A stretch of 61,616 bases of DNA, the filler included, from Choristocarpus tenellus KU-1152 (lineage: Eukaryota; Protista; Phaeophyceae), in assembly GCA_964200185.2 (NCBI GenBank). It is 11 parts of 11 records of this genome, joined end to end, with 100 filler letters (N's around TTAATTAATTAA, not from the genome) between each part and the next. Parts side by side here need not be neighbours in the genome. Positions count along the whole stretch, not along the records: positions 56,966 to 61,616 come from CAXNAD020013635.1; 10 more parts are not named here. One strand, 5' to 3'. A program made the position numbers and the translations under genes. Positions within the stretch are counted from its first letter, which is position 1; each line of letters opens with the position of its first letter. Shown here piece by piece: positions 1-61,616 of this stretch. Below the pieces are notes generated by a model, which had not been told where the DNA came from, ran no database searches, and saw nothing but the letters and a program-made list of their open reading frames with translations.

Positions 1-1402
1 GTCAAGCCCATCCTCAATGAAAAGCTCCATCCTCAATTTTTGAAATCTGCTGTTCATTGTGCGTAATATAGTGGCAGTAGTGATACATGCCACACGCAGA
101 CATGCAATTCTAAAAGTTAAACACGCATGGCAAAAAACATTCTTACATGCAACATTGATGGTACTAACAAACACGGCACGCACACAAACACGCACACGTT
201 CTCTGTAACACCAGGAAGTTCAAAAAGAAAATGGTATTATTATAAGAATTAGTGCATTTATTATGAAACCTCAACTTACTTCGGTTGTAGCAAGTCAAAG
301 TAAGCAGCCTCCCTCCTGACCAGTGGGTAACATCTCTCCACCACTTACCCCTAAGTGGAGGCAGTACATATGGCAAGTAGATAGTGCTCGCTCTGTTGTA
401 TGCACTAACCTTTCGCCAAATTGCCGAACCAGATGCACCCTGAAGTATTTTTGCCCATCATCCTGTTCGAGACCATCGTTCACCCAGAGAACAGTGTTCA
501 GTAGTAGGATCCTTGCTGCAACCCCGAGCTCTTCCACCTTGAGGTACACCTTAGGATAAGTACCATCTCCTTGATATTCCCGATGAGGAAATTATGGGGG
601 TGAGTGTTGCTTCATTGCGCTTTCCGCCTGTCAGGCTTGATGTCAATCCCCAAGCAATTCACCCTCTCAATGTGGAGTTTTTCGCAGTTGGAATCTGACC
701 CTTCCAAAGCAGTCACACTGGAAATTGCACCGTCCACAGTCCAGCTAACTAATAATGCATCAGCCAAGTCGTGACGTAGATTCTGCAGCACAAAAAGGTG
801 TACTTTGTGTTATCTGGAGACACTAATGCATTGAAAAAACAATAATGTCAATGATATAGGGGTACAATTCAACATTTGTAAATGTATGCAATGTATGGGT
901 GTTTACACATCCATTTATTGACTGTAGCAAACGGTTAGAGGTGACAAGGCACATTGAAGTATGGGATACAGGGTTGAAGGAATACAAGCAGAGGGCAGAA
1001 TGTAAAATATGTACTAGAGGCGTGTTTGATATGTATCACCTTGTGATTGTTGAGAGCTTTCAGACCTAAAGTATCTGAGGGGGGGAGGGGATCTACACCA
1101 GGGTGTCCATTTGACCAAAATCAGGAAAAGTGTATGTACATTATCCATCCGACGTATGCAACCAAATCGAACAAAAAACGTAACATGAAAAAATTGACCC
1201 AAAATGGACAGCTGCTACCCCCTCCCAGATACTTTGAGCCTCAACAGAGTGCGGAATCCATAACTGCCGTCTGCAGGGCTGGGGTACGTGTTTAACCTGT
1301 CCAGTGGCACCCCCAATAGTCCTCCAACTCCACACAAACTCTTGCCATGATATCCGTCTGTCTCCTGAATATGCATGGGTGTGTGAACCTCCGTAGATCC
1401 TT
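1..1402 (-). CDS. Multi-exon hypothetical protein (partial; internal exons only)
   Basis: Phase-compatible GT-AG exons 1297-1402, 663-782, 410-549 and 1-46 splice into one open frame: ...RIYGGSHTHAYSGDRRISWQEFVWSWRTIGGATGQ/NLRHDLADALLVSWTVDG...KLHIER/VYLKVEELGVAARILLLNTVLWVNDGLEQDDGQKYFRVHLVRQFGE/RFQKLRMELFIEDGLD. No family recognised; 5' end unresolved. Confidence 0.55.
1063..1240. mobile_element. MITE family A (~180 bp), complete copy
   Basis: Termini GACCTAAAGTATCTGAGGGG ... CCTCCCAGATACTTTGAGCC; 3-bp direct repeat TCA at 1060-1062 and 1241-1243; homologous to many other copies in the window. Confidence 0.85.
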
Positions 1403-4400
1403 CTAATTGATGTAGCGTTCAGTATCAACCACGTTACAAGAAACGCCCGAGGATACAGACTCAGCAGCAACATGAAGGGTTAGGGTAGGAAGGAAATGGA
1501 ATTGATTGTGACTAAGATTTCTCCAAAGTCGTACTGACAGCAGATGATATCTGATGTATTGGTGGGCGTACTACCACCAGTACAACAGTAGGAACTGCTA
1601 TAGAGAGGATACGACTGCATAAGGAAACAGTGCTAGCACCACTGCTTCCTGTGGTTGGAGCTATCATATTGAACACTTCCACTGTCATGAAAGGTATTTA
1701 GTTATATGATGATAAGTACTACCACTACACGGTGCAGAATTTGGCCTTGGGTGCTTATGTACTATATAAGCGATGAGACGATTATTAGTCAATCATGCTG
1801 ATGCAATGAAAGAGAGAGAGGCCTTGAAGAGTGCTCTTCTTGGCAATCGAGGAGTTGACTCTTTATCACCTAACGATGTCGTGAAGTGTGTTATTTTTCT
1901 TTTTGAAGAAAAGAAATGTCGCTGTTTGATTTTTTCGGAATAATGTTGCTGTTGTTGCTGATTGGCAAGAGTTATTTTTTCGATACTCATTGTTAATGAA
2001 AACTACTACCACCGTTACCAACTACGAGTGAATGATGAGAAGCATTTTCCATTCTAGCACTTCTCAGAACGACAAGCATGGAGACAGAAGGAATAAGAGA
2101 AGCAGCACCGATATCAAAGAGCCTGATATAATAGCGTGTTTTGAAACAATAAATACCTCGTGTTATTTACAGTGCCCTACCCACAAGTAAGTGCAAGGAG
2201 GAAAGAAAGTACATGGTACGATGAACACCTCCACCAAACAGACACGAGTAGTAGTAGAAACCCACCCACGAAAACCCTTTCCAAGAGACATGTTGGAGTA
2301 TCAAAAAGATACATATCAGCCAGTCCACATAATCCTAGCCCTAGCCTGAGCTCCGAAGGCATGCATCCCCTAACAAAACACCACAATGCGAGCATGCACA
2401 TCATACATCAATAAGAAGGCTTTATCTACCCAGAAAGCAAGCGCGAGATATGGAAAGATGATCTGTAAGCACAGGCAGGCGCCCGTCCCAGCCCAGGTTA
2501 AGAGAATTTCATAATCGATCGCTGAGTTTTGGTCTGTCAAGGAGATATATGTCCAAAATTAGTGATGGCAGAAGTACTACTATTAGTAGTTCCAAAGTTA
2601 TCCCTATCGTGGAGGTGACGCCTGAAATTGCAAGCCATTCAGTATGTGTACTGGTGTGGCGACATAAATACATACAACAAAAAGGAAGGGGTAGATGGGT
2701 GGTTTGATATTCAGGAACATGAGAGGGGGAAGAATTACGTGAGGATGATGCTGGACGTCTAGATACTATCCTACTCATCACTGCAACATTGAGAGGAGAA
2801 TAAAACAAATGCTAACATACATTTAGAGCGATCCATGAGAGACACTCTGCAAGGTATCAAACTCCATCAAGGCGTTTCTTATAATCTTGGCTGCACATTT
2901 TCCGAAGAGAACTATCCTTGCCTGCCTCAACCCTGCCAGAACGTGGCCAATACATAGGTTGTTTGTGTGGCAACAATAGTTTGTTCAACTACATGCTATG
3001 GAGCAATTGTCATCATTATCATACTTCAATGCTAGTAGCATATTGTTATCATTGGCTTCACATTGAAGCAATTATCTTCTTAATAGGTGATGAAAATAAA
3101 CCTTGTACAAAAAATTAATTCGTGCCATGTCCATTACAAGACCAACCTTTACAGATTCCACAATATAATCATTTTGTGTTGAGACTACCATCTCCTTACC
3201 ACCTTCTGTTCATTTTATAATAGAAAGTATCACCCCACAAATAACATTAGTTCCTTTGATGGCCCCATCTTGTTATCTGTCTGACTCAAAAGACCAATAA
3301 AAATACTACTTCAGAGGAAGATCAGTACCCACAAAACGAGTATCCTTGCTATGATGTTCCTTGGAATACAACACATTTGGCGAGGTGCCCACTCTGCTGC
3401 TCGGTATTTACGATATATTCGGAATGAGGCCTGTTTATGCTCATCAACCATCCCAAACGCACAGCCAAACACTTGATAGATGGTAAACAGCACCATGTAC
3501 TTGGAATACAATAAGGTCAGTTGTACTGGTCCTATATAGAGCTAGCTCTAGTACAACTCAAGAAGAACGAATATACAACTACCGCTCTTCCTATATATTG
3601 AAAATAGGGAACTATAAAACGGAAAATCAACTATCGGTATGTCCAGCAGGTAGAGCATGCACTGGGGTTACACAAACCATAGATTATTGGTGTTTCGATT
3701 AATTGTGTCAGATGATTGTATACTGGATGTACCTGAAATGACATCATAAAATATAAACTCATGATACTATGTACGTTCCATGCCACAAGGTCAAGGTATG
3801 TCATGATAAATGCCAACACTTATTCTCAACATGAAAAAAAATACACAGTGTTGACACATATGATTCCCAAGGCTCCGGCTGTCTTGCAGCAGATCAAGGT
3901 GCAGATACTGGTATGAGTCTAATGCTGTAGTGCCAAGTCCAAGTCTACAATGCCTTGTCAAGAATCTTATCTCAGACACAGTGAAAACTCAACTTGGGTC
4001 TGAGTTCCGCTTGGGTCACAGATGAAGAGTTTGGTTTGTGCATCCGGACCTGTACTCCACTTTTCAACCCACAACTAAGAAAAAAACACCCCTTTAAAAA
4101 ATACCGTGTTCCAGGTTGCTTCTTTAGGTTGGTACTCCTAAACTAACAAGTCCAGTTCAGGTAGGTGCAAAAAGAGACTAGCCACTGCTCTACAACGGAC
4201 AGATATGGTGGAATGAGGTGATAAAAACATTCTGCAATAAACAATAATGCACCTAGTCCAATAATCTGCTGACTATCCCCAAAAGACTCTTGTGTTGATG
4301 CATTCCAATGTGCAGTCAAAACTGAAACAATTGAGCAAATTTCAATGATCTCTTTGGTCCTCCACTCCAAACTAAGGAAATTTTAGAAGTTGGCTTTACT

Positions 4401-4637
4401 CAGCAACAGTGCCTAGCTGATAATGAGTTGAGCTGCAGCAGAGATAGTACAACGAGATGTTCAATTGTCAGCGACAATTCTCTTTTAACCACAGGTAAGC
4501 AACAATTTGCACCACAAGGGACTCCTTCCCTGGTAGGGTGTTTTACCCCCTTCCATTGGCGCTCAACACATCATCGTCACCCTCAGCAACCTCAACCATT
4601 GGAAGAGTAGGCACATGTCAATGGTCGCCTGACTTGA

Positions 4638-6235
4638 TCACTTCACATTATTAAGGTTTTCCATAAGGTGCTCGATATCCTCCAGACGCATAGACACATG
4701 GGCACGGCGGAAAGCATCCATGTAATCCGCAGCGGCCACAGGGGCATTGGTGGGGGGTCGTGGGGCCAGAGCAGGGTCGGAAAGGAGATTGTGCAGCACC
4801 TGATCTCACAGAAGAAAAGAAATGCAATGTATTGAAGGAATGTTCAAACAAAAAAAAGGTATTACTAGAAAGTATATCACCAAATTCTAACCACCTTAAC
4901 ATTGACTGGTAAAAATATATACATGGACTGGCACACTGAATCCCCCCCTTCTAGTACAGAGCCTACGAGGCTATTGACAAGATAAATAGGTCTTAAATGG
5001 AAGACTGTTTTTTCACAGGGTTCTTGGGTAATTTACAGTATATACTCCAGAGTAGAAAATTTGCGTTGCCATTTGCCGCTGGCACCTTCCTTAAACTATT
5101 GAAACCTTGCAATCACCCCACCTCATATGCCCAAAGCGTCACAGCAAACTGGGGACTGCTTCGGAAGACTCTCATCCCTGCTCCCTTAAAAAAAGCCGTT
5201 GGTCCTTCTTTCTTGAGGATGTCGGCAGCACAGTCACCTATACCACTGTACACTTTTTCCCCATCTCGTGCCACCACCTGTATGTACACAAAACAAGAGC
5301 CCAAGCACCAGCATCATCCCATTATAGCCCAAAGGTCTACAAATGGACATCAAAAACATTCGGACCAAGATTGTGGGATCACTATCTCTCCCCTTTCCAA
5401 CATTGCTAATTGTATCAAGTATCAAAGAAGCCTGTCAATGATGTCCACATTTGTGTATCCAAAATACATCTAAATCTGAACAACTTGGCGATTAATCCTG
5501 ATAACCAGAGCAGCCGATATGTTATGGGTGAGTTGGACGATAGAGTAGTTTACATGGCCAAGAATATCAATTACAAAGAGCTGGAATAAGAACATCTTAC
5601 TTTTTAAAAGATACTCTTAAATAAAAGTAGAAGCTATCAATACAAGCTCTACATAGCCTTACACCCATTACGGTTGAAACTTGCTTGCCATCACCAAAAT
5701 CATAAACACGTTTTTATCTGTGTTCACACAATGCAGTAAGACATACGGACATCCTAAGTGATTCTTCAAAACATCTACGGCACACCTCATCTACACCATC
5801 AACACTCATGTACTAGCAGTGCTCACTCAATAATTTTTTTAAATTCAAAGTTAGCGAGAGGTACCCAGTTTTTGGTCGTTTTCGCATTTCAAGTCAGTTT
5901 TTCAATCATTTCAATATACTTTGTGCATTTGCAAAAAAATAGACGAATTTTGCACTTGTTTGTCAGCATCCTTAATATGCAACTCTGGGTACTTCTCATT
6001 TACTTTTGACTCACAATGCGGTAAACAAGAGGATGAGTGAAGGAGGTATAATGTGACCACTACAATTGGTGCTCTGTGCCTACCTCCAATCTCAAACCTT
6101 ACCTACTAAAACCCTAACCCTAACCCTAACACCCTGCTTCTTACCTGCAACCGTGTCTTAATGACATCTGCAGGGGTGGTGAGAGAAGCTGCAGGCACCC
6201 CGGCTATCGCTCCAGCCAGTAGCAGGTGGTGCACC
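4638..6235 (-). CDS. Mitochondrial carrier (SLC25), aspartate/glutamate carrier aralar/AGC1-like; last three exons
   Basis: Exon 6145-6235 gives [30 protein letters not shown] (PxDxxKxR carrier signature). Exon 5122-5277 gives [16 protein letters not shown]...[24 protein letters not shown]. Exon 4638-4799 gives VLHNLLSDP...NNVK*. All GT-AG and in phase. RVFRSSPQF plus a C-terminal tail are typical of the aralar/citrin/AGC1 subfamily. Confidence 0.9.
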
Positions 6236-6732
6236 CTACAGGAGTATATTGCATATGGTAAGAGCCCACATGTACTGATCCAATCATTCAGATACTACTT
6301 GTCACAACAGAACAATCTCAACCTGGACTACCAAGACTATCGACACAAACGTTTGGTGGCTAATTTGTTCAACCCTAACACAAGAATAGGTGCCTATTTT
6401 GACCTCATCTCCTTGAAGTAAAAGGAAATGTCGATCAGTGTGATATTAATGACAGAGGTGTTTCCTAGCATGTACATATTGTACTTACCTCAACTACTCA
6501 AGGGTCAGGAGCACAAGCTGCGGCAGACATTTGGAGTGAAATACACAGGTTAAGCGTATCAAAAGACATCTTCATACCTCGCAGTACAATGCTTGGTCTT
6601 TGCTAGTACTAGTTGGTATTCAGTTGGTAAACCTTGCAGGAGAGATAGCAGTACTGTTGAAAGGGTTGCCAGTTCAACAGCGGTTGCACCCTATTAATGG
6701 AGCACTTCGAAATATATTTGTTACTCGCGAAA

Positions 6733-6995
6733 AACCAAAACCATTTAAGAGGGTAGGGCCGCATCCATTCAGGGTCACAAATCCGATGTTGTGATTTTGA
6801 TCAATTTTGGCTATCATATTTGTTAGCAAGTGACAATATTCTTGCTCCAGACACACCTTACATAGCCGTGTATATGTTAGGGTTAGGGTTAGTGTGCACA
6901 CGGAGAAACGAAAAAGGGCAAAAAACCCAGCGGGAAAACAAGCCCCAAATGGACAAACAGGGAAAAAACTCTTGCCCTCTTAAATGCTTTGGGTC
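6733..6995. mobile_element. MITE family B, variant B2 (~260 bp)
   Basis: Ends CATTTAAGAGGG ... CCCTCTTAAATGCTTTGGGTC; colinear with 26889-27146; shares internal segments with family B. Confidence 0.75.
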
Positions 6996-7707
6996 AAGTA
7001 CAATGAGTAAGTACCAAAATCTGAACCAATAGACACAAAGCCAAAAGGAGAAAAATAAAAGCCATCCAAAAAACATTTCAACCATAAACTCCAATGTCAA
7101 AAACAAAAAGAGAAAATAATAAAATTGTCAGGGAAAGGTCCCATCCGCAACCATAATGTCGAGATGGACCGCATGCAGCCATGTTTGATACAGATCCGCA
7201 GAAAAAACTTGTTCCTATTCAGACTGTTGGAGAGGATGAGATGGAGGTGAGGTACATAACCAACTCAGGTGATACAAAACATTTCGGTGAGGTAAGAGCC
7301 AAAGGAAACGAGTGGTAACCGTTTTTGACCGTTTTGCATTGTAAGCCAGTTCTTCAATTTTGAGCAATTCACCCACATTCCTGTGGTTGAAGTGGTAAGT
7401 TTGACTTAAGAGGGCTTTATTTCTCAATTGTTTGAAGCATTTCGACATAATTTGCAAAATATCCTATACACATCTGCAAAATATGTCGAATGTTGCACAC
7501 ATTTTCCCACGATCTTAAAATGCAACTCCGGGTACCTCTCGCTTACTCTGGCTCTAAAGTTGACGAGACCAGAGAGTCATTTCTGTCTTGATCAATTACA
7601 TCCCTTCATAAATGCAGAGTAAGGGGTACATGGGGACTTTGCTGTGCTGAGGATCATGATGCCAATCCAGCCACCCACTGTTTGACCCAAAGTATCTGGG
7701 GGGGTGG

Positions 7708-7807
7708 NNNNNNNNNNNNNNNNNNNNNNNNNNNNNNNNNNNNNNNNNNNNTTAATTAATTAANNNNNNNNNNNNNNNNNNNNNNNNNNNNNNNNNNNNN
7801 NNNNNNN
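7708..7807. other. Artificial contig linker
   Basis: N44-TTAATTAATTAA-N44 (stops in all six frames). Confidence 0.98.
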
Positions 7808-7894
7808 ATTCGGTCTCCTACCTAATGCGAAACAATACCCCATATGCCCAATCGTCCCCCCCCCCCCCTCCCCATTGTCACCACTTGTCCATAG

Positions 7895-10800
7895 CACTGT
7901 TGTGAAGCGTCCTCTCAAGGAGGAGGAGGCGCGTTTTTATGCAACTGAGATTATTGCAGCGTTGGAGTGGATACACCTGCATGGGTTTGTGTACAGGTGT
8001 GATACTACTTCGGCTGTACTATTGTCAGAATTGCTTTTTTACGTAAATCAAGCCCAACTCACACACACTGAGAACGCCGACTGTACAGTGTGAGCACAAC
8101 CACTGCATCACTGTGGTCAGAATGGTCTGTTGCCATTCCTAATCCTTTGATTTTGTTGTGCACTTTGTCACTGGGCTGTGCATGTCCTGGGAGTAAACTG
8201 CAAGTCTACTGGAGTATGCCTGGTACTTTGAATACTGCCTTTGGACTGTAATTAACTGCTTTCGTCTTATATTTCAGCCAGTCGTGGAGAGAGTGGGGTG
8301 GATTATTCTTGCCTGGGTCATGGGTAGCACAGTGAATGGATGAATGAGAAAAGTCATGGTCTTTCATACCTGATGACATACACTGAGTATTTTGAAGTAA
8401 GAATATTTCTGCTCTACTTTTTCCCCCCTACTCCCCTCCCCACTTCGTTTGTTCTCCTCTCACTCTACCATGTCTGGCTACTGCATGGTGGGTTGTGCAG
8501 GGATCTGAAGCCAGAGAATGTTCTCATCCACGAGGTAAGGTATCCCAGGCATGTTGGTGTGTGCCCTTGTGTGTCGACCCACTCAATACTGCAATGATGA
8601 ATCTTCTTAGTCAGAGGGTACGTGCTATTGTGCTCAATTGGGAAGAATGATGAGAATATCAAGTAGAGAGGGGAGAGGGGTGTTTGTGAAGCAAGAGTTA
8701 GGTGTAGGCCTTTGCCAGTTGATCGCTGATGTTGATGTTCCTCAAGGCCAGGGCAAAGGAGGGGGAGGTCGTCTAACATGGAAGGTGTTTTGAGTATGTT
8801 GTATGTGTTGAAGAACTCAATGTTCTAAAGGTACAGTAATGTTTTGTGGTTGTGCTGTATGACAAAAGAGGGCCAGTGTTAAGAGACTGCCTTTAATTGT
8901 TCTCTCTTCGTGTATGCATGTAGCTCTGTGTTGTGGTCATGCCCTGGGGAGCAAGTGTAGATGGCAAGAGAGTGATATCATCTATTAGGGAGGTGGTGTT
9001 GATGTTCCTAAGGGCCCCTTTGACTGCCTTGTTGTATGCATATTTTTTTGAAATGTGGAGAGACCTTTCGGCTAACTGTGTGTTTACAGGTGATCTTCTT
9101 CTATAGGCACATACTTTTAAGGGGGGTTAACTGCTTTACAGGCATGGGCATAGTGTATATTGCACAAGGTTCATAAAGTCCTTCATCTCTGATGGGTCGA
9201 AATTGACCCCCTCTTACATGGTTTTGCACATAGGTGTGCTGGGAGTTACTAGTTTCAGGTATGATTGGCATTTTTGTAGGTGGAAGGTTCAGGGTCTCCT
9301 TCTTGTGTGACCTATCAAAGAGATCAGGCAAGGCATTGCATATACGTCTGCCACAATACATCCACATGCATGTGGGTAGGAAGGTGTGGGGATAAACTAC
9401 CTTACAAGCCCTCCATCCCCCCTACCCATCCTCTTAATTCTCTGTGATAATACCGGTTGGACCCTCGAAGAGTGGGCATATCCGCCTTGGGGACTTTGGA
9501 ACAGCGGAGCGAGGGATGTGAGTGATGCCAAATAGCCCTGTACTACGTATTTCACACCACACACACCTTATCCCTGCCATCCCAAAGTGAGGTGGCCATC
9601 CATACTTCACCAGAAGTTTCCAATACTCTAAACCAGAATAGGCACTGCCCGAGGCGAGTTGTTTATCTTCCTTTAAAGAGTGAAGGACAGGTATTCATGC
9701 CTACTGTACCAAGTGAACCATCCCTAGTTGATTGTTTCCCAACTCAACCATGAACTTTCACCACCCCTCCAGTCTTCTAGATGCAGTTACGGCCCCGTCA
9801 GATAGCAAACAGATCTTCGAAGAAGCCAAGGGCCTTTTGGAGGGCGAGGAAGGTGATTCCTCTGACAATGAAGACCCAGCAGTAGAGAGTGGGAGTGGGT
9901 ATATGGAAGGGCAACCAAAAGGGATAGGAGGTGTATCCATGGGCAATGTCAAAAAGGTGCTGGAGGAGAAGGATGGATGGGGAGAGACTGTTGATGAATG
10001 CAACGAGGATATGGAAGAGGAGGATGAGGAAGTGGAGCAGTTTGACCTTCGTCAAGCCAACAGCATCCATGTGGAGCCAGACCCCTATTTTGCTATTCTT
10101 TCTGGGCATGCCTTGGGGGAGGTTTCCTCTGTTGGAGGTGGTACGGACCCTGTGATGACAGATGGAGATATTCAAGGGAGGACAGAGGTTGGGATGTGGG
10201 GTGCTGAGGCAAGGGGCAGTGGTGCTGGGAAAGGGACTGGATCTGGGGGAGGGGGGGAGGTTTCTTGTTGCTGTGGGGAAGGGAACAAGCGGCGATGGAC
10301 AAAATCAGATAAAAACAGGCAAGCAAAGGCCAGAGGAGCAGGGTTGGGGAGTGGAACGGTGACTGGGGCAGGGGCCCAGACTAGGACAGGAAGTGGAGTT
10401 GACACTGGGGGGAGAACAGTTGAGGGGACTGGAGGGGGCAGTGCTGGATCAAACGAGAACGGAGATTGGTAAGGGGGGTGGAGGTATAGGGTGTATGTGT
10501 GCATTTTCTGCATATGAGCTTTTCCCTTCTTGCAGTGGGACTGTTTCGAGGTGATGTGTGTTTGTTAAGGGTGTCTTGGATGGATTCATACCTTGAAGGT
10601 CGGTTCATTATGGTACAATGGGATTGGTGTATAGATGGTTTTGTATACATCCAGTGCGTTAGGTTTTGTGGTTGAATGAGGGTGTAGGGTGTTGGCAAAT
10701 GTCGATTACGCACTTTGTGCTTGGGAAACCTCTTGGTGATGTACTTTAAGCCTGCCAGGTGATACGCAGTACTCCTCCTGAGCCTTGTGCATGCATAACA

Positions 10801-13095
10801 AACAGATTTGAGGTTTCTTCTTGTAGGTGTGCATCCAGTTGATTGGCTTGGAAGTAGTAAGGCTGTTAAGCGGTGGAGGGTTTGCTTGATGGCACACACA
10901 TACCCCCCTGAATGCCTACTTTTATTTCATGTGTTTTTAGTGATAAGGCCTATAACTTGCTGCATGCCTTTTAATATCTATTTGAGGGGAAGCCTTATTG
11001 CACTCCTGGCAAGGCACCACGTTCATGTTGTGGGCTTATGGGGTGCTCTAAACATGAAGCTTTTTACAAGTGTATGCCAGATTCCGGTCAAAACTGTTGT
11101 CTCCTTGAATATCATTGTTTATGGTTGGAGCCTATGTGCAATTTGCACCCAGTTTTTTTTGCTCTGGTAGCCTTGGAGTCAATCAGTCTATCAACATCAT
11201 TGAGTTGACTGACACCACAGCTACCTACCTGCCCTACTTGTTGCAGGGCAGCACAGCTGGGTGGGGTGGAAGAGACTGTTGTCATGCTTGTCAGATGTGG
11301 GTTGTGAAGTCTGTGTTTGTTAGAGGATAGTTGTTATGCTGTTGAGCCTCGTCTATTTTGGGGGGTGGGGAATGTTTGAGTAGAATGTATTTTGTGTTGA
11401 TTACTGCTATACTTGTAGGGTTGAGGTAGATCTCGAATATAACATCCCTATTTTGAAACATACACAAATACACCCATGCTTTTGCCATGACTGGATTATG
11501 TTTCCCACCTGGGTTTCTTTTGTTCTCAGGCACCCATCGTATGGAGCATTTTGTAAGGGCCGGGGAAGCGTGAAGTTAAACGTGTTGCTTGACAGCAACA
11601 CCTTCATCGGCACAGGTTGGCCTAGCTCTCCACGATTCCTTCCACATTCAAAGGCCCTTGAATTTGTAATATTTTCACAGTCTTTTGTTACAAGTAGAAC
11701 TTGGATGCACTCCAATTTTGCTAATGTGTAAGATAGCTTTGTTGTTAGAACTCAGGCGCATTGACTGGGGTTGTGAGTTTTGGAGATTAGACTGCCATGG
11801 TAGTTCACTTGCATCAAAGATGATTGGCATTACTAGTGAGGATTTAATATTTCTATTGTTCATTTTTGTGTGTGTATGTATGCTGTGTGCTCTGCTAGCA
11901 TTTCCCCGCAACCCTCAGCGCTGGGCATGCCTTCCATGTTGGGCTGCATGCCCGTTATGATTCTGGTAGTCAAGCGCATGCAAATGTATTGGAGCCAATG
12001 CAATTTAAAATGGCCAAACCATTTGATTTTGAAACATTATTATGAATGATGTTGAGAAATGAAGGAGGATAGATGCGAGGTTATCCATTTAATCTTTTGG
12101 AGTATGTTAGACGTATCTTGAAAAAAACGATTTTATCAAGAAAGTGAGTGGCCTTGATTAGTACTGCAGAGATCAACCAGCTTATTTTATCTGGACTACT
12201 GTGTGTCTGTAGTTGCAGGTCACAGTTACAGGCCTCGATTATTTATTTTTGGGGGGGGGGCAGAATTTGGCCTTGTATGACTATTAGCTTGCGATTTTTT
12301 GGGAGGGTTTAAATATATCCTGGTTTTCCTGTTTGGATTGTGATACCTAAATGTACCAGAGGTGGACTGTAGCATCAGAGTATCTGGGGGTGGTGGCGGC
12401 TGTCCATTTTGGGTCAATTTTTTCGTGTCGCAATTTTTGGGTGATTTGGTTGCATCTAATGGATAATGTAAGTTCACTTTCCTGGTTTTGGCCCAAATGG
12501 ACACCCTGGTGCAGACCGTCCCGTCCCCCCGTCCCCCCAGATACTTTGGTTCTGTAGAACCATGATTGTTGCGATAGCTTTCCACAAGGCACTTTACTGT
12601 TGGTGCCAGTGTTTCTCTTTTGAGAGTTTGGAAAAGTAAGGGGACAGTTTTTTTGGTTCAAGTATAGGGGAGTGTCTATCAACAGTCGAAAATATGACTT
12701 GACTGGTTAGGTTCATCTCTCGAGATCTAAGTTGAGGTTAGCGTAGTAAAATGACTTTATTGACCCATTGCCACTTACATTGTATTAGGAGTTCGTTGGG
12801 AATGGGTAGTGACAGACGTTCATTGATCTCTCACCTCGTGTACACTCAAACCATCTGATGAGTCTCCCTCAGATTCCTAACAATGGTAGCCTTCTGTGAG
12901 GTCTATCGAGGTACATACAGAGTGATTCTGATTGTGCTTTCAATTCTTCCGTTATGCCGGGGTCACCTTGTGAGACCTGCGACCCGTACAAGGTATTGTT
13001 GGTAAAAAACCTCCAAAAGTAGTTTGAACGCGTTTGTGTAGTCTTTTCTGTATTACCCACTGTAGTTTTAATATTACAATATACAATCGTGCCTT

Positions 13096-13138
<43 letters not shown>

Positions 13139-15330
13139 GCGTGTGCGTGTGTGTGTGTGTCCTCCTCCACACCAACCTAAAGCTGATTTCATGGCCCCTG
13201 AGATGGTGACGGGCGACCACAAACAGGGTACAGCAATGGACTGGTGGGCTCTTGGGGTGATGTTGTATGAGCTGATGCTGGGCACACTGCCCTTCAGTCG
13301 TCTTGTTGGGGACGAGGCAACGTTTGCCAGTATTGTGAACTCAAAGTTGACCTTTCCGAGCGGCCATCCACTGAGCCCGGATGTGCTTGACTTCATCAAG
13401 CAGCTCCTGCACAAGGTGTAGCTAGGTCTTTCTCCATTTTTTTTTTTTTCTGGGAGGTATTTGTTTAGTCGCTGAGGTGGTGGGGGAGAAGGCAATTGTT
13501 GGTTTCAGAACTAGCTCTACTGAGCTGTGGGCTGTGTTGGTGTGTGGGGTGCCTTTTTCGAATCCCTACTGTGACTGGTCATGGGATTAGATGCAGTCCA
13601 ACCTGACCTATGAAACACAGATCACCTTGATGTGGTGTGTTCAAAAGAATTTCTCGTTGTTTGTGTCGTGTGCAACTGTGAACAAACATGCACGTCTTAC
13701 ATGAACAAGTGTGTGGAAACAACGTAACCTGTGCTGTCAAGATTCATTGCTGCTGCTGCTGCTGCTGCTGCTACAGAAACCTTGGTGCTAGAAATGTCAC
13801 CTTTCATCACATTGAAGTATTAAGAAGTTTCGATTTGTTAACTGACATCTGCAACCGATTGCCGCATCTGGTCTTCAAGCATTCAAGGACGCCAGAAACT
13901 TTCGTGCAAAACTCGCCTCTTTTTTTTTTCATCAGTGTAGAGGATATTTTCTGAATTGTGTGGCGAAACTTTCAAAAATTATAGAGAAATCAATCCCCTC
14001 AAGTCAAAATTAGGCACTTAATCCTTAAGGATTCCAGCTCACATCTTCCGACCCCTCCTCGCTTATACCCTCCTCTGTTCTTGCTGGTTCGTAGGATCCC
14101 TCTCAGCGCCTGGGTGAGCGTAACGGGGTTGGCGAGATCCGCAGACACCCTTTCTTCTCAAACGTACACTGGGCACTCATTGCAAATCAGAAGCCGCCCT
14201 TTGTGGTTGTTGGTCCTGACACCCCCGGGTGGGATGCCTTGGCCGACCCTTTGATTGGCGGGAGAATGAAAGAGTCTAATCGAGTTGCAACGTGGACATG
14301 GAAGGTGAATAGCGCAACGTTAGCTGCAACAGATGAATCTCCTCTTGGAGATAATTTTTGTTGCTAACTGCATTGTACCCACACGGTTTTCTGCCATTGC
14401 TGAGACCTGGTTGTCAAGCGGCTGTGATATGTGCACCTTACACCCCCAACTCTATCGTTCGATATGCTTCTTTGCTGTGAGCAGGCTACCTCGGACGCTG
14501 AGCGCCGTGGACTCATTAACTCATCAAACAAGGGTGCCTCGAACATCGCCTCTGGATCAGCCTCTGCTTTTGCCTCAAACTCCAAGGAAGAGTCGGTCTT
14601 ACACTCTGCCAATGCACCTCTTGGGGGAGATGAGGAGGTAGATGCTTGGCAACAAGTCCCGCTAGATTCCCTTTCACAACGCGCCTTTGTCAAGGACCGG
14701 TGGAGAGGAACTGGTAGGTCTGAGATGGAGGGACTGGGAGAGGTGGCTTCTGCCCCAGAAGAGCAGTCTGCTGCGGTGCTGGGGCTGCTGGGAGTAGAAT
14801 TGCAAATAGAAAAAGCTTTAGGTGAAGGTGTAACTGCCGTTGCCGCGTCGGGTTGTGAACGTGAAGAAGGGAGTTTGAGTGGGGGGGGAGATGGGAAAGG
14901 GGTTGAGAATGCCGTGGCGGAGGGTTCATCGAAGGGAAGGTCCCCACGGGGGGATGTGACTGTGTCCAGCGCGTCAAGTTTTAGTGGGTACGACTTCAAC
15001 AATGTGCAGAAGCGACGGACTGCTGGTGCTGACATAACAGGCGGTATTAAAGGTAGTGGAGGACGGGAAGGTATTTCTGCAGGCGGGGGAGGCAGGACTA
15101 TGGTCATGGAAGGCATAGGTTGTGACCCAGGAACTGCTGATGGCAGTTACAGTGGCGATGGAGGTGGCAGTGGAGATAGAGGAGGAGGTAGTGCTACAAA
15201 CTCGCTTGCTAATATCATGGCACTTGGATTCGATAATGTTAAAACTATTGGTGTGCGCTTCGGGGGGGGCAGAAGGAGGAGGGACACAGAGGAGGGATAT
15301 GCTTGTGTCCAAGGTGGGAGGGGGGGGGGG
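7895..15330 (+). CDS. AGC-group Ser/Thr protein kinase (partial at both ends) with large activation-segment insertion
   Basis: Exons: 7895-7996 (EARFYATEIIAALEWIHLHGFVYR), 8501-8534 (DLKPENVLIHE), 9471-9517 (SGHIRLGDFGTAERG), 9773-10468 (acidic/Gly-rich insert), 11596-11615 (NTFIGT), 13183-13415 (ADFMAPE...DWWALGVMLYELMLGTLPF), 14095-14303 (DPSQRLG...IRRHPFF...W...KPPF), probably 14485-15330 (low-complexity tail). All junctions are phase-consistent. Confidence 0.9.
12372..12552. mobile_element. MITE family A copy (in kinase intron)
   Basis: CAGAGTATCTGGGGG ... CCCCCCAGATACTTTG with the family internal sequence, in opposite orientation to 1063-1240. Confidence 0.85.
13098..13160. repeat. (GT)n microsatellite
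   Basis: Direct reading; similar tracts at 25225-25257, 33785-33817 and 57725-57757. Confidence 0.95.
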
Positions 15331-15430
15331 NNNNNNNNNNNNNNNNNNNNNNNNNNNNNNNNNNNNNNNNNNNNTTAATTAATTAANNNNNNNNNNNNNN
15401 NNNNNNNNNNNNNNNNNNNNNNNNNNNNNN
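15331..15430. other. Artificial contig linker
   Basis: N44-TTAATTAATTAA-N44. Confidence 0.98.
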
Positions 15431-15436
15431 TGTGGT

Positions 15437-15481
<45 letters not shown>

Positions 15482-15628
15482 GCTTACACCAGGGTGTCCA
15501 TTCAGGCCCTGATCAGGAGAATCGCACTTACATTATCCATCGGATCCATGTAATCAAATCACCCAAAAATCGCGACATGGGAAAATGGACCCCGAATGAA
15601 CAGCCCCCCCCCCAAGATACTTTGAGCC
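15437..15628. mobile_element. MITE family A copy, left end lost in a poly-G run at the contig edge
   Basis: TACACCAGGGTGTCCATT...CCCCCAAGATACTTTGAGCC matches family A. Confidence 0.8.
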
Positions 15629-17323
15629 TATGTTTTTTTGGCCGGATAAAATGTGCCTCGCCTTGATCATCTTGTAGTGGTTGAACGTACACTGGTTGAA
15701 GGTTTGGGCTAGGGGTATGAGCGGATTTGGTGACTGGAAACTCAATTTATGTTTTAAATGTTGTGAGGAACGAAACTGGCAGGATTTGGGGAGTATTCAA
15801 TTTATGGGAGGGAATTTTATGTCATCCCCTTGATCCCAATCCTGTACACTGACAAAAATTGCGATGAAGAAGTACACCTATCTGAATTATGCAAATTATT
15901 GTGGATAAACATATTTGGCCCCACAATATCGATATGCAAAGGAGAAAATATCTACATCGGGGACATGGAGTCCTAGACTGAGTCTCCCAATGTGTTTTGA
16001 ATTTTCATTGTTGGGCAATAAGATCAACAAAGATCGGCTCCAAGCAAGCGGAGTCAAGAGGTCACCAGAAACAGTTATCTTTCTATTTTGTTCAGTGGGA
16101 ATTAAACCACCATTTTTTCTTTGGTTGTGATGCTAGTTCCAAAAGATTGTTCAACATCCTAGGCTCAATGGTTTAAGGCTGAAACCCCACACATTGTCTG
16201 TCCACGTTAGAGCTGCTTCTTCTTGAGTCATCCGAGCATATATTAGAGTAATAACAGTACTAACAGTGATATCAGGATTGGGAGGGTAGCGGACATTTTG
16301 TGTACAGCAACACGTGCGACAATGGTATGGCCTATATATATAGTATTGAGCCAATGGTATGCAATTGCTCTGCAACATCCCCAACCCCTCAAATCTCATT
16401 ATTACTAAGGATATGGCCAATATACATTTCTTTTTGATACTGAAATGTTTACCTTAGCGTTCCTAAATCCACAATAGACAGTTGACCATCTTTATTTTTT
16501 TTCTTTTACTGCAAGACATCACAGTATACATTATTCTCCTGACGTGATCAGAAGTCGAATAAAAATATCAACCACCATATCCCAGCCACCTTGTGCTAGT
16601 ATCCGCACCAGCCGGTACTTGGTCATCTTGATTTAAATGTACGTACAAAAGCAGTTATGAATGCTCATTAGGAGAAGTCTGCGCTGCAAGCAAGGCCCAG
16701 GTCATGAAGATATCTCGCTGCATATAGTGGATTAGCAGAAAATGTAAACCATGTTAACAGATAGTAATAGTTGCCGATTCTCTCCTAGCACAAACAACAG
16801 GGACTGATGAGGTGGTCTTGCCCAATAGGAGAGGTTACTTGTGGTGTATTAGTGTATACCCCATACTCATTTCAGTTGCTACTTGGGGTATTTTGAGCTC
16901 ATCACGTCTTGCCGGCATTGGAGCAGCTCTGTCCAATATAGGTTACACAGATCACGTAGCACAAAGCTGGGGAATAGGGAGGGCGAGGCAAGGGTAGTAG
17001 CATTTGAGAAATAAAATATGCCCAGATCCAATGAGTTACATGTAGGGATGTTTTTGCTGCATTGTTGTGTATGAGGGAGGCCCAAGATCTAGAATATTAA
17101 GTTTCCCAGTGTTTCTGACCTTCTCATGAATCAATACTCGTGATCATTCCATAATACGCTTTCAAAAACATGGGTTGAAGAGGTCAGCTCAATACTGCCA
17201 GCCTATCAGTAATCTCGAGTGAGGAACCGATGATTTTAATTGTATCTCAATGATATTATATTGGGGTGGTAGTCAATTCAACCTTCAGCTTTGGAAAATG
17301 AGCACATCCAAAATCATTCTCAC

Positions 17324-19694
17324 CAACCCCTGATTGTTCCTGACGGAAGGATCTGCCCCCTTGGATATGAGGTATCGCCCAAGGGTGGCCCCGTAACCTG
17401 CAATGTAAAGTCTCGTTAGCTGCTTGGGATTAGAAGTTGATCTCTTTCATATTCAAGTCAATGTGTGATACTCAGGAAAAGTGAGGACGAGGTTTAGTCC
17501 ATTCTATCATACATAGAACATGGCGCACTAATGAGAAAGCACTCAGCTACGCAGTTCTCATCGTTTTGGCAAAAATAGTTTTGGAAAGAGTTTTGGTTCA
17601 GGCACGCTGGCTTGGGGTCAACAAGGGACAGCATGAAGCACACCTGACAGTCAGAATAGAAGTCCCACAATTGATGAGTTCCAAACTTGATCATAATTTA
17701 CTGTGGCAGTGGTTTATTCCATCATACACGGTTGCAAATTCGTGTATGGATGACTTGAAACTCTCAAGGTTTGGGTAGTAGCAGGCCCAACTGATCAGCA
17801 CATATATGGTAGCTATATTATGAACAAAAAATAGATGATACATCTGGTAGAGGATGTGGAAGGGGCTTGAATTCTAGCGTGTGGTAATTGGGGTAGAACG
17901 TACTCTGTACATGCTTCCACTCCTCACCAAACATGTAGCAGAAGTGTAAGGCAGTGTTGCCCAGGTTATTAGAGGCGTTGATGTTAGCCCCTTTCCGTAG
18001 GGCAGCCTTGAGCACACGTTTATGACCATTCTGACAGGCAACGATTGCTATTGTATTGCCATGCATGTCCCGCACATTTGCTGGTACTCCACTGAAAATA
18101 GGAGGTAATGGTGTTGCACTTAACGGAAATATTTCGACCACATACCACATAATCTAACTCAACTACCTACATCAGTAGACTTTGGCACATTTCAATACTT
18201 TGCGACCTACAAATGAAGTCTTCCTGGTGAGGAATATCTACATCAAGAGTGTTGGGCATGATCAAATGTGAGGAACGTATCATTCTTCAACCGAAAAATT
18301 AAATCGATTCTAAAACATACAAAAGCCCTAATCGATTCTACTCAGAGCAGAGAGGCAGCCCTTGGCAATAGGTCATGAATATAATAATAGTGCTTCCTCA
18401 ATTTCATTTCGAGGGTCACACCCACAGAAGGAGTTGACATCTTTACTTACTAGTCCATCAACCTTTCCACATCTGCGACGCGGTTATGCCTTGCATAGCT
18501 GAAAATATCCTCAACTTCTCTCTGTGAGAAAGCGAATTCTTCCGGATAATCTGCCGACTAAGGTTAGTCATATCCAGAGTTTTGAGCGGTGCAGTAAGTA
18601 AGAGCTAAGACTCAGAGTATTTTTTGGGGGGGTGGCAGCTGTCCTTTCGAGGCCCATTTTTTCATGTCGCAATTTTGGGTGACTTGGTTGGATGTGTCGG
18701 ATGGATGATGTAGGTTCACTTCTCCTGGTCAAGGCCCAAATGTACACCCTGGTGTAGACCAACCCCCACCCCCAGATACTTTGGCCCTAAATTGACTGAA
18801 TACTCCGTGCTCTAAAGTGGGAGCTTGGTTGGGAGGTCTCATGCTCATGTCTTCAATCACTCAGATAGTCCTCCAAACAGGACGAGCCTAAGAGAGCGAC
18901 TCCCAAGCCTTTATGATAGAGATTGAAAATATATACTTCGATATATAGAATTTACAATAATACTTCGTGTTTGCCTTATCTATAGAAAACTCACGAAACA
19001 CGTGATCTGAAGACTAAATATTGATTCAGATGGGATTCGTAAGCACAAATTTGGTCCAGGTTTCTAATATCGGCCCATGACTCGCATTCACTATTCTTAT
19101 GTCCTTACTAACGAATTGTCCACTGAAACAGTAAGCTATTCCTTAGCTCATAATCTCGTCTATATTGAACTATCGGAATCGAGAAAAGGTGATTGATGGG
19201 GGGCTCAGTCTTTGTCAAGGTCAAAGCATATCTCATCAGTGGGATACAGCAATAGCAAGCAGGATTTTTAGGTAGGTTCGCCAAAAATATCTATCTTACC
19301 CTTGCCGAGTCCGCAACGCGAGCGGTGTGCCAATCCTCCTTTTCTACCCCGCTACCTGCACGGTGCTTTCTGGGTGTGACCGTAAGTCGAGCCGTGTGCC
19401 AATCCTCCGTTGGAGTGAGAGTATACCTTCTTTGCACTGGGCTACGAACGGGGGACCTTGGAGTGAAAAAGCGGTCGTCGATATATTCCCCCTTTTCAAG
19501 GCAAGAAGGGGTGGATTGGACACCCGACATAGGCTTCCAGATTAGTTTCCTAGATATCAGGCTAGTAGTTGGACAGCTGTTAGAGTCATTGGCAACTAGA
19601 TTTCTGCTCTGGATGAATTCTGTATGATGTTGTAACTGTTGAAACTGCGACGTACCCTTTCCCGAACAGGCACCAAAAGTCTCCTCTTTCAAAC
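17324..19694 (-). CDS. Ankyrin-repeat protein with low-complexity N-terminal region (ends uncertain)
   Basis: Exons ~19300-19694, 18451-18557 (SADYPEE...IFSYARHNRVADVERLMD), 17928-18091 (GVPANVRDMHGNTIAIVACQNGHKRVLKAALRKGANINASNNLGNTALHFCYMF) and 17324-17397 (GYGATLGRYLISKGADPSVRNNQGL); phase-consistent; GNTALH ankyrin motif. Confidence 0.85.
18609..18787. mobile_element. MITE family A, complete copy
   Basis: GACTCAGAGTAT...CCCAGATACTTTGGCCC flanked by TAA (18606-18608 and 18788-18790). Confidence 0.85.
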
Positions 19695-20787
19695 CTATTC
19701 TGCCGGAATGTTTGCAAGTGTACTGACCCTGCTCACTTAGAGGTTAAGCAGTGCATCAGCATGTACCAGGGTGCGCACGGTTCCACAAATCATCTTGATT
19801 CATCTCATCAACAGCATATGTTGTCGGCGTTAGGTAGATCGACTGTCCCTGAGAGTGTGAGGGTCAACGATGATGTTGTGTGAGTAGCGCTTCCATTCTA
19901 CATCTTGATGGTGTATTTGAGGGGAGAGTCCATGCAGACAGCATGATTTTCAGTTATTTGCGGACTATACTTTGAACATGGTCGTCTCCCTACATCTATT
20001 CTGAAGAAAGAAGTGATCCAGAATACTTCGGGAGAATTCATTCAAGTAATCATTATCTCCAAACATGTAGTTCCTTGATAGTCATCTCATAATTCCTCCG
20101 ATGAACCACCAAGAGATATCCTGGAGCCAACAGGAAATGCTGCAATCTGACTAACTGGCCCACCTTCACTACAGGACTGGTTCTCGGCAATTGGCAATGC
20201 ACTACGAGCTTGACAATCTGAGGATGCAAAATCTCGCCCTATCTGACGAAGTAATGCATATGAGGGAACTCCTTCAGAATGCAGCACTTTCAGAGGCTAG
20301 CAAGGTATCAAATAGCCTCCGAGGTAGAGCTGAAGTGCTAGAAGAGTGCTTTGGGGTGGGAGGGTGAACAAGACCTTACACGTTAGATAGTTATTTACGA
20401 ACAACCTGGCCCTGGTGAAGGTAAGATTGAGGCCACTGAGAGTTAGAGGGTGATTACGCACATCATACTACAAGTAGGTAGAAAAGAGGAAATACGAAGT
20501 ATTCTCAGAGTGTTTGAAGTAGCAGCACCGAAAAAGTTGGATCTGCATCCTGATACGATAGTTTCCTACCCTCTTGGATTCAAGGTGAAGAAGAAGAGAA
20601 ACGTCCTGAGTCCAGCAGCGAACAATGTGGAGGAGAGAGGGAGGGTGTTTCGGACGCCCATTGGGTAAGTGAGGCAGCACTAAAATCGGCCGGGTTTGAA
20701 ACTGTGTAAATGAGTTAGTGCTTCCACGTGAGCTTTGTCCCTCGTGTCTTTCTCCTAAGCTATTTCTTGAATTTTTCTCGATTTCAG

Positions 20788-23700
20788 GACAAAGACAAAC
20801 TAAGCATTCATGATGCCTTCAACCTCTTTGCTGTTTCACACCAACGAGAAAGACGAACTGCTTCAATGGCGACAAACATTGCGCTGGAGAAATTGCACAG
20901 ACCCCAAGACTTTGAGGCAATTCGAATGGTAATGGCCTTGCAGAGTCCGCTGTCCTCAGCAGAGTACCTTGGAAGTCAGAGGTGCGTGTATTGAAGTTCC
21001 TGAGTTTGTTCAGATCACCAAATGCCCTGATGCACAGAAGAATGTAGATGAAGCTGTTTGCTCAACTGTGGATGAGGCCTTGTGGTTGAAGCTGATAAGC
21101 ATATACTTTATTGAGGGAAGACAACCTTAGTATTGTGTGGGTGGATGGAGTGTGGGGCTTAGTTGTGCCATTAAATTGGCATGATCTATTGGCTATGTAT
21201 GAGTACTGTTGCGAACAGTTAGCAGTATTCACAAGAAAGATATAACCACCTCCAGAAACCTCTTCAATATTTCCAAGATGTTGGCACCCAGGTGCCACTT
21301 TCTCCATCTAATTTGCCGTGTCCTCCCTTAACCTAGCTTTGCAGGGGACATAGTGGGTCTGTGCAGGCGTGTGCGAGAGATATTTATATCTGAACCCCGG
21401 TGCCTCTTCATGCAGTCCCCTGTGTATGTGTTTGGTGATATTCATGGCAATCTCGAGGTATGACTGAGGCTTGAGCCCTTGAAGGGGGGGGGTGAGGAGG
21501 TAGCTTTGATCTCTTAGATACATTTTGACTCACTCTGCGGCTACCGTACAGAAACGTGTTACATGTGAGCGTACATGGACAAGTGCCTCTGTCTGCTTTG
21601 ATGTACTTGGGGAATATTTTCTTTGACCTTGCCTCATAAGTGCTTGCCCCCTCTGCAAAATCAATTATGTACGTCTTTCACGGTCGAGGAAGTGATTGTG
21701 ATGCGGCAAGCCCAAAAGAAAACAAATTAATCCCACTAGTCTTCATATTTAGAACGCCCCCAGAGTACACAAAAACAGGAATAGATTAAGGACGGATGGG
21801 TGGGCGGAAAGGGTATGACAGCAGAGAGGGCGTTAGTGACAGAGATGGGCTGTGGCAATCGAGGCATTCTTCTAACCTGTCCAAGGCCTGCTGACAGGAT
21901 ACCACACCTTCAAGGCTCTTGCAAACATCATTGAGTCATGGTCCGTGGAATTTTTACCTGAAGAGTCCTCTTCTGTAACTCTATATGGTGTACGCTACAA
22001 AACATGAACCACACATGCAAGAATATATACTCGGTTTCCTTTTTTGCTCTCATCATATTCTACTATACTTCCCAACCCATTGTGCTCTCTCGTGCTCCCT
22101 CTAGGACCTTCGCTTTTTCTCGGATAACGTGTGGACCATGGGGATAAATTTGACCGCGGGAAGGTTTTTATTTCTTGGGGACTACGTTGACCGAGGGATG
22201 CACAGCGTTGAGGTTAGCAGCTACCTATCTAGACTTTGAACAGGGTTAGAGTTTGCAAAATGGATAAGTTCATTAGATTTGAATAGGGTTAGGGTTTGAA
22301 CAGTGGATGAGGCTTGCCGTTTCGTCATTTTGCTAGAGATTTGTGGGAATTCGCGTCAATAGATTTTTGGTCTAACTTTGGGCAGAGAGTCGTGACAATA
22401 CTGTATTGGATCAACCCAACGCATGAGGTGGATGTCTCATTTCCTTCATGCCATGCACATGTAGGGTTGCTACTAGTACTGAGTTTCAGATCTTGCTACG
22501 AACAAGTCTATGCTTTCCTCAATATTTGTTGTTTCCACAAGTGTAGGGTGCTCGATTTTCTCAAGACAGAGACGTAAAACTCATAATAAATCACTATCCT
22601 TTTGTCAGGCACAATGCCCAATATGAATCCACCAGCTGATATCTACCAAGCAAGTATTATATGCAATTTCATACAGAATAATGGTCCATGGTCTGTATGT
22701 ATCCCTCTCCCTCTCATCGATTCAACAGAATGGTAACACTACTGCATCGAATATTGTAGAATGTATCGAGCCCGTGTACGTAAAAACAAATGTGGTATGT
22801 AGTACATTAGGAAAAATAACATTGTGCACCAAGAAAGAACGGTTGGTCTCTCACTTCTTGCTGTATGAAATGATCACTTGGTGCAATCATACGTCCAGCT
22901 TAACCTGCAGCTTCCATTTCAAGCAAGACACTTGTGCAGTCAATATGCTCCTTAACACGTATGACACTCCCTCCCTCCCACATATATAAGGCTCACTGAT
23001 GCCAAAATATTTCTCCATAAAACCAAGCAATATGGTTATGTGCACAGATATTTTTTTTTCCCGTTGAAGAATTGAGGACATGGTGTACGTCCTTCCTGAA
23101 GCCCAAAGCAGCTCAACAATCCCCCAAACTAAAGCATTCCTGTCACAGCACTGAAAAATAACTATAATATAAAAGCTGAGGTTAGAAGACATTGTTGTAC
23201 CATGACCAACATTTGCCCCCATATTATATAACCTACACATCACACTGGTCCAATGTGGGGGCGTATCTCCCTTATCTGCAAAATCACTGATCCCTCCTCT
23301 GCTGTCAACACTTGATTGAACCCCTGCTTTAGCACCAACCTAAAAGCACACACATTATCAAACTGTGATTACACTCAAGCACAACATAGAACACCCAACA
23401 ATCAACCAACATGTCTTTTAGGTGGTGGCCTATATGTTTGCTCTGAAGCTCCTCGCCCCAGACAAGGTGTTCCTGCTTCGAGGGTGAGACAAGAGATATT
23501 CGAGAAGACAATTATTTTTTTGTAGACTAGTTTACGCACATCTCTATGTTTACATCTCGACATAATCAGTGTCAGTGTTAGTATCAGTATCAAGTCAACC
23601 TTCTCAACCTACCTCCTACCGCTTCTCTACGTTAAAATTACAACATCGAGAGGCAATGATGGGCTCAAGGCTGCTTTTGCCGCCATATTGTTCAGAGATT

Positions 23701-25222
23701 TTCATTTCTGGAAGTAGAAGGAGCACTCCTCAGTCCTATCTTACCTTCCCATCCTCGCCGCCATTGTTCTTGTCCTGTAGGAACCATGAGCTGCGGGATG
23801 TGAACGGCTGGGAGGATCACTACAGGGAAAAATGTTTCCTAACTCAAAGCAAGACTAGGTACGATTCGCTCTGTCAACTAGGGGGGGTGGGTAAAATGAC
23901 AGATCCCTTGTCAGGGTTGTGAAGCAGTACCAAAATAGAATAACAACATGGGTATCAGCACTAATGTTAGTGACATCAGATGGCAACCTAGCAAGTCCCT
24001 ATCATCATCTATTGTAGAAATGGAGCAGAAATGTAGGAATAGTTAAAAGTCTTGATAATATATATATATATATGTTCGTTGTTGAAAATGAATCGTTGAT
24101 GCAATGACACAATTGTGCAGCTACAAGAACAGTTCCTATCTAGTCCCTATCATCATCTATTGTAGAAATGGAGCAGAAATGTAGGAATAGTTAAAAGTCT
24201 TGATAATATATATATATATATATGTTCGTTGTTGAAAATGAATCGTTGATGCAATGACACAATTGTGCAGCTACAAGAACAGTTCCTATCTAAGTCGTTT
24301 TTTGCTGCTTTTGCTTACGGAATATTGATAAAAAAAAGCCTTGACTGAAATCTTAAATTGATCAAACCTTGGGTTCACTACAGTGATGCCTTGTATTGTC
24401 ATCCCCCGTTTATATCATGTTTCCATATTTTTCGATTAAAAGATTGTACCCTTTCTGCTGCCTCAACGTTTTTCTTTGAAGGTTGTGGACGAGTCTTTTA
24501 GCCTCAATTGAACCTTATGGGTGGTGGCAGATAATTAAAAAAATCTCTCGAGTGTTTTCCTGCATGCTGATAATAGGCTTTTGGAGTGTGGGATAAAGCG
24601 AAAATGGTATCAAGTCAATAAACCTCTGTCTATTAAGAGCATGAATATATACTGTTCTGCAATGTTGTGTGCTACTTTTAAGCGGGTAATATGTGGTATT
24701 TGTTTAAACTATATGCTAATTTTTCTAGTACCATCGCATTGTTCTGTTGAATTGATGAACGGGTGAAAGTGACATACAAACCTCCAAAGTATGGTTCGAT
24801 TGCAGTTGGTCGATCTTGACTTTGACTTGCAACATTGATTTTTTTTTAGTTTCTTCCCACAACTGAACCAGAGAGTATGCAGGTACAATAGTGCGTCACA
24901 TGCTGTTGCACAATATCCCATATTATACGTAGACTGGCAATGTCCTGTATTTCTACCTGAACCCTAAACATCGTTGTTCTTCCCTACTAATCATCTAAGA
25001 CACTCTTTGTCTGAAGCTCTTTTTGTACCACATTTTATATCTCTTAACATTTCAGATTTGGCAATGCGCTTGGGGTGAGGATATGGGAGGAGGTGAATCA
25101 GGTATTTGATTGCCTTCCCCTCTCTGCCGTAATTGACAATGACATCTTCTGTGTCCATGGCGGGATACCTCGTCCATCTGAGGGTGAGCAATTAAGCTTA
25201 GAATTCTCTCGATGTGTATGTC

Positions 25223-25258
<36 letters not shown>

Positions 25259-26814
25259 TCAAGCCCTAGCTTGAACCGGTGAGCGGAAAAATAGTCAAAT
25301 GTTCGAATTGATCACAAAATAACCCATTTTAGCTACAATGATGGACAATTTATCCTCATCTCAGTCCTTCATCACAAATGCCATATATATCAGTTATCGG
25401 ACTATGCTCTCTCCTCATATATCACTCTGCCCTTCTTGTCCAGAAACCAGCATTCACATCGCAATTTTTTCATAATAATGTTTCCTGCATTTTTACTTGC
25501 ATTTTGGGCTACCAGGTTTCTTGACAGGACAGCAAAAGTAATAAACCCTGACAAAGCAATCCTCATGCCCAGTTCAATGGCCATTTTGCCAGTCCCTTCT
25601 CAACATCATGAGCTAAGTAGAATTACACAGCAGTCATATTTGGATGCCTGTCTTACTATGAGTTTCCTTACTTGTTGAAATATCAGAGCTCTTGGCTTGC
25701 AATTGATATATATATATATCTTCAACTTACATGCAATTTCCCGGACGATCACTCACATGTACTACATGCAACTTTTGAAGGGAGCTCAACCCGGATAAAG
25801 GACATCCTCATGGTACCAGCAGTGGCCGGAATATCTCCGAGATACCCTCATGAGGATGCTCAGAATGTGAGAGTCGCATCTGAGTGCCTCTGGTCTGATC
25901 CCGCCAAGGAATGTCAGGTGAGAAAGAATAAAAGTACCTCGTAGAATGATAAATCCGTCTACCCGAAAATTCATGACATTTGCTTTTCACCATTCAGGGA
26001 GGAACTAGGTGGACAAGAAAATATATTAGTTTCTCCTCCACTTGCTGCTCTTGTAGTGTAAAACACAGTGCCACATGCAGTCGATTGTTAAGAGTGTGGC
26101 TTCAGTGCATGCCACGAGAGCAATGGTTGTTTTCTACAGACAAGACATGCTAGCAGTGTTGCACAGTACAGCCTTGCACAGTTTGTCAGAAGAGGCACGG
26201 AATAACATATGCTTAAGGGTCTAGGAGAGCCCAACCAAATAACTGCTTGGTTGTTCCTGTAGTGTAATCGTTAGTGTTATTACATTTTGCAGATCCTGCT
26301 ACCTCTTTTGGTGGCACCAGTGGTTCTATGTCTTTTCCAGATGTCCTGCCTGTGCCTAACCTATCTGGCAGGTCTGTTGGGTTTTCCCCCAGAACGCGAT
26401 GTTGGTTTGTTTCGAAAGTCTACGCACAAAATTCATATAGTCCCAAAAAACAGGTATATATTCCATCCATTGCTGTGAGGGTGTGGACGATAAACAACTA
26501 TGGGCCTGCTGTGGACGAACACATATGTTGCAAGCCTATCTGCAGTACTGCTCCCTGTGTGTGACTGCGGCTTGGTGAAATATTTCAGTAGGTTTCTTTG
26601 CTTGTCATCAACAACATACTATGCCACTTCCTGCTCCTTTTTCTGCTCCATATAAATAAGCGACCCAACCACCTACAAAACCGTGTGCTTGTCAGGAGTC
26701 CACCCTTGATAAGACCGGTTATGGCAACAGTCCTAGAGGAGCAGGAGCGGTCTGCTTCGGAACAAAGGCTGTGGATGATTTCCTTGAGAAGAACAACTTG
26801 AGCTACATCGTGAG
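20788..26814 (+). CDS. PPP-family (calcineurin-like metallophosphoesterase) Ser/Thr protein phosphatase, partial
   Basis: Exons 20788-20981, 21337-21457 (GDIHG), 22105-22212 (GDYVDRG), 23422-23483 + 23781-23858 (LLRGNHE), 25056-25183 (CVHGG), 25781-25917 (LWSDP), 26696-26814 (SPRG...FG...YIVR). All canonical PPP motifs occur in order with consistent phases. The next expected exon (AHE) lies beyond the contig; upstream exon(s) probably near 20585-20664. Confidence 0.93.
23994..24292. repeat. Tandem duplication of ~149 bp containing a (TA)n tract
   Basis: AGTCCCTATCATCATC...AGTTCCTATCT occurs twice in a row (starts 23994 and 24142), apparently differing only in TA count. Confidence 0.9.
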
Positions 26815-26888
26815 GTGAAAAATACGATGCTTGATACTATGCATGTCCCAAATCACAACCTTGGGAACAACATCAGGCCCCAAACTTG

Positions 26889-27146
26889 GACCCAAAGAAA
26901 TTGAGACGGTGGGGTTGCATTCCTTCAGGGTCATAAATCCAATGTTGCGATTTGGATGAGTTTGGGATATTGTGTTTGTTAGCGAGTGTCAATATCCTTG
27001 ATCCGGACATGCCTTTCATAGTTGTATACATTTTAGGTAACTGTGTTCACACAGAAAACCGAAAAAGGGCGTAAAAAACCTGTGGGAAGTCAAGCCCCTA
27101 ATTGACAAACAGGGCAAAACTCCTAACCTCTTAAATGCTTCGGGTC
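26889..27146. mobile_element. MITE family B, variant B2, complete copy
   Basis: GACCCAAAG ... CTCTTAAATGCTTCGGGTC flanked by TTG (26886-26888 and 27147-27149). Confidence 0.8.
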
Positions 27147-27638
27147 TTGATCTACACATCCTCCCTTCCCATTTTCGTATGCAGAACATGCTTAGTACAT
27201 CTTTGGGCAGAGAGGAAGGACCAGATGCTAGTCAATACTACAGTCGTTGAGACCGTACATGATTGTTGAAAACTGTTATCTTGAAGGAGGAGTTGTACGG
27301 CATCTGCTGCAGTTGTATCCAACCGTATTGATTTGACACCTGCTGTTTGTAGGAGGAACCTGAAGTAGAAAAAATCTGATGGCAGAGTGGTCTATTGACT
27401 GGATTGCTCCTAGGAAATAATTAAATCTTTACCACTCTAAGATATATCACGCCTCTACTCCTTGTGCTGAGTGTGTTGATAATGTGGGAAACACCAAAAA
27501 GGGCGAGATTTACTTTCGTACTATTATGCCAATTTCCCACTGAATAGAGGGGGCCGAACCCCCCCAATGATCTACACCGTGATAGTGTAGTTGTGCAGGC
27601 GGACAGTGCTTGGTGACTCAAGACCCAAAATATCTGGG

Positions 27639-27738
27639 NNNNNNNNNNNNNNNNNNNNNNNNNNNNNNNNNNNNNNNNNNNNTTAATTAATTAANNNNNN
27701 NNNNNNNNNNNNNNNNNNNNNNNNNNNNNNNNNNNNNN
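27639..27738. other. Artificial contig linker
   Basis: N44-TTAATTAATTAA-N44. Confidence 0.98.
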
Positions 27739-27862
27739 GGAGGCGTAGGCGACACAAGCCACCCTGTTGCTGTGGAAGCAACTAGCATGGTGTTTTCGAT
27801 CAACAGGCGGTCTTGGGCAGTGAGAAGGTGTAGGAGTGATTAGATTCGAAGATGAGCGTACG

Positions 27863-28472
27863 AACTTTGTTTGAGCCTCGGGCAATCAGTGGGACAACCC
27901 TGAGATCCATGATCCTGAAAATCCGTGTGTTACATTTTTCGGAAGTTGCAAAGCAGATTATATCCATGATTTCTATTTTTTTTTAATCCAATTATATCAG
28001 GGATTTGTATTTTTTTAGATACCAATCACATACTTAATTGATATTGTACATTTCCAATGTTCCGAAACCAACTTTGTGTGAGCCTTGGGCGATCGGTGGG
28101 ACAACCCTGAGATCCATGATCCTGAAAATCCGTGCGTTACATTTTTCGGAAGTTGTAAAGCAGATTATATCCGTGATTTCTATTTTTTTTAATCCAATTA
28201 TATAAGTGATTTGTATTTTTTTAGATACCAATCACATACTTAATTGATATTGTACATTTCCAATGTTCCGAAACCAACCTTGTTTGATCCTCGGGCGATT
28301 GGTGGGACCACCTTGAGATCCCACCGATCCTGAAAATCCGTGCGTTACATTTTTCAGAAGTTGTAAATCATATTATATCCGTGATTTCTATTTTTTTTAA
28401 ATCCAATTCTATTAGTGATTTGTATTTTTTTAGATACCAATCACATACTTAATTGACCTTGTATGTTTCCAA
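27863..28472. repeat. Tandem array, three units of ~206-207 bp
   Basis: The GGGAC(A/C)ACC anchor recurs at 27891, 28098 and 28304; units are highly similar and AT-rich. Confidence 0.92.
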
Positions 28473-29270
28473 TTTACAGTAACCAAAACGTCAAAAAACA
28501 ACTCTAACCCTCTACATATTTGAAGTACAAAACCTTACCAAATTGGACATACGGATTTTCATAAACTGTTGAGGCGATAAAAAGTGGTTCTTTAGGTAAA
28601 ACTGATCAGCGCGGACCTAGAATACCTAAGGATCCACTTTACACGTGCGTTAGGATTTTTTAATATAGTAAATCCAGTAATAACCGTTCTTAGGGTTGTA
28701 AAAAATACCAAGAACGCACTTTATGGGTCTCACACGTTTCCAATTTTCAGAAACTAAAAGGACACTTCGAACTGGTACCCACTATTTATTTAAATACTAA
28801 ATCCGCTTTTTGGCATCTTTAGTATTTAAATAAACACAAGAGACCAAAAAAAAGCGGATCTATGATATTCAAGATCCGCGCGAATAATTTTTACCGTTGA
28901 ACACCCAAAACATGTGCGTTAGGGTTTTTCCAAAATTAGAATGATATTCTAATCTTTACATCAAGAAACACAGATACAAACCACATCCTTCATTGATCTA
29001 AATGTTTGAAACATACGAAACGAAAAGGTTATAAAAAAACAGGTACTCTCTGTCCCAGTTCCATATGAAATCGTATGCTGTTTGATATTCGTATTTTTTG
29101 TAACACAATTCCCATAAAAATGGTGAAATCTGAGTTTTGAGGATCGACAGACCAGATGAAATAAAACAGCCTAACCCATCCCTCAGTCCTCATTTCAATT
29201 CATTCCGTTCTGAAGATACCACGCAGACCTCTTACTTATCCATCCCCATCACACCCTCCCAATCTTTGCT

Positions 29271-29717
29271 ATGTCCAACATTCCCTCAACAACAACCCAC
29301 CCGCCCGCCGATGGTGCTGCCCACGGATCGAGAACGTGGAACTTAACTCTGAAGGGCACGTCCCAGCTCCTAGAGCATCACTACCTCGGATCATACAAGA
29401 TGAAATTCACAAACGTCACATGCACAGAGATGGTGCATCCTTTAAGCGAGTGTGGCCTTGCGTGTGTGAGGAATTCTATAAAGGAGAAAGGCTGACTGGA
29501 GCAGTTTGCTCCAAGTGTTGTCATCCAGCGAGACTGTTTAGGTAATGTGGATCAGCTCATCGCCGAAACTGCGCTTGCCATTGAAGGGCGTGTATTGGAC
29601 GGAAACCATGGAATAACGGTGCTGAAGAGAGAGTTTGATCCCGAGCGCGCTTTCACCATGCAGATCTACATGGAGTTCAACCAAGCAGAAGAGAGGCTAA
29701 TTGCCAACGGCGGGTGA
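29271..29717 (+). pseudogene. Intronless 149-codon reading frame interrupted by one in-frame TGA
   Basis: ATG at 29271, TGA at 29493-29495, then the same frame stays open: LEQFAPSVVIQRDCLGNVDQLIAETALAIEGRVLDGNHGITVLKREFDPERAFTMQIYMEFNQAEERLIANGG* (ends 29717). Confidence 0.5.
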
Positions 29718-29719
29718 AG

Positions 29720-29950
29720 GAGTGTTTTCGTTGTTCCATAATCGCCTGACCGTTCTGATCAACTAAGCAATAAAGTAAGTTGAGTGTTCTCGTTGATCCA
29801 TGTTCGTCTGATGACTATTACCATCAAGTAAGCAATAAAGTAAGTTGATAATCATGACGTTCCATGATCGCCTAACCATTCTGATCAACTAAGCACCAAA
29901 GTAAGTTGAGTGTTTTCGTTGTTCCATGATCACCTGATGGCTATTCTGAT
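29720..29950. repeat. Degenerate tandem repeat, ~62-bp unit, ~3.7 copies
   Basis: GAGTGTTTTCGTTGTTCCAT...TAAGCAATAAAGTAAGTT recurs. Confidence 0.85.
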
Positions 29951-30153
29951 ATGCAAAATTGTTGCCGAGTTTCCCTTGCTATGTCCATTGTCAGTCAGTC
30001 CATTGTGGATATTTTCGTTGCTCATCTTTTTTATCCCTCGTGGTATTCCTGTCCACAGCAACATGTTTCTCAGTGCCGCAGGCCGCGCGTGTCCCGCGAC
30101 CGCTCCCCACCTAACCCTTGTCCCGTTCGCCCACTGCACCGCCATGCTTATAG

Positions 30154-30667
30154 CATTCAACGACGCAACCGAGAGTGTGGTTGAGCGCACGTTATACGGC
30201 AAGATATATTTTCAGCACAAGCTCCAAGAAGCTATCAAACGACAGACGAAAAAAGAAGTGTCACTAGCAGAGATCCGCAGAATATACCAAAAGGTGAGAG
30301 AGTTGTCGACATTGGTGGGATGGTCGCGCTCTACTCCTCCTCTAGTTGGGTTACAGCTTTTGCGAGATATCTCTGTGTACTGTTATTCAACCTAAGTTGA
30401 GATAGTGCAGTTGCAGCAGTTATCTTTTTTTGCCTTTTCGGTATCTCCTGCGCACCCATACGTCGCCATGCGCCCCTGAATTTTAAAATACACCGTAAGT
30501 GTCTTTTTCTGCACCGCACTTATTGATTGTTGCTAAACCGCCCTGAATTCCGCGCGTTACGTGAATGATGCACGGGCTGCCAGGGAAATGGACAGGCTCG
30601 CATACAAGAAGCACAGTATGCACGACCTCTGGGTCAAGCCCCACTACGAGGAGAGGAAGAGGGAGGT
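30154..30667 (+). CDS. Possible exons of an unknown gene (truncated by contig end)
   Basis: Coding-like stretch AFNDATESVVERTLYGKIYFQHKLQEAIKRQTKKEVSLAEIRRIYQK ends at AAG/GTGAG (30293); a further purine-rich open segment follows CCAG near 30583. Confidence 0.35.
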
Positions 30668-30767
30668 NNNNNNNNNNNNNNNNNNNNNNNNNNNNNNNNN
30701 NNNNNNNNNNNTTAATTAATTAANNNNNNNNNNNNNNNNNNNNNNNNNNNNNNNNNNNNNNNNNNNN
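30668..30767. other. Artificial contig linker
   Basis: N44-TTAATTAATTAA-N44. Confidence 0.98.
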
Positions 30768-30819
30768 GTCAAATGGACACCCTGGTGTAGAACCACCCCC
30801 CCCCCAGATACTTTGGGTC
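30768..30819. mobile_element. MITE family A terminal fragment at contig start
   Basis: AAATGGACACCCTGGTGTAG...CCCCAGATACTTTGGGTC. Confidence 0.8.
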
Positions 30820-31464
30820 CTATGCATAGTCTCAAGGTCTTCAACTCATTATAGGGTGGCTCTGCAGTCATGGCCTGGGATATAGGTCATTGGTGCGAGC
30901 GGTAGATGCAGTGAGCCAGTATGCATTCTTGCATAGCCTCAATATCGTCAAGAGAGACCTTGAAGACATGCTCTAGAGTACAGGCCATAAATGCAGTCCC
31001 GTGCTCACAGAAAGTCGACCTACACTCTTCTACACAGGCTCGAGGTCGTAGAGAGAGAGAAAGACCCGGAAGTTGTGATCTCGAGCGCAGGTCATTAATG
31101 CAAGCCAGACTGGTGCAGGCAGTAAGGCGACCTGCATCCTTTACTCAGCCTTAAAGGTCAATAGAAGAGATGTGATACTATGATCTCGAGTGCAGGTCAC
31201 TGATGCGAACATGAGTGAATGCCCTCACTCATGGTTGCAAGGTCTGTTCCTCACTCGAGGTGTGGTATCTGAGTCACGGATGCAACAATGCAGAACCTTT
31301 CCCGTCAATTTGAGAGAAGTGGAGATGAGTCCATGCCTTACCAAGCAGCTATCATGGATCCCATGTGATGATGAGCTGAGTATTATCTCCAGCATAAAGA
31401 GAAAATGTAGGATCTCCGTATTCCACATGCTCCGCAAGTATATTGTGATGAGATTTTTCGGTCC

Positions 31465-31722
31465 AAGTGAAAATATCTTAGAGGGTACGAGTTTTACCCT
31501 GTTTGTCCATTTGGAGCTTGGCTTCCCACGGGTATTTTATTACATTTTCCTACATCGACCTGTTTCAGAGAGGGTTAAATGTGTATGTTATGAGAAGGTG
31601 TGTCCGAACAAGGATATGGACACTTCCTAACAAACACGATAGCCAAACTAAAATCAAAATCGCAACATTGGACTTTGGCCCCCAAACGGACCCGGCTCTA
31701 CCCTCTTAAGATACTTTGACTC
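31465..31722. mobile_element. MITE family B (~258 bp), complete copy
   Basis: AAGTGAAAATATCTTAGAGGGTA ... TACCCTCTTAAGATACTTTGACTC; TCC on both flanks. Confidence 0.85.
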
Positions 31723-32534
31723 TCCAATACACAAGCCTGTAGGAAGATGATGGGGCTGATAGGGGGCGTCAAAATGGAGATATCGTCAAATATGCTAGAT
31801 CTCTCACTGTGACTATTCATGCTATTGGTTATGACTAGGGTATACAGAAGAAAAAGCCATGATGAGTATGGCAAATGTATGGCCTTAACATAACTAGACC
31901 AAAATATAGTCAAGAGGCACCACACATAAAATCTAGGACTTCAAGGTCATAACGGCGTTAATAAAACCTCGAATAAGACCCATCGCCTGTGACAGACATT
32001 CCTTCATCGCATCTTTTGACATACGGAAAATGTTAGTTATGGGAAGTGCGAGATCCACTTTCAAATCAACACGATCTGAAGGACCAAGGTCATAGTGTGG
32101 GTCTGTGCTCAAATAGTGATACTGTATTGGTATCTGTTCCTCAGACAAAAATGTTGCAATAATCTACTTTCATTCTTTCCTGGGTGTCCTTTGCAAGAAC
32201 ACTGTGTGCGTGGTCGGTCTACTGAACATTATGTGACAAACATTTCCAACACCTCCAAACAATTTCGCCTCCCAAGAGAATAACAATGTCACTGGATACC
32301 TACGTAGTAGGGCGGTCCAGGTGTAATTCTATCATATAACAGATTTTGAGGTGTTCGCAGAATAGCCAATAAGATAGTACAGGTGCACAATTCTTAGTAC
32401 TGTCGTGGTGGATCATCGACAATAGAACCAGTGGAAAAACAAAATGAAAACATTATTTAGCATGATGGGATTCGAACCCTGAACATTGAGGAAGGAAACC
32501 TGATCATGGAACCCATCCACATAGAAAAAGATAT

Positions 32535-32616
32535 CGACACCGGTGAGATTCGAACTCACGCGTGCAATGCACACGAACTTAGCAGGCTCGCACCTTAACC
32601 CCTCGGTCACGGTGTC
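32535..32616 (-). tRNA. tRNA-Ser (anticodon GCT)
   Basis: Reverse complement folds as a cloverleaf: acceptor GACACCG/CGGTGTC, anticodon arm CGAGC-CTGCTAA-GTTCG, long variable arm, T arm GTGAG-TTCGAAT-CTCAC, discriminator G. Confidence 0.95.
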
Positions 32617-33498
32617 ATCTCATTACATGACGCTGAGAAATATCGGGCATAATTGCCTTATTAATGAAGAATAGAAATCCTAGACCAAAATACCCCTTAA
32701 TTTATTACTCCAGAAAATATTATTTATTGCGCCCGCTGACATCTTACAGATATTCGCATGAGGGAGGAAACCAGAGCGCCGTTGTTTTGTGCTCCTTTAC
32801 ACTTATTTTTTGCTTCAGCCAATAATGCTTGGGAGGGCACTAAACCCTCGTATTAATAATAGTAGCAGTGGATGTTATGGAACCCGTTGCCTTTTGGGTA
32901 CACACGAATATACCCAATACACTGACTCTCTCCCCACACCATATTCCAGTTTTCTTTTTTCTCAATTTTGTACTATTCTCTACTTTTCGTTTTGTCTGTA
33001 CATTTCTGAAAATTAGCTGCATTTCATTGTTTCCTTTTAGTGCTATTTATGCTTTTTCCAAGATACGTAAGTTATTCCCTTCTGCCCTTATTTCTTTATT
33101 GTCGTTCTCGCCGCATGTTCGAGCACGTTGTACCCCGCTTCTTTCTCCATGACAACATTTGCACAATGCTTTCGGGCATCTCGGCATCATGCGACCTGCT
33201 ACTGTGCCCTAATCAACCAAACAATCACATTAGCGTTTGACCTCTGAAGTACCTCTTGATAGGGTCGACCTAACGGTTCCTGGTCCCAGATTAAAGCGAG
33301 AGACAAATGATAACAATATTATAATATGTACGTAGTAATTGCTATCACTAGACACAGAGCTGTGGGTATAGTGTTTGTAACTATCGTCAGAGCCCCCCCC
33401 CTTCCCTTCTACCTGTAGTAGAGTCTAGCATATTACGACAAAAAGAAATGAGGGGATAGTTGGCACAAAATGATATTTGTATTTTCACTGTCTGGCAG

Positions 33499-33783
33499 GG
33501 CGCTGGCCTGCCATGCATTCATTCAGAATGTAGAACGTTGTCTTGACCACTTTGAAGGTCAACGTTACGCGGATCCCGGAGCTATACTTGCACGTTTAGC
33601 CTGATCACCAAATTTTCCAAGGGCTGGGACAGACCTCCCTTGGCACAGTCCACCTATTCTACCAGGCTCACAGTTTATCCCTGCTACCTGGGCACAATCC
33701 TCCACCTGTGCCTCTCCTTCCTGGTGGTGCTCGAATACTCACTGTGGCTATTTAGTGGTGGATGTTCACCAGATCCTCGCATA

Positions 33784-33818
<35 letters not shown>

Positions 33819-34481
33819 GCCCGTGCTTTTCCACCTGGTGCTGCTCAAGCACTATGGCTGCTTACGTTTGTGATGGATATTTTCCTTCTCCTTTTCCCCC
33901 CCGGCGCAAACCCCACGGCTTTATCCAGGCACACACACCCACTGTTATCATTCTCCTTCTGGGGCTTCTGGAGTAGGGGTGGGTGCGTCTCGTTTACGTT
34001 GACTCGTTTTCTGTTGGAGTAGCTGCCTATCTTGGTCAGCCTCATCTCACTAGGAACGTTGAATGGGTGAGTGTGTGCGTGGGGCAAAGAGGGCCAGACT
34101 GCCAACGAACAAAGGTTGCTGAGGGAGCTGAGTGCAAACAAACAACCAAGCCAAGTATATCTGAGGGATGCTTGCCTGCCCTGTATGTGACATTGGGTGA
34201 AAGTAAGGACAAGTACCCCCAATCAAGGAAAGGGGCACATGGATGATGAAGGTACAAGGGAGACAAACAACCCAACCTTGATGGATACTAACCCAAGGTT
34301 GAAGACTTGGGGACTGGGGCTGCTGGGGCTGCTGATGAGGATGAGGATGGATCTGGCGTTGGGGATACGGTGACTGGACCTGACCCTATAGCTGTGCCCC
34401 TGAGGAAACAGGGAGTGCCAACGCAGCATTTCTTTGTAGCAAGGGGGCCTACCAACCCCAGGCAAGCAATGCAGGCAGGGT
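33499..34481 (+). CDS. Hypothetical multi-exon gene (partial)
   Basis: Exons 33499-33557, 34023-34066 and 34298-~34481 splice in phase: ALACHAFIQNVERCLDHFE/AAYLGQPHLTRNVEW/VEDLGTGAAGAADEDEDGSG...LRKQGVPTQHFFVARGPTNPRQAMQAG. A perfect TACTAAC branch site precedes the third exon. Confidence 0.5.
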
Positions 34482-34510
34482 GTGAGTGCAAGACCCTCTT
34501 CTGAAGAATG

Positions 34511-34610
34511 NNNNNNNNNNNNNNNNNNNNNNNNNNNNNNNNNNNNNNNNNNNNTTAATTAATTAANNNNNNNNNNNNNNNNNNNNNNNNNNNNNNNNNN
34601 NNNNNNNNNN
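34511..34610. other. Artificial contig linker
   Basis: N44-TTAATTAATTAA-N44. Confidence 0.98.
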
Positions 34611-35687
34611 GTGTGGGTAGATGATTTCTGTTTGTAAATTCAGATCCATTGTCTGTTCTGCAATGCATACCCAGTAAGGAAGCGATTCGGCAAAGAACTA
34701 CAAGAGGAAACACAGCTGTTGACAGCATAAAAAATAAAAAATAAAAGCCGTGAGAAACAATCTTGCCATGTATCTGATCTCACAACAAGGACATGGCACC
34801 ATGGGCTTAACAAAATCCTTTGGTGGAGACACTTTAAAAAAAAAATCTGACATACCTTACATATATACTGTGGGGGATAGAGATCTCTCTCTCTCTCTCT
34901 CTGGTCTCCCAGAAGCATCTTTTAAGAACAACAAGCTGGAAAAAGAAGAAAAAAACATCACACACTAAAATAATTAAATAGCCAGACTGGTAAAAATATC
35001 TGCAGCTCAAGCTCAAGAGCTGTTCCTTCAATGTGCTGAGTCTTCCTTTGAATTTATGCAGTGAATAAATGCACTTGTTACAACTTGAGAGTCATCTGGA
35101 ATAAACAGCAGAAGCCAAGGAAGGATCCTCTGCCAGGACCTTGAAACCATCGAGCTTAGAAGACCGAGACAGGTCCTTGCAAGCCTCCACAAAGTTCTCC
35201 AGTCGCAGCGGGGTCCCCTTACCGGCTTGCTTGACAAAGGCCTCCCTCACAACGGACACATGCAATGACAATTCCATGTCCTCCTCAACTGGGAGGGTGA
35301 ATAACGTATGATGTGTCCACTGAGAACTCCGCACAATTACACACTACGATCTGCACAAGGCCTTGGGACAAAAGAGTGCTCAATAGATGGGCTTCTTGCG
35401 GGTAATGCCCCCTGACATAGGGGCAAAAAATGTCTCAATGCTGTTTCATAGTAAGTTTGAACAGAATGGTGGCCGTCGGCACGAACGCACCATTGCTATA
35501 GGAGATCCTTAAGCACATTTAGTAAGGGCATTGGTCAACATAGGGCGTAGCAAATAGTTGGAGTCACACCTTGCAGGTAGTCTCCTACACTATCAGACTC
35601 TTCAAAGGGAATAGCAACAACGTATGATATCGAATGGTGTCCTGAAAATGCACAGTGACATATTCCATGCCAACAAATAAAGCAGAC

Positions 35688-36709
35688 CTGAAAGCTCCAG
35701 GGTATCTGCTTGCTTGGTCCTCGCTTCGCCTTGTTTAACAGCCCTTTTCTGCCTATGTGGCCCATACAGATAATGGCAGCGACGCTCGAAAGCTTTGACT
35801 TGCTGCTGTGCCACCTCCTCAAAAAATGCATCCATTGCCCTTGCAGCAATAGGGGATTTGACCTCGAATACGACGGTGAAGTCGATGATGGTAGTGTCTG
35901 GCCTCTGACCTGGAAGGAAGCACCATGTGCTATCCAGCGACTTGAAGAGTCGGGATTGAAGAGCATGGACAGATACCTTCCTAGGCTTATCCAGTTTCAC
36001 CCTCGAAATGTACTTCTCTGTGAACAGCTTTGCATTATTGGGGATGTTGTGTGGAATGGTACAAAGGGACGAAGCAAAGGTAGGCAAAGGGTGATATCTG
36101 ATTATCTAGGCACGCGATTGCATGAGATAATACTTCCAGATGTGAGAGGGGGGTTGGGAACTGTTCCATGTTTGTAGAGACAACAGCCCGAGCGATACAA
36201 TGCAAGTTCAGCAGGCAGAAGTACCTTGAACCCCACTTCAAGCTCGGCCTCCATGACATCAACTTTCAGCATTCGGAGGACTCTGGAGTTCACGCAGAAA
36301 GGGACAAATTTCTTGTAGTTATCCACATCGGCCACCACATCGTAAAGCTGGCCCTGACTAAAAGGTACCACCTTCTTCTCCCTGTGACGCCTGACATTAT
36401 TGGTCCCCAACAGGGGAGGGCTGGACACACAGCAGAGCGGACGTGGACAAAGTTTGGACAGTGCACTCCTCTAGGCAGTTTCCGCTAGCGAATATCATTG
36501 CCCAATCCATGTCCCAGTGAACGTTGCTCGGGCTCGTCGCAGCAGGAAGTAGCAGAAGTTCCAACCGCAATACTAGTGCGTTTACCGCCTTTACAAGACC
36601 GCTTTGCACACCTGAGGTCTGGGAAGAAGCTGCGGACGACTGTGTGTGCGACTAGCAGTCCTCGATTGGAAGGCAACCGACAGCTGACTGTCGGCCTCAG
36701 CCCAATCAT
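35688..36709 (-). CDS. COQ10: Coenzyme Q-binding protein COQ10 homologue (START/polyketide-cyclase fold), mitochondrial; 3' end may extend to ~35092
   Basis: Exon 36612-36709 gives the Arg/Ser-rich presequence MIGLRPTVSCRL...RSFFPDL. Exon 36225-36420 gives HREKKVVPFSQGQLYDVVADVDNYKKFVPFC...AELEVGFK. Exon 36027-35688 gives LFTEKYISRV...LFKSLDSTW...FEVKS...FFEEVAQQQVKAFERRC. Phases are consistent. Confidence 0.9.
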
Positions 36710-36904
36710 CCCACAAGAAGTAACACCTTTTCAAATAAGATAAACATGGATTGATGACACAATGCAAACAAATAGAGCCCTCATTGACGGTGTACTCCGC
36801 CTGTCCAAGGTGACAGAATGCTTGTCCATGTTGAACTGCATCTTCCCTCTAACTGAAACACCCCCTCAACTTGCCAACCGCCTTGGCGGCGTACAAGCGC
36901 CAAG

Positions 36905-39900
36905 ATGAGGCTCACGCTATGCTTAGCGTTGGGGCTGGTAGAACTGGCAGCTGGATTCAGCTACTCATCCCACGGTTGCCGCAACACTCTGTCAAGGGAC
37001 ACCCCACCTCGCTTAGGTCATGTCGGGTATTCTTCAGCTTACAGGGAGTTGTTGCAGGCAGCTAGGACCGAACCGAGGAGATGCATAGAGGAGAATGATG
37101 GGACACAACCAGAGGTGCGGGGGACTAACCAATTCGGGGTGGTTGGAGAGCTTGGGAGAACGGTGGTGTCAGCATTCTTGACCCTGGCAATTATCGGCTC
37201 AACCTCCGTGACCCCTCAACCTGCAGCTGCAGTCGTAGACGACGAGGTGTACGTACAGCTTGAAAGGCGGCTACAGGTGGAAGAAGTGAAAACGATATAC
37301 AAGAAGAGCGAAGGGGTGGGAGGGTCCGTGGCAACAAGCTCTTCTCCTCAACAAGCTCAAGTTTTTCCCTTGGATAATGTAGGAAGCAAGCAGAAACCTC
37401 CCCGCCAACGCCGAGAGCGACCGGAAATCCCCGCCGGTCGCATAACCATAGTCCAGCTCTTTTCCAGAATAAACATTTTCCAAAGTGCCCCTACCCCAGT
37501 TTGGGAAAAGCTCCCTAGCAGAAGGAAACCCCCATCGCAGGAGGATTTGCCACCTTCAGTTAAGAGGGCACTTAGTGGCTCCCTCTCCGATGCCATTACG
37601 GGTAGGGAACCAGGACAGCGACCTTCCGGAGCCGACGGCCTCCCGATGAGGTTCGCAAGTAAGCCACCGGTATCCATTATTCCCATTGTGAAGGTGAGCG
37701 ACCCGCCAGACTGGGTTCATGGTTCTTGGTCAAGTGTTGGCAATATCCCCCTGTCCCTAGCTATTGCATAGACAACTCTGGTGTGGAGCAACCCCATCTG
37801 TGGGGTTCCGGTATGTAGATCAACTGAACTGTACCTACAAAGAAAGCACCTATCATTCTAGATCAAGGTGCTGATGTGTGAGTTGGTCACAGCTTTTTAG
37901 ATGTGGCTCACAAGAGCAAATGGTGGATGGTGTGCTGCTATATTTTGACGCAATACATTTCTGCTTCTAATGATACAACTGCTTCTGTGCAATCTTGCTC
38001 ACCCTATGGAATCTATTTCCAAGATAGAGCATCAATAGAGTTCCCAATACTTCCTCGTTAGTTCTGCTCATGTACGTATTTGAACACTGTGGGCAAAGAT
38101 GCTCTAGATGACGCTTCATATTTGTTCATTCAAATCACACTTCATCTTCAAAATCCTCTAGATGACTCATTGTTGCACTGTGTGCATTCAAGTGATGACC
38201 TTCTCCGTCATCAACTGTAGTATGTTCAGCCTGGTTTTTACCAACCAGTCGCTCCCTTTCCTGCTTTAGACATTACAACTTTCTTACTTGCATTTACATC
38301 CTTCCCGCACAACACCTAAAGATGCCTGTGAAGACCCAACCACGTGTGGAAAAGACAATAAAAATACAGTTGCCAGCGGTGAGGGCTATTAATATGCCAC
38401 GGGTGAACCCCCTTCCAAGAGTCACCCACCCCACAGTGAATGTGAAGCCTCAAAAGAGTGACACTGCAGTCCCTGCTCCAGTAGTAGACCTAAAGGCAGA
38501 GCTCCGCAGTGAGGTAGCCAAGACCCTTCCTTCAGATGAAAACAGGGGACCAAACTCCGGGCTAGAGGGTGGGGATGTTTTACAGTCGAAGAAGGGCTCT
38601 AGGGGAAGGGAGGAAACTGAGGCTTTGATCCCTGCAAAGATTGATTTGGATATGTCATTGCCTAGTGTGGATATTTCTGGAGCGTCAAAGAAGCTGGGGG
38701 AAGCAACAGTGGAGGTAATGATGCAATAACATCTACTTCATGAAAGCTTTTTTGAAGTCCATCTCTTTGTACAATAGTTTGCACCTAAAACTGTCCCTAG
38801 TGTGAAGTAAGGTAGTTTGCACTAGCAATTACAGTATGTTTTGCCACATTACAGGAACATCTTGAAGTGGTCCCCCTGGTGATGTAGCACTCAAGATTGT
38901 TTAAGGATTAGGAATGAGTTGTTGCCAGTGGTGCTCTTGAAGAATGGGCTGTTGCTATATTGTTAGTGCCTGGCATCACAAGCCGGGGGTGCTATGTCAT
39001 GTTGTGCATTTGTGTAGCCTGCATGTATGTCAGCATGTGGTGACAGTTAATGCATGTGATGCCATGCTATGACTAAATTGTTTCCCCTTCATGTTCAAGA
39101 TCAACTCCCCATTCACAGTGGCTATAATGGGATAGCAAGGATTATGTACGCCGTATCTCTCCCTCTGGAATGTTAATCTCCTCAAACTAACCACCCTTGT
39201 TGGTCTCATGCACACCATAAATACAACCTGCTGTTTCCACAGGTGCAAGGCATGATGGACAAGACCAGGGGAAACTTGGCAACTGTGTACTCCAATCTGG
39301 CAGAGCAGGTGTGATGGGGCTGGATAATGGGTTGGTTGTAGTCTTGTCAATGCACACTTGTGTGTGAGAAGTAGTGCTGTGGTGTCCCTGAGGTGAAATG
39401 GTGCTTGAGATACAGGCAAGGAGGAAGCAGGAAGTCTTTTCAAGAAATATATATATTTCTTCAACTGTAGGATACGTAAGTGATTGGCATACACATAGTA
39501 CATCCATGTGTTTTTTGGTTGGATTCCACTGAAAGCAGTTGCTTCAAGTCTGTTCAATACGCCCAAAGTAAACTCGTACATGTAGCAAGTAGATTAGTAG
39601 ATTAGATTAGTAAGTAGATTAGCAAGTAGATTAGTAGATTAGTAGATTAGTAGATTAGATCAATGGGGTCAACGACCCCTCTCCGAGACGATAAGGCACG
39701 CTATACCCTTATCGTGCCGTGTGATACATCATATCCAAACATGTAAGATCTGCATGGAAATCGCCTCCACCCCCCTCCCTCCCCATTGACCATCCAGGGT
39801 CAAGGCACAGCACTGCGCTTGGAGGAAGAGACTCAGAAGCTGACCTCGAATGCCAATCAGGTGGCAGAGGTGGTGAAAGACCGAGGGTCTGACTTACAGG

Positions 39901-42393
39901 GAGCTGTGCGCGTGGCATCTGGTCGACTGTCAAAGGTGTCCCAGACAGCTGCTGCCACAGTGAAGGCATCAGTTGGGGGCTTGGCAGACAAGTTACCAAC
40001 CGTGCAAGCCAAACTCTCTGTGTTTTCATCAGAGGCAAGTCTTGATGGCGACTTCATGTGTGTATATATATATATATGTTTGTGTGTGTGTGGGGGGGGG
40101 GGCACGATCTCTTCTTGATGTTTGTGGTGTCGTTGATTGCATTCTGTGATTATTGGAGGGTTTTTCTTCTTTTTTTGTGCATTGAAGGACCAAAGTACTA
40201 TTGAGGACCTGACCAGTTCTGCCAGAGGGATTTTTTTGTGAGCAGCAACTCTTGCCGTGCTTTGGATTTCATAGAGGAGGCATGATTCTGGCTGTGGGGG
40301 AGGTCGAAGGTTCCTGGAGGGTTCTGATAAAGGGGGGGAGAGGGGGTTGGATACTTTAATGGACAAGGGGTTTTACCTTGTGGTTATGCAGGGCTACAGA
40401 ATTTTCCATGGTAACGTATACCAATGGGCTGTAAGAGTGAGATTGCTGTTGCAACATGGTCCCTTCATGAATTGGCGTTGAGTCAGCCTGCATTGACATG
40501 TTGGGCGATCCCATCTTGGGATCCATCCCCTTCAGCTGCTTCATCCAAGTTGTAACTTTGTTACACTGAAATCAACAACTCAACTACACTGAAATCAACA
40601 CTTCACAATCCCCCGTCACCCCACCATGCTCCCAGGTGTCAAAGTCCTCCTCCAGAGTGGTATCGAGTGTAGCAGAGAGAATCTCTGGAGTGTCTGGTAG
40701 TGTGGCAGAAAGCCTTCCAGCACAGATGGAACGCCTTTCGTCGCTAGCTAGTCAGGTCAAGAGGGCGGCAATGTCATCAACAGAACGTGTAACTGGGGGT
40801 GGTTCTGGCATGGGTAACCGCCTGGCTGCACTTGGTGGGAGTATCAGGGCCGTTCTCAACAGTAGTGGGGGAGGGGCTGGGAGAGGGCTTAGTGTTTCTA
40901 ATGAGGTTACAGATGCGGAGCTTGTTGCAGCAGCAGGAGTTGGGGCAGTGACAGTGGCTGTGGGGCTGGGGGTGAATGGAACGAAGGGCAGGAACGCTGG
41001 GGAGAATGAGCAGCTAGAGAGGCCACCGTTGCAACCGATTGGTCTGCGAAAGGGGCAGAGAGGTGGGGGGGAGGGGGGGATGGAAAGTGATCGGTAAGGA
41101 CTAGCTGTCGTTCTTGCTGTTGGATGGTTGCTGTGTGTGATAGGTGGAGCAAGGTTGAAGGGGGAAGGTGGAAATGCACGTGTGCTAGGTGGTGTACTCC
41201 TTTTTTTTATGTAGTTCTTGGGGGGGTATTGAGAAAATTAGGTAAAGAGACATCATTACTTTTCCCTTGAGGCTTTGCGTAGGGTTAGGGTTACCTTTGG
41301 GGGTTCAGTGTATTGTGTGTTGTTTGTTAATCTATTGATACTGCTGTGGGAGGAGAGAAGAGATTTTATTTATTTTTGGGGTGTTGTGGCATTGAATAGG
41401 AGGATTGGATCAGCAAGGGTAATTGATTTGTTGCAGTTACGGGTAAATGAGGTTTATCTAGTCGCTGTGCTTTTGTTGTCTTTTAGGTGTATGATGATAA
41501 CTACACTCAATGCATACTTTTTCATCTGTAAATATTCCATGCAGCTTTCAACAATCTCTTACTATTGTAGTGTGTCATTTCAATTTCCACAAGATTTTTA
41601 TCGAGTCGTTTTAGTGCTTTGGCACAGGTTACACACACTTGCTGCTGCTTTGTGTGCTGCGGAGTGAGTCTCGAGCAAGAATGATGTTGCCTTTGGGGGA
41701 CAAGGGCTAGGGTTAATGTATCACTACACTACTAATGAATTGCACTCCGGTTGTGTAAGAGACATTCTTGTTTGGCTCTGTGGCATCCCAACATGCTCTG
41801 GGTGCCACATTGTTTATTGCTGTGCTTCGAAGTAGCTATGGAATCAATCCCGGATGTGTTCACATAGTACTGTTGTATTTCTGTATTGGTTTGGGGTCTC
41901 CATCTACAGCAAGTAGTGTATACTACTATTCACAGTATGGTGCCTTCTGGAGAACCGTCCCCTGTGAGCTCTAGACCATACAAACCTTTACGGTCTTGTC
42001 ATTGCTTAGGTCTGCATCACCTCTTTATATCATGGCACCCATAGACTACCAACCCATTAAGAGTGTTCTCAACAAGCACCACAGAAAGGAGACCTTTTAG
42101 CAAGAAAACCCCTGTGTCCAACATTCACACTTTGATTGCCAATTTTGTTTTGTTTTTGCAACTCTGCTCAGTAAAGGTGGGTGTACCTCCACCGACTCTT
42201 TAGATAACACCATCCCTTTACTCCTACTGGCTCTATTTTGATACCTCTTTTTGTCCCTTTCTCGCGTTTCATTTGCACGCACTCAGCAGATGTACCCAAA
42301 GAAATAGATGCAATATCGGCAACTTCGTCGTTGTGGGGAATGATAAGAGACAGTGGAACAGAGGCTGGTGATGCTGTACGAGGAGTTGCCCAG
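36905..42393 (+). CDS. Unknown protein with predicted bipartite plastid presequence and probable thylakoid signal; helical-repeat region (3' partial)
   Basis: ATG 36905 gives MRLTLCLALGLVELAAG|FS (signal peptide then Phe), later VVSAFLTLAIIGSTSVTPQPAAA|VVDD. Exons 36905-37693, 38322-38714, 39243-39308, 39798-40034 (GC donor), 40636-~41060 and ~42288-42393. Confidence 0.7.
39587..39660. repeat. (AGTAGATT)-type simple repeat
   Basis: Direct reading. Confidence 0.9.
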
Positions 42394-42638
42394 GTGAGAA
42401 CAGAGACTATCTCACATCGAGACTATCTCACATCCCGGAGGTTGTGCCTTGAAACGATCTCTCACATCATGTTCCCATAACTACTTCTCCCTCCTCCCCA
42501 ACGACTATTTCCTATGTCAACAAATGGCTCCTGTGGTTGCAATGTGTTGAAGTAGAAATTTCATGAGTGGTTGTGCCCGCTTTGGCACAGGAGGTGTATG
42601 GGGTAACGTCAGGGGGGGGGGGGGGGGGGGGAGGGGGG

Positions 42639-42738
42639 NNNNNNNNNNNNNNNNNNNNNNNNNNNNNNNNNNNNNNNNNNNNTTAATTAATTAANNNNNN
42701 NNNNNNNNNNNNNNNNNNNNNNNNNNNNNNNNNNNNNN
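42639..42738. other. Artificial contig linker
   Basis: N44-TTAATTAATTAA-N44. Confidence 0.98.
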
Positions 42739-43014
42739 GTGCGACCAAATCACCAAAAAGTGAAAATCGAAAAAAGGGTGAAAAACGGACGCCGACACCC
42801 CCCCCCAGATACATTGTGACCCTCATACCGTCTAGGGTGTGTCAATGATACTACCACCAGTGATCGGGCCAACCAGCCAGTCAGCCACAACAATATTTTT
42901 GAGGGATCCCTGTAGTCAGACGTATGTACAGTGTATGCACAAGATGCAAACGGCCCTTCTGTCCTCCCCCCAAAGCAGTCCTCGAGTGATTAAAAAAGCT
43001 CTGCTCCGCCTCCA

Positions 43015-43180
43015 GGCTCAAAGCATCTGGGGAGGGGGAGGTGGCGGCTGTCCATTCAGGGCCCATTTGGGTGAATTTGGTTGCATGCGTCAGATGGGTA
43101 TTGTAAGTTAACTTCTCCAGGTCAGAGCTCAAATGAATACCCTGGTGTAGACCCTCCCCCTCCCTCAGATACTTTGAATC
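43015..43180. mobile_element. MITE family A copy (a further half copy at 42739-42821)
   Basis: GGCTCAAAGCATCTGGGG ... CCCTCAGATACTTTGAATC. Confidence 0.85.
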
Positions 43181-43363
43181 TCCATTAATTCAAAGCACAT
43201 TATAATATGGATTGTTAAAACACCATTTGTTTACTTGTAGACGGAGAACAGCAGCAGTCGCAGCCACATTGTTATCCACCAAAGGGATTGTGTACTAGTA
43301 CATCCTGATCTTGACAAGATGCATTGATTCAGGAATCGTTTGTTGCACTACTATTAAAATATG

Positions 43364-43621
43364 GAGTGAAAGTATCTTGGAGGGTATGAGTTTTGCCCTG
43401 TTTGTCCATTTGGGGCTTGGCTTCCCACGTTTTTTCTAATGACATTTTCCTACTCCAAAATGTTTCGGAGTAGGTAAAATGCATACGTTATGAAATGGTG
43501 TGTCTGGAACAAGGATATTGACACTTCCTAACAAAAATGACAGCCAAAATTACATAAAAATCACAACATTGGAATTTGACCCCATATGGACGCGGCTCTA
43601 CCCTCTAAGATACTTTTACTC
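43364..43621. mobile_element. MITE family B copy
   Basis: GAGTGAAAGTATCTTGGAGGGTA ... TACCCTCTAAGATACTTTTACTC (inverted termini). Confidence 0.87.
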
Positions 43622-44299
43622 TATAGGTAATTGTACTGCCTTGCGTGTGCGTACCTTTTTCTTGCACATTGGGTGCATACAACCATTTATCGCTCAGCCT
43701 TTATCCAAGTGAGGGTGCCACTCTGTGATGAAGCCTTGTCACCATGTTCCAGGCTTTTGTGTATGTGGTCTAGGGATACAGACAACATAAAGCTGCAAAT
43801 GCGCAGTCCGTGGTGTTCGTCATGGAGCCAAAGCAGTTGAGAGGTGATCAGGTTTGGAACCTTTTTTCATTCCAAATAATCTTTCTTTTATACCCTGCAA
43901 TACACCCTATTTCATTGCTGCTTTAAGTGCACAATAGTGTGCGCAAAATTGATACTCCCCCTTTCCACAAACACAAAGTGAGACCACAATTCGTCAAAGG
44001 CTCTTTTCACAATTGTACAAAATGACAACTTCCTGCCCTTTAAAGGAATCCTTAGAATACTTTCCTGTCCAGTTCTTAGCTGGTTTGATATTGAAACGTC
44101 TCATCAGGTTCATCAGGTTCTAGGAAGGTTTGTCCCACACACTTTCAGAAATATGTATGGGTTTATAAATCTCTGGGGTCCACAAATAAAGGAGTTAACT
44201 CCTACATCTTCGACTTGTGAGGGTGTGCCCCAACATGCATAAATCAGGTTTTGAGAGGGCGCCCATTAATTGTCAGATTTTTTTTATAAACCACAAATC

Positions 44300-44870
44300 G
44301 GATTTTGATTTGTCCGAAGTATGGTCATATTGGAAGGATACGCCTTAAAGAGGACAGACATGCTTGCAAGGCTGGTCAGAACCCCATTTGTGATGAAGTT
44401 ACCAAGAAAAGGCCACCTCAATTATTGTACTTCAGCCCGAGGAGTGAATGGCCCGACCAGCCAACTTTCAAGAAGAGCTTTTATACTATTCTTGTACACT
44501 TCCTACTGCTCCTGATGGACAACTGTCCTGGGCATAATGAGGTGATTAATACGAAGGGGTATAGGTCTCAGTGACGGAGTTCCTGCTTAACTGCACCACT
44601 AACACCAGACAATCGACCAGGGGGTCATTGCTGTGAATATGGCATATTAAAGGTGGAGTTGCTGTGTATCCGGGTGTCAACGATGCTCATGGCTGCTCCT
44701 CGACTACAGCAGCAGATACATGACAGAAGAATGTTTTTAGGGGGTGGCTGGACTGAGGGAGGGCAATAACGCTCACATACTGGAGACTTGAGAAGTGGTT
44801 TTCAGAGCTGGGATAGGTTCAAGGAGGACTCCACCACCAGTTAAACATAAAGCTATCTCCTCCCAATGTC
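44300..44870 (+). pseudogene. Decayed pogo/Tigger-type (Tc1/mariner superfamily) DDE transposase
   Basis: Frameshifted fragments LLLLMDNCPGH (~44500-44535), TNT.. and IDQGVIAV (~44610-44635) match the pogo motifs LLxxDNxxxH, PPNTT and QPxDQGVI in the expected order. Confidence 0.7.
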
Positions 44871-45846
44871 CTCACCACCCCCACAACACATTAATTTCCC
44901 TGGATTGTGCTTCCACCATCCGGTTTCACAATGATAGATCTGTATTTCCACAGACCACCTCCTGGCCCTAGATTATTGGTGCGGGCTGAAGGTGAGTATG
45001 CTCAATGCCCCAAAGCAAGCAGAGTTTGCTGCAGTTGTAGCTCATGGTCGACGTCATCATTTTCATGTGACCCAAATGTCCATGAACTCACATATCTATT
45101 ACAGAAACTGAGTGTGGGTGTCTGATAAGGAGAGGAGGGAGAGGGAGCCTGTGAGCTTGCCTTGGGGAAGGCTTTGGAAGAACCTTGAGATCAAGGCTGA
45201 TGAGTTTCCAACCAACAACTGCATCACTAGGGCTCAGGAATGGCTATAACAAGAAGAAGAGCAGGAGGACGTAGTCGATGCCTTGGCCCAGGACCTCAGG
45301 AACGAGGTAGTGGAAGTAGTTTGTCATACAAGCACTGCAAACAAGGCTGATGAGGAAGGGGGCGATCGGACCTGCACTTTCCTGCCCGAGGAGGAAAGAA
45401 TGAGATTCTTGATTGCTTTGCTTTGAGATCTTCGATACAGACATATACAAGACTGCTCTTTGACTGAAGAGTTTTGTAACATGTGGTTCTGTTCTCTGAA
45501 CAAATAATAATTCGAGGGACACAATGTCATACCTGAATGAATAATGAAATAATAAACATGTGGGCCACCCTTGTGTTCAAAATGTTGATTTTTAAAACTT
45601 CCACAAGCCTCTTTTAAAACTTTCCACTTTACGACATGTCAGGCTCCAAATGGCGAAACTCCCCTTAACGTGTGCATTTTCGCCAATATGAGGTGGATCA
45701 GTCAATAAGATGACCTATTTTGGGTTAGTACAGGGTTGCCTTAAATCGGCCGGCCGGCTGTATTACTTCTATGGGAGCCATTAGAATTAATTTCCTACAT
45801 CAGATTTGGATAATACTCTTCTCGTTGCATCATTGATCAATCGGCC

Positions 45847-45897
45847 TAACCCTAGCTCTAGCCCTAGCCCTAGCCCTAACCCTAACCCTAACCCTAA
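45847..45897. repeat. Interstitial telomere-like (CCCTAA/CCCTAG)n
   Basis: About 8 hexamers; shorter tracts at 6112-6130, 54125-54150 and 55927-55943. Confidence 0.85.
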
Positions 45898-46370
45898 TGC
45901 TCGGAAATGTATGACTAATCCATCCAATTAATCCAAAAAGCGTTGGCAAGGGTAAGGCCCCAAGTCCAACGTTGTAAGATTGACCCAGGCATAAATGACC
46001 ATCAAGCGAAACCTCACCAAATATAGCAGCTGGTAAACCCTGAGGTTTGCTTTCAGTTGTACTGTAGTCAGTGCTGATTACCTTCTCGGTAACTCAGGGA
46101 TTACTAAAGATAAAAACATAATCGATCTGTCATCAATTCAATCTCCCTCATTCCCTCATTCTTTACCTATTGCTTCAATACCAACGGAAAGAAATATATT
46201 ACATATATTTCACCATCAGTAACTAGGCCTTTATCACCCACTCACCGAGGTACTCTGTACTTCATGAGGGGTCTGTTTGATATTCACTCCCTCACTGCCA
46301 AATCCGCTCCATAGCTACCTCTGCTATCCTTCCCTCCAATGAAGGACACCCCATATTTGGTCTCAGAAAG

Positions 46371-46629
46371 TTGAAGGTTATCTTAGAGGGTAGAACCGCG
46401 TCTGTTTGGAGGCCAAAATCCAATATTGCGATTTGGATGTAATTTTGGTTATCGTGTTCGTTAGGAAGTGCCAATATCCTTGTTTTGGACACATCTTTTT
46501 CTTAAAGTATACATTTTACCTACTCCGAAACATTTCGGAGCAGGAAAACGTAATAAAGAAACTCGTGGGAAGCCAAGCCCCAAACAGACAACCAGGGCAA
46601 AACACGTATCCTCTAAGATGCTTTCACTG
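46371..46629. mobile_element. MITE family B copy (opposite orientation)
   Basis: TATCTTAGAGGGTAGAACCGCG ... CCTCTAAGATGCTTTCACTG. Confidence 0.85.
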
Positions 46630-47050
46630 GTTAGAAAACACATTTTCACCTGTTCTCTTGGAGTCCAGTTGCATTGCATCCGCAAGCCCGAGGCCATTGC
46701 ACAAATATTGCTGCATGGGCCAGTCTGCTTCTTCTCGCTATTCACATCCATGGTTCCAAGTGGGCAAAGTCAGCTCTTTCTTTCGCAATCTCCGGCACCT
46801 GGAGACAAATTGTGTGTGACATGCGGCTTAGTCCTGTTATAGGCGAATAGCTCGAGCATTTCTTCTAATGTTTTAGCAAACATGAACATTTGTGACAGGC
46901 GAATAGTGCGAGTATTGCTTCTCGCGTTCTAACAAGTGCGAAAAATATACGAGATAGTAACACATAGGTAGCCTTACAGAATAAATGCTGATTTCGTAGA
47001 AGATACAGAGTAAGATTCGTAATGCATACGTAAGACCCAAAGTATCTGTG

Positions 47051-47150
47051 NNNNNNNNNNNNNNNNNNNNNNNNNNNNNNNNNNNNNNNNNNNNTTAATT
47101 AATTAANNNNNNNNNNNNNNNNNNNNNNNNNNNNNNNNNNNNNNNNNNNN
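47051..47150. other. Artificial contig linker
   Basis: N44-TTAATTAATTAA-N44. Confidence 0.98.
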
Positions 47151-47499
47151 TGTAGGCGTTTCACCATTGGAGTGTGCTGTCGTACCTGTCCCCCTGCCCT
47201 GGGGCAGGTATGGGCATGTCTGGTATCAACATTTTGCCTCCCCTGCACCCTGCCACTGGACATCTGTTGGATAGGGCCTCCTCCCGCCCTAGAGATCTGC
47301 TGACTGCAGCTTGAATTCCAGAGGGGGGATCTGGCATGCTGGTTCCAGAGGTTGAGTTGAGCCCCACATGTTTGCCCCTTGTCCACACTGGCTTCGGTGG
47401 CGCACTAGGGGCAATGAGGAACTTTTCCTCCCTTGATGTGCTTCACTAGGCAGGCCAGCCAGTTGTGTCCTGAAGGAGTCGGAACAGATCCTGTTCAGG

Positions 47500-49560
47500 A
47501 GGCGTGTGGCAATATCGAAAAAAGGGAAGATTTCTGGACATCTTTTTAACGTCTTTTGCAGACTTTCTGTGAGCACACACGCGGGTGACTCACATAGCAA
47601 CATAAACCATGACGGTGAGACAAGGAGAGCCGTCGAGGTCACTCTGCCCCCTGGATCTACTCTCGGCACCTTCTCTGTTGAAAGGCGACGGAAAAGCAAG
47701 TATCATGTGACACTCAGTGCAATGTTAAGTGATGAGAAAGTGCGAGTAGTGTGGTGCAGCAGCATAATCATACCGCGAAATGGATCATGGGGCCGCAACG
47801 CTGACGCTGAGAGAAGATTCATTGAAAGCATTACCACACAAACGTGGTTGGGTCTTCAACCTTGCTGGAGCACTGCTCTGCAGTCTCTGCTGCCTCGGAA
47901 AAGCAGGAAGAGAATGGCGAGTCCATCACCAGGTGGTACAGTGACGAAGTCTGTGGGTAAGCCTGGTCACGGTGGGCGAAGGGAGAATCGGGGTGGCTGC
48001 CCAAAGGGAAGGTTGGGGAAGAGAGCAGTGCAACTGTGTGCCATTGCGCTCAGGAAGCGCCTAAGCGAAAACCCGCGTGTAGAATATCTCAGTAGTCGAC
48101 AGTTGTAGCAGGTCCTGGCTGTTTGGAAGCTATGCGAGCCGGAGTGGCTTAAGGAAACGAGAGAGAAGGTGTTAGCGTTGGGCTACAAGGCCTCTAAAGC
48201 CTGAAAGAAGGTCGAAAGGACTCGCGAGGTGGAGGAGAAAGCGAGCGTCGCAACAAAAGCAATTGTGGAGACTTTTCGATACCACCAAATACTTGAGTTA
48301 GAACAGGTCGTGAAGCAGTTGGAGGTAGCCATCGACGAGGACACCAGGGAAGAAGAGGAAGTGAGATTGAGACTATTTGCACACCAATGGTTTGGTGTCT
48401 CCCACTTCTTCCAAGGTTCCGTACATTCTCTTTTGTTCCTCGACTTAGGGTTGGACGTATAATGTTGATTGAGGCTTTCTCCCAGCCTGCCTTCATCTGA
48501 GAAATCAACACAATTTTAGATCAACTCAAGCCTGTCCTCCCTTGCCCTTGCGCCTGGATAAAATATCATGCACCCAGGAAACACGAACGACGCCCATTTC
48601 CGGCGCTCGACGAGGAAATGTGATAGTAAAGGCTCTAAAACTGCGAATTCCTGTAATAGTGTATGAATGACGGGAAAGACTGTCAAACGGCGTTCGAGAT
48701 GGCAGCAGGATATGCGATGGTCAGGTCGGAAACTGAGTAAACGGGAGAGAGACTTCCAAACTAAGGCCACATCAAGGTGTCAGAGCAAGGGCACTACGAG
48801 AGGCGTTTTGTTCTGGGCGTCGACGAGGACATCCTTGCCGAGGTCAAAGAGTGGGTACGCGAACACACAGGAAGAAAGGGTGGGGAGTTTTTTTTTCCCA
48901 CCTAAACGCTATACTTTAATCAAGTAATAGTGCATATGCTCCCACTCTTGGTGACCTACAAGGCAGGGTTTGAACCCCAATATGAGCGCTCTTTCTTCAA
49001 AAAGCAAAAATGGAGAATAAAAAACGAAGCCCCTGCTCTGGAGGGCCTTGTGACAGGCATCACGATTGTGCTTTTCTTTTTTTAATCCTCAAAACTTATG
49101 ACGGGACAACCCCAGAGGGCGAAGCTACTGGTCCACTATATTGCTCGTATTCAAGTAGTCAACAGGTTTACGGATGAAGGCCACCTGGATGTTGCGCTTA
49201 CGGAAGTGCAAGTAGCCTCCCATCTGTCCCACTCATCCACCGTCAATATGATGTAGCTGCTGTTGCAGTGAGACACGAAAGCACACCCACTGCAAGGGTT
49301 CTTTTGATCCTCATAGTTTCAACCTCGACGCCTTCACAGTGAAAAGTTTTGGACGCCTCGCCAAGAAAGCACAAAGTTTTCTGGATTAATTAGCTACACA
49401 GGGGTAGGGGGGAGAGGGGCGGGAGGCTACAGCAGGAAAGGAGCGGTTAAATCCCGTTTAAGACAGGTAGTGTCTATCACTACACAAGTGACTCTCTCGA
49501 GACATGCCATGCGTTTCAAGCTGGAGACACCAGGGAGATAGGTAAGGAGGGTTCTGTCAG
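47500..49560 (+). mobile_element. Decayed non-LTR retrotransposon with C-terminal restriction-like endonuclease region (CRE/R2-type architecture)
   Basis: Intronless, stop- and frameshift-riddled coding-like tract. The 3' part reads HLDVALTEVQ...SFDPHSFNLDAFTVKSFGRLAKKAQSFLD*LA...RKGAVKSRLRQVVSITTQVTLSRHAMRFKL, resembling the RLE C-terminus (...D..., ESFGRLG, ISVTTQVA) of algal CRE-like elements. RT motifs are too eroded to read with confidence. Confidence 0.6.
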
Positions 49561-49903
49561 ATTCTTGGGATGCTTCCCTAGCTCCTCGCCCTGTGGTGTA
49601 GGGCTAAGCTAGGTTGGAGGCATATGAGAGAAGTGGTGTAGTATAGCCAGTAGTCAAATAATAAACAGACTATAGAAAAACATATTTCACATTTACGACA
49701 ACTGTTACTTTTACAGGAGTTATCATGATCTTGAATTAGCTATAACCCTGACACATCTAGAAAATGTCAGCAGGCATGATAATAAATAATAGTAGTGAAC
49801 AGGTATTAAGGGGATATCTTTTATATAATATTTGTATCATTAGCATTATCTAGACGAGTCATGCGTTTTAAGCTAGAGTCGCCAGAGAGATGGGCAAGGA
49901 GGG

Positions 49904-50003
49904 NNNNNNNNNNNNNNNNNNNNNNNNNNNNNNNNNNNNNNNNNNNNTTAATTAATTAANNNNNNNNNNNNNNNNNNNNNNNNNNNNNNNNNNNNNNNNN
50001 NNN
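49904..50003. other. Artificial contig linker
   Basis: N44-TTAATTAATTAA-N44. Confidence 0.98.
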
Positions 50004-51821
50004 GCATGGCTTCCACTTTATTCCCCTACCAGCAACGTACTGTACACCTGCGTGCTCATGACTCAGGAAGAAAGGCACTTTTCGCGATAAATTTTTACGC
50101 GCGCGCCAAACTCGCGTGAATATCTCCCCGATTTTGTGCCAAGTCGCCCGAATACGAGAATTCCGGTACAAACTCCTATTTTTTAGCATGTCGAAAACAA
50201 CGGTACAAATGGGGTTTGGTACATAATATTTGGCATAAAATCGGGGTAGGTACTGTATAAGATAGGATGTTTACAATTATATTTACTTGAACACATTTCG
50301 AAATGGTGCTATGCGAAACATAGTGTAATAATTCATCCCCTCCAAGCTGTACATCAAGGAATCACAAACCATACCACCTTAACTTGGATTATGGCAGGTA
50401 GTACGTCAATCGCACTAAAGGGAAGGTGGAGGTCACAACAATGTTTATTATGATTGAACGTCTATGGTGAGAATCATGTTATCGACAGTAGTAGTCGGAA
50501 ATTGTGGTGTGTGGCGAATTTCATGTATACCGTCAAAAAGTTGAGAGATCAACTTTGCACATCAGTAAGATGACGAATTCACCCAATAATCCTAGTATGG
50601 ATGGACAGGTTGTGGGTTTTGAGAAAAAAACAAGAGAATGATCATATCATAGTTGAGGCATAAACAAGACAAAAAAAAAGTTGGAAATCTATCTTCGGAT
50701 GAAACTTGGTCAAAAGGTTGAAAGATCCGAGGTAAATCGGAGATTTTGCATTTTGACTCCGAAAAACGGCAGAAAGTTTGAAGAGAAAATCATGTTTTCG
50801 AATTTCAGGCGAAAAAAATCCGTTTTTCGATCGTTCCACGTTTCTTCAGAGCGTCCCAAGCAGAAACCTGACCCTAAAGTTATAATTGCGAAAATAGTGT
50901 TTTTATTGTCCCGTACCTTGTTCCTGCGCAGGTATCTTTGCCCTGTGTGACCTTGCCCCTAAACACTACCATATCCGTTGCCAGGGCAAACGTTCGAAGG
51001 GTTTTTTTCCTCCAGGTCTCCTCCTCCTCCTGTACTGTGCTGAATCCCAACACTAGATACTGATATTCTAGAACCTAGAAGTGACATTAATTTCATCAAA
51101 TCTCCAGCATTCGTGGTAGGATAAGGAGAAACATTATATTCCTGGTCCTATTACTTGTTCTGAACATTGAAGCAGCTATATATATTATACTTCATGTTGG
51201 GGGGCATGAGACAGGTAGTAATGGCTCAAAATGGCAGTCTTGCATATAACCGTTGGGAACTTGCAGTCAGGATTTGGGTGTATTGAACTTGCGGATTATA
51301 TGTTTATATTTCGTCCATCACCTAAGCCTACTTACCCCCTGGCAGGCGAAGACAATGCCTGAAAACCATTTATTTATGGTTATTTCACTGGATCCCTCTC
51401 TTTGATGATTACCTTTATTAATCGACTAATTAAAAAAAATACAGACTGGATGGTGGGGGACTGTCTGGGACTGAACAGGATTGAAGTAAACCTCAGAAGA
51501 AAAACACCTAAATCCTGACCATCGAGGTTGTAATTGCAATTCAATTCAATGGAACAATGAATGTTGTGGGATTGTTCAACCTGACACGAGAAGAGAAGCA
51601 AGGAACAAAGGGACCCAGCACAATTATTATGTATATTAGCGCAACAGTTCGATCAAAGTATTGATATTTAGTACGAAATGTTGCGGCTTGTGCAGTCCTA
51701 GTGACCACAGGTCAGGATAGTCTCTAGAATAGAGAGGGGAAATACCATGCATGTAACAAAATGAAGTACTTCAAAGTAATACGACAATTGTAAGAAAAAC
51801 GTGAGTTGAAAAATCAAAATA

Positions 51822-51906
51822 TCTCGAAGCGGAGATTCGAACTCCGGACCAATGGTTGACTACCTTCCATCTACAGACCACCGCTCTACCCCTGAGCTAC
51901 TTCGAG
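51822..51906 (-). tRNA. tRNA-Tyr (anticodon GTA) with 13-nt intron
   Basis: Acceptor CTCGAAG/CTTCGAG (C1:G72, A73), D arm GCTC/GAGC, anticodon arm GTGGT-CTGTAG[ATGGAAGGTAGTC]A-ACCAT with the intron at 51858-51870 (canonical 37/38 position), T arm CGGAG-TTCGAAT-CTCCG. Confidence 0.95.
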
Positions 51907-53169
51907 TTAGCATCTTACAGAAATACATACATTTAAATAAACTTTATCTCCATCACAACCAAGGTTGTCGAAAATAGTTGAGTCTGGGATTCCTTTCCCT
52001 CCAGTCTCCTGAGTTGTGGATGTATTGAGGACTGTCTAGTACTGCTAATGCTCTATTTTACCGTAGTAAAATATCATGCTATTCAATAATATTTTTCCCA
52101 TCTACAGGTAGTAAGTAGAAGAGCTCTAAGTAACATCCACAGTGTGAATTAATAACAACAGATGGAGATAGAGAAGATCATCCATTTTGGGCCAAACCAA
52201 ATGAGAGGAAAGCAAGCTTAGACTTCTTTGCTGTCTAGCCATATTTCTTACCCTGTGCAATACACTCAAATTCTCTGCTTTATATACACATAGCACACGC
52301 AAAATTGATATTCCCCCTTTCCACACTCAAAGTCACACCACATTTCAACAAATGCCCTTTCTGTAAATATACAAAAAGGCATATTTTTTCCCTTTCTCTG
52401 GATCCTTTATACGAAACTCTGCCTATCTCTCAGTTAGTTTGACTCTTTGCTCAATGACAAACGTTCTCAAATACAAGGACAGTAGCCTCCCAATGCGCCT
52501 ACTACACCATCTTCTACTTGGTAGTAGTATAATTTACTTGTTTTTGCACCCAACCCTCTTCATCTTGTGTTGTTGGATTAGTTTTTCATGCTTGCTGCAT
52601 TGCTTCCCGAATATACCTTCTACAGAGCAGTTTTTGGGGTGGTTTGAGGCGAGCAACAAGAAAGAGCAGCAAGTGAGTCCCTATCTTCGACTTGGAGTAG
52701 AGTGACAAGAGTGGAAGTCAATAATTGTTCACGTATATGAACCATATTGTAAGCCACATTGTGTTGTACCTTGGACAGATGATATGAACTCTGCGGTGAG
52801 TCAAGTTGCATGATCTCCTATTAACAACTGGAGTACATCTCAATAACTGGTGCTCGAGTAACTGTTTTCCATCTGAAGATGAATAGTGCCCGAAGGAAAC
52901 AAGTGCGATTTAAACCATGTTGCCTTTTTATTGATATGCACTTGACATATTGTCCAAGATATAGGGGTGAACGTCAACCTCACTACCCTTGCAATTAGAC
53001 TCTGGGTTGTTATATTAGAGCACTGTGTATATGTGGAGTGTGCGGCAACAGTGGAATTATGTCTTGAAATGCAACTCAATATCAATCTCCAGACTCCTGA
53101 TCGAGTGTTAAGTTGTTTGTGTCCTACTGTCAATTCTTTGTTTTCGTTGCCTTTCATTGGCTTGTATCT

Positions 53170-53343
53170 GGGTCAAAGTATCTGGGGGAGTGGCGGCTGT
53201 CCATTCGGGGTCCATTTTCCATGTCGCGATTCTTGAGTGATTTAGTTGCATGCGTCGGATGGATGATGTAAATGCACTTCTCCTGGTCAGGGCCTGGATG
53301 GACACTTTGGAGTAGACACTCCCCCCCGACAGATATTTGAGCC
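53170..53343. mobile_element. MITE family A copy (another terminal fragment at 53895-53929)
   Basis: GGGTCAAAGTATCTGGGGG ... CAGATATTTGAGCC. Confidence 0.85.
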
Positions 53344-53929
53344 ATCTGTTACAAATCCCAAATTCACATACCTAGTGGGCATAGGGTAGTACCATCAATG
53401 CTCACTGGCACATGCTGAAGAGAAGGCGCAAATGTTACAGGCCAATAGTGCAAGTATTTCTTCCCGTGCTTTAACCAGCACAAGCAGTGTATGCACGTGT
53501 GCAACCAGCATACTTGACGACTTGTGCATCAAGAGTCCTGCACGTGCAGCAGTATCGTCTGTAGGTTTGTGGACTGGAACTATGCAGTCCATGGAGGTGA
53601 GCTATGGAGCGTGCTGTAACAAAACATCCCGTGGAGGTGAGCTTTGGAATGTGCTATAACGCAAAGAGCTGTGATACATATTTAGCTGGATCTCTCACTT
53701 TGATTATTACTTTTTTTGGTTTGATCGAGAATATAAACAAAAGGGGGTAGATGGTCTGGGCAGATGGTCTTACATTGAGGGAATAAAAAATAGTATGATG
53801 AACTTAACAAGCCCAACATAGAAGATCTGAGATTTTAACTTAACATTGGCGTTTATAAAACCGTCATTATCACTTGCCATTTATATAACATACCGGGTCA
53901 AAGTATCTGGGGGGGGGGTGGTTTGTGAG

Positions 53930-54029
53930 NNNNNNNNNNNNNNNNNNNNNNNNNNNNNNNNNNNNNNNNNNNNTTAATTAATTAANNNNNNNNNNNNNNN
54001 NNNNNNNNNNNNNNNNNNNNNNNNNNNNN
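53930..54029. other. Artificial contig linker
   Basis: N44-TTAATTAATTAA-N44. Confidence 0.98.
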
Positions 54030-54172
54030 GGTAATAAGCTCAAATGCATTTTTTTATTCCCCCCCCCCCCCCCCCTCCACTTGTTTCTAGTCCAATTCAC
54101 TATCTCCTGAAGGCCCTCAGTCATCCTAACCCTAACCCTAACCCTATCCCTATCCCCAACTGTAATGATCAG

Positions 54173-55136
54173 GTGTTCAGTTGTGGCTGCAGCCAACCCA
54201 ATCGGTGGACGTTATGATGCATCTCTCACCCTGGCTGAGAACGTTGAGCTGACTGACCCCATACTTCAACGCTTTGACTGTCTCTGTGTTCTCCAAGGTA
54301 TGTATGTTATCATGTTATTCACGCATTGGGAAAAATAAAAATAATTATTTTTTTCGAGGATAGTTACTGCTGTTAGTAAGTAGCGTGTACAATGGTTAAT
54401 ACTCCGATAGGAGATTGATGGAGATTGAATGTAAATTGAATGAAGACAATTTACTGTTGGAAAATGAAAAAATTGAAAGAGGAGATGTATGTGTGTATTC
54501 CTTGTACCTTAGCTCGCTTTGTCTCTCTTTGGAGTTTTTTTTTTTAAATTTGGTTCAAGCTGCTAAATGCCACATCAAATAAACTTGCTACTGTATTTTT
54601 GTTGATTGTTTTGTTAATAAAATTAGTAATCATTATTTTTATTTGTAATAGTTACAGTTTCGCATCGTGTACAATGGCCATTCAAAATGCGTAGAGATAC
54701 CCAAGCCACAACAAGGGACATATGCCAAGGATTGAAGTACAAATAATTCCTATCACGTGGTGGATGATGATGAATGATGATGATGAATGATGATGTTGAC
54801 GATTTGCCTTTTTGTTGTTGTATCCGATACTATTTTTTTATTTTCTAAATTTTTCTCACGTAGTACACTTTAGACAATTTAAACAAGTCGTCATTGTGAA
54901 GAATAAAATTAATTTTAATAATAATATTAATGAAAATAATAATAACCCTCACAGTCCTATTCCTCCCCCCTACCAATAACAAAAAAATAAAAGACACAGT
55001 AGATCCGGTAATGGACGAACAACTTGCCGAGTTTGTTGTGGAGAGTCACCGGAGGAGTCATCCTGCAGGTGTAACTGCCAAGGAGGGTGAAGGTGAAGAG
55101 GTTGAGCCAGAGAACGTGGCTATCATCAATGATAAG
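54173..55136 (+). CDS. MCM2: DNA replication licensing factor MCM2, two internal exons
   Basis: Exons 54173-54297 ([41 protein letters not shown]) and 54994-55136 ([24 protein letters not shown]...) cover sensor-1 (AAANP) and the Arg finger; D.VDP..DE.LA.FVV.SH..SHP is characteristic of MCM2. Confidence 0.92.
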
Positions 55137-56409
55137 GTGCAGTTGTTTATTCTTTATTAAACGAGATCATGATATTATTATGTGTATATGTGTGTATGTA
55201 TATATTATATTTCATTTTATTATATTATATTATATTATTTGTCGTGGGGGGAAGGGTTAGTTCGTAGATTTATGGGATGGTCACAACCACAGAGAGCTTC
55301 GTGGACTTGTGTGAATACTTCAAGAGGAGCGAAATGGTGGGTGGTACATAATATTAATGACATTAATAGTATATTGTACTAATATTGATAAAGTGATGCT
55401 AATTGTGTCAGGGAAAAGATTTGATTTGTCAACAGTGCAGCGATCGGTCTGGACATTACCAATGGGGTACAGAACAGTACCTTTTCTCAACGACGTAGTA
55501 GTAGTACATAGCATTTATTTTTTTCTGTTGTTGTTGATTCCTATTTGATCGGTTGGTTTGAGTTGAGGGAAGAATCCAGACGAATGCGTCTGATTGGCTG
55601 ACTGCGATGTGCACTGTGGACTACATACAATTCCTGCCACGCTATTGGTGGGAGTTCTTTCTCGTGATTGGACCGTAACACAACAGCAGGGAACCGATGG
55701 CTCGCACATGCCTCCAAGGTGATTTTTTCGTAAGTCATTGGGCTATTCCATCGCCCTTTGTTGTTGAAAACATTGATAATATTGTGTTGTGAAGGTATAT
55801 AATGGTATTTTTTTTTTTTTGAGCCCTACTTTAATTTTTTTTGTGCAAGATGAATGAATGCTCTTAGTACATTTTATTCTTGTGTGGTGTTTCACAGTAT
55901 TTGATGGGGGGGGTTTTGTACTCTAAACTAACCCTAACCCTAATATGTGTATTGAGTATGCTGTATGGCATGGCATGGAGGTAGGCGGGTATTGGATTTA
56001 GTTTTAGGGCTATCCAAATAGTGAAGAATGAAGAGTTGGTTCTTGTTTGTTGCTATATTTTATTGTAGACATGATTTGGTGATGTAAGGCCATCTGTCTA
56101 GTAAATTTAAGTTGAGTATGTCGTCATATTGCTTGCTTGAAAGACCACAGATACACATCTGTTTTAGAACAATTATGGCATTCATTGTCTACCCTTTTGT
56201 GCCCTTACTCATCTTTCCTCCTCTTCTAAGTACAACTCATCTCACGTAAACTTTATGCAGATAAATTTATTATTATTTTTTCAGAACGCGGATATTTGCG
56301 TTGGATTTGAAAAAATAATAATAATCGGAAGTCATTCCGAAGAGGTACACGGATAAAGGAACAGGCTTAAAGGATAGAGTGTTGGCAGTCGCCTCTAGGA
56401 TCAGACCAG

Positions 56410-56774
56410 TCTTGATTTATTTATTTTTTAAAGGTTTTGCCCAAAGAGTTAAATGACGATCAGCATGCCAAATGAAATTAGCTCTTGATACACTAAGCTA
56501 TCGATTTACGAAAAAAAAAAAAATTTTCGCAAAAATTATTTTGGTAGGGTTAAAATAAAATATTAACCGAATGTTTTTGGCACTACATTCGGTTAATAAA
56601 AAGAAAAAGGTTTCTAAGGGAATGGATCACGCCCAAAAAAATATTTTTTTTTTGCGGAAGAATTTTCTTTTCGTAAATCGATAGCTTCGTATATCAAGAG
56701 CTAATTTCATTTGGCATGCTGATCGTCATTTAACTCTTTGGGCAAAACCTTTAAAAAATAAATAAAAATCAAGA
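56410..56774. mobile_element. Foldback element / long inverted repeat (~135-bp arms)
   Basis: 56410-56544 is the near-perfect reverse complement of 56633-56774; the spacer holds a second perfect 14-bp hairpin. Confidence 0.85.
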
Positions 56775-56865
56775 ATGATACCCGCCAAAAACGGTAAGTG
56801 GGCGGGTCTCGACTTAGTACTATTTAAATCACTCACACGACACGGTGAATTGAACCAACCCGATA

Positions 56866-56965
56866 NNNNNNNNNNNNNNNNNNNNNNNNNNNNNNNNNNN
56901 NNNNNNNNNTTAATTAATTAANNNNNNNNNNNNNNNNNNNNNNNNNNNNNNNNNNNNNNNNNNNN
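56866..56965. other. Artificial contig linker
   Basis: N44-TTAATTAATTAA-N44. Confidence 0.98.
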
Positions 56966-58166
56966 ACCCTAAGATTCGCTTGTACTCTTTTTCTTTTTTT
57001 TTTGGGGGGGGGGAGGGGGAGGAGGAGGGGGAGGCGAGGGGCTATTGCACAGGAGACCCGGTTGTTGTTCTCCATTTTTGGATGATTAATCTCACTTTTT
57101 TGTTCTTTTTTGCAGGGTTTAAAGGTACTGCATTAGATGCGCATTGCATTTCAAGCATGATATTAATTAACCACACGTTAGATGGCCCTTGTATTTATCA
57201 TTAATATCTTTTTTATCCATACGTTGTGACTTGGTCCCGACAATCTTTTTTTTTTACACGCCTGCGCAAGGGCGGTTGGATTTCGGTAAATGTGTAAGGC
57301 GTTCTGTGGGAACTCTAGGTTGAACTTGTTTTGTTGGCAACGGTTCTTTTACCAGTGTTCTGGATGGAGTACGGACTTGGTAGACGTGTGCAGTGGGCAT
57401 TGTTATTGTTACACTGCCGAGGGAGTATGATGTCATCCTGCTGAGGGGAGGAGGCTACAAGCCAAGCGCTCCTAACGTTACTTGTGCCTTAGTTATTGTG
57501 GAGGTTAGTTATGATGGAGGTTAGTTATTATGGAGGTTTTTGTCACCCTCTTTCTGCTGTGTAGGGGGTACTGAGGTGATATTGTAGGGTAGAATCTATG
57601 CACGGTGCTATCTACAAGACATGCCTGGAGGGCATCGTTGATTTTCAAAGGCCTCTATGACTGTCCTGTGGGATGTATGTATGTATGTATGTATTATGTG
57701 TCTATGTGTGTATTATATATGGATGTGTGTGGGTGTGTGTGTGTGTGTGTGTGTGTATGGTTTTGAGCACTATGGAGAGAGAGAGAGGTCTTGGCTAACA
57801 ATTTGTTTTCTGCTAATCTTCTTCTATCATAGTACCCTCCTTGGGAGGGTTGACTGCTGTTTTCAGTCAGGCATGGGCATGGTGCATAATTTGCACAAAT
57901 TTCAAAAAAAGAGGATTCCAGCTCAAACGGGCCTAAAAAAATTGGATTCCCCCTCTGAAGATTTTACTCCCCATGGGGGTTGGTTGATTGTAGGGGGTCC
58001 ATTTTAAGAAGGATTTTCATGGATTATCCAACTAATGGTAACATAAAGTTATAATGACAACGCCGGCAAGTCAAGAGGTCAAAGCATCTTTCCATTCTCC
58101 CCATGTGTCTTGTGTGGCATTTTGCATGTTTGCAGGTATAGCCATAGAGCCAAAGATATAGCCATA

Positions 58167-58428
58167 GAGCCAAATTATCTTAGAGGGTAGAACCGTGTCC
58201 ATTTTTGGGGCCAAAATCCAATGTTGCGATTTTGATGTAATTTTGTCTATCGTGTTTGTTAGGAAGTGTCAATATCCTTGTTCCGGACATACCTTTTCAT
58301 GACGTACACGTTCTACCTACTCCGAAATATTTTGGAGCAGTAGGAAAATGCCATAAGAACCCTTAGGGTAGCCAAGCCCCAAATGGACAAACAGGGCAAA
58401 ACTCGTACCCTCTGAGATACTTTCACTG
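58167..58428. mobile_element. MITE family B copy
   Basis: GAGCCAAATTATCTTAGAGGGTA ... TACCCTCTGAGATACTTTCACTG. Confidence 0.87.
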
Positions 58429-58669
58429 AGAACATCGAGGGATGGTGGGAAGGGAAGGTGGACAAACGGAACCTAATAGACTAGGAGAACATGAAACAGA
58501 GTCTTTCTATACTTTACAACAGCAAGCACCTCCTTCTATTGCCTAAGAAAAAAAATGCTGGTGTATTGACTGTGCTGTGCATGGACCTTGAACCCCTTTC
58601 TGAACTATAGTTGGCAGGCTCACCGGTCGATACATCCTTTGAATTTTTTTTTGCGCTGCTCCCTGAACT

Positions 58670-58992
58670 TTCTTATTTTATATTATGTTGTATTGTATTA
58701 TCTTATCTTATCTTATCTTGTGTCATCTTATCTCCTATTGTCTTCTATTATCTTATTTTGCATTGTATTGTGTTGTATTATATTATATTATCTTAGCTTA
58801 TCTTCTATTATCTTATCTTATATTGTAATATATTATATTATATTATCTGGTATTATCTTATCTTATCTTATCTTATCTTGTGTCATCTTATCTCCTATTA
58901 TCTTCTATTATCTTATTTTGCATTGTATTGTGTTGTATTGTATTATCTTATCTTCTATTATCTTATCTTATCTTATCTTATCTTACATTATC
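58670..58992. repeat. Degenerate pentanucleotide (TCTTA/TATTA/TATTG)n tract
   Basis: Direct reading; source of the spurious Ile/Leu/Tyr-rich ORF 58588-59196. Confidence 0.92.
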
Positions 58993-59023
58993 TCTTTTTT
59001 TTTTCTTCCTTGGGTTGGCGTAG

Positions 59024-60649
59024 ATGACATCGACTCGCTTGATGCCGCCTTCGTGCCCGGAACTGGTTGGCCAGAGCCAGGAGGACTCCTTCCAAGGGAG
59101 GCTCACAAATTGGTTGGAGGGGTGGCCAAGGAGGGACTGTGCGGAATCGAGCTGGTTGAGGTAAGGATATTGTTCTGCACTGGAGTGCTTGAGTGAAATT
59201 ATCTTAGAGGGTACGAGTTTTTTTTCCCTGTTTGTCCATTTGGGGCTTTGTGTCCCATGCTGGGTTTTTTTAATGACATTTTACTGACATTTTACCTACT
59301 CCGAAATATTTCAGATGAAAAGGTGTGTCCAGAACAAGGATATTGACACTTCCTAACAAACACGATAGACAAAATTACATCGAAATTGCAACGTTGGATT
59401 TTGACCCCCAAATGGACGCGGCTCTACCCTAACCCTAACCCTAAGATATACTTTGGCTCGTTTGTGTGTATGTAGGAATGGGTTGAGTAGACATGTGTTA
59501 CTATTATTTTTATTATTATTATTATATTATTATAATAGTTGTTTCTATTAATTTTTTTTGTTTGTATATCTGTATGTATTGTCAACTTTCCAGGAGTTCG
59601 TATTATTATTATTATTATTATTATTATTGTTGCAGTTACGAAGCTTTGTTTTTTTTCTTAAAGTGAATGTAATCGTATATTTCATTCTTTTTTTTTCTTG
59701 TTCTAGTACATCTTCGATATATAGTGAAAATAATTAATGATTTCACATGCGTAACGGTTTTGTGCTTAGAGGAGCGTGCGTGTCTGTATGTATGTACTCT
59801 GATGGAACATCTACACCTGTGAATAGACTTGATTAGAAAAAAAAAATGATTTTACAGTGTGGGACTTAAGACCACCCAAATTACTCCTTGAAATTTACAT
59901 TGCTACGAACACCTTTGATCCTGCTCCAAGCAAAGGGCAGAATTTTTATGAAGTCCCTCATGATCTAGGACATGGTGGTTCCAGGTATGGTAGCCCTCCC
60001 CTCACCGACTGCCCCCATTCACACTCCTCCCTATTGCAGTGTCCAATAGTCACACACAAATATCACATGATAGATAGGAGATCGAGCACTTGAGTGAGAT
60101 CGTTGTTCAAGAGTGGGGATGAAAGGGGAGGAGGTATTACGTCCTCTAGGTGACAACAAACAGCCCCCAAGTGAGAAGGAAGGACCATACACCAATTTGT
60201 CACTTCTTGGGGAACAACAGACGGGATGGCCGGCTTGAGCCGATGTTGACCAAAAAAGAAAAGAGGCGTGCGCGCTTAGAGTGTGTGGCTTGCGTTAGTT
60301 ACCATCTCTCTATCGAGACCTCGAGAATTGCTGTTGTTGAAGAGATTTTGATCACTGCAGTGAATGAATGAGGGGGGGTATAAAAGAGACATGAAAAAAA
60401 AAAGAGGTCGTGACGGTATATATATATTATATATATATTATATATATATAAGAGCTGCCAGATATTGTTATTATTATTTCTATTATCGACAAAAAAAAAG
60501 TGTTTCTGGTTTGTTATTTTTGGCAGTGTACTACTCTTACAAAAAAAAACGTATTAGAATTGGTGCAGGTAGTGTGTGACTGACGTTCATTGAGTGTTTA
60601 CCGAGGCTGTAGCAGGGATTTTTTGTATAAACTAGAAGGCGTACTAGCG

Positions 60650-60682
<33 letters not shown>

Positions 60683-61560
60683 TTTGCGGGAGTGTTCTGT
60701 GTCGGTATCTCAGACAAGAAAATTGAGCAAGTGGTTTTCTTACAAAGATATATATATATACTTTTTTTTGTATGGTTGCATTTTTAAAAATATCTTTTTT
60801 TCTTTCAAAATCCACACGAAAAATGTTTTTTTTCATGTTTTTTTTTCCTGAATTAAAAAAAAAATGTCTATGAAGATGTTTATGCCGTTCTTGGAGGGAA
60901 CACTTTCCTTTTTCTTATTTACAGAGAGTTGAGGGAACATCTGTACAACAGTTTGGAATGTGCAGTGTTCTTTCCTTAGGGCCCAGTAAGGCTTCCAGAA
61001 TTGCAACAAGAAGAACACTCAAGGGTATGCCCAGGCCAGACATTTGAGCTGCTTATATCGTCTAGCCAGACATGTGAGTTGCACATCATAGGCATACCTT
61101 CATAGAGCACCTCTTTGTGTATGCAAATAGAACATACACCCGGAGTAGACACGTTACGAAAAATGGGTTAACGCCCCCTCCCCAAGGTACTGGAGCCCTT
61201 TACGTACCTACTCAGTAGGATCTCTTGTATGCAACAGCCCAGTTGTTTTTTACTCTGATGGGACCTTGCATGGGACGCCGTAGAGCTAAGGTGTAGGTAG
61301 TATCTTGCTCACAAAGTACCACCCCATATTTAATGCTTTTCACCTAAGCTGATTTGCAGTTCTCACTTCCCTAACCCTAAGCTGCTAAATCCTCCCACCC
61401 CCGCCCTTGCCCATTCCAGGTTAGCCCCCCCTACGATGTCAGTGATACTACCGCCTTGCAGGGTCTCCGCATCATTGTAGAGGCATTGGGATCCCTTGTG
61501 AGCCATGGCAAGATGGGCGCCCATAAACACATCATCGATAAAGAGTTCACCCCTTTTTGA
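59024..61560 (+). CDS. Arginase/ureohydrolase-family enzyme, probable guanidine hydrolase (GdmH-like); last two exons
   Basis: Exon 59024-59160 (xDIDSLDAAFVPGTGWPEPGGLLPREAHKLVGGVAKEGLCGIELVE; AG acceptor, GTAAGG donor) splices in phase 0 to exon 61420-61560 (VSPPYDVSDTTALQGLRIIVEALGSLVSHGKMGAHKHIIDKEFTPF*). Contains the DxD metal ligands, EVSPPYD and Trp in PGTGW. Confidence 0.88.
59191..59459. mobile_element. MITE family B copy in the final intron of the ureohydrolase gene
   Basis: GAGTGAAATTATCTTAGAGGGTA ... ACCCTAACCCTAACCCTAAGATATACTTTGGCTC. Confidence 0.85.
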
Positions 61561-61616
61561 GGAGGTGTGTGTATATACATCCTGAGTTACATAACTTGGT
61601 TGGTGATAGTGATACC

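Follow-up and report, generated by a model that had tools for sequence, protein, structure and literature searches.

The window analysed here is a stretch of 61,616 nucleotides from the brown alga Choristocarpus tenellus KU-1152, made up of several parts joined end to end. Our analysis was limited to the part from CAXNAD020013635.1, at positions 56966–61616 of the window. This part contains the 3′ end of an intron-split gene, with repeats in the two introns, and its features are as follows.

56966–59023, plus strand: 3′ part of the preceding intron, ending in the acceptor AG (two exons only were matched in the part, and the match of a contig from run X2 begins at 59024)
58167–58428, no strand: MITE-like repeat, copy 1, approximately 262 bp (inverted repeats; contig depth and contig breaks)
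58671–58993, no strand: pyrimidine-rich minisatellite of TCTTA units with a 160-nt higher-order repeat (Tandem Repeats Finder; direct repeat family D1)
59024–59160, plus strand: penultimate coding exon (exon 1), 137 nt, corresponding to Ectocarpus exon 9 (translation, Pfam, match to 7esr, X2 contig)
59161–61419, plus strand: spliceosomal GT..AG intron, 2259 nt (joint found in X2 and X4; same codon as the Ectocarpus intron)
about 59190–59460, no strand: MITE-like repeat, copy 2, lying within the 2259-nt intron in the opposite orientation to copy 1 (inverted pairs I1–I3; depth)
61420–61560, plus strand: last coding exon (exon 2), 46 codons and the stop codon TGA, corresponding to Ectocarpus exon 10 (match to 7esr, orthologues, cDNA contigs)
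61561–61616, plus strand: start of the predicted 3′ untranslated region, truncated where the part ends (position after the stop codon)

Exon 1 translates to (Y/D)DIDSLDAAFVPGTGWPEPGGLLPREAHKLVGGVAKEGLCGIELVE, where the leading residue comes from a split codon whose last two bases open the exon; the orthologues have Tyr at this site. The acceptor AG for exon 1 (59022–59023) is preceded by a pyrimidine tract. The following intron has its donor GT at 59161–59162 and its acceptor AG at 61418–61419. Exon 2 translates to VSPPYDVSDTTALQGLRIIVEALGSLVSHGKMGAHKHIIDKEFTPF and ends in the TGA stop at 61558–61560. An earlier note on this DNA had described two spliced exons, the second of them missing from the ORF track, and both observations hold: the exons are seen in the translations and in spliced contigs of two runs, and exon 2 is represented in the ORF list only by a 34-residue ORF starting with TTG (61456–61560). 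A tblastn search of the whole part with three full-length orthologues found these two exons and no further coding exons in 56966–59023, and there were no Rfam matches within the part. No contig in any run examined lies on 61561–61616, where the assignment as 3′ untranslated region rests on the stop codon.

The gene is spliced and expressed. The junction 59160|61420 (recorded as the joint 59158->61418, "cut +2", which skips 2259 nt with GT..AG borders) is present in a 1476-nt contig of run X2 with a depth of 688, and again in a 233-nt contig of run X4. The match of the X2 contig to the genome starts exactly at 59024; exon 1 occupies record positions 412–546 of this contig with zero differing letters, and the contig extends a further 930 nt upstream of exon 1, giving room for about 310 residues. 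Contigs from cDNA reach over 61418–61554. The run records carry no RNA label and no library type; we call X2 RNA because the spliced contig has a depth of 688 while neighboring intron contigs in the same run have depths of 2–8, and from the splice joint and the contrast in depth we take both X2 and X4 to be cDNA. On this understanding the junction proposed in the earlier note is present in transcripts. Runs X1 and X3 contain the unspliced form only, at even depth.

The gene is orthologous to a gene of Ectocarpus that has 10 exons and encodes a protein of approximately 420 residues. The boundaries of Ectocarpus exons 9 and 10 are identical to those found here, the counterpart of exon 1 (9699–9836) being in the same phase, and gene models from Sphacelaria and Hapterophycus break at the same two boundaries. 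The last intron interrupts the same codon in both genes but is 2259 nt long here, enlarged by the MITE-like element and simple repeats, compared with about 400 nt in Ectocarpus. While Ectocarpus has introns at both positions, Phaeothamnion has an intron at neither. Exon 1 shares 98% identity with its brown-algal counterparts; for exon 2 the identity is 93% with Phaeothamnion and 83% with the C-terminus of the Ectocarpus protein. The orthologues, nearly all of which are entered as "agmatinase," include those of Ectocarpus (P0264), Phaeothamnion (P0259), Fistulifera, Chaetoceros, Diacronema (P0238), and Tetraselmis (P0260). In the motif CG(I/M)ELVE, the present gene has Ile in place of the Met of these heterokont, haptophyte, and green-algal proteins. 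A similarity search of representatives and word searches of the protein collection returned orthologues only, and not the organism's own full-length protein; one candidate for it (P0217), which comes by coincidence from a contig of 1476 nt as well, was rejected as a different protein, with identities of 87% and 72%. The part holds 92 of the approximately 420 residues, and the exons that would encode the Thr and His described below and the N-terminal extension are not among the two found there.

The presence of a MITE inside the intron, also proposed in the earlier note, is borne out. Both elements are short and non-coding, with terminal inverted repeats and a high copy number, as expected of MITEs: they are approximately 262–271 bp long with 18-nt terminal inverted repeats that are 89% complementary (AAATTATCTTAGAGGGTA and TACCCTCTGAGATACTTT in copy 1), and the inverted pairs show the two copies to be 93–96% alike. 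The copy number is extremely high. The summed contig depth is 1e5–1e6 on copy 1 (runs X1–X3) and 2e5–8e5 on copy 2; hundreds of contig breaks occur at 58203 and 58427; and in X1 more than 26,000 contigs match the part, nearly all of them on the two MITE intervals. Because the intron carries a host repeat of such abundance, the gene is a nuclear heterokont gene rather than a contaminant. This was the conclusion of the earlier note, and it agrees with the splice junction and with the coincidence of the intron positions with those of the Ectocarpus orthologue, which marks the intron as a spliceosomal intron of a real nuclear gene.

Each exon was searched separately against families and solved structures. 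Exon 1 alone matches the Pfam family Arginase (PF00491) with 48.2 bits (cut-off 22; E 1.3e-12) over profile positions 210–254 of 280; exon 2 by itself is too short for a score. The best solved match to exon 1 is the guanidine hydrolase GdmH (7esr/7oi1; 53.9 bits, E 7e-14, residues 293–338), followed by the guanidinase of Nitrospira inopinata (9fek; 49.2 bits), and the best other enzyme reaches 30.5 bits, so that the two guanidinases lead by 19–23 bits. Exon 2 shows the same order, with 21.5 bits for GdmH (7esr residues 339–370), 16.2 bits for 9fek, and 13.4 bits for the best other enzyme. The two exon matches adjoin on 7esr at residues 338/339. With the full-length Ectocarpus orthologue as query, the scores are 536 bits for GdmH and 524 bits for the N. 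inopinata guanidinase, compared with 174 bits for guanidinobutyrase and 115–132 bits for solved agmatinases. The alignment of this orthologue to 7esr begins at chain residue 14, in the N-terminal extension and well before the arginase core.

In the arginase-family tree, in which the exons were entered as two separate rows, both fall in a clade of brown algae and Phaeothamnion (SH-aLRT 99) inside a clade that bears the Trp residue discussed below. The tree stand-ins for the two characterized guanidinases were short in-frame pieces of frameshifted look-alikes (P0077 and P0071), which sat on very long branches (length 2–10); we do not rely on their placement and therefore base the link to the characterized enzymes on the pairwise scores.

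The residues that define guanidinases were taken from PMC11410670. Exon 1 encodes several of these: the metal ligands DID at its start, the diagnostic Trp within PGTGWPEPGG, and, in the closing ELVE, the conserved Glu (equivalent to N. inopinata Glu344). The DID and Glu positions are invariant across the family. The Trp aligns with the Trp of 7esr (Synechocystis Trp305) and of 9fek (N. inopinata Trp313), whereas GpuA, GbuA, and PAH (all with PGTGTP) and the solved agmatinases have Thr at this site and the outgroups have Thr or Val. The contrast between Trp and Thr to which the earlier note drew attention is thus visible in the alignments. The residues corresponding to Thr97, His222, Trp305, and Glu344, together with all six metal ligands, are retained in 134–136 of the 136 relatives that are algal or unnamed, and in all 80 bacterial ones. 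The Thr and His, which lie in GGTTYRPG and ERMHTTP in Ectocarpus, are seen in the orthologues (134 of the 136 relatives). The Thr, the His, the Trp, and the N-terminal extension are all present in full-length orthologues from brown algae, diatoms, a haptophyte, and Tetraselmis. Overall, the earlier identification as a GdmH homologue stands: for each exon the nearest solved structures are those of the two guanidinases, the matches of the exons adjoin, and the Trp, the Glu, and the Asp pair are present. The prediction that the gene encodes a eukaryotic GdmH-type guanidinase is well supported.

The closest bacterial relatives share 64–77% identity with the Ectocarpus orthologue along almost its whole length, including the N-terminal motif HHP...GW. 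A guanidine-I riboswitch was found upstream on the same strand at 15 of the 16 bacterial loci scanned in this range of identity. At one locus ureD-ureABC lies directly downstream, and at another an ABC importer of the NitT/TauT type lies between the riboswitch and the gene. The gdmH-like genes of Proteobacteria (L002–L080; Ruegeria, Shimia, Acidithiobacillus, Azospirillum) keep all the diagnostic residues, but they occur in operons with a riboswitch and an ABC importer or urease genes, a context that the alga lacks; a riboswitch setting is absent from eukaryotes altogether.

GdmH (Sll1077 of Synechocystis sp. PCC 6803; 7esr, 7oi1), which is Ni2+-dependent, shares DID, PGTGWPEPGGLLPREA, VEVSPPYD, and the pocket-narrowing Trp with the gene described here, and its N-terminal extension and Thr with the algal orthologues. 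In contrast to GdmH, the gene here is nuclear and split by introns, with neither a riboswitch nor an operon with an ABC importer, and its orthologues add an arginine-rich N-terminal presequence. The equivalents of Thr105, His222, Trp313, and Glu344 of the N. inopinata (comammox) guanidinase are kept in the algal orthologues, and neither the comammox loci nor the eukaryotic gene has adjacent Ni chaperone genes; the N. inopinata gene, however, is bacterial, controlled by a riboswitch, and serves energy metabolism. Guanidinobutyrase and guanidinopropionase (3nio, 3nip), proclavaminate amidinohydrolase, and agmatinases have the superfamily fold and metal ligands in common with the algal protein, and GbuA and GpuA also have VSPPYD, but these enzymes have Thr for Trp, lack the N-terminal extension, and score at most 30 bits with exon 1 and at most 174 bits with the orthologue.

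In the reading that we consider likely, the part holds the final two exons of a nuclear, transcribed gene from the brown-alga heterokont lineage, either from the Phaeophyceae or from a closely related sister group. The product of this gene belongs to the GdmH/guanidinase clade, a tight and highly conserved group within the arginase (ureohydrolase) superfamily, and would hydrolyze guanidine. The data show the exon structure, splicing and expression, the membership of family and clade, the orthology, and those conserved residues that the part encodes; we infer the substrate, metal, location, and physiological role from sequence. A nickel-loading chaperone system and use of guanidine as a nitrogen source, both raised in the earlier note, are likewise predictions. 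Hydrolysis of free guanidine by the enzyme would yield urea and ammonium, and the catalytic center would be dinuclear, with the metal, probably Ni2+, bound by His and Asp side chains; exon 1 encodes two of these ligands (DID). The Trp of PGTGWPEPGG is predicted to narrow the pocket, so that there would be room for free guanidine only. The N-terminus of the brown-algal orthologues is arginine-rich and free of acidic residues, which suggests a mitochondrial location, and urea from a mitochondrial guanidinase could feed urease. More generally, we think it somewhat more probable than otherwise that the enzyme entered as "agmatinase" in brown algae, diatoms, and haptophytes functions as a Ni-dependent guanidinase, probably in the mitochondrion.

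The names given to the orthologues in their sources, "agmatinase" or "probable agmatinase 2," suggest instead a true agmatinase of the SpeB type, which would convert agmatine to putrescine and urea and so supply either polyamine synthesis or the urea cycle of heterokonts. Membership of PF00491 and the best NCBIfam matches, which are to agmatinase models, are compatible with this. We regard it as very unlikely. The Ectocarpus protein scores 153.3 bits on TIGR01230 (cut-off 174.3) and 204.9 bits on NF002564 (cut-off 302), and that of Phaeothamnion likewise falls short; NCBIfam has no guanidinase model, and hence this serves as a negative test for agmatinase only. The Thr of GTG-T-P leaves room for the alkyl chain of the agmatinase substrate, and the present gene has Trp where agmatinases and guanidino-acid hydrolases carry this Thr. 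The large difference between the scores of the orthologue against GdmH and against solved agmatinases points the same way. Moreover, "probable agmatinase 2" is the former name of Sll1077, which does not cleave agmatine (PMC8390497; PMC12186494).

It is also conceivable, though improbable, that in eukaryotes an enzyme of the GdmH clade acts on another small guanidine compound (such as methylguanidine, hydroxyguanidine, or guanylurea), or uses Mn2+ rather than Ni2+, and clears a by-product instead of serving nitrogen uptake. The pocket residues demand only a very small substrate, the likely mitochondrial presequence of the orthologues fits an internal metabolic role, and the comammox guanidinase, whose loci lack Ni chaperones, has nickel/manganese sites in its structure (PMC11410670). 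Against this, the orthologue is approximately 64–77% identical over its full length to riboswitch-controlled bacterial enzymes and keeps every active-site residue, so that a shift to another substrate would have little scope. The occurrence of two exons only in this part, and the lack of DNA contigs on 61490–61616 among the assembled contigs of the runs, could be explained if the exons were the remains of a dead gene or came from contaminating bacteria. Such an origin is barely credible: the reading frames are intact and close to those of the orthologues, splicing is canonical at orthologous intron positions, the spliced contig is abundant and continues upstream of exon 1, and the very high-copy host repeat is present in both flanking introns. 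Bacterial contamination was rejected on the basis of the introns, their orthologous positions, and the host repeat.

To our knowledge, guanidine hydrolysis has so far been demonstrated experimentally only in bacteria (Synechocystis and comammox Nitrospira). The discoverers of GdmH reportedly predicted guanidine hydrolase homologues for heterokont algae already in 2022; the present gene is therefore an additional, well-documented member and a test case rather than a new concept. Our literature search found no assay of a eukaryotic member of the GdmH group and no work linking guanidine hydrolase with heterokonts or diatoms, and yielded nothing usable on urease accessory proteins of brown algae. 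What the gene offers is a clean candidate for a eukaryotic GdmH orthologue, spliced and expressed, with intact active-site residues (the Thr and His as seen in orthologues), and the same gene, labeled "agmatinase," recurs in diatoms, haptophytes, and brown algae. If the guanidinase assignment is correct, major marine primary producers would be able to obtain nitrogen from free guanidine, whether taken up or produced by the cells themselves, via urea and urease, and guanidine would become a candidate for a nitrogen source, or for an internal metabolite, of dominant marine phototrophs. The agmatinase step in schemes of the heterokont urea cycle and polyamine synthesis would in that case go back to a misannotation, and an annotation in wide use would have to be corrected. 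Urease would also no longer be the only eukaryotic enzyme of the two to require nickel loading.

Two minor features of the repeats may be recorded. Copy 2 of the MITE-like element has a (CCCTAA)3 expansion at one terminus (59427–59444), and the minisatellite, which lies just upstream of exon 1, gives rise when read in frame to a spurious ORF of 202 residues (58588–59196).

The piece at positions 56966-61616 of the window carries two coding segments on the + strand. Retranslation of both exons gave the same result as the earlier note. The features of this region are:

58167-58428: first copy of a MITE-like repeat (~265 bp, 18-nt terminal inverted repeats), in the upstream intron
58671-58993: TCTTA-based minisatellite with a 160-nt higher-order unit, open in the frame of exon 1
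59024-59160, + strand: exon 1, preceded by a pyrimidine run and AG at 59022-23 and followed by GTAAGG
59190-59460: second copy of the MITE-like repeat, in the opposite orientation, in the intron between the exons
61420-61560, + strand: exon 2, preceded by CCATTCCAG, with a TGA stop at 61558-60

Exon 1 opens with two bases of a split codon, and its first residue is probably Tyr rather than the Asp that results when the acceptor is read through, because the orthologues read S|YDIDS at that point. Pfam Arginase (PF00491) matches exon 1 alone with an E-value of 1.3e-12, over profile positions 210-254 of 280. The 202-aa ORF at 58588-59196 was rejected as an artefact: the minisatellite reads in frame and is fused to exon 1. 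Prokaryote-style gene callers would yield here a false low-complexity protein joined to an arginase motif, and several database fragments of 72-124 aa (P0001-P0008) resemble such false calls in related species.

Each exon was searched by itself against all solved structures. For exon 1 the closest was GdmH of Synechocystis (7esr/7oi1; 53.9 bits, E 7e-14, residues 293-338), followed by the Nitrospira inopinata guanidinase (9fek; 49.2 bits); the best among other enzymes was guanidinopropionase, at 30.5 bits. Exon 2 ranks them in the same order (21.5, 16.2 and 13.4 bits), and its match begins at residue 339, directly after that of exon 1. The two GdmH matches adjoin, and homology alone therefore predicts the junction that is seen in assembled contigs.

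According to one run search, four sequencing runs (X1-X4), all from one 2024 study, contain the stretch. The splice from 59160 to 61420 proposed earlier is present in contigs from X2 and X4: in the alignments the joint runs from 59158 to 61418 and skips 2259 nt (GT..AG), which with the cut moved by +2 is 59160/61420. In X2 it is carried by a 1476-nt contig (depth 688) that covers 59024-59158 and 61418-61554 with zero mismatches. The match begins exactly at 59024, and the upstream acceptor is therefore confirmed. A further 930 letters on the 5' side leave room for about 310 more codons, in keeping with an expected protein length of about 400 aa. In X4 the joint lies in a 233-nt contig (59058-59158 and 61418-61549), identical to the gene over 233 nt. 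X4 is labelled as a different organism of the same study; the identity could reflect a very close relative, co-culture, or carry-over between samples. Intron contigs of X2 have depths of only 2-8, against 688 for the spliced contig, while exon and intron are about equally shallow in X1 and X3, where only the unspliced form is seen. Because of this contrast in depth and splicing, X1 and X3 behave as genomic DNA and X2 as cDNA.

The X2 match ends at 61554, six bases short of the end of the frame. None of the 274 letters left in the contig aligned to 61555-61616, and over 61490-61616 neither X1 nor X3 supplied a DNA contig. Contig alignments are cut at simple repeats that have been masked, and a T-run, then GTGTGTGTATATA, starts at this very stop. 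A technical cut at the masked repeat (T-run and GT/TA repeats) is the probable cause; alternatively, the assembled piece could truly differ at its end. The last residues of exon 2, EFTPF-stop, agree with the C-terminus of the Ectocarpus orthologue.

The earlier note held this to be a nuclear gene and not bacterial contamination, and the evidence agrees. Contamination is excluded because the piece has two canonical introns, contig depth over the MITE-like repeat sums to 1e5-1e6 in the organism's own runs (X1-X3), and the intron positions are common to Ectocarpus. More than 26,000 contigs of X1 aligned to the repeat, and from the way contigs of X1-X3 pile up on it, it is among the most abundant repeats of the genome. 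One terminus of its second copy carries a telomere-like (CCCTAA)3 expansion at 59427-59444; further CCCTAA motifs occur at 56967-56972 and 61370-61381.

An exhaustive representative search with exon 1 found many short eukaryote-type fragments at 98% identity, together with longer relatives. Word searches from two of the latter showed the family to be widespread in eukaryotic algae: many diatoms, the haptophyte Diacronema, Tetraselmis, Phaeothamnion, and the brown algae Ectocarpus, Sphacelaria and Hapterophycus. A single residue (Ile in place of Met) separates exon 1 from the brown-algal sequences; exon 2 shares 83% identity with Ectocarpus and 93% with Phaeothamnion. Of the 10 exons of the Ectocarpus gene, numbers 9 and 10 agree with ours in boundaries and phase and have an intron of ~400 nt between them; the Phaeothamnion gene lacks an intron at either site. 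These comparisons place the source organism among the brown algae or in a closely related sister lineage. Two public brown-algal gene models are truncated at these two positions: that of Hapterophycus canaliculatus (P0273) ends at the exon 8/9 boundary (…AVYMS), and that of Sphacelaria rigidula (P0272) continues past the donor of exon 9 into intron sequence (…ELVEVYIRRKWRW). In a cDNA-derived fragment of a relative (P0010), exon 9 is followed by exon 10 read in a shifted frame, which points to an alternative or aberrant acceptor. The orthologue has a mitochondrial carrier family gene (PF00153) as its close upstream neighbour, on the opposite strand, in both Ectocarpus and Phaeothamnion (L082 1-2736, L081 57-632); this conserved divergent pair might share a promoter and have a linked transport function.

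Nearly all family entries are named "agmatinase" or "probable agmatinase 2". The orthologues score below both curated NCBIfam agmatinase cut-offs; no model for guanidinases exists in NCBIfam. With the two solved guanidinases the Ectocarpus orthologue, taken at full length, reaches 536 and 524 bits, compared with 174 for the next structure, and its alignment starts within the N-terminal extension specific to GdmH. In the Synechocystis enzyme, specificity for guanidine rests on Thr97 and Trp305, and guanidinases are defined by Thr105, His222 and Trp313 in N. inopinata numbering (PMC11410670). Exon 1 encodes the DID metal-ligand pair, the Trp in PGTGWPEPGG and the Glu in ELVE; of the three defining residues only Trp is in the piece, along with the Glu344 equivalent. 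We aligned 136 relatives that are algal or unnamed, 80 from bacteria, and 5 outgroups. The Thr, His, Trp and Glu positions, like each of the six metal ligands, are conserved in 134-136 of the 136 and in every one of the 80 bacterial sequences; where these carry Trp, the outgroups show Thr or Val.

A quick maximum-likelihood tree places every Trp-bearing sequence in a single clade (SH-aLRT 86), separate from two sister proteins with Thr and from distant outgroups; the eukaryotes are united in one group (support 81). Both exons, entered as separate rows, fall inside the Trp-bearing clade, in the clade of brown algae and Phaeothamnion (support 99). The two characterised enzymes were represented by stand-ins, short fragments that sat on very long branches; their position was set aside. 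The sister proteins, P0065 (397 aa) and P0123 (368 aa), are a side branch of the ureohydrolases with a similar N-terminal extension and with Thr for Trp (PGTGTPEPGG and PGTGTPDFGG); P0065 keeps Thr and His.

Our gene is nuclear and expressed, and its product, a member of the guanidinase clade, retains those active-site parts that the piece encodes. Judging by the family, the substrate would be free guanidine, hydrolysed to urea and ammonium at a dinuclear centre that probably holds nickel; the Trp would keep out larger guanidino compounds. The orthologue N-termini (MPPFNLRALGRAAGVARRRE…) are arginine-rich and free of acidic residues, and precede the conserved HHP motif at which the proteins of bacteria start; they are probably mitochondrial presequences.

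Our literature search found no description or assay of a eukaryotic guanidinase. The 2022 abstract of Funck et al. reportedly includes heterokont algae among organisms with probable guanidine hydrolases. The earlier note also mentions such a prediction, and the gene is therefore a further, well-documented member of a known, already predicted group; its value is as a test case and a pointer to widespread misannotation.

The closest bacterial genes, mostly from Proteobacteria, are 64-77% identical. Most similar to the algal proteins (77%) is L001 4001-5119, from a 307-kb contig of a SAR324 MAG (same protein as P0282), with an alga-like C-terminus (…HKSIIDKPFQPF); it could be near the donor lineage of the algal gene, or misbinned sequence. 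A guanidine-I riboswitch lies upstream on the same strand in 15 of the 16 bacterial loci scanned with Rfam, L001 being the sole exception. In locus L004, ureD-ureA-ureB-ureC follow directly 3' of the gene. In L054 a NitT/TauT-type binding protein, permease and ATPase separate the riboswitch from the gene, the same layout as reported in Synechocystis (PMC12704784).
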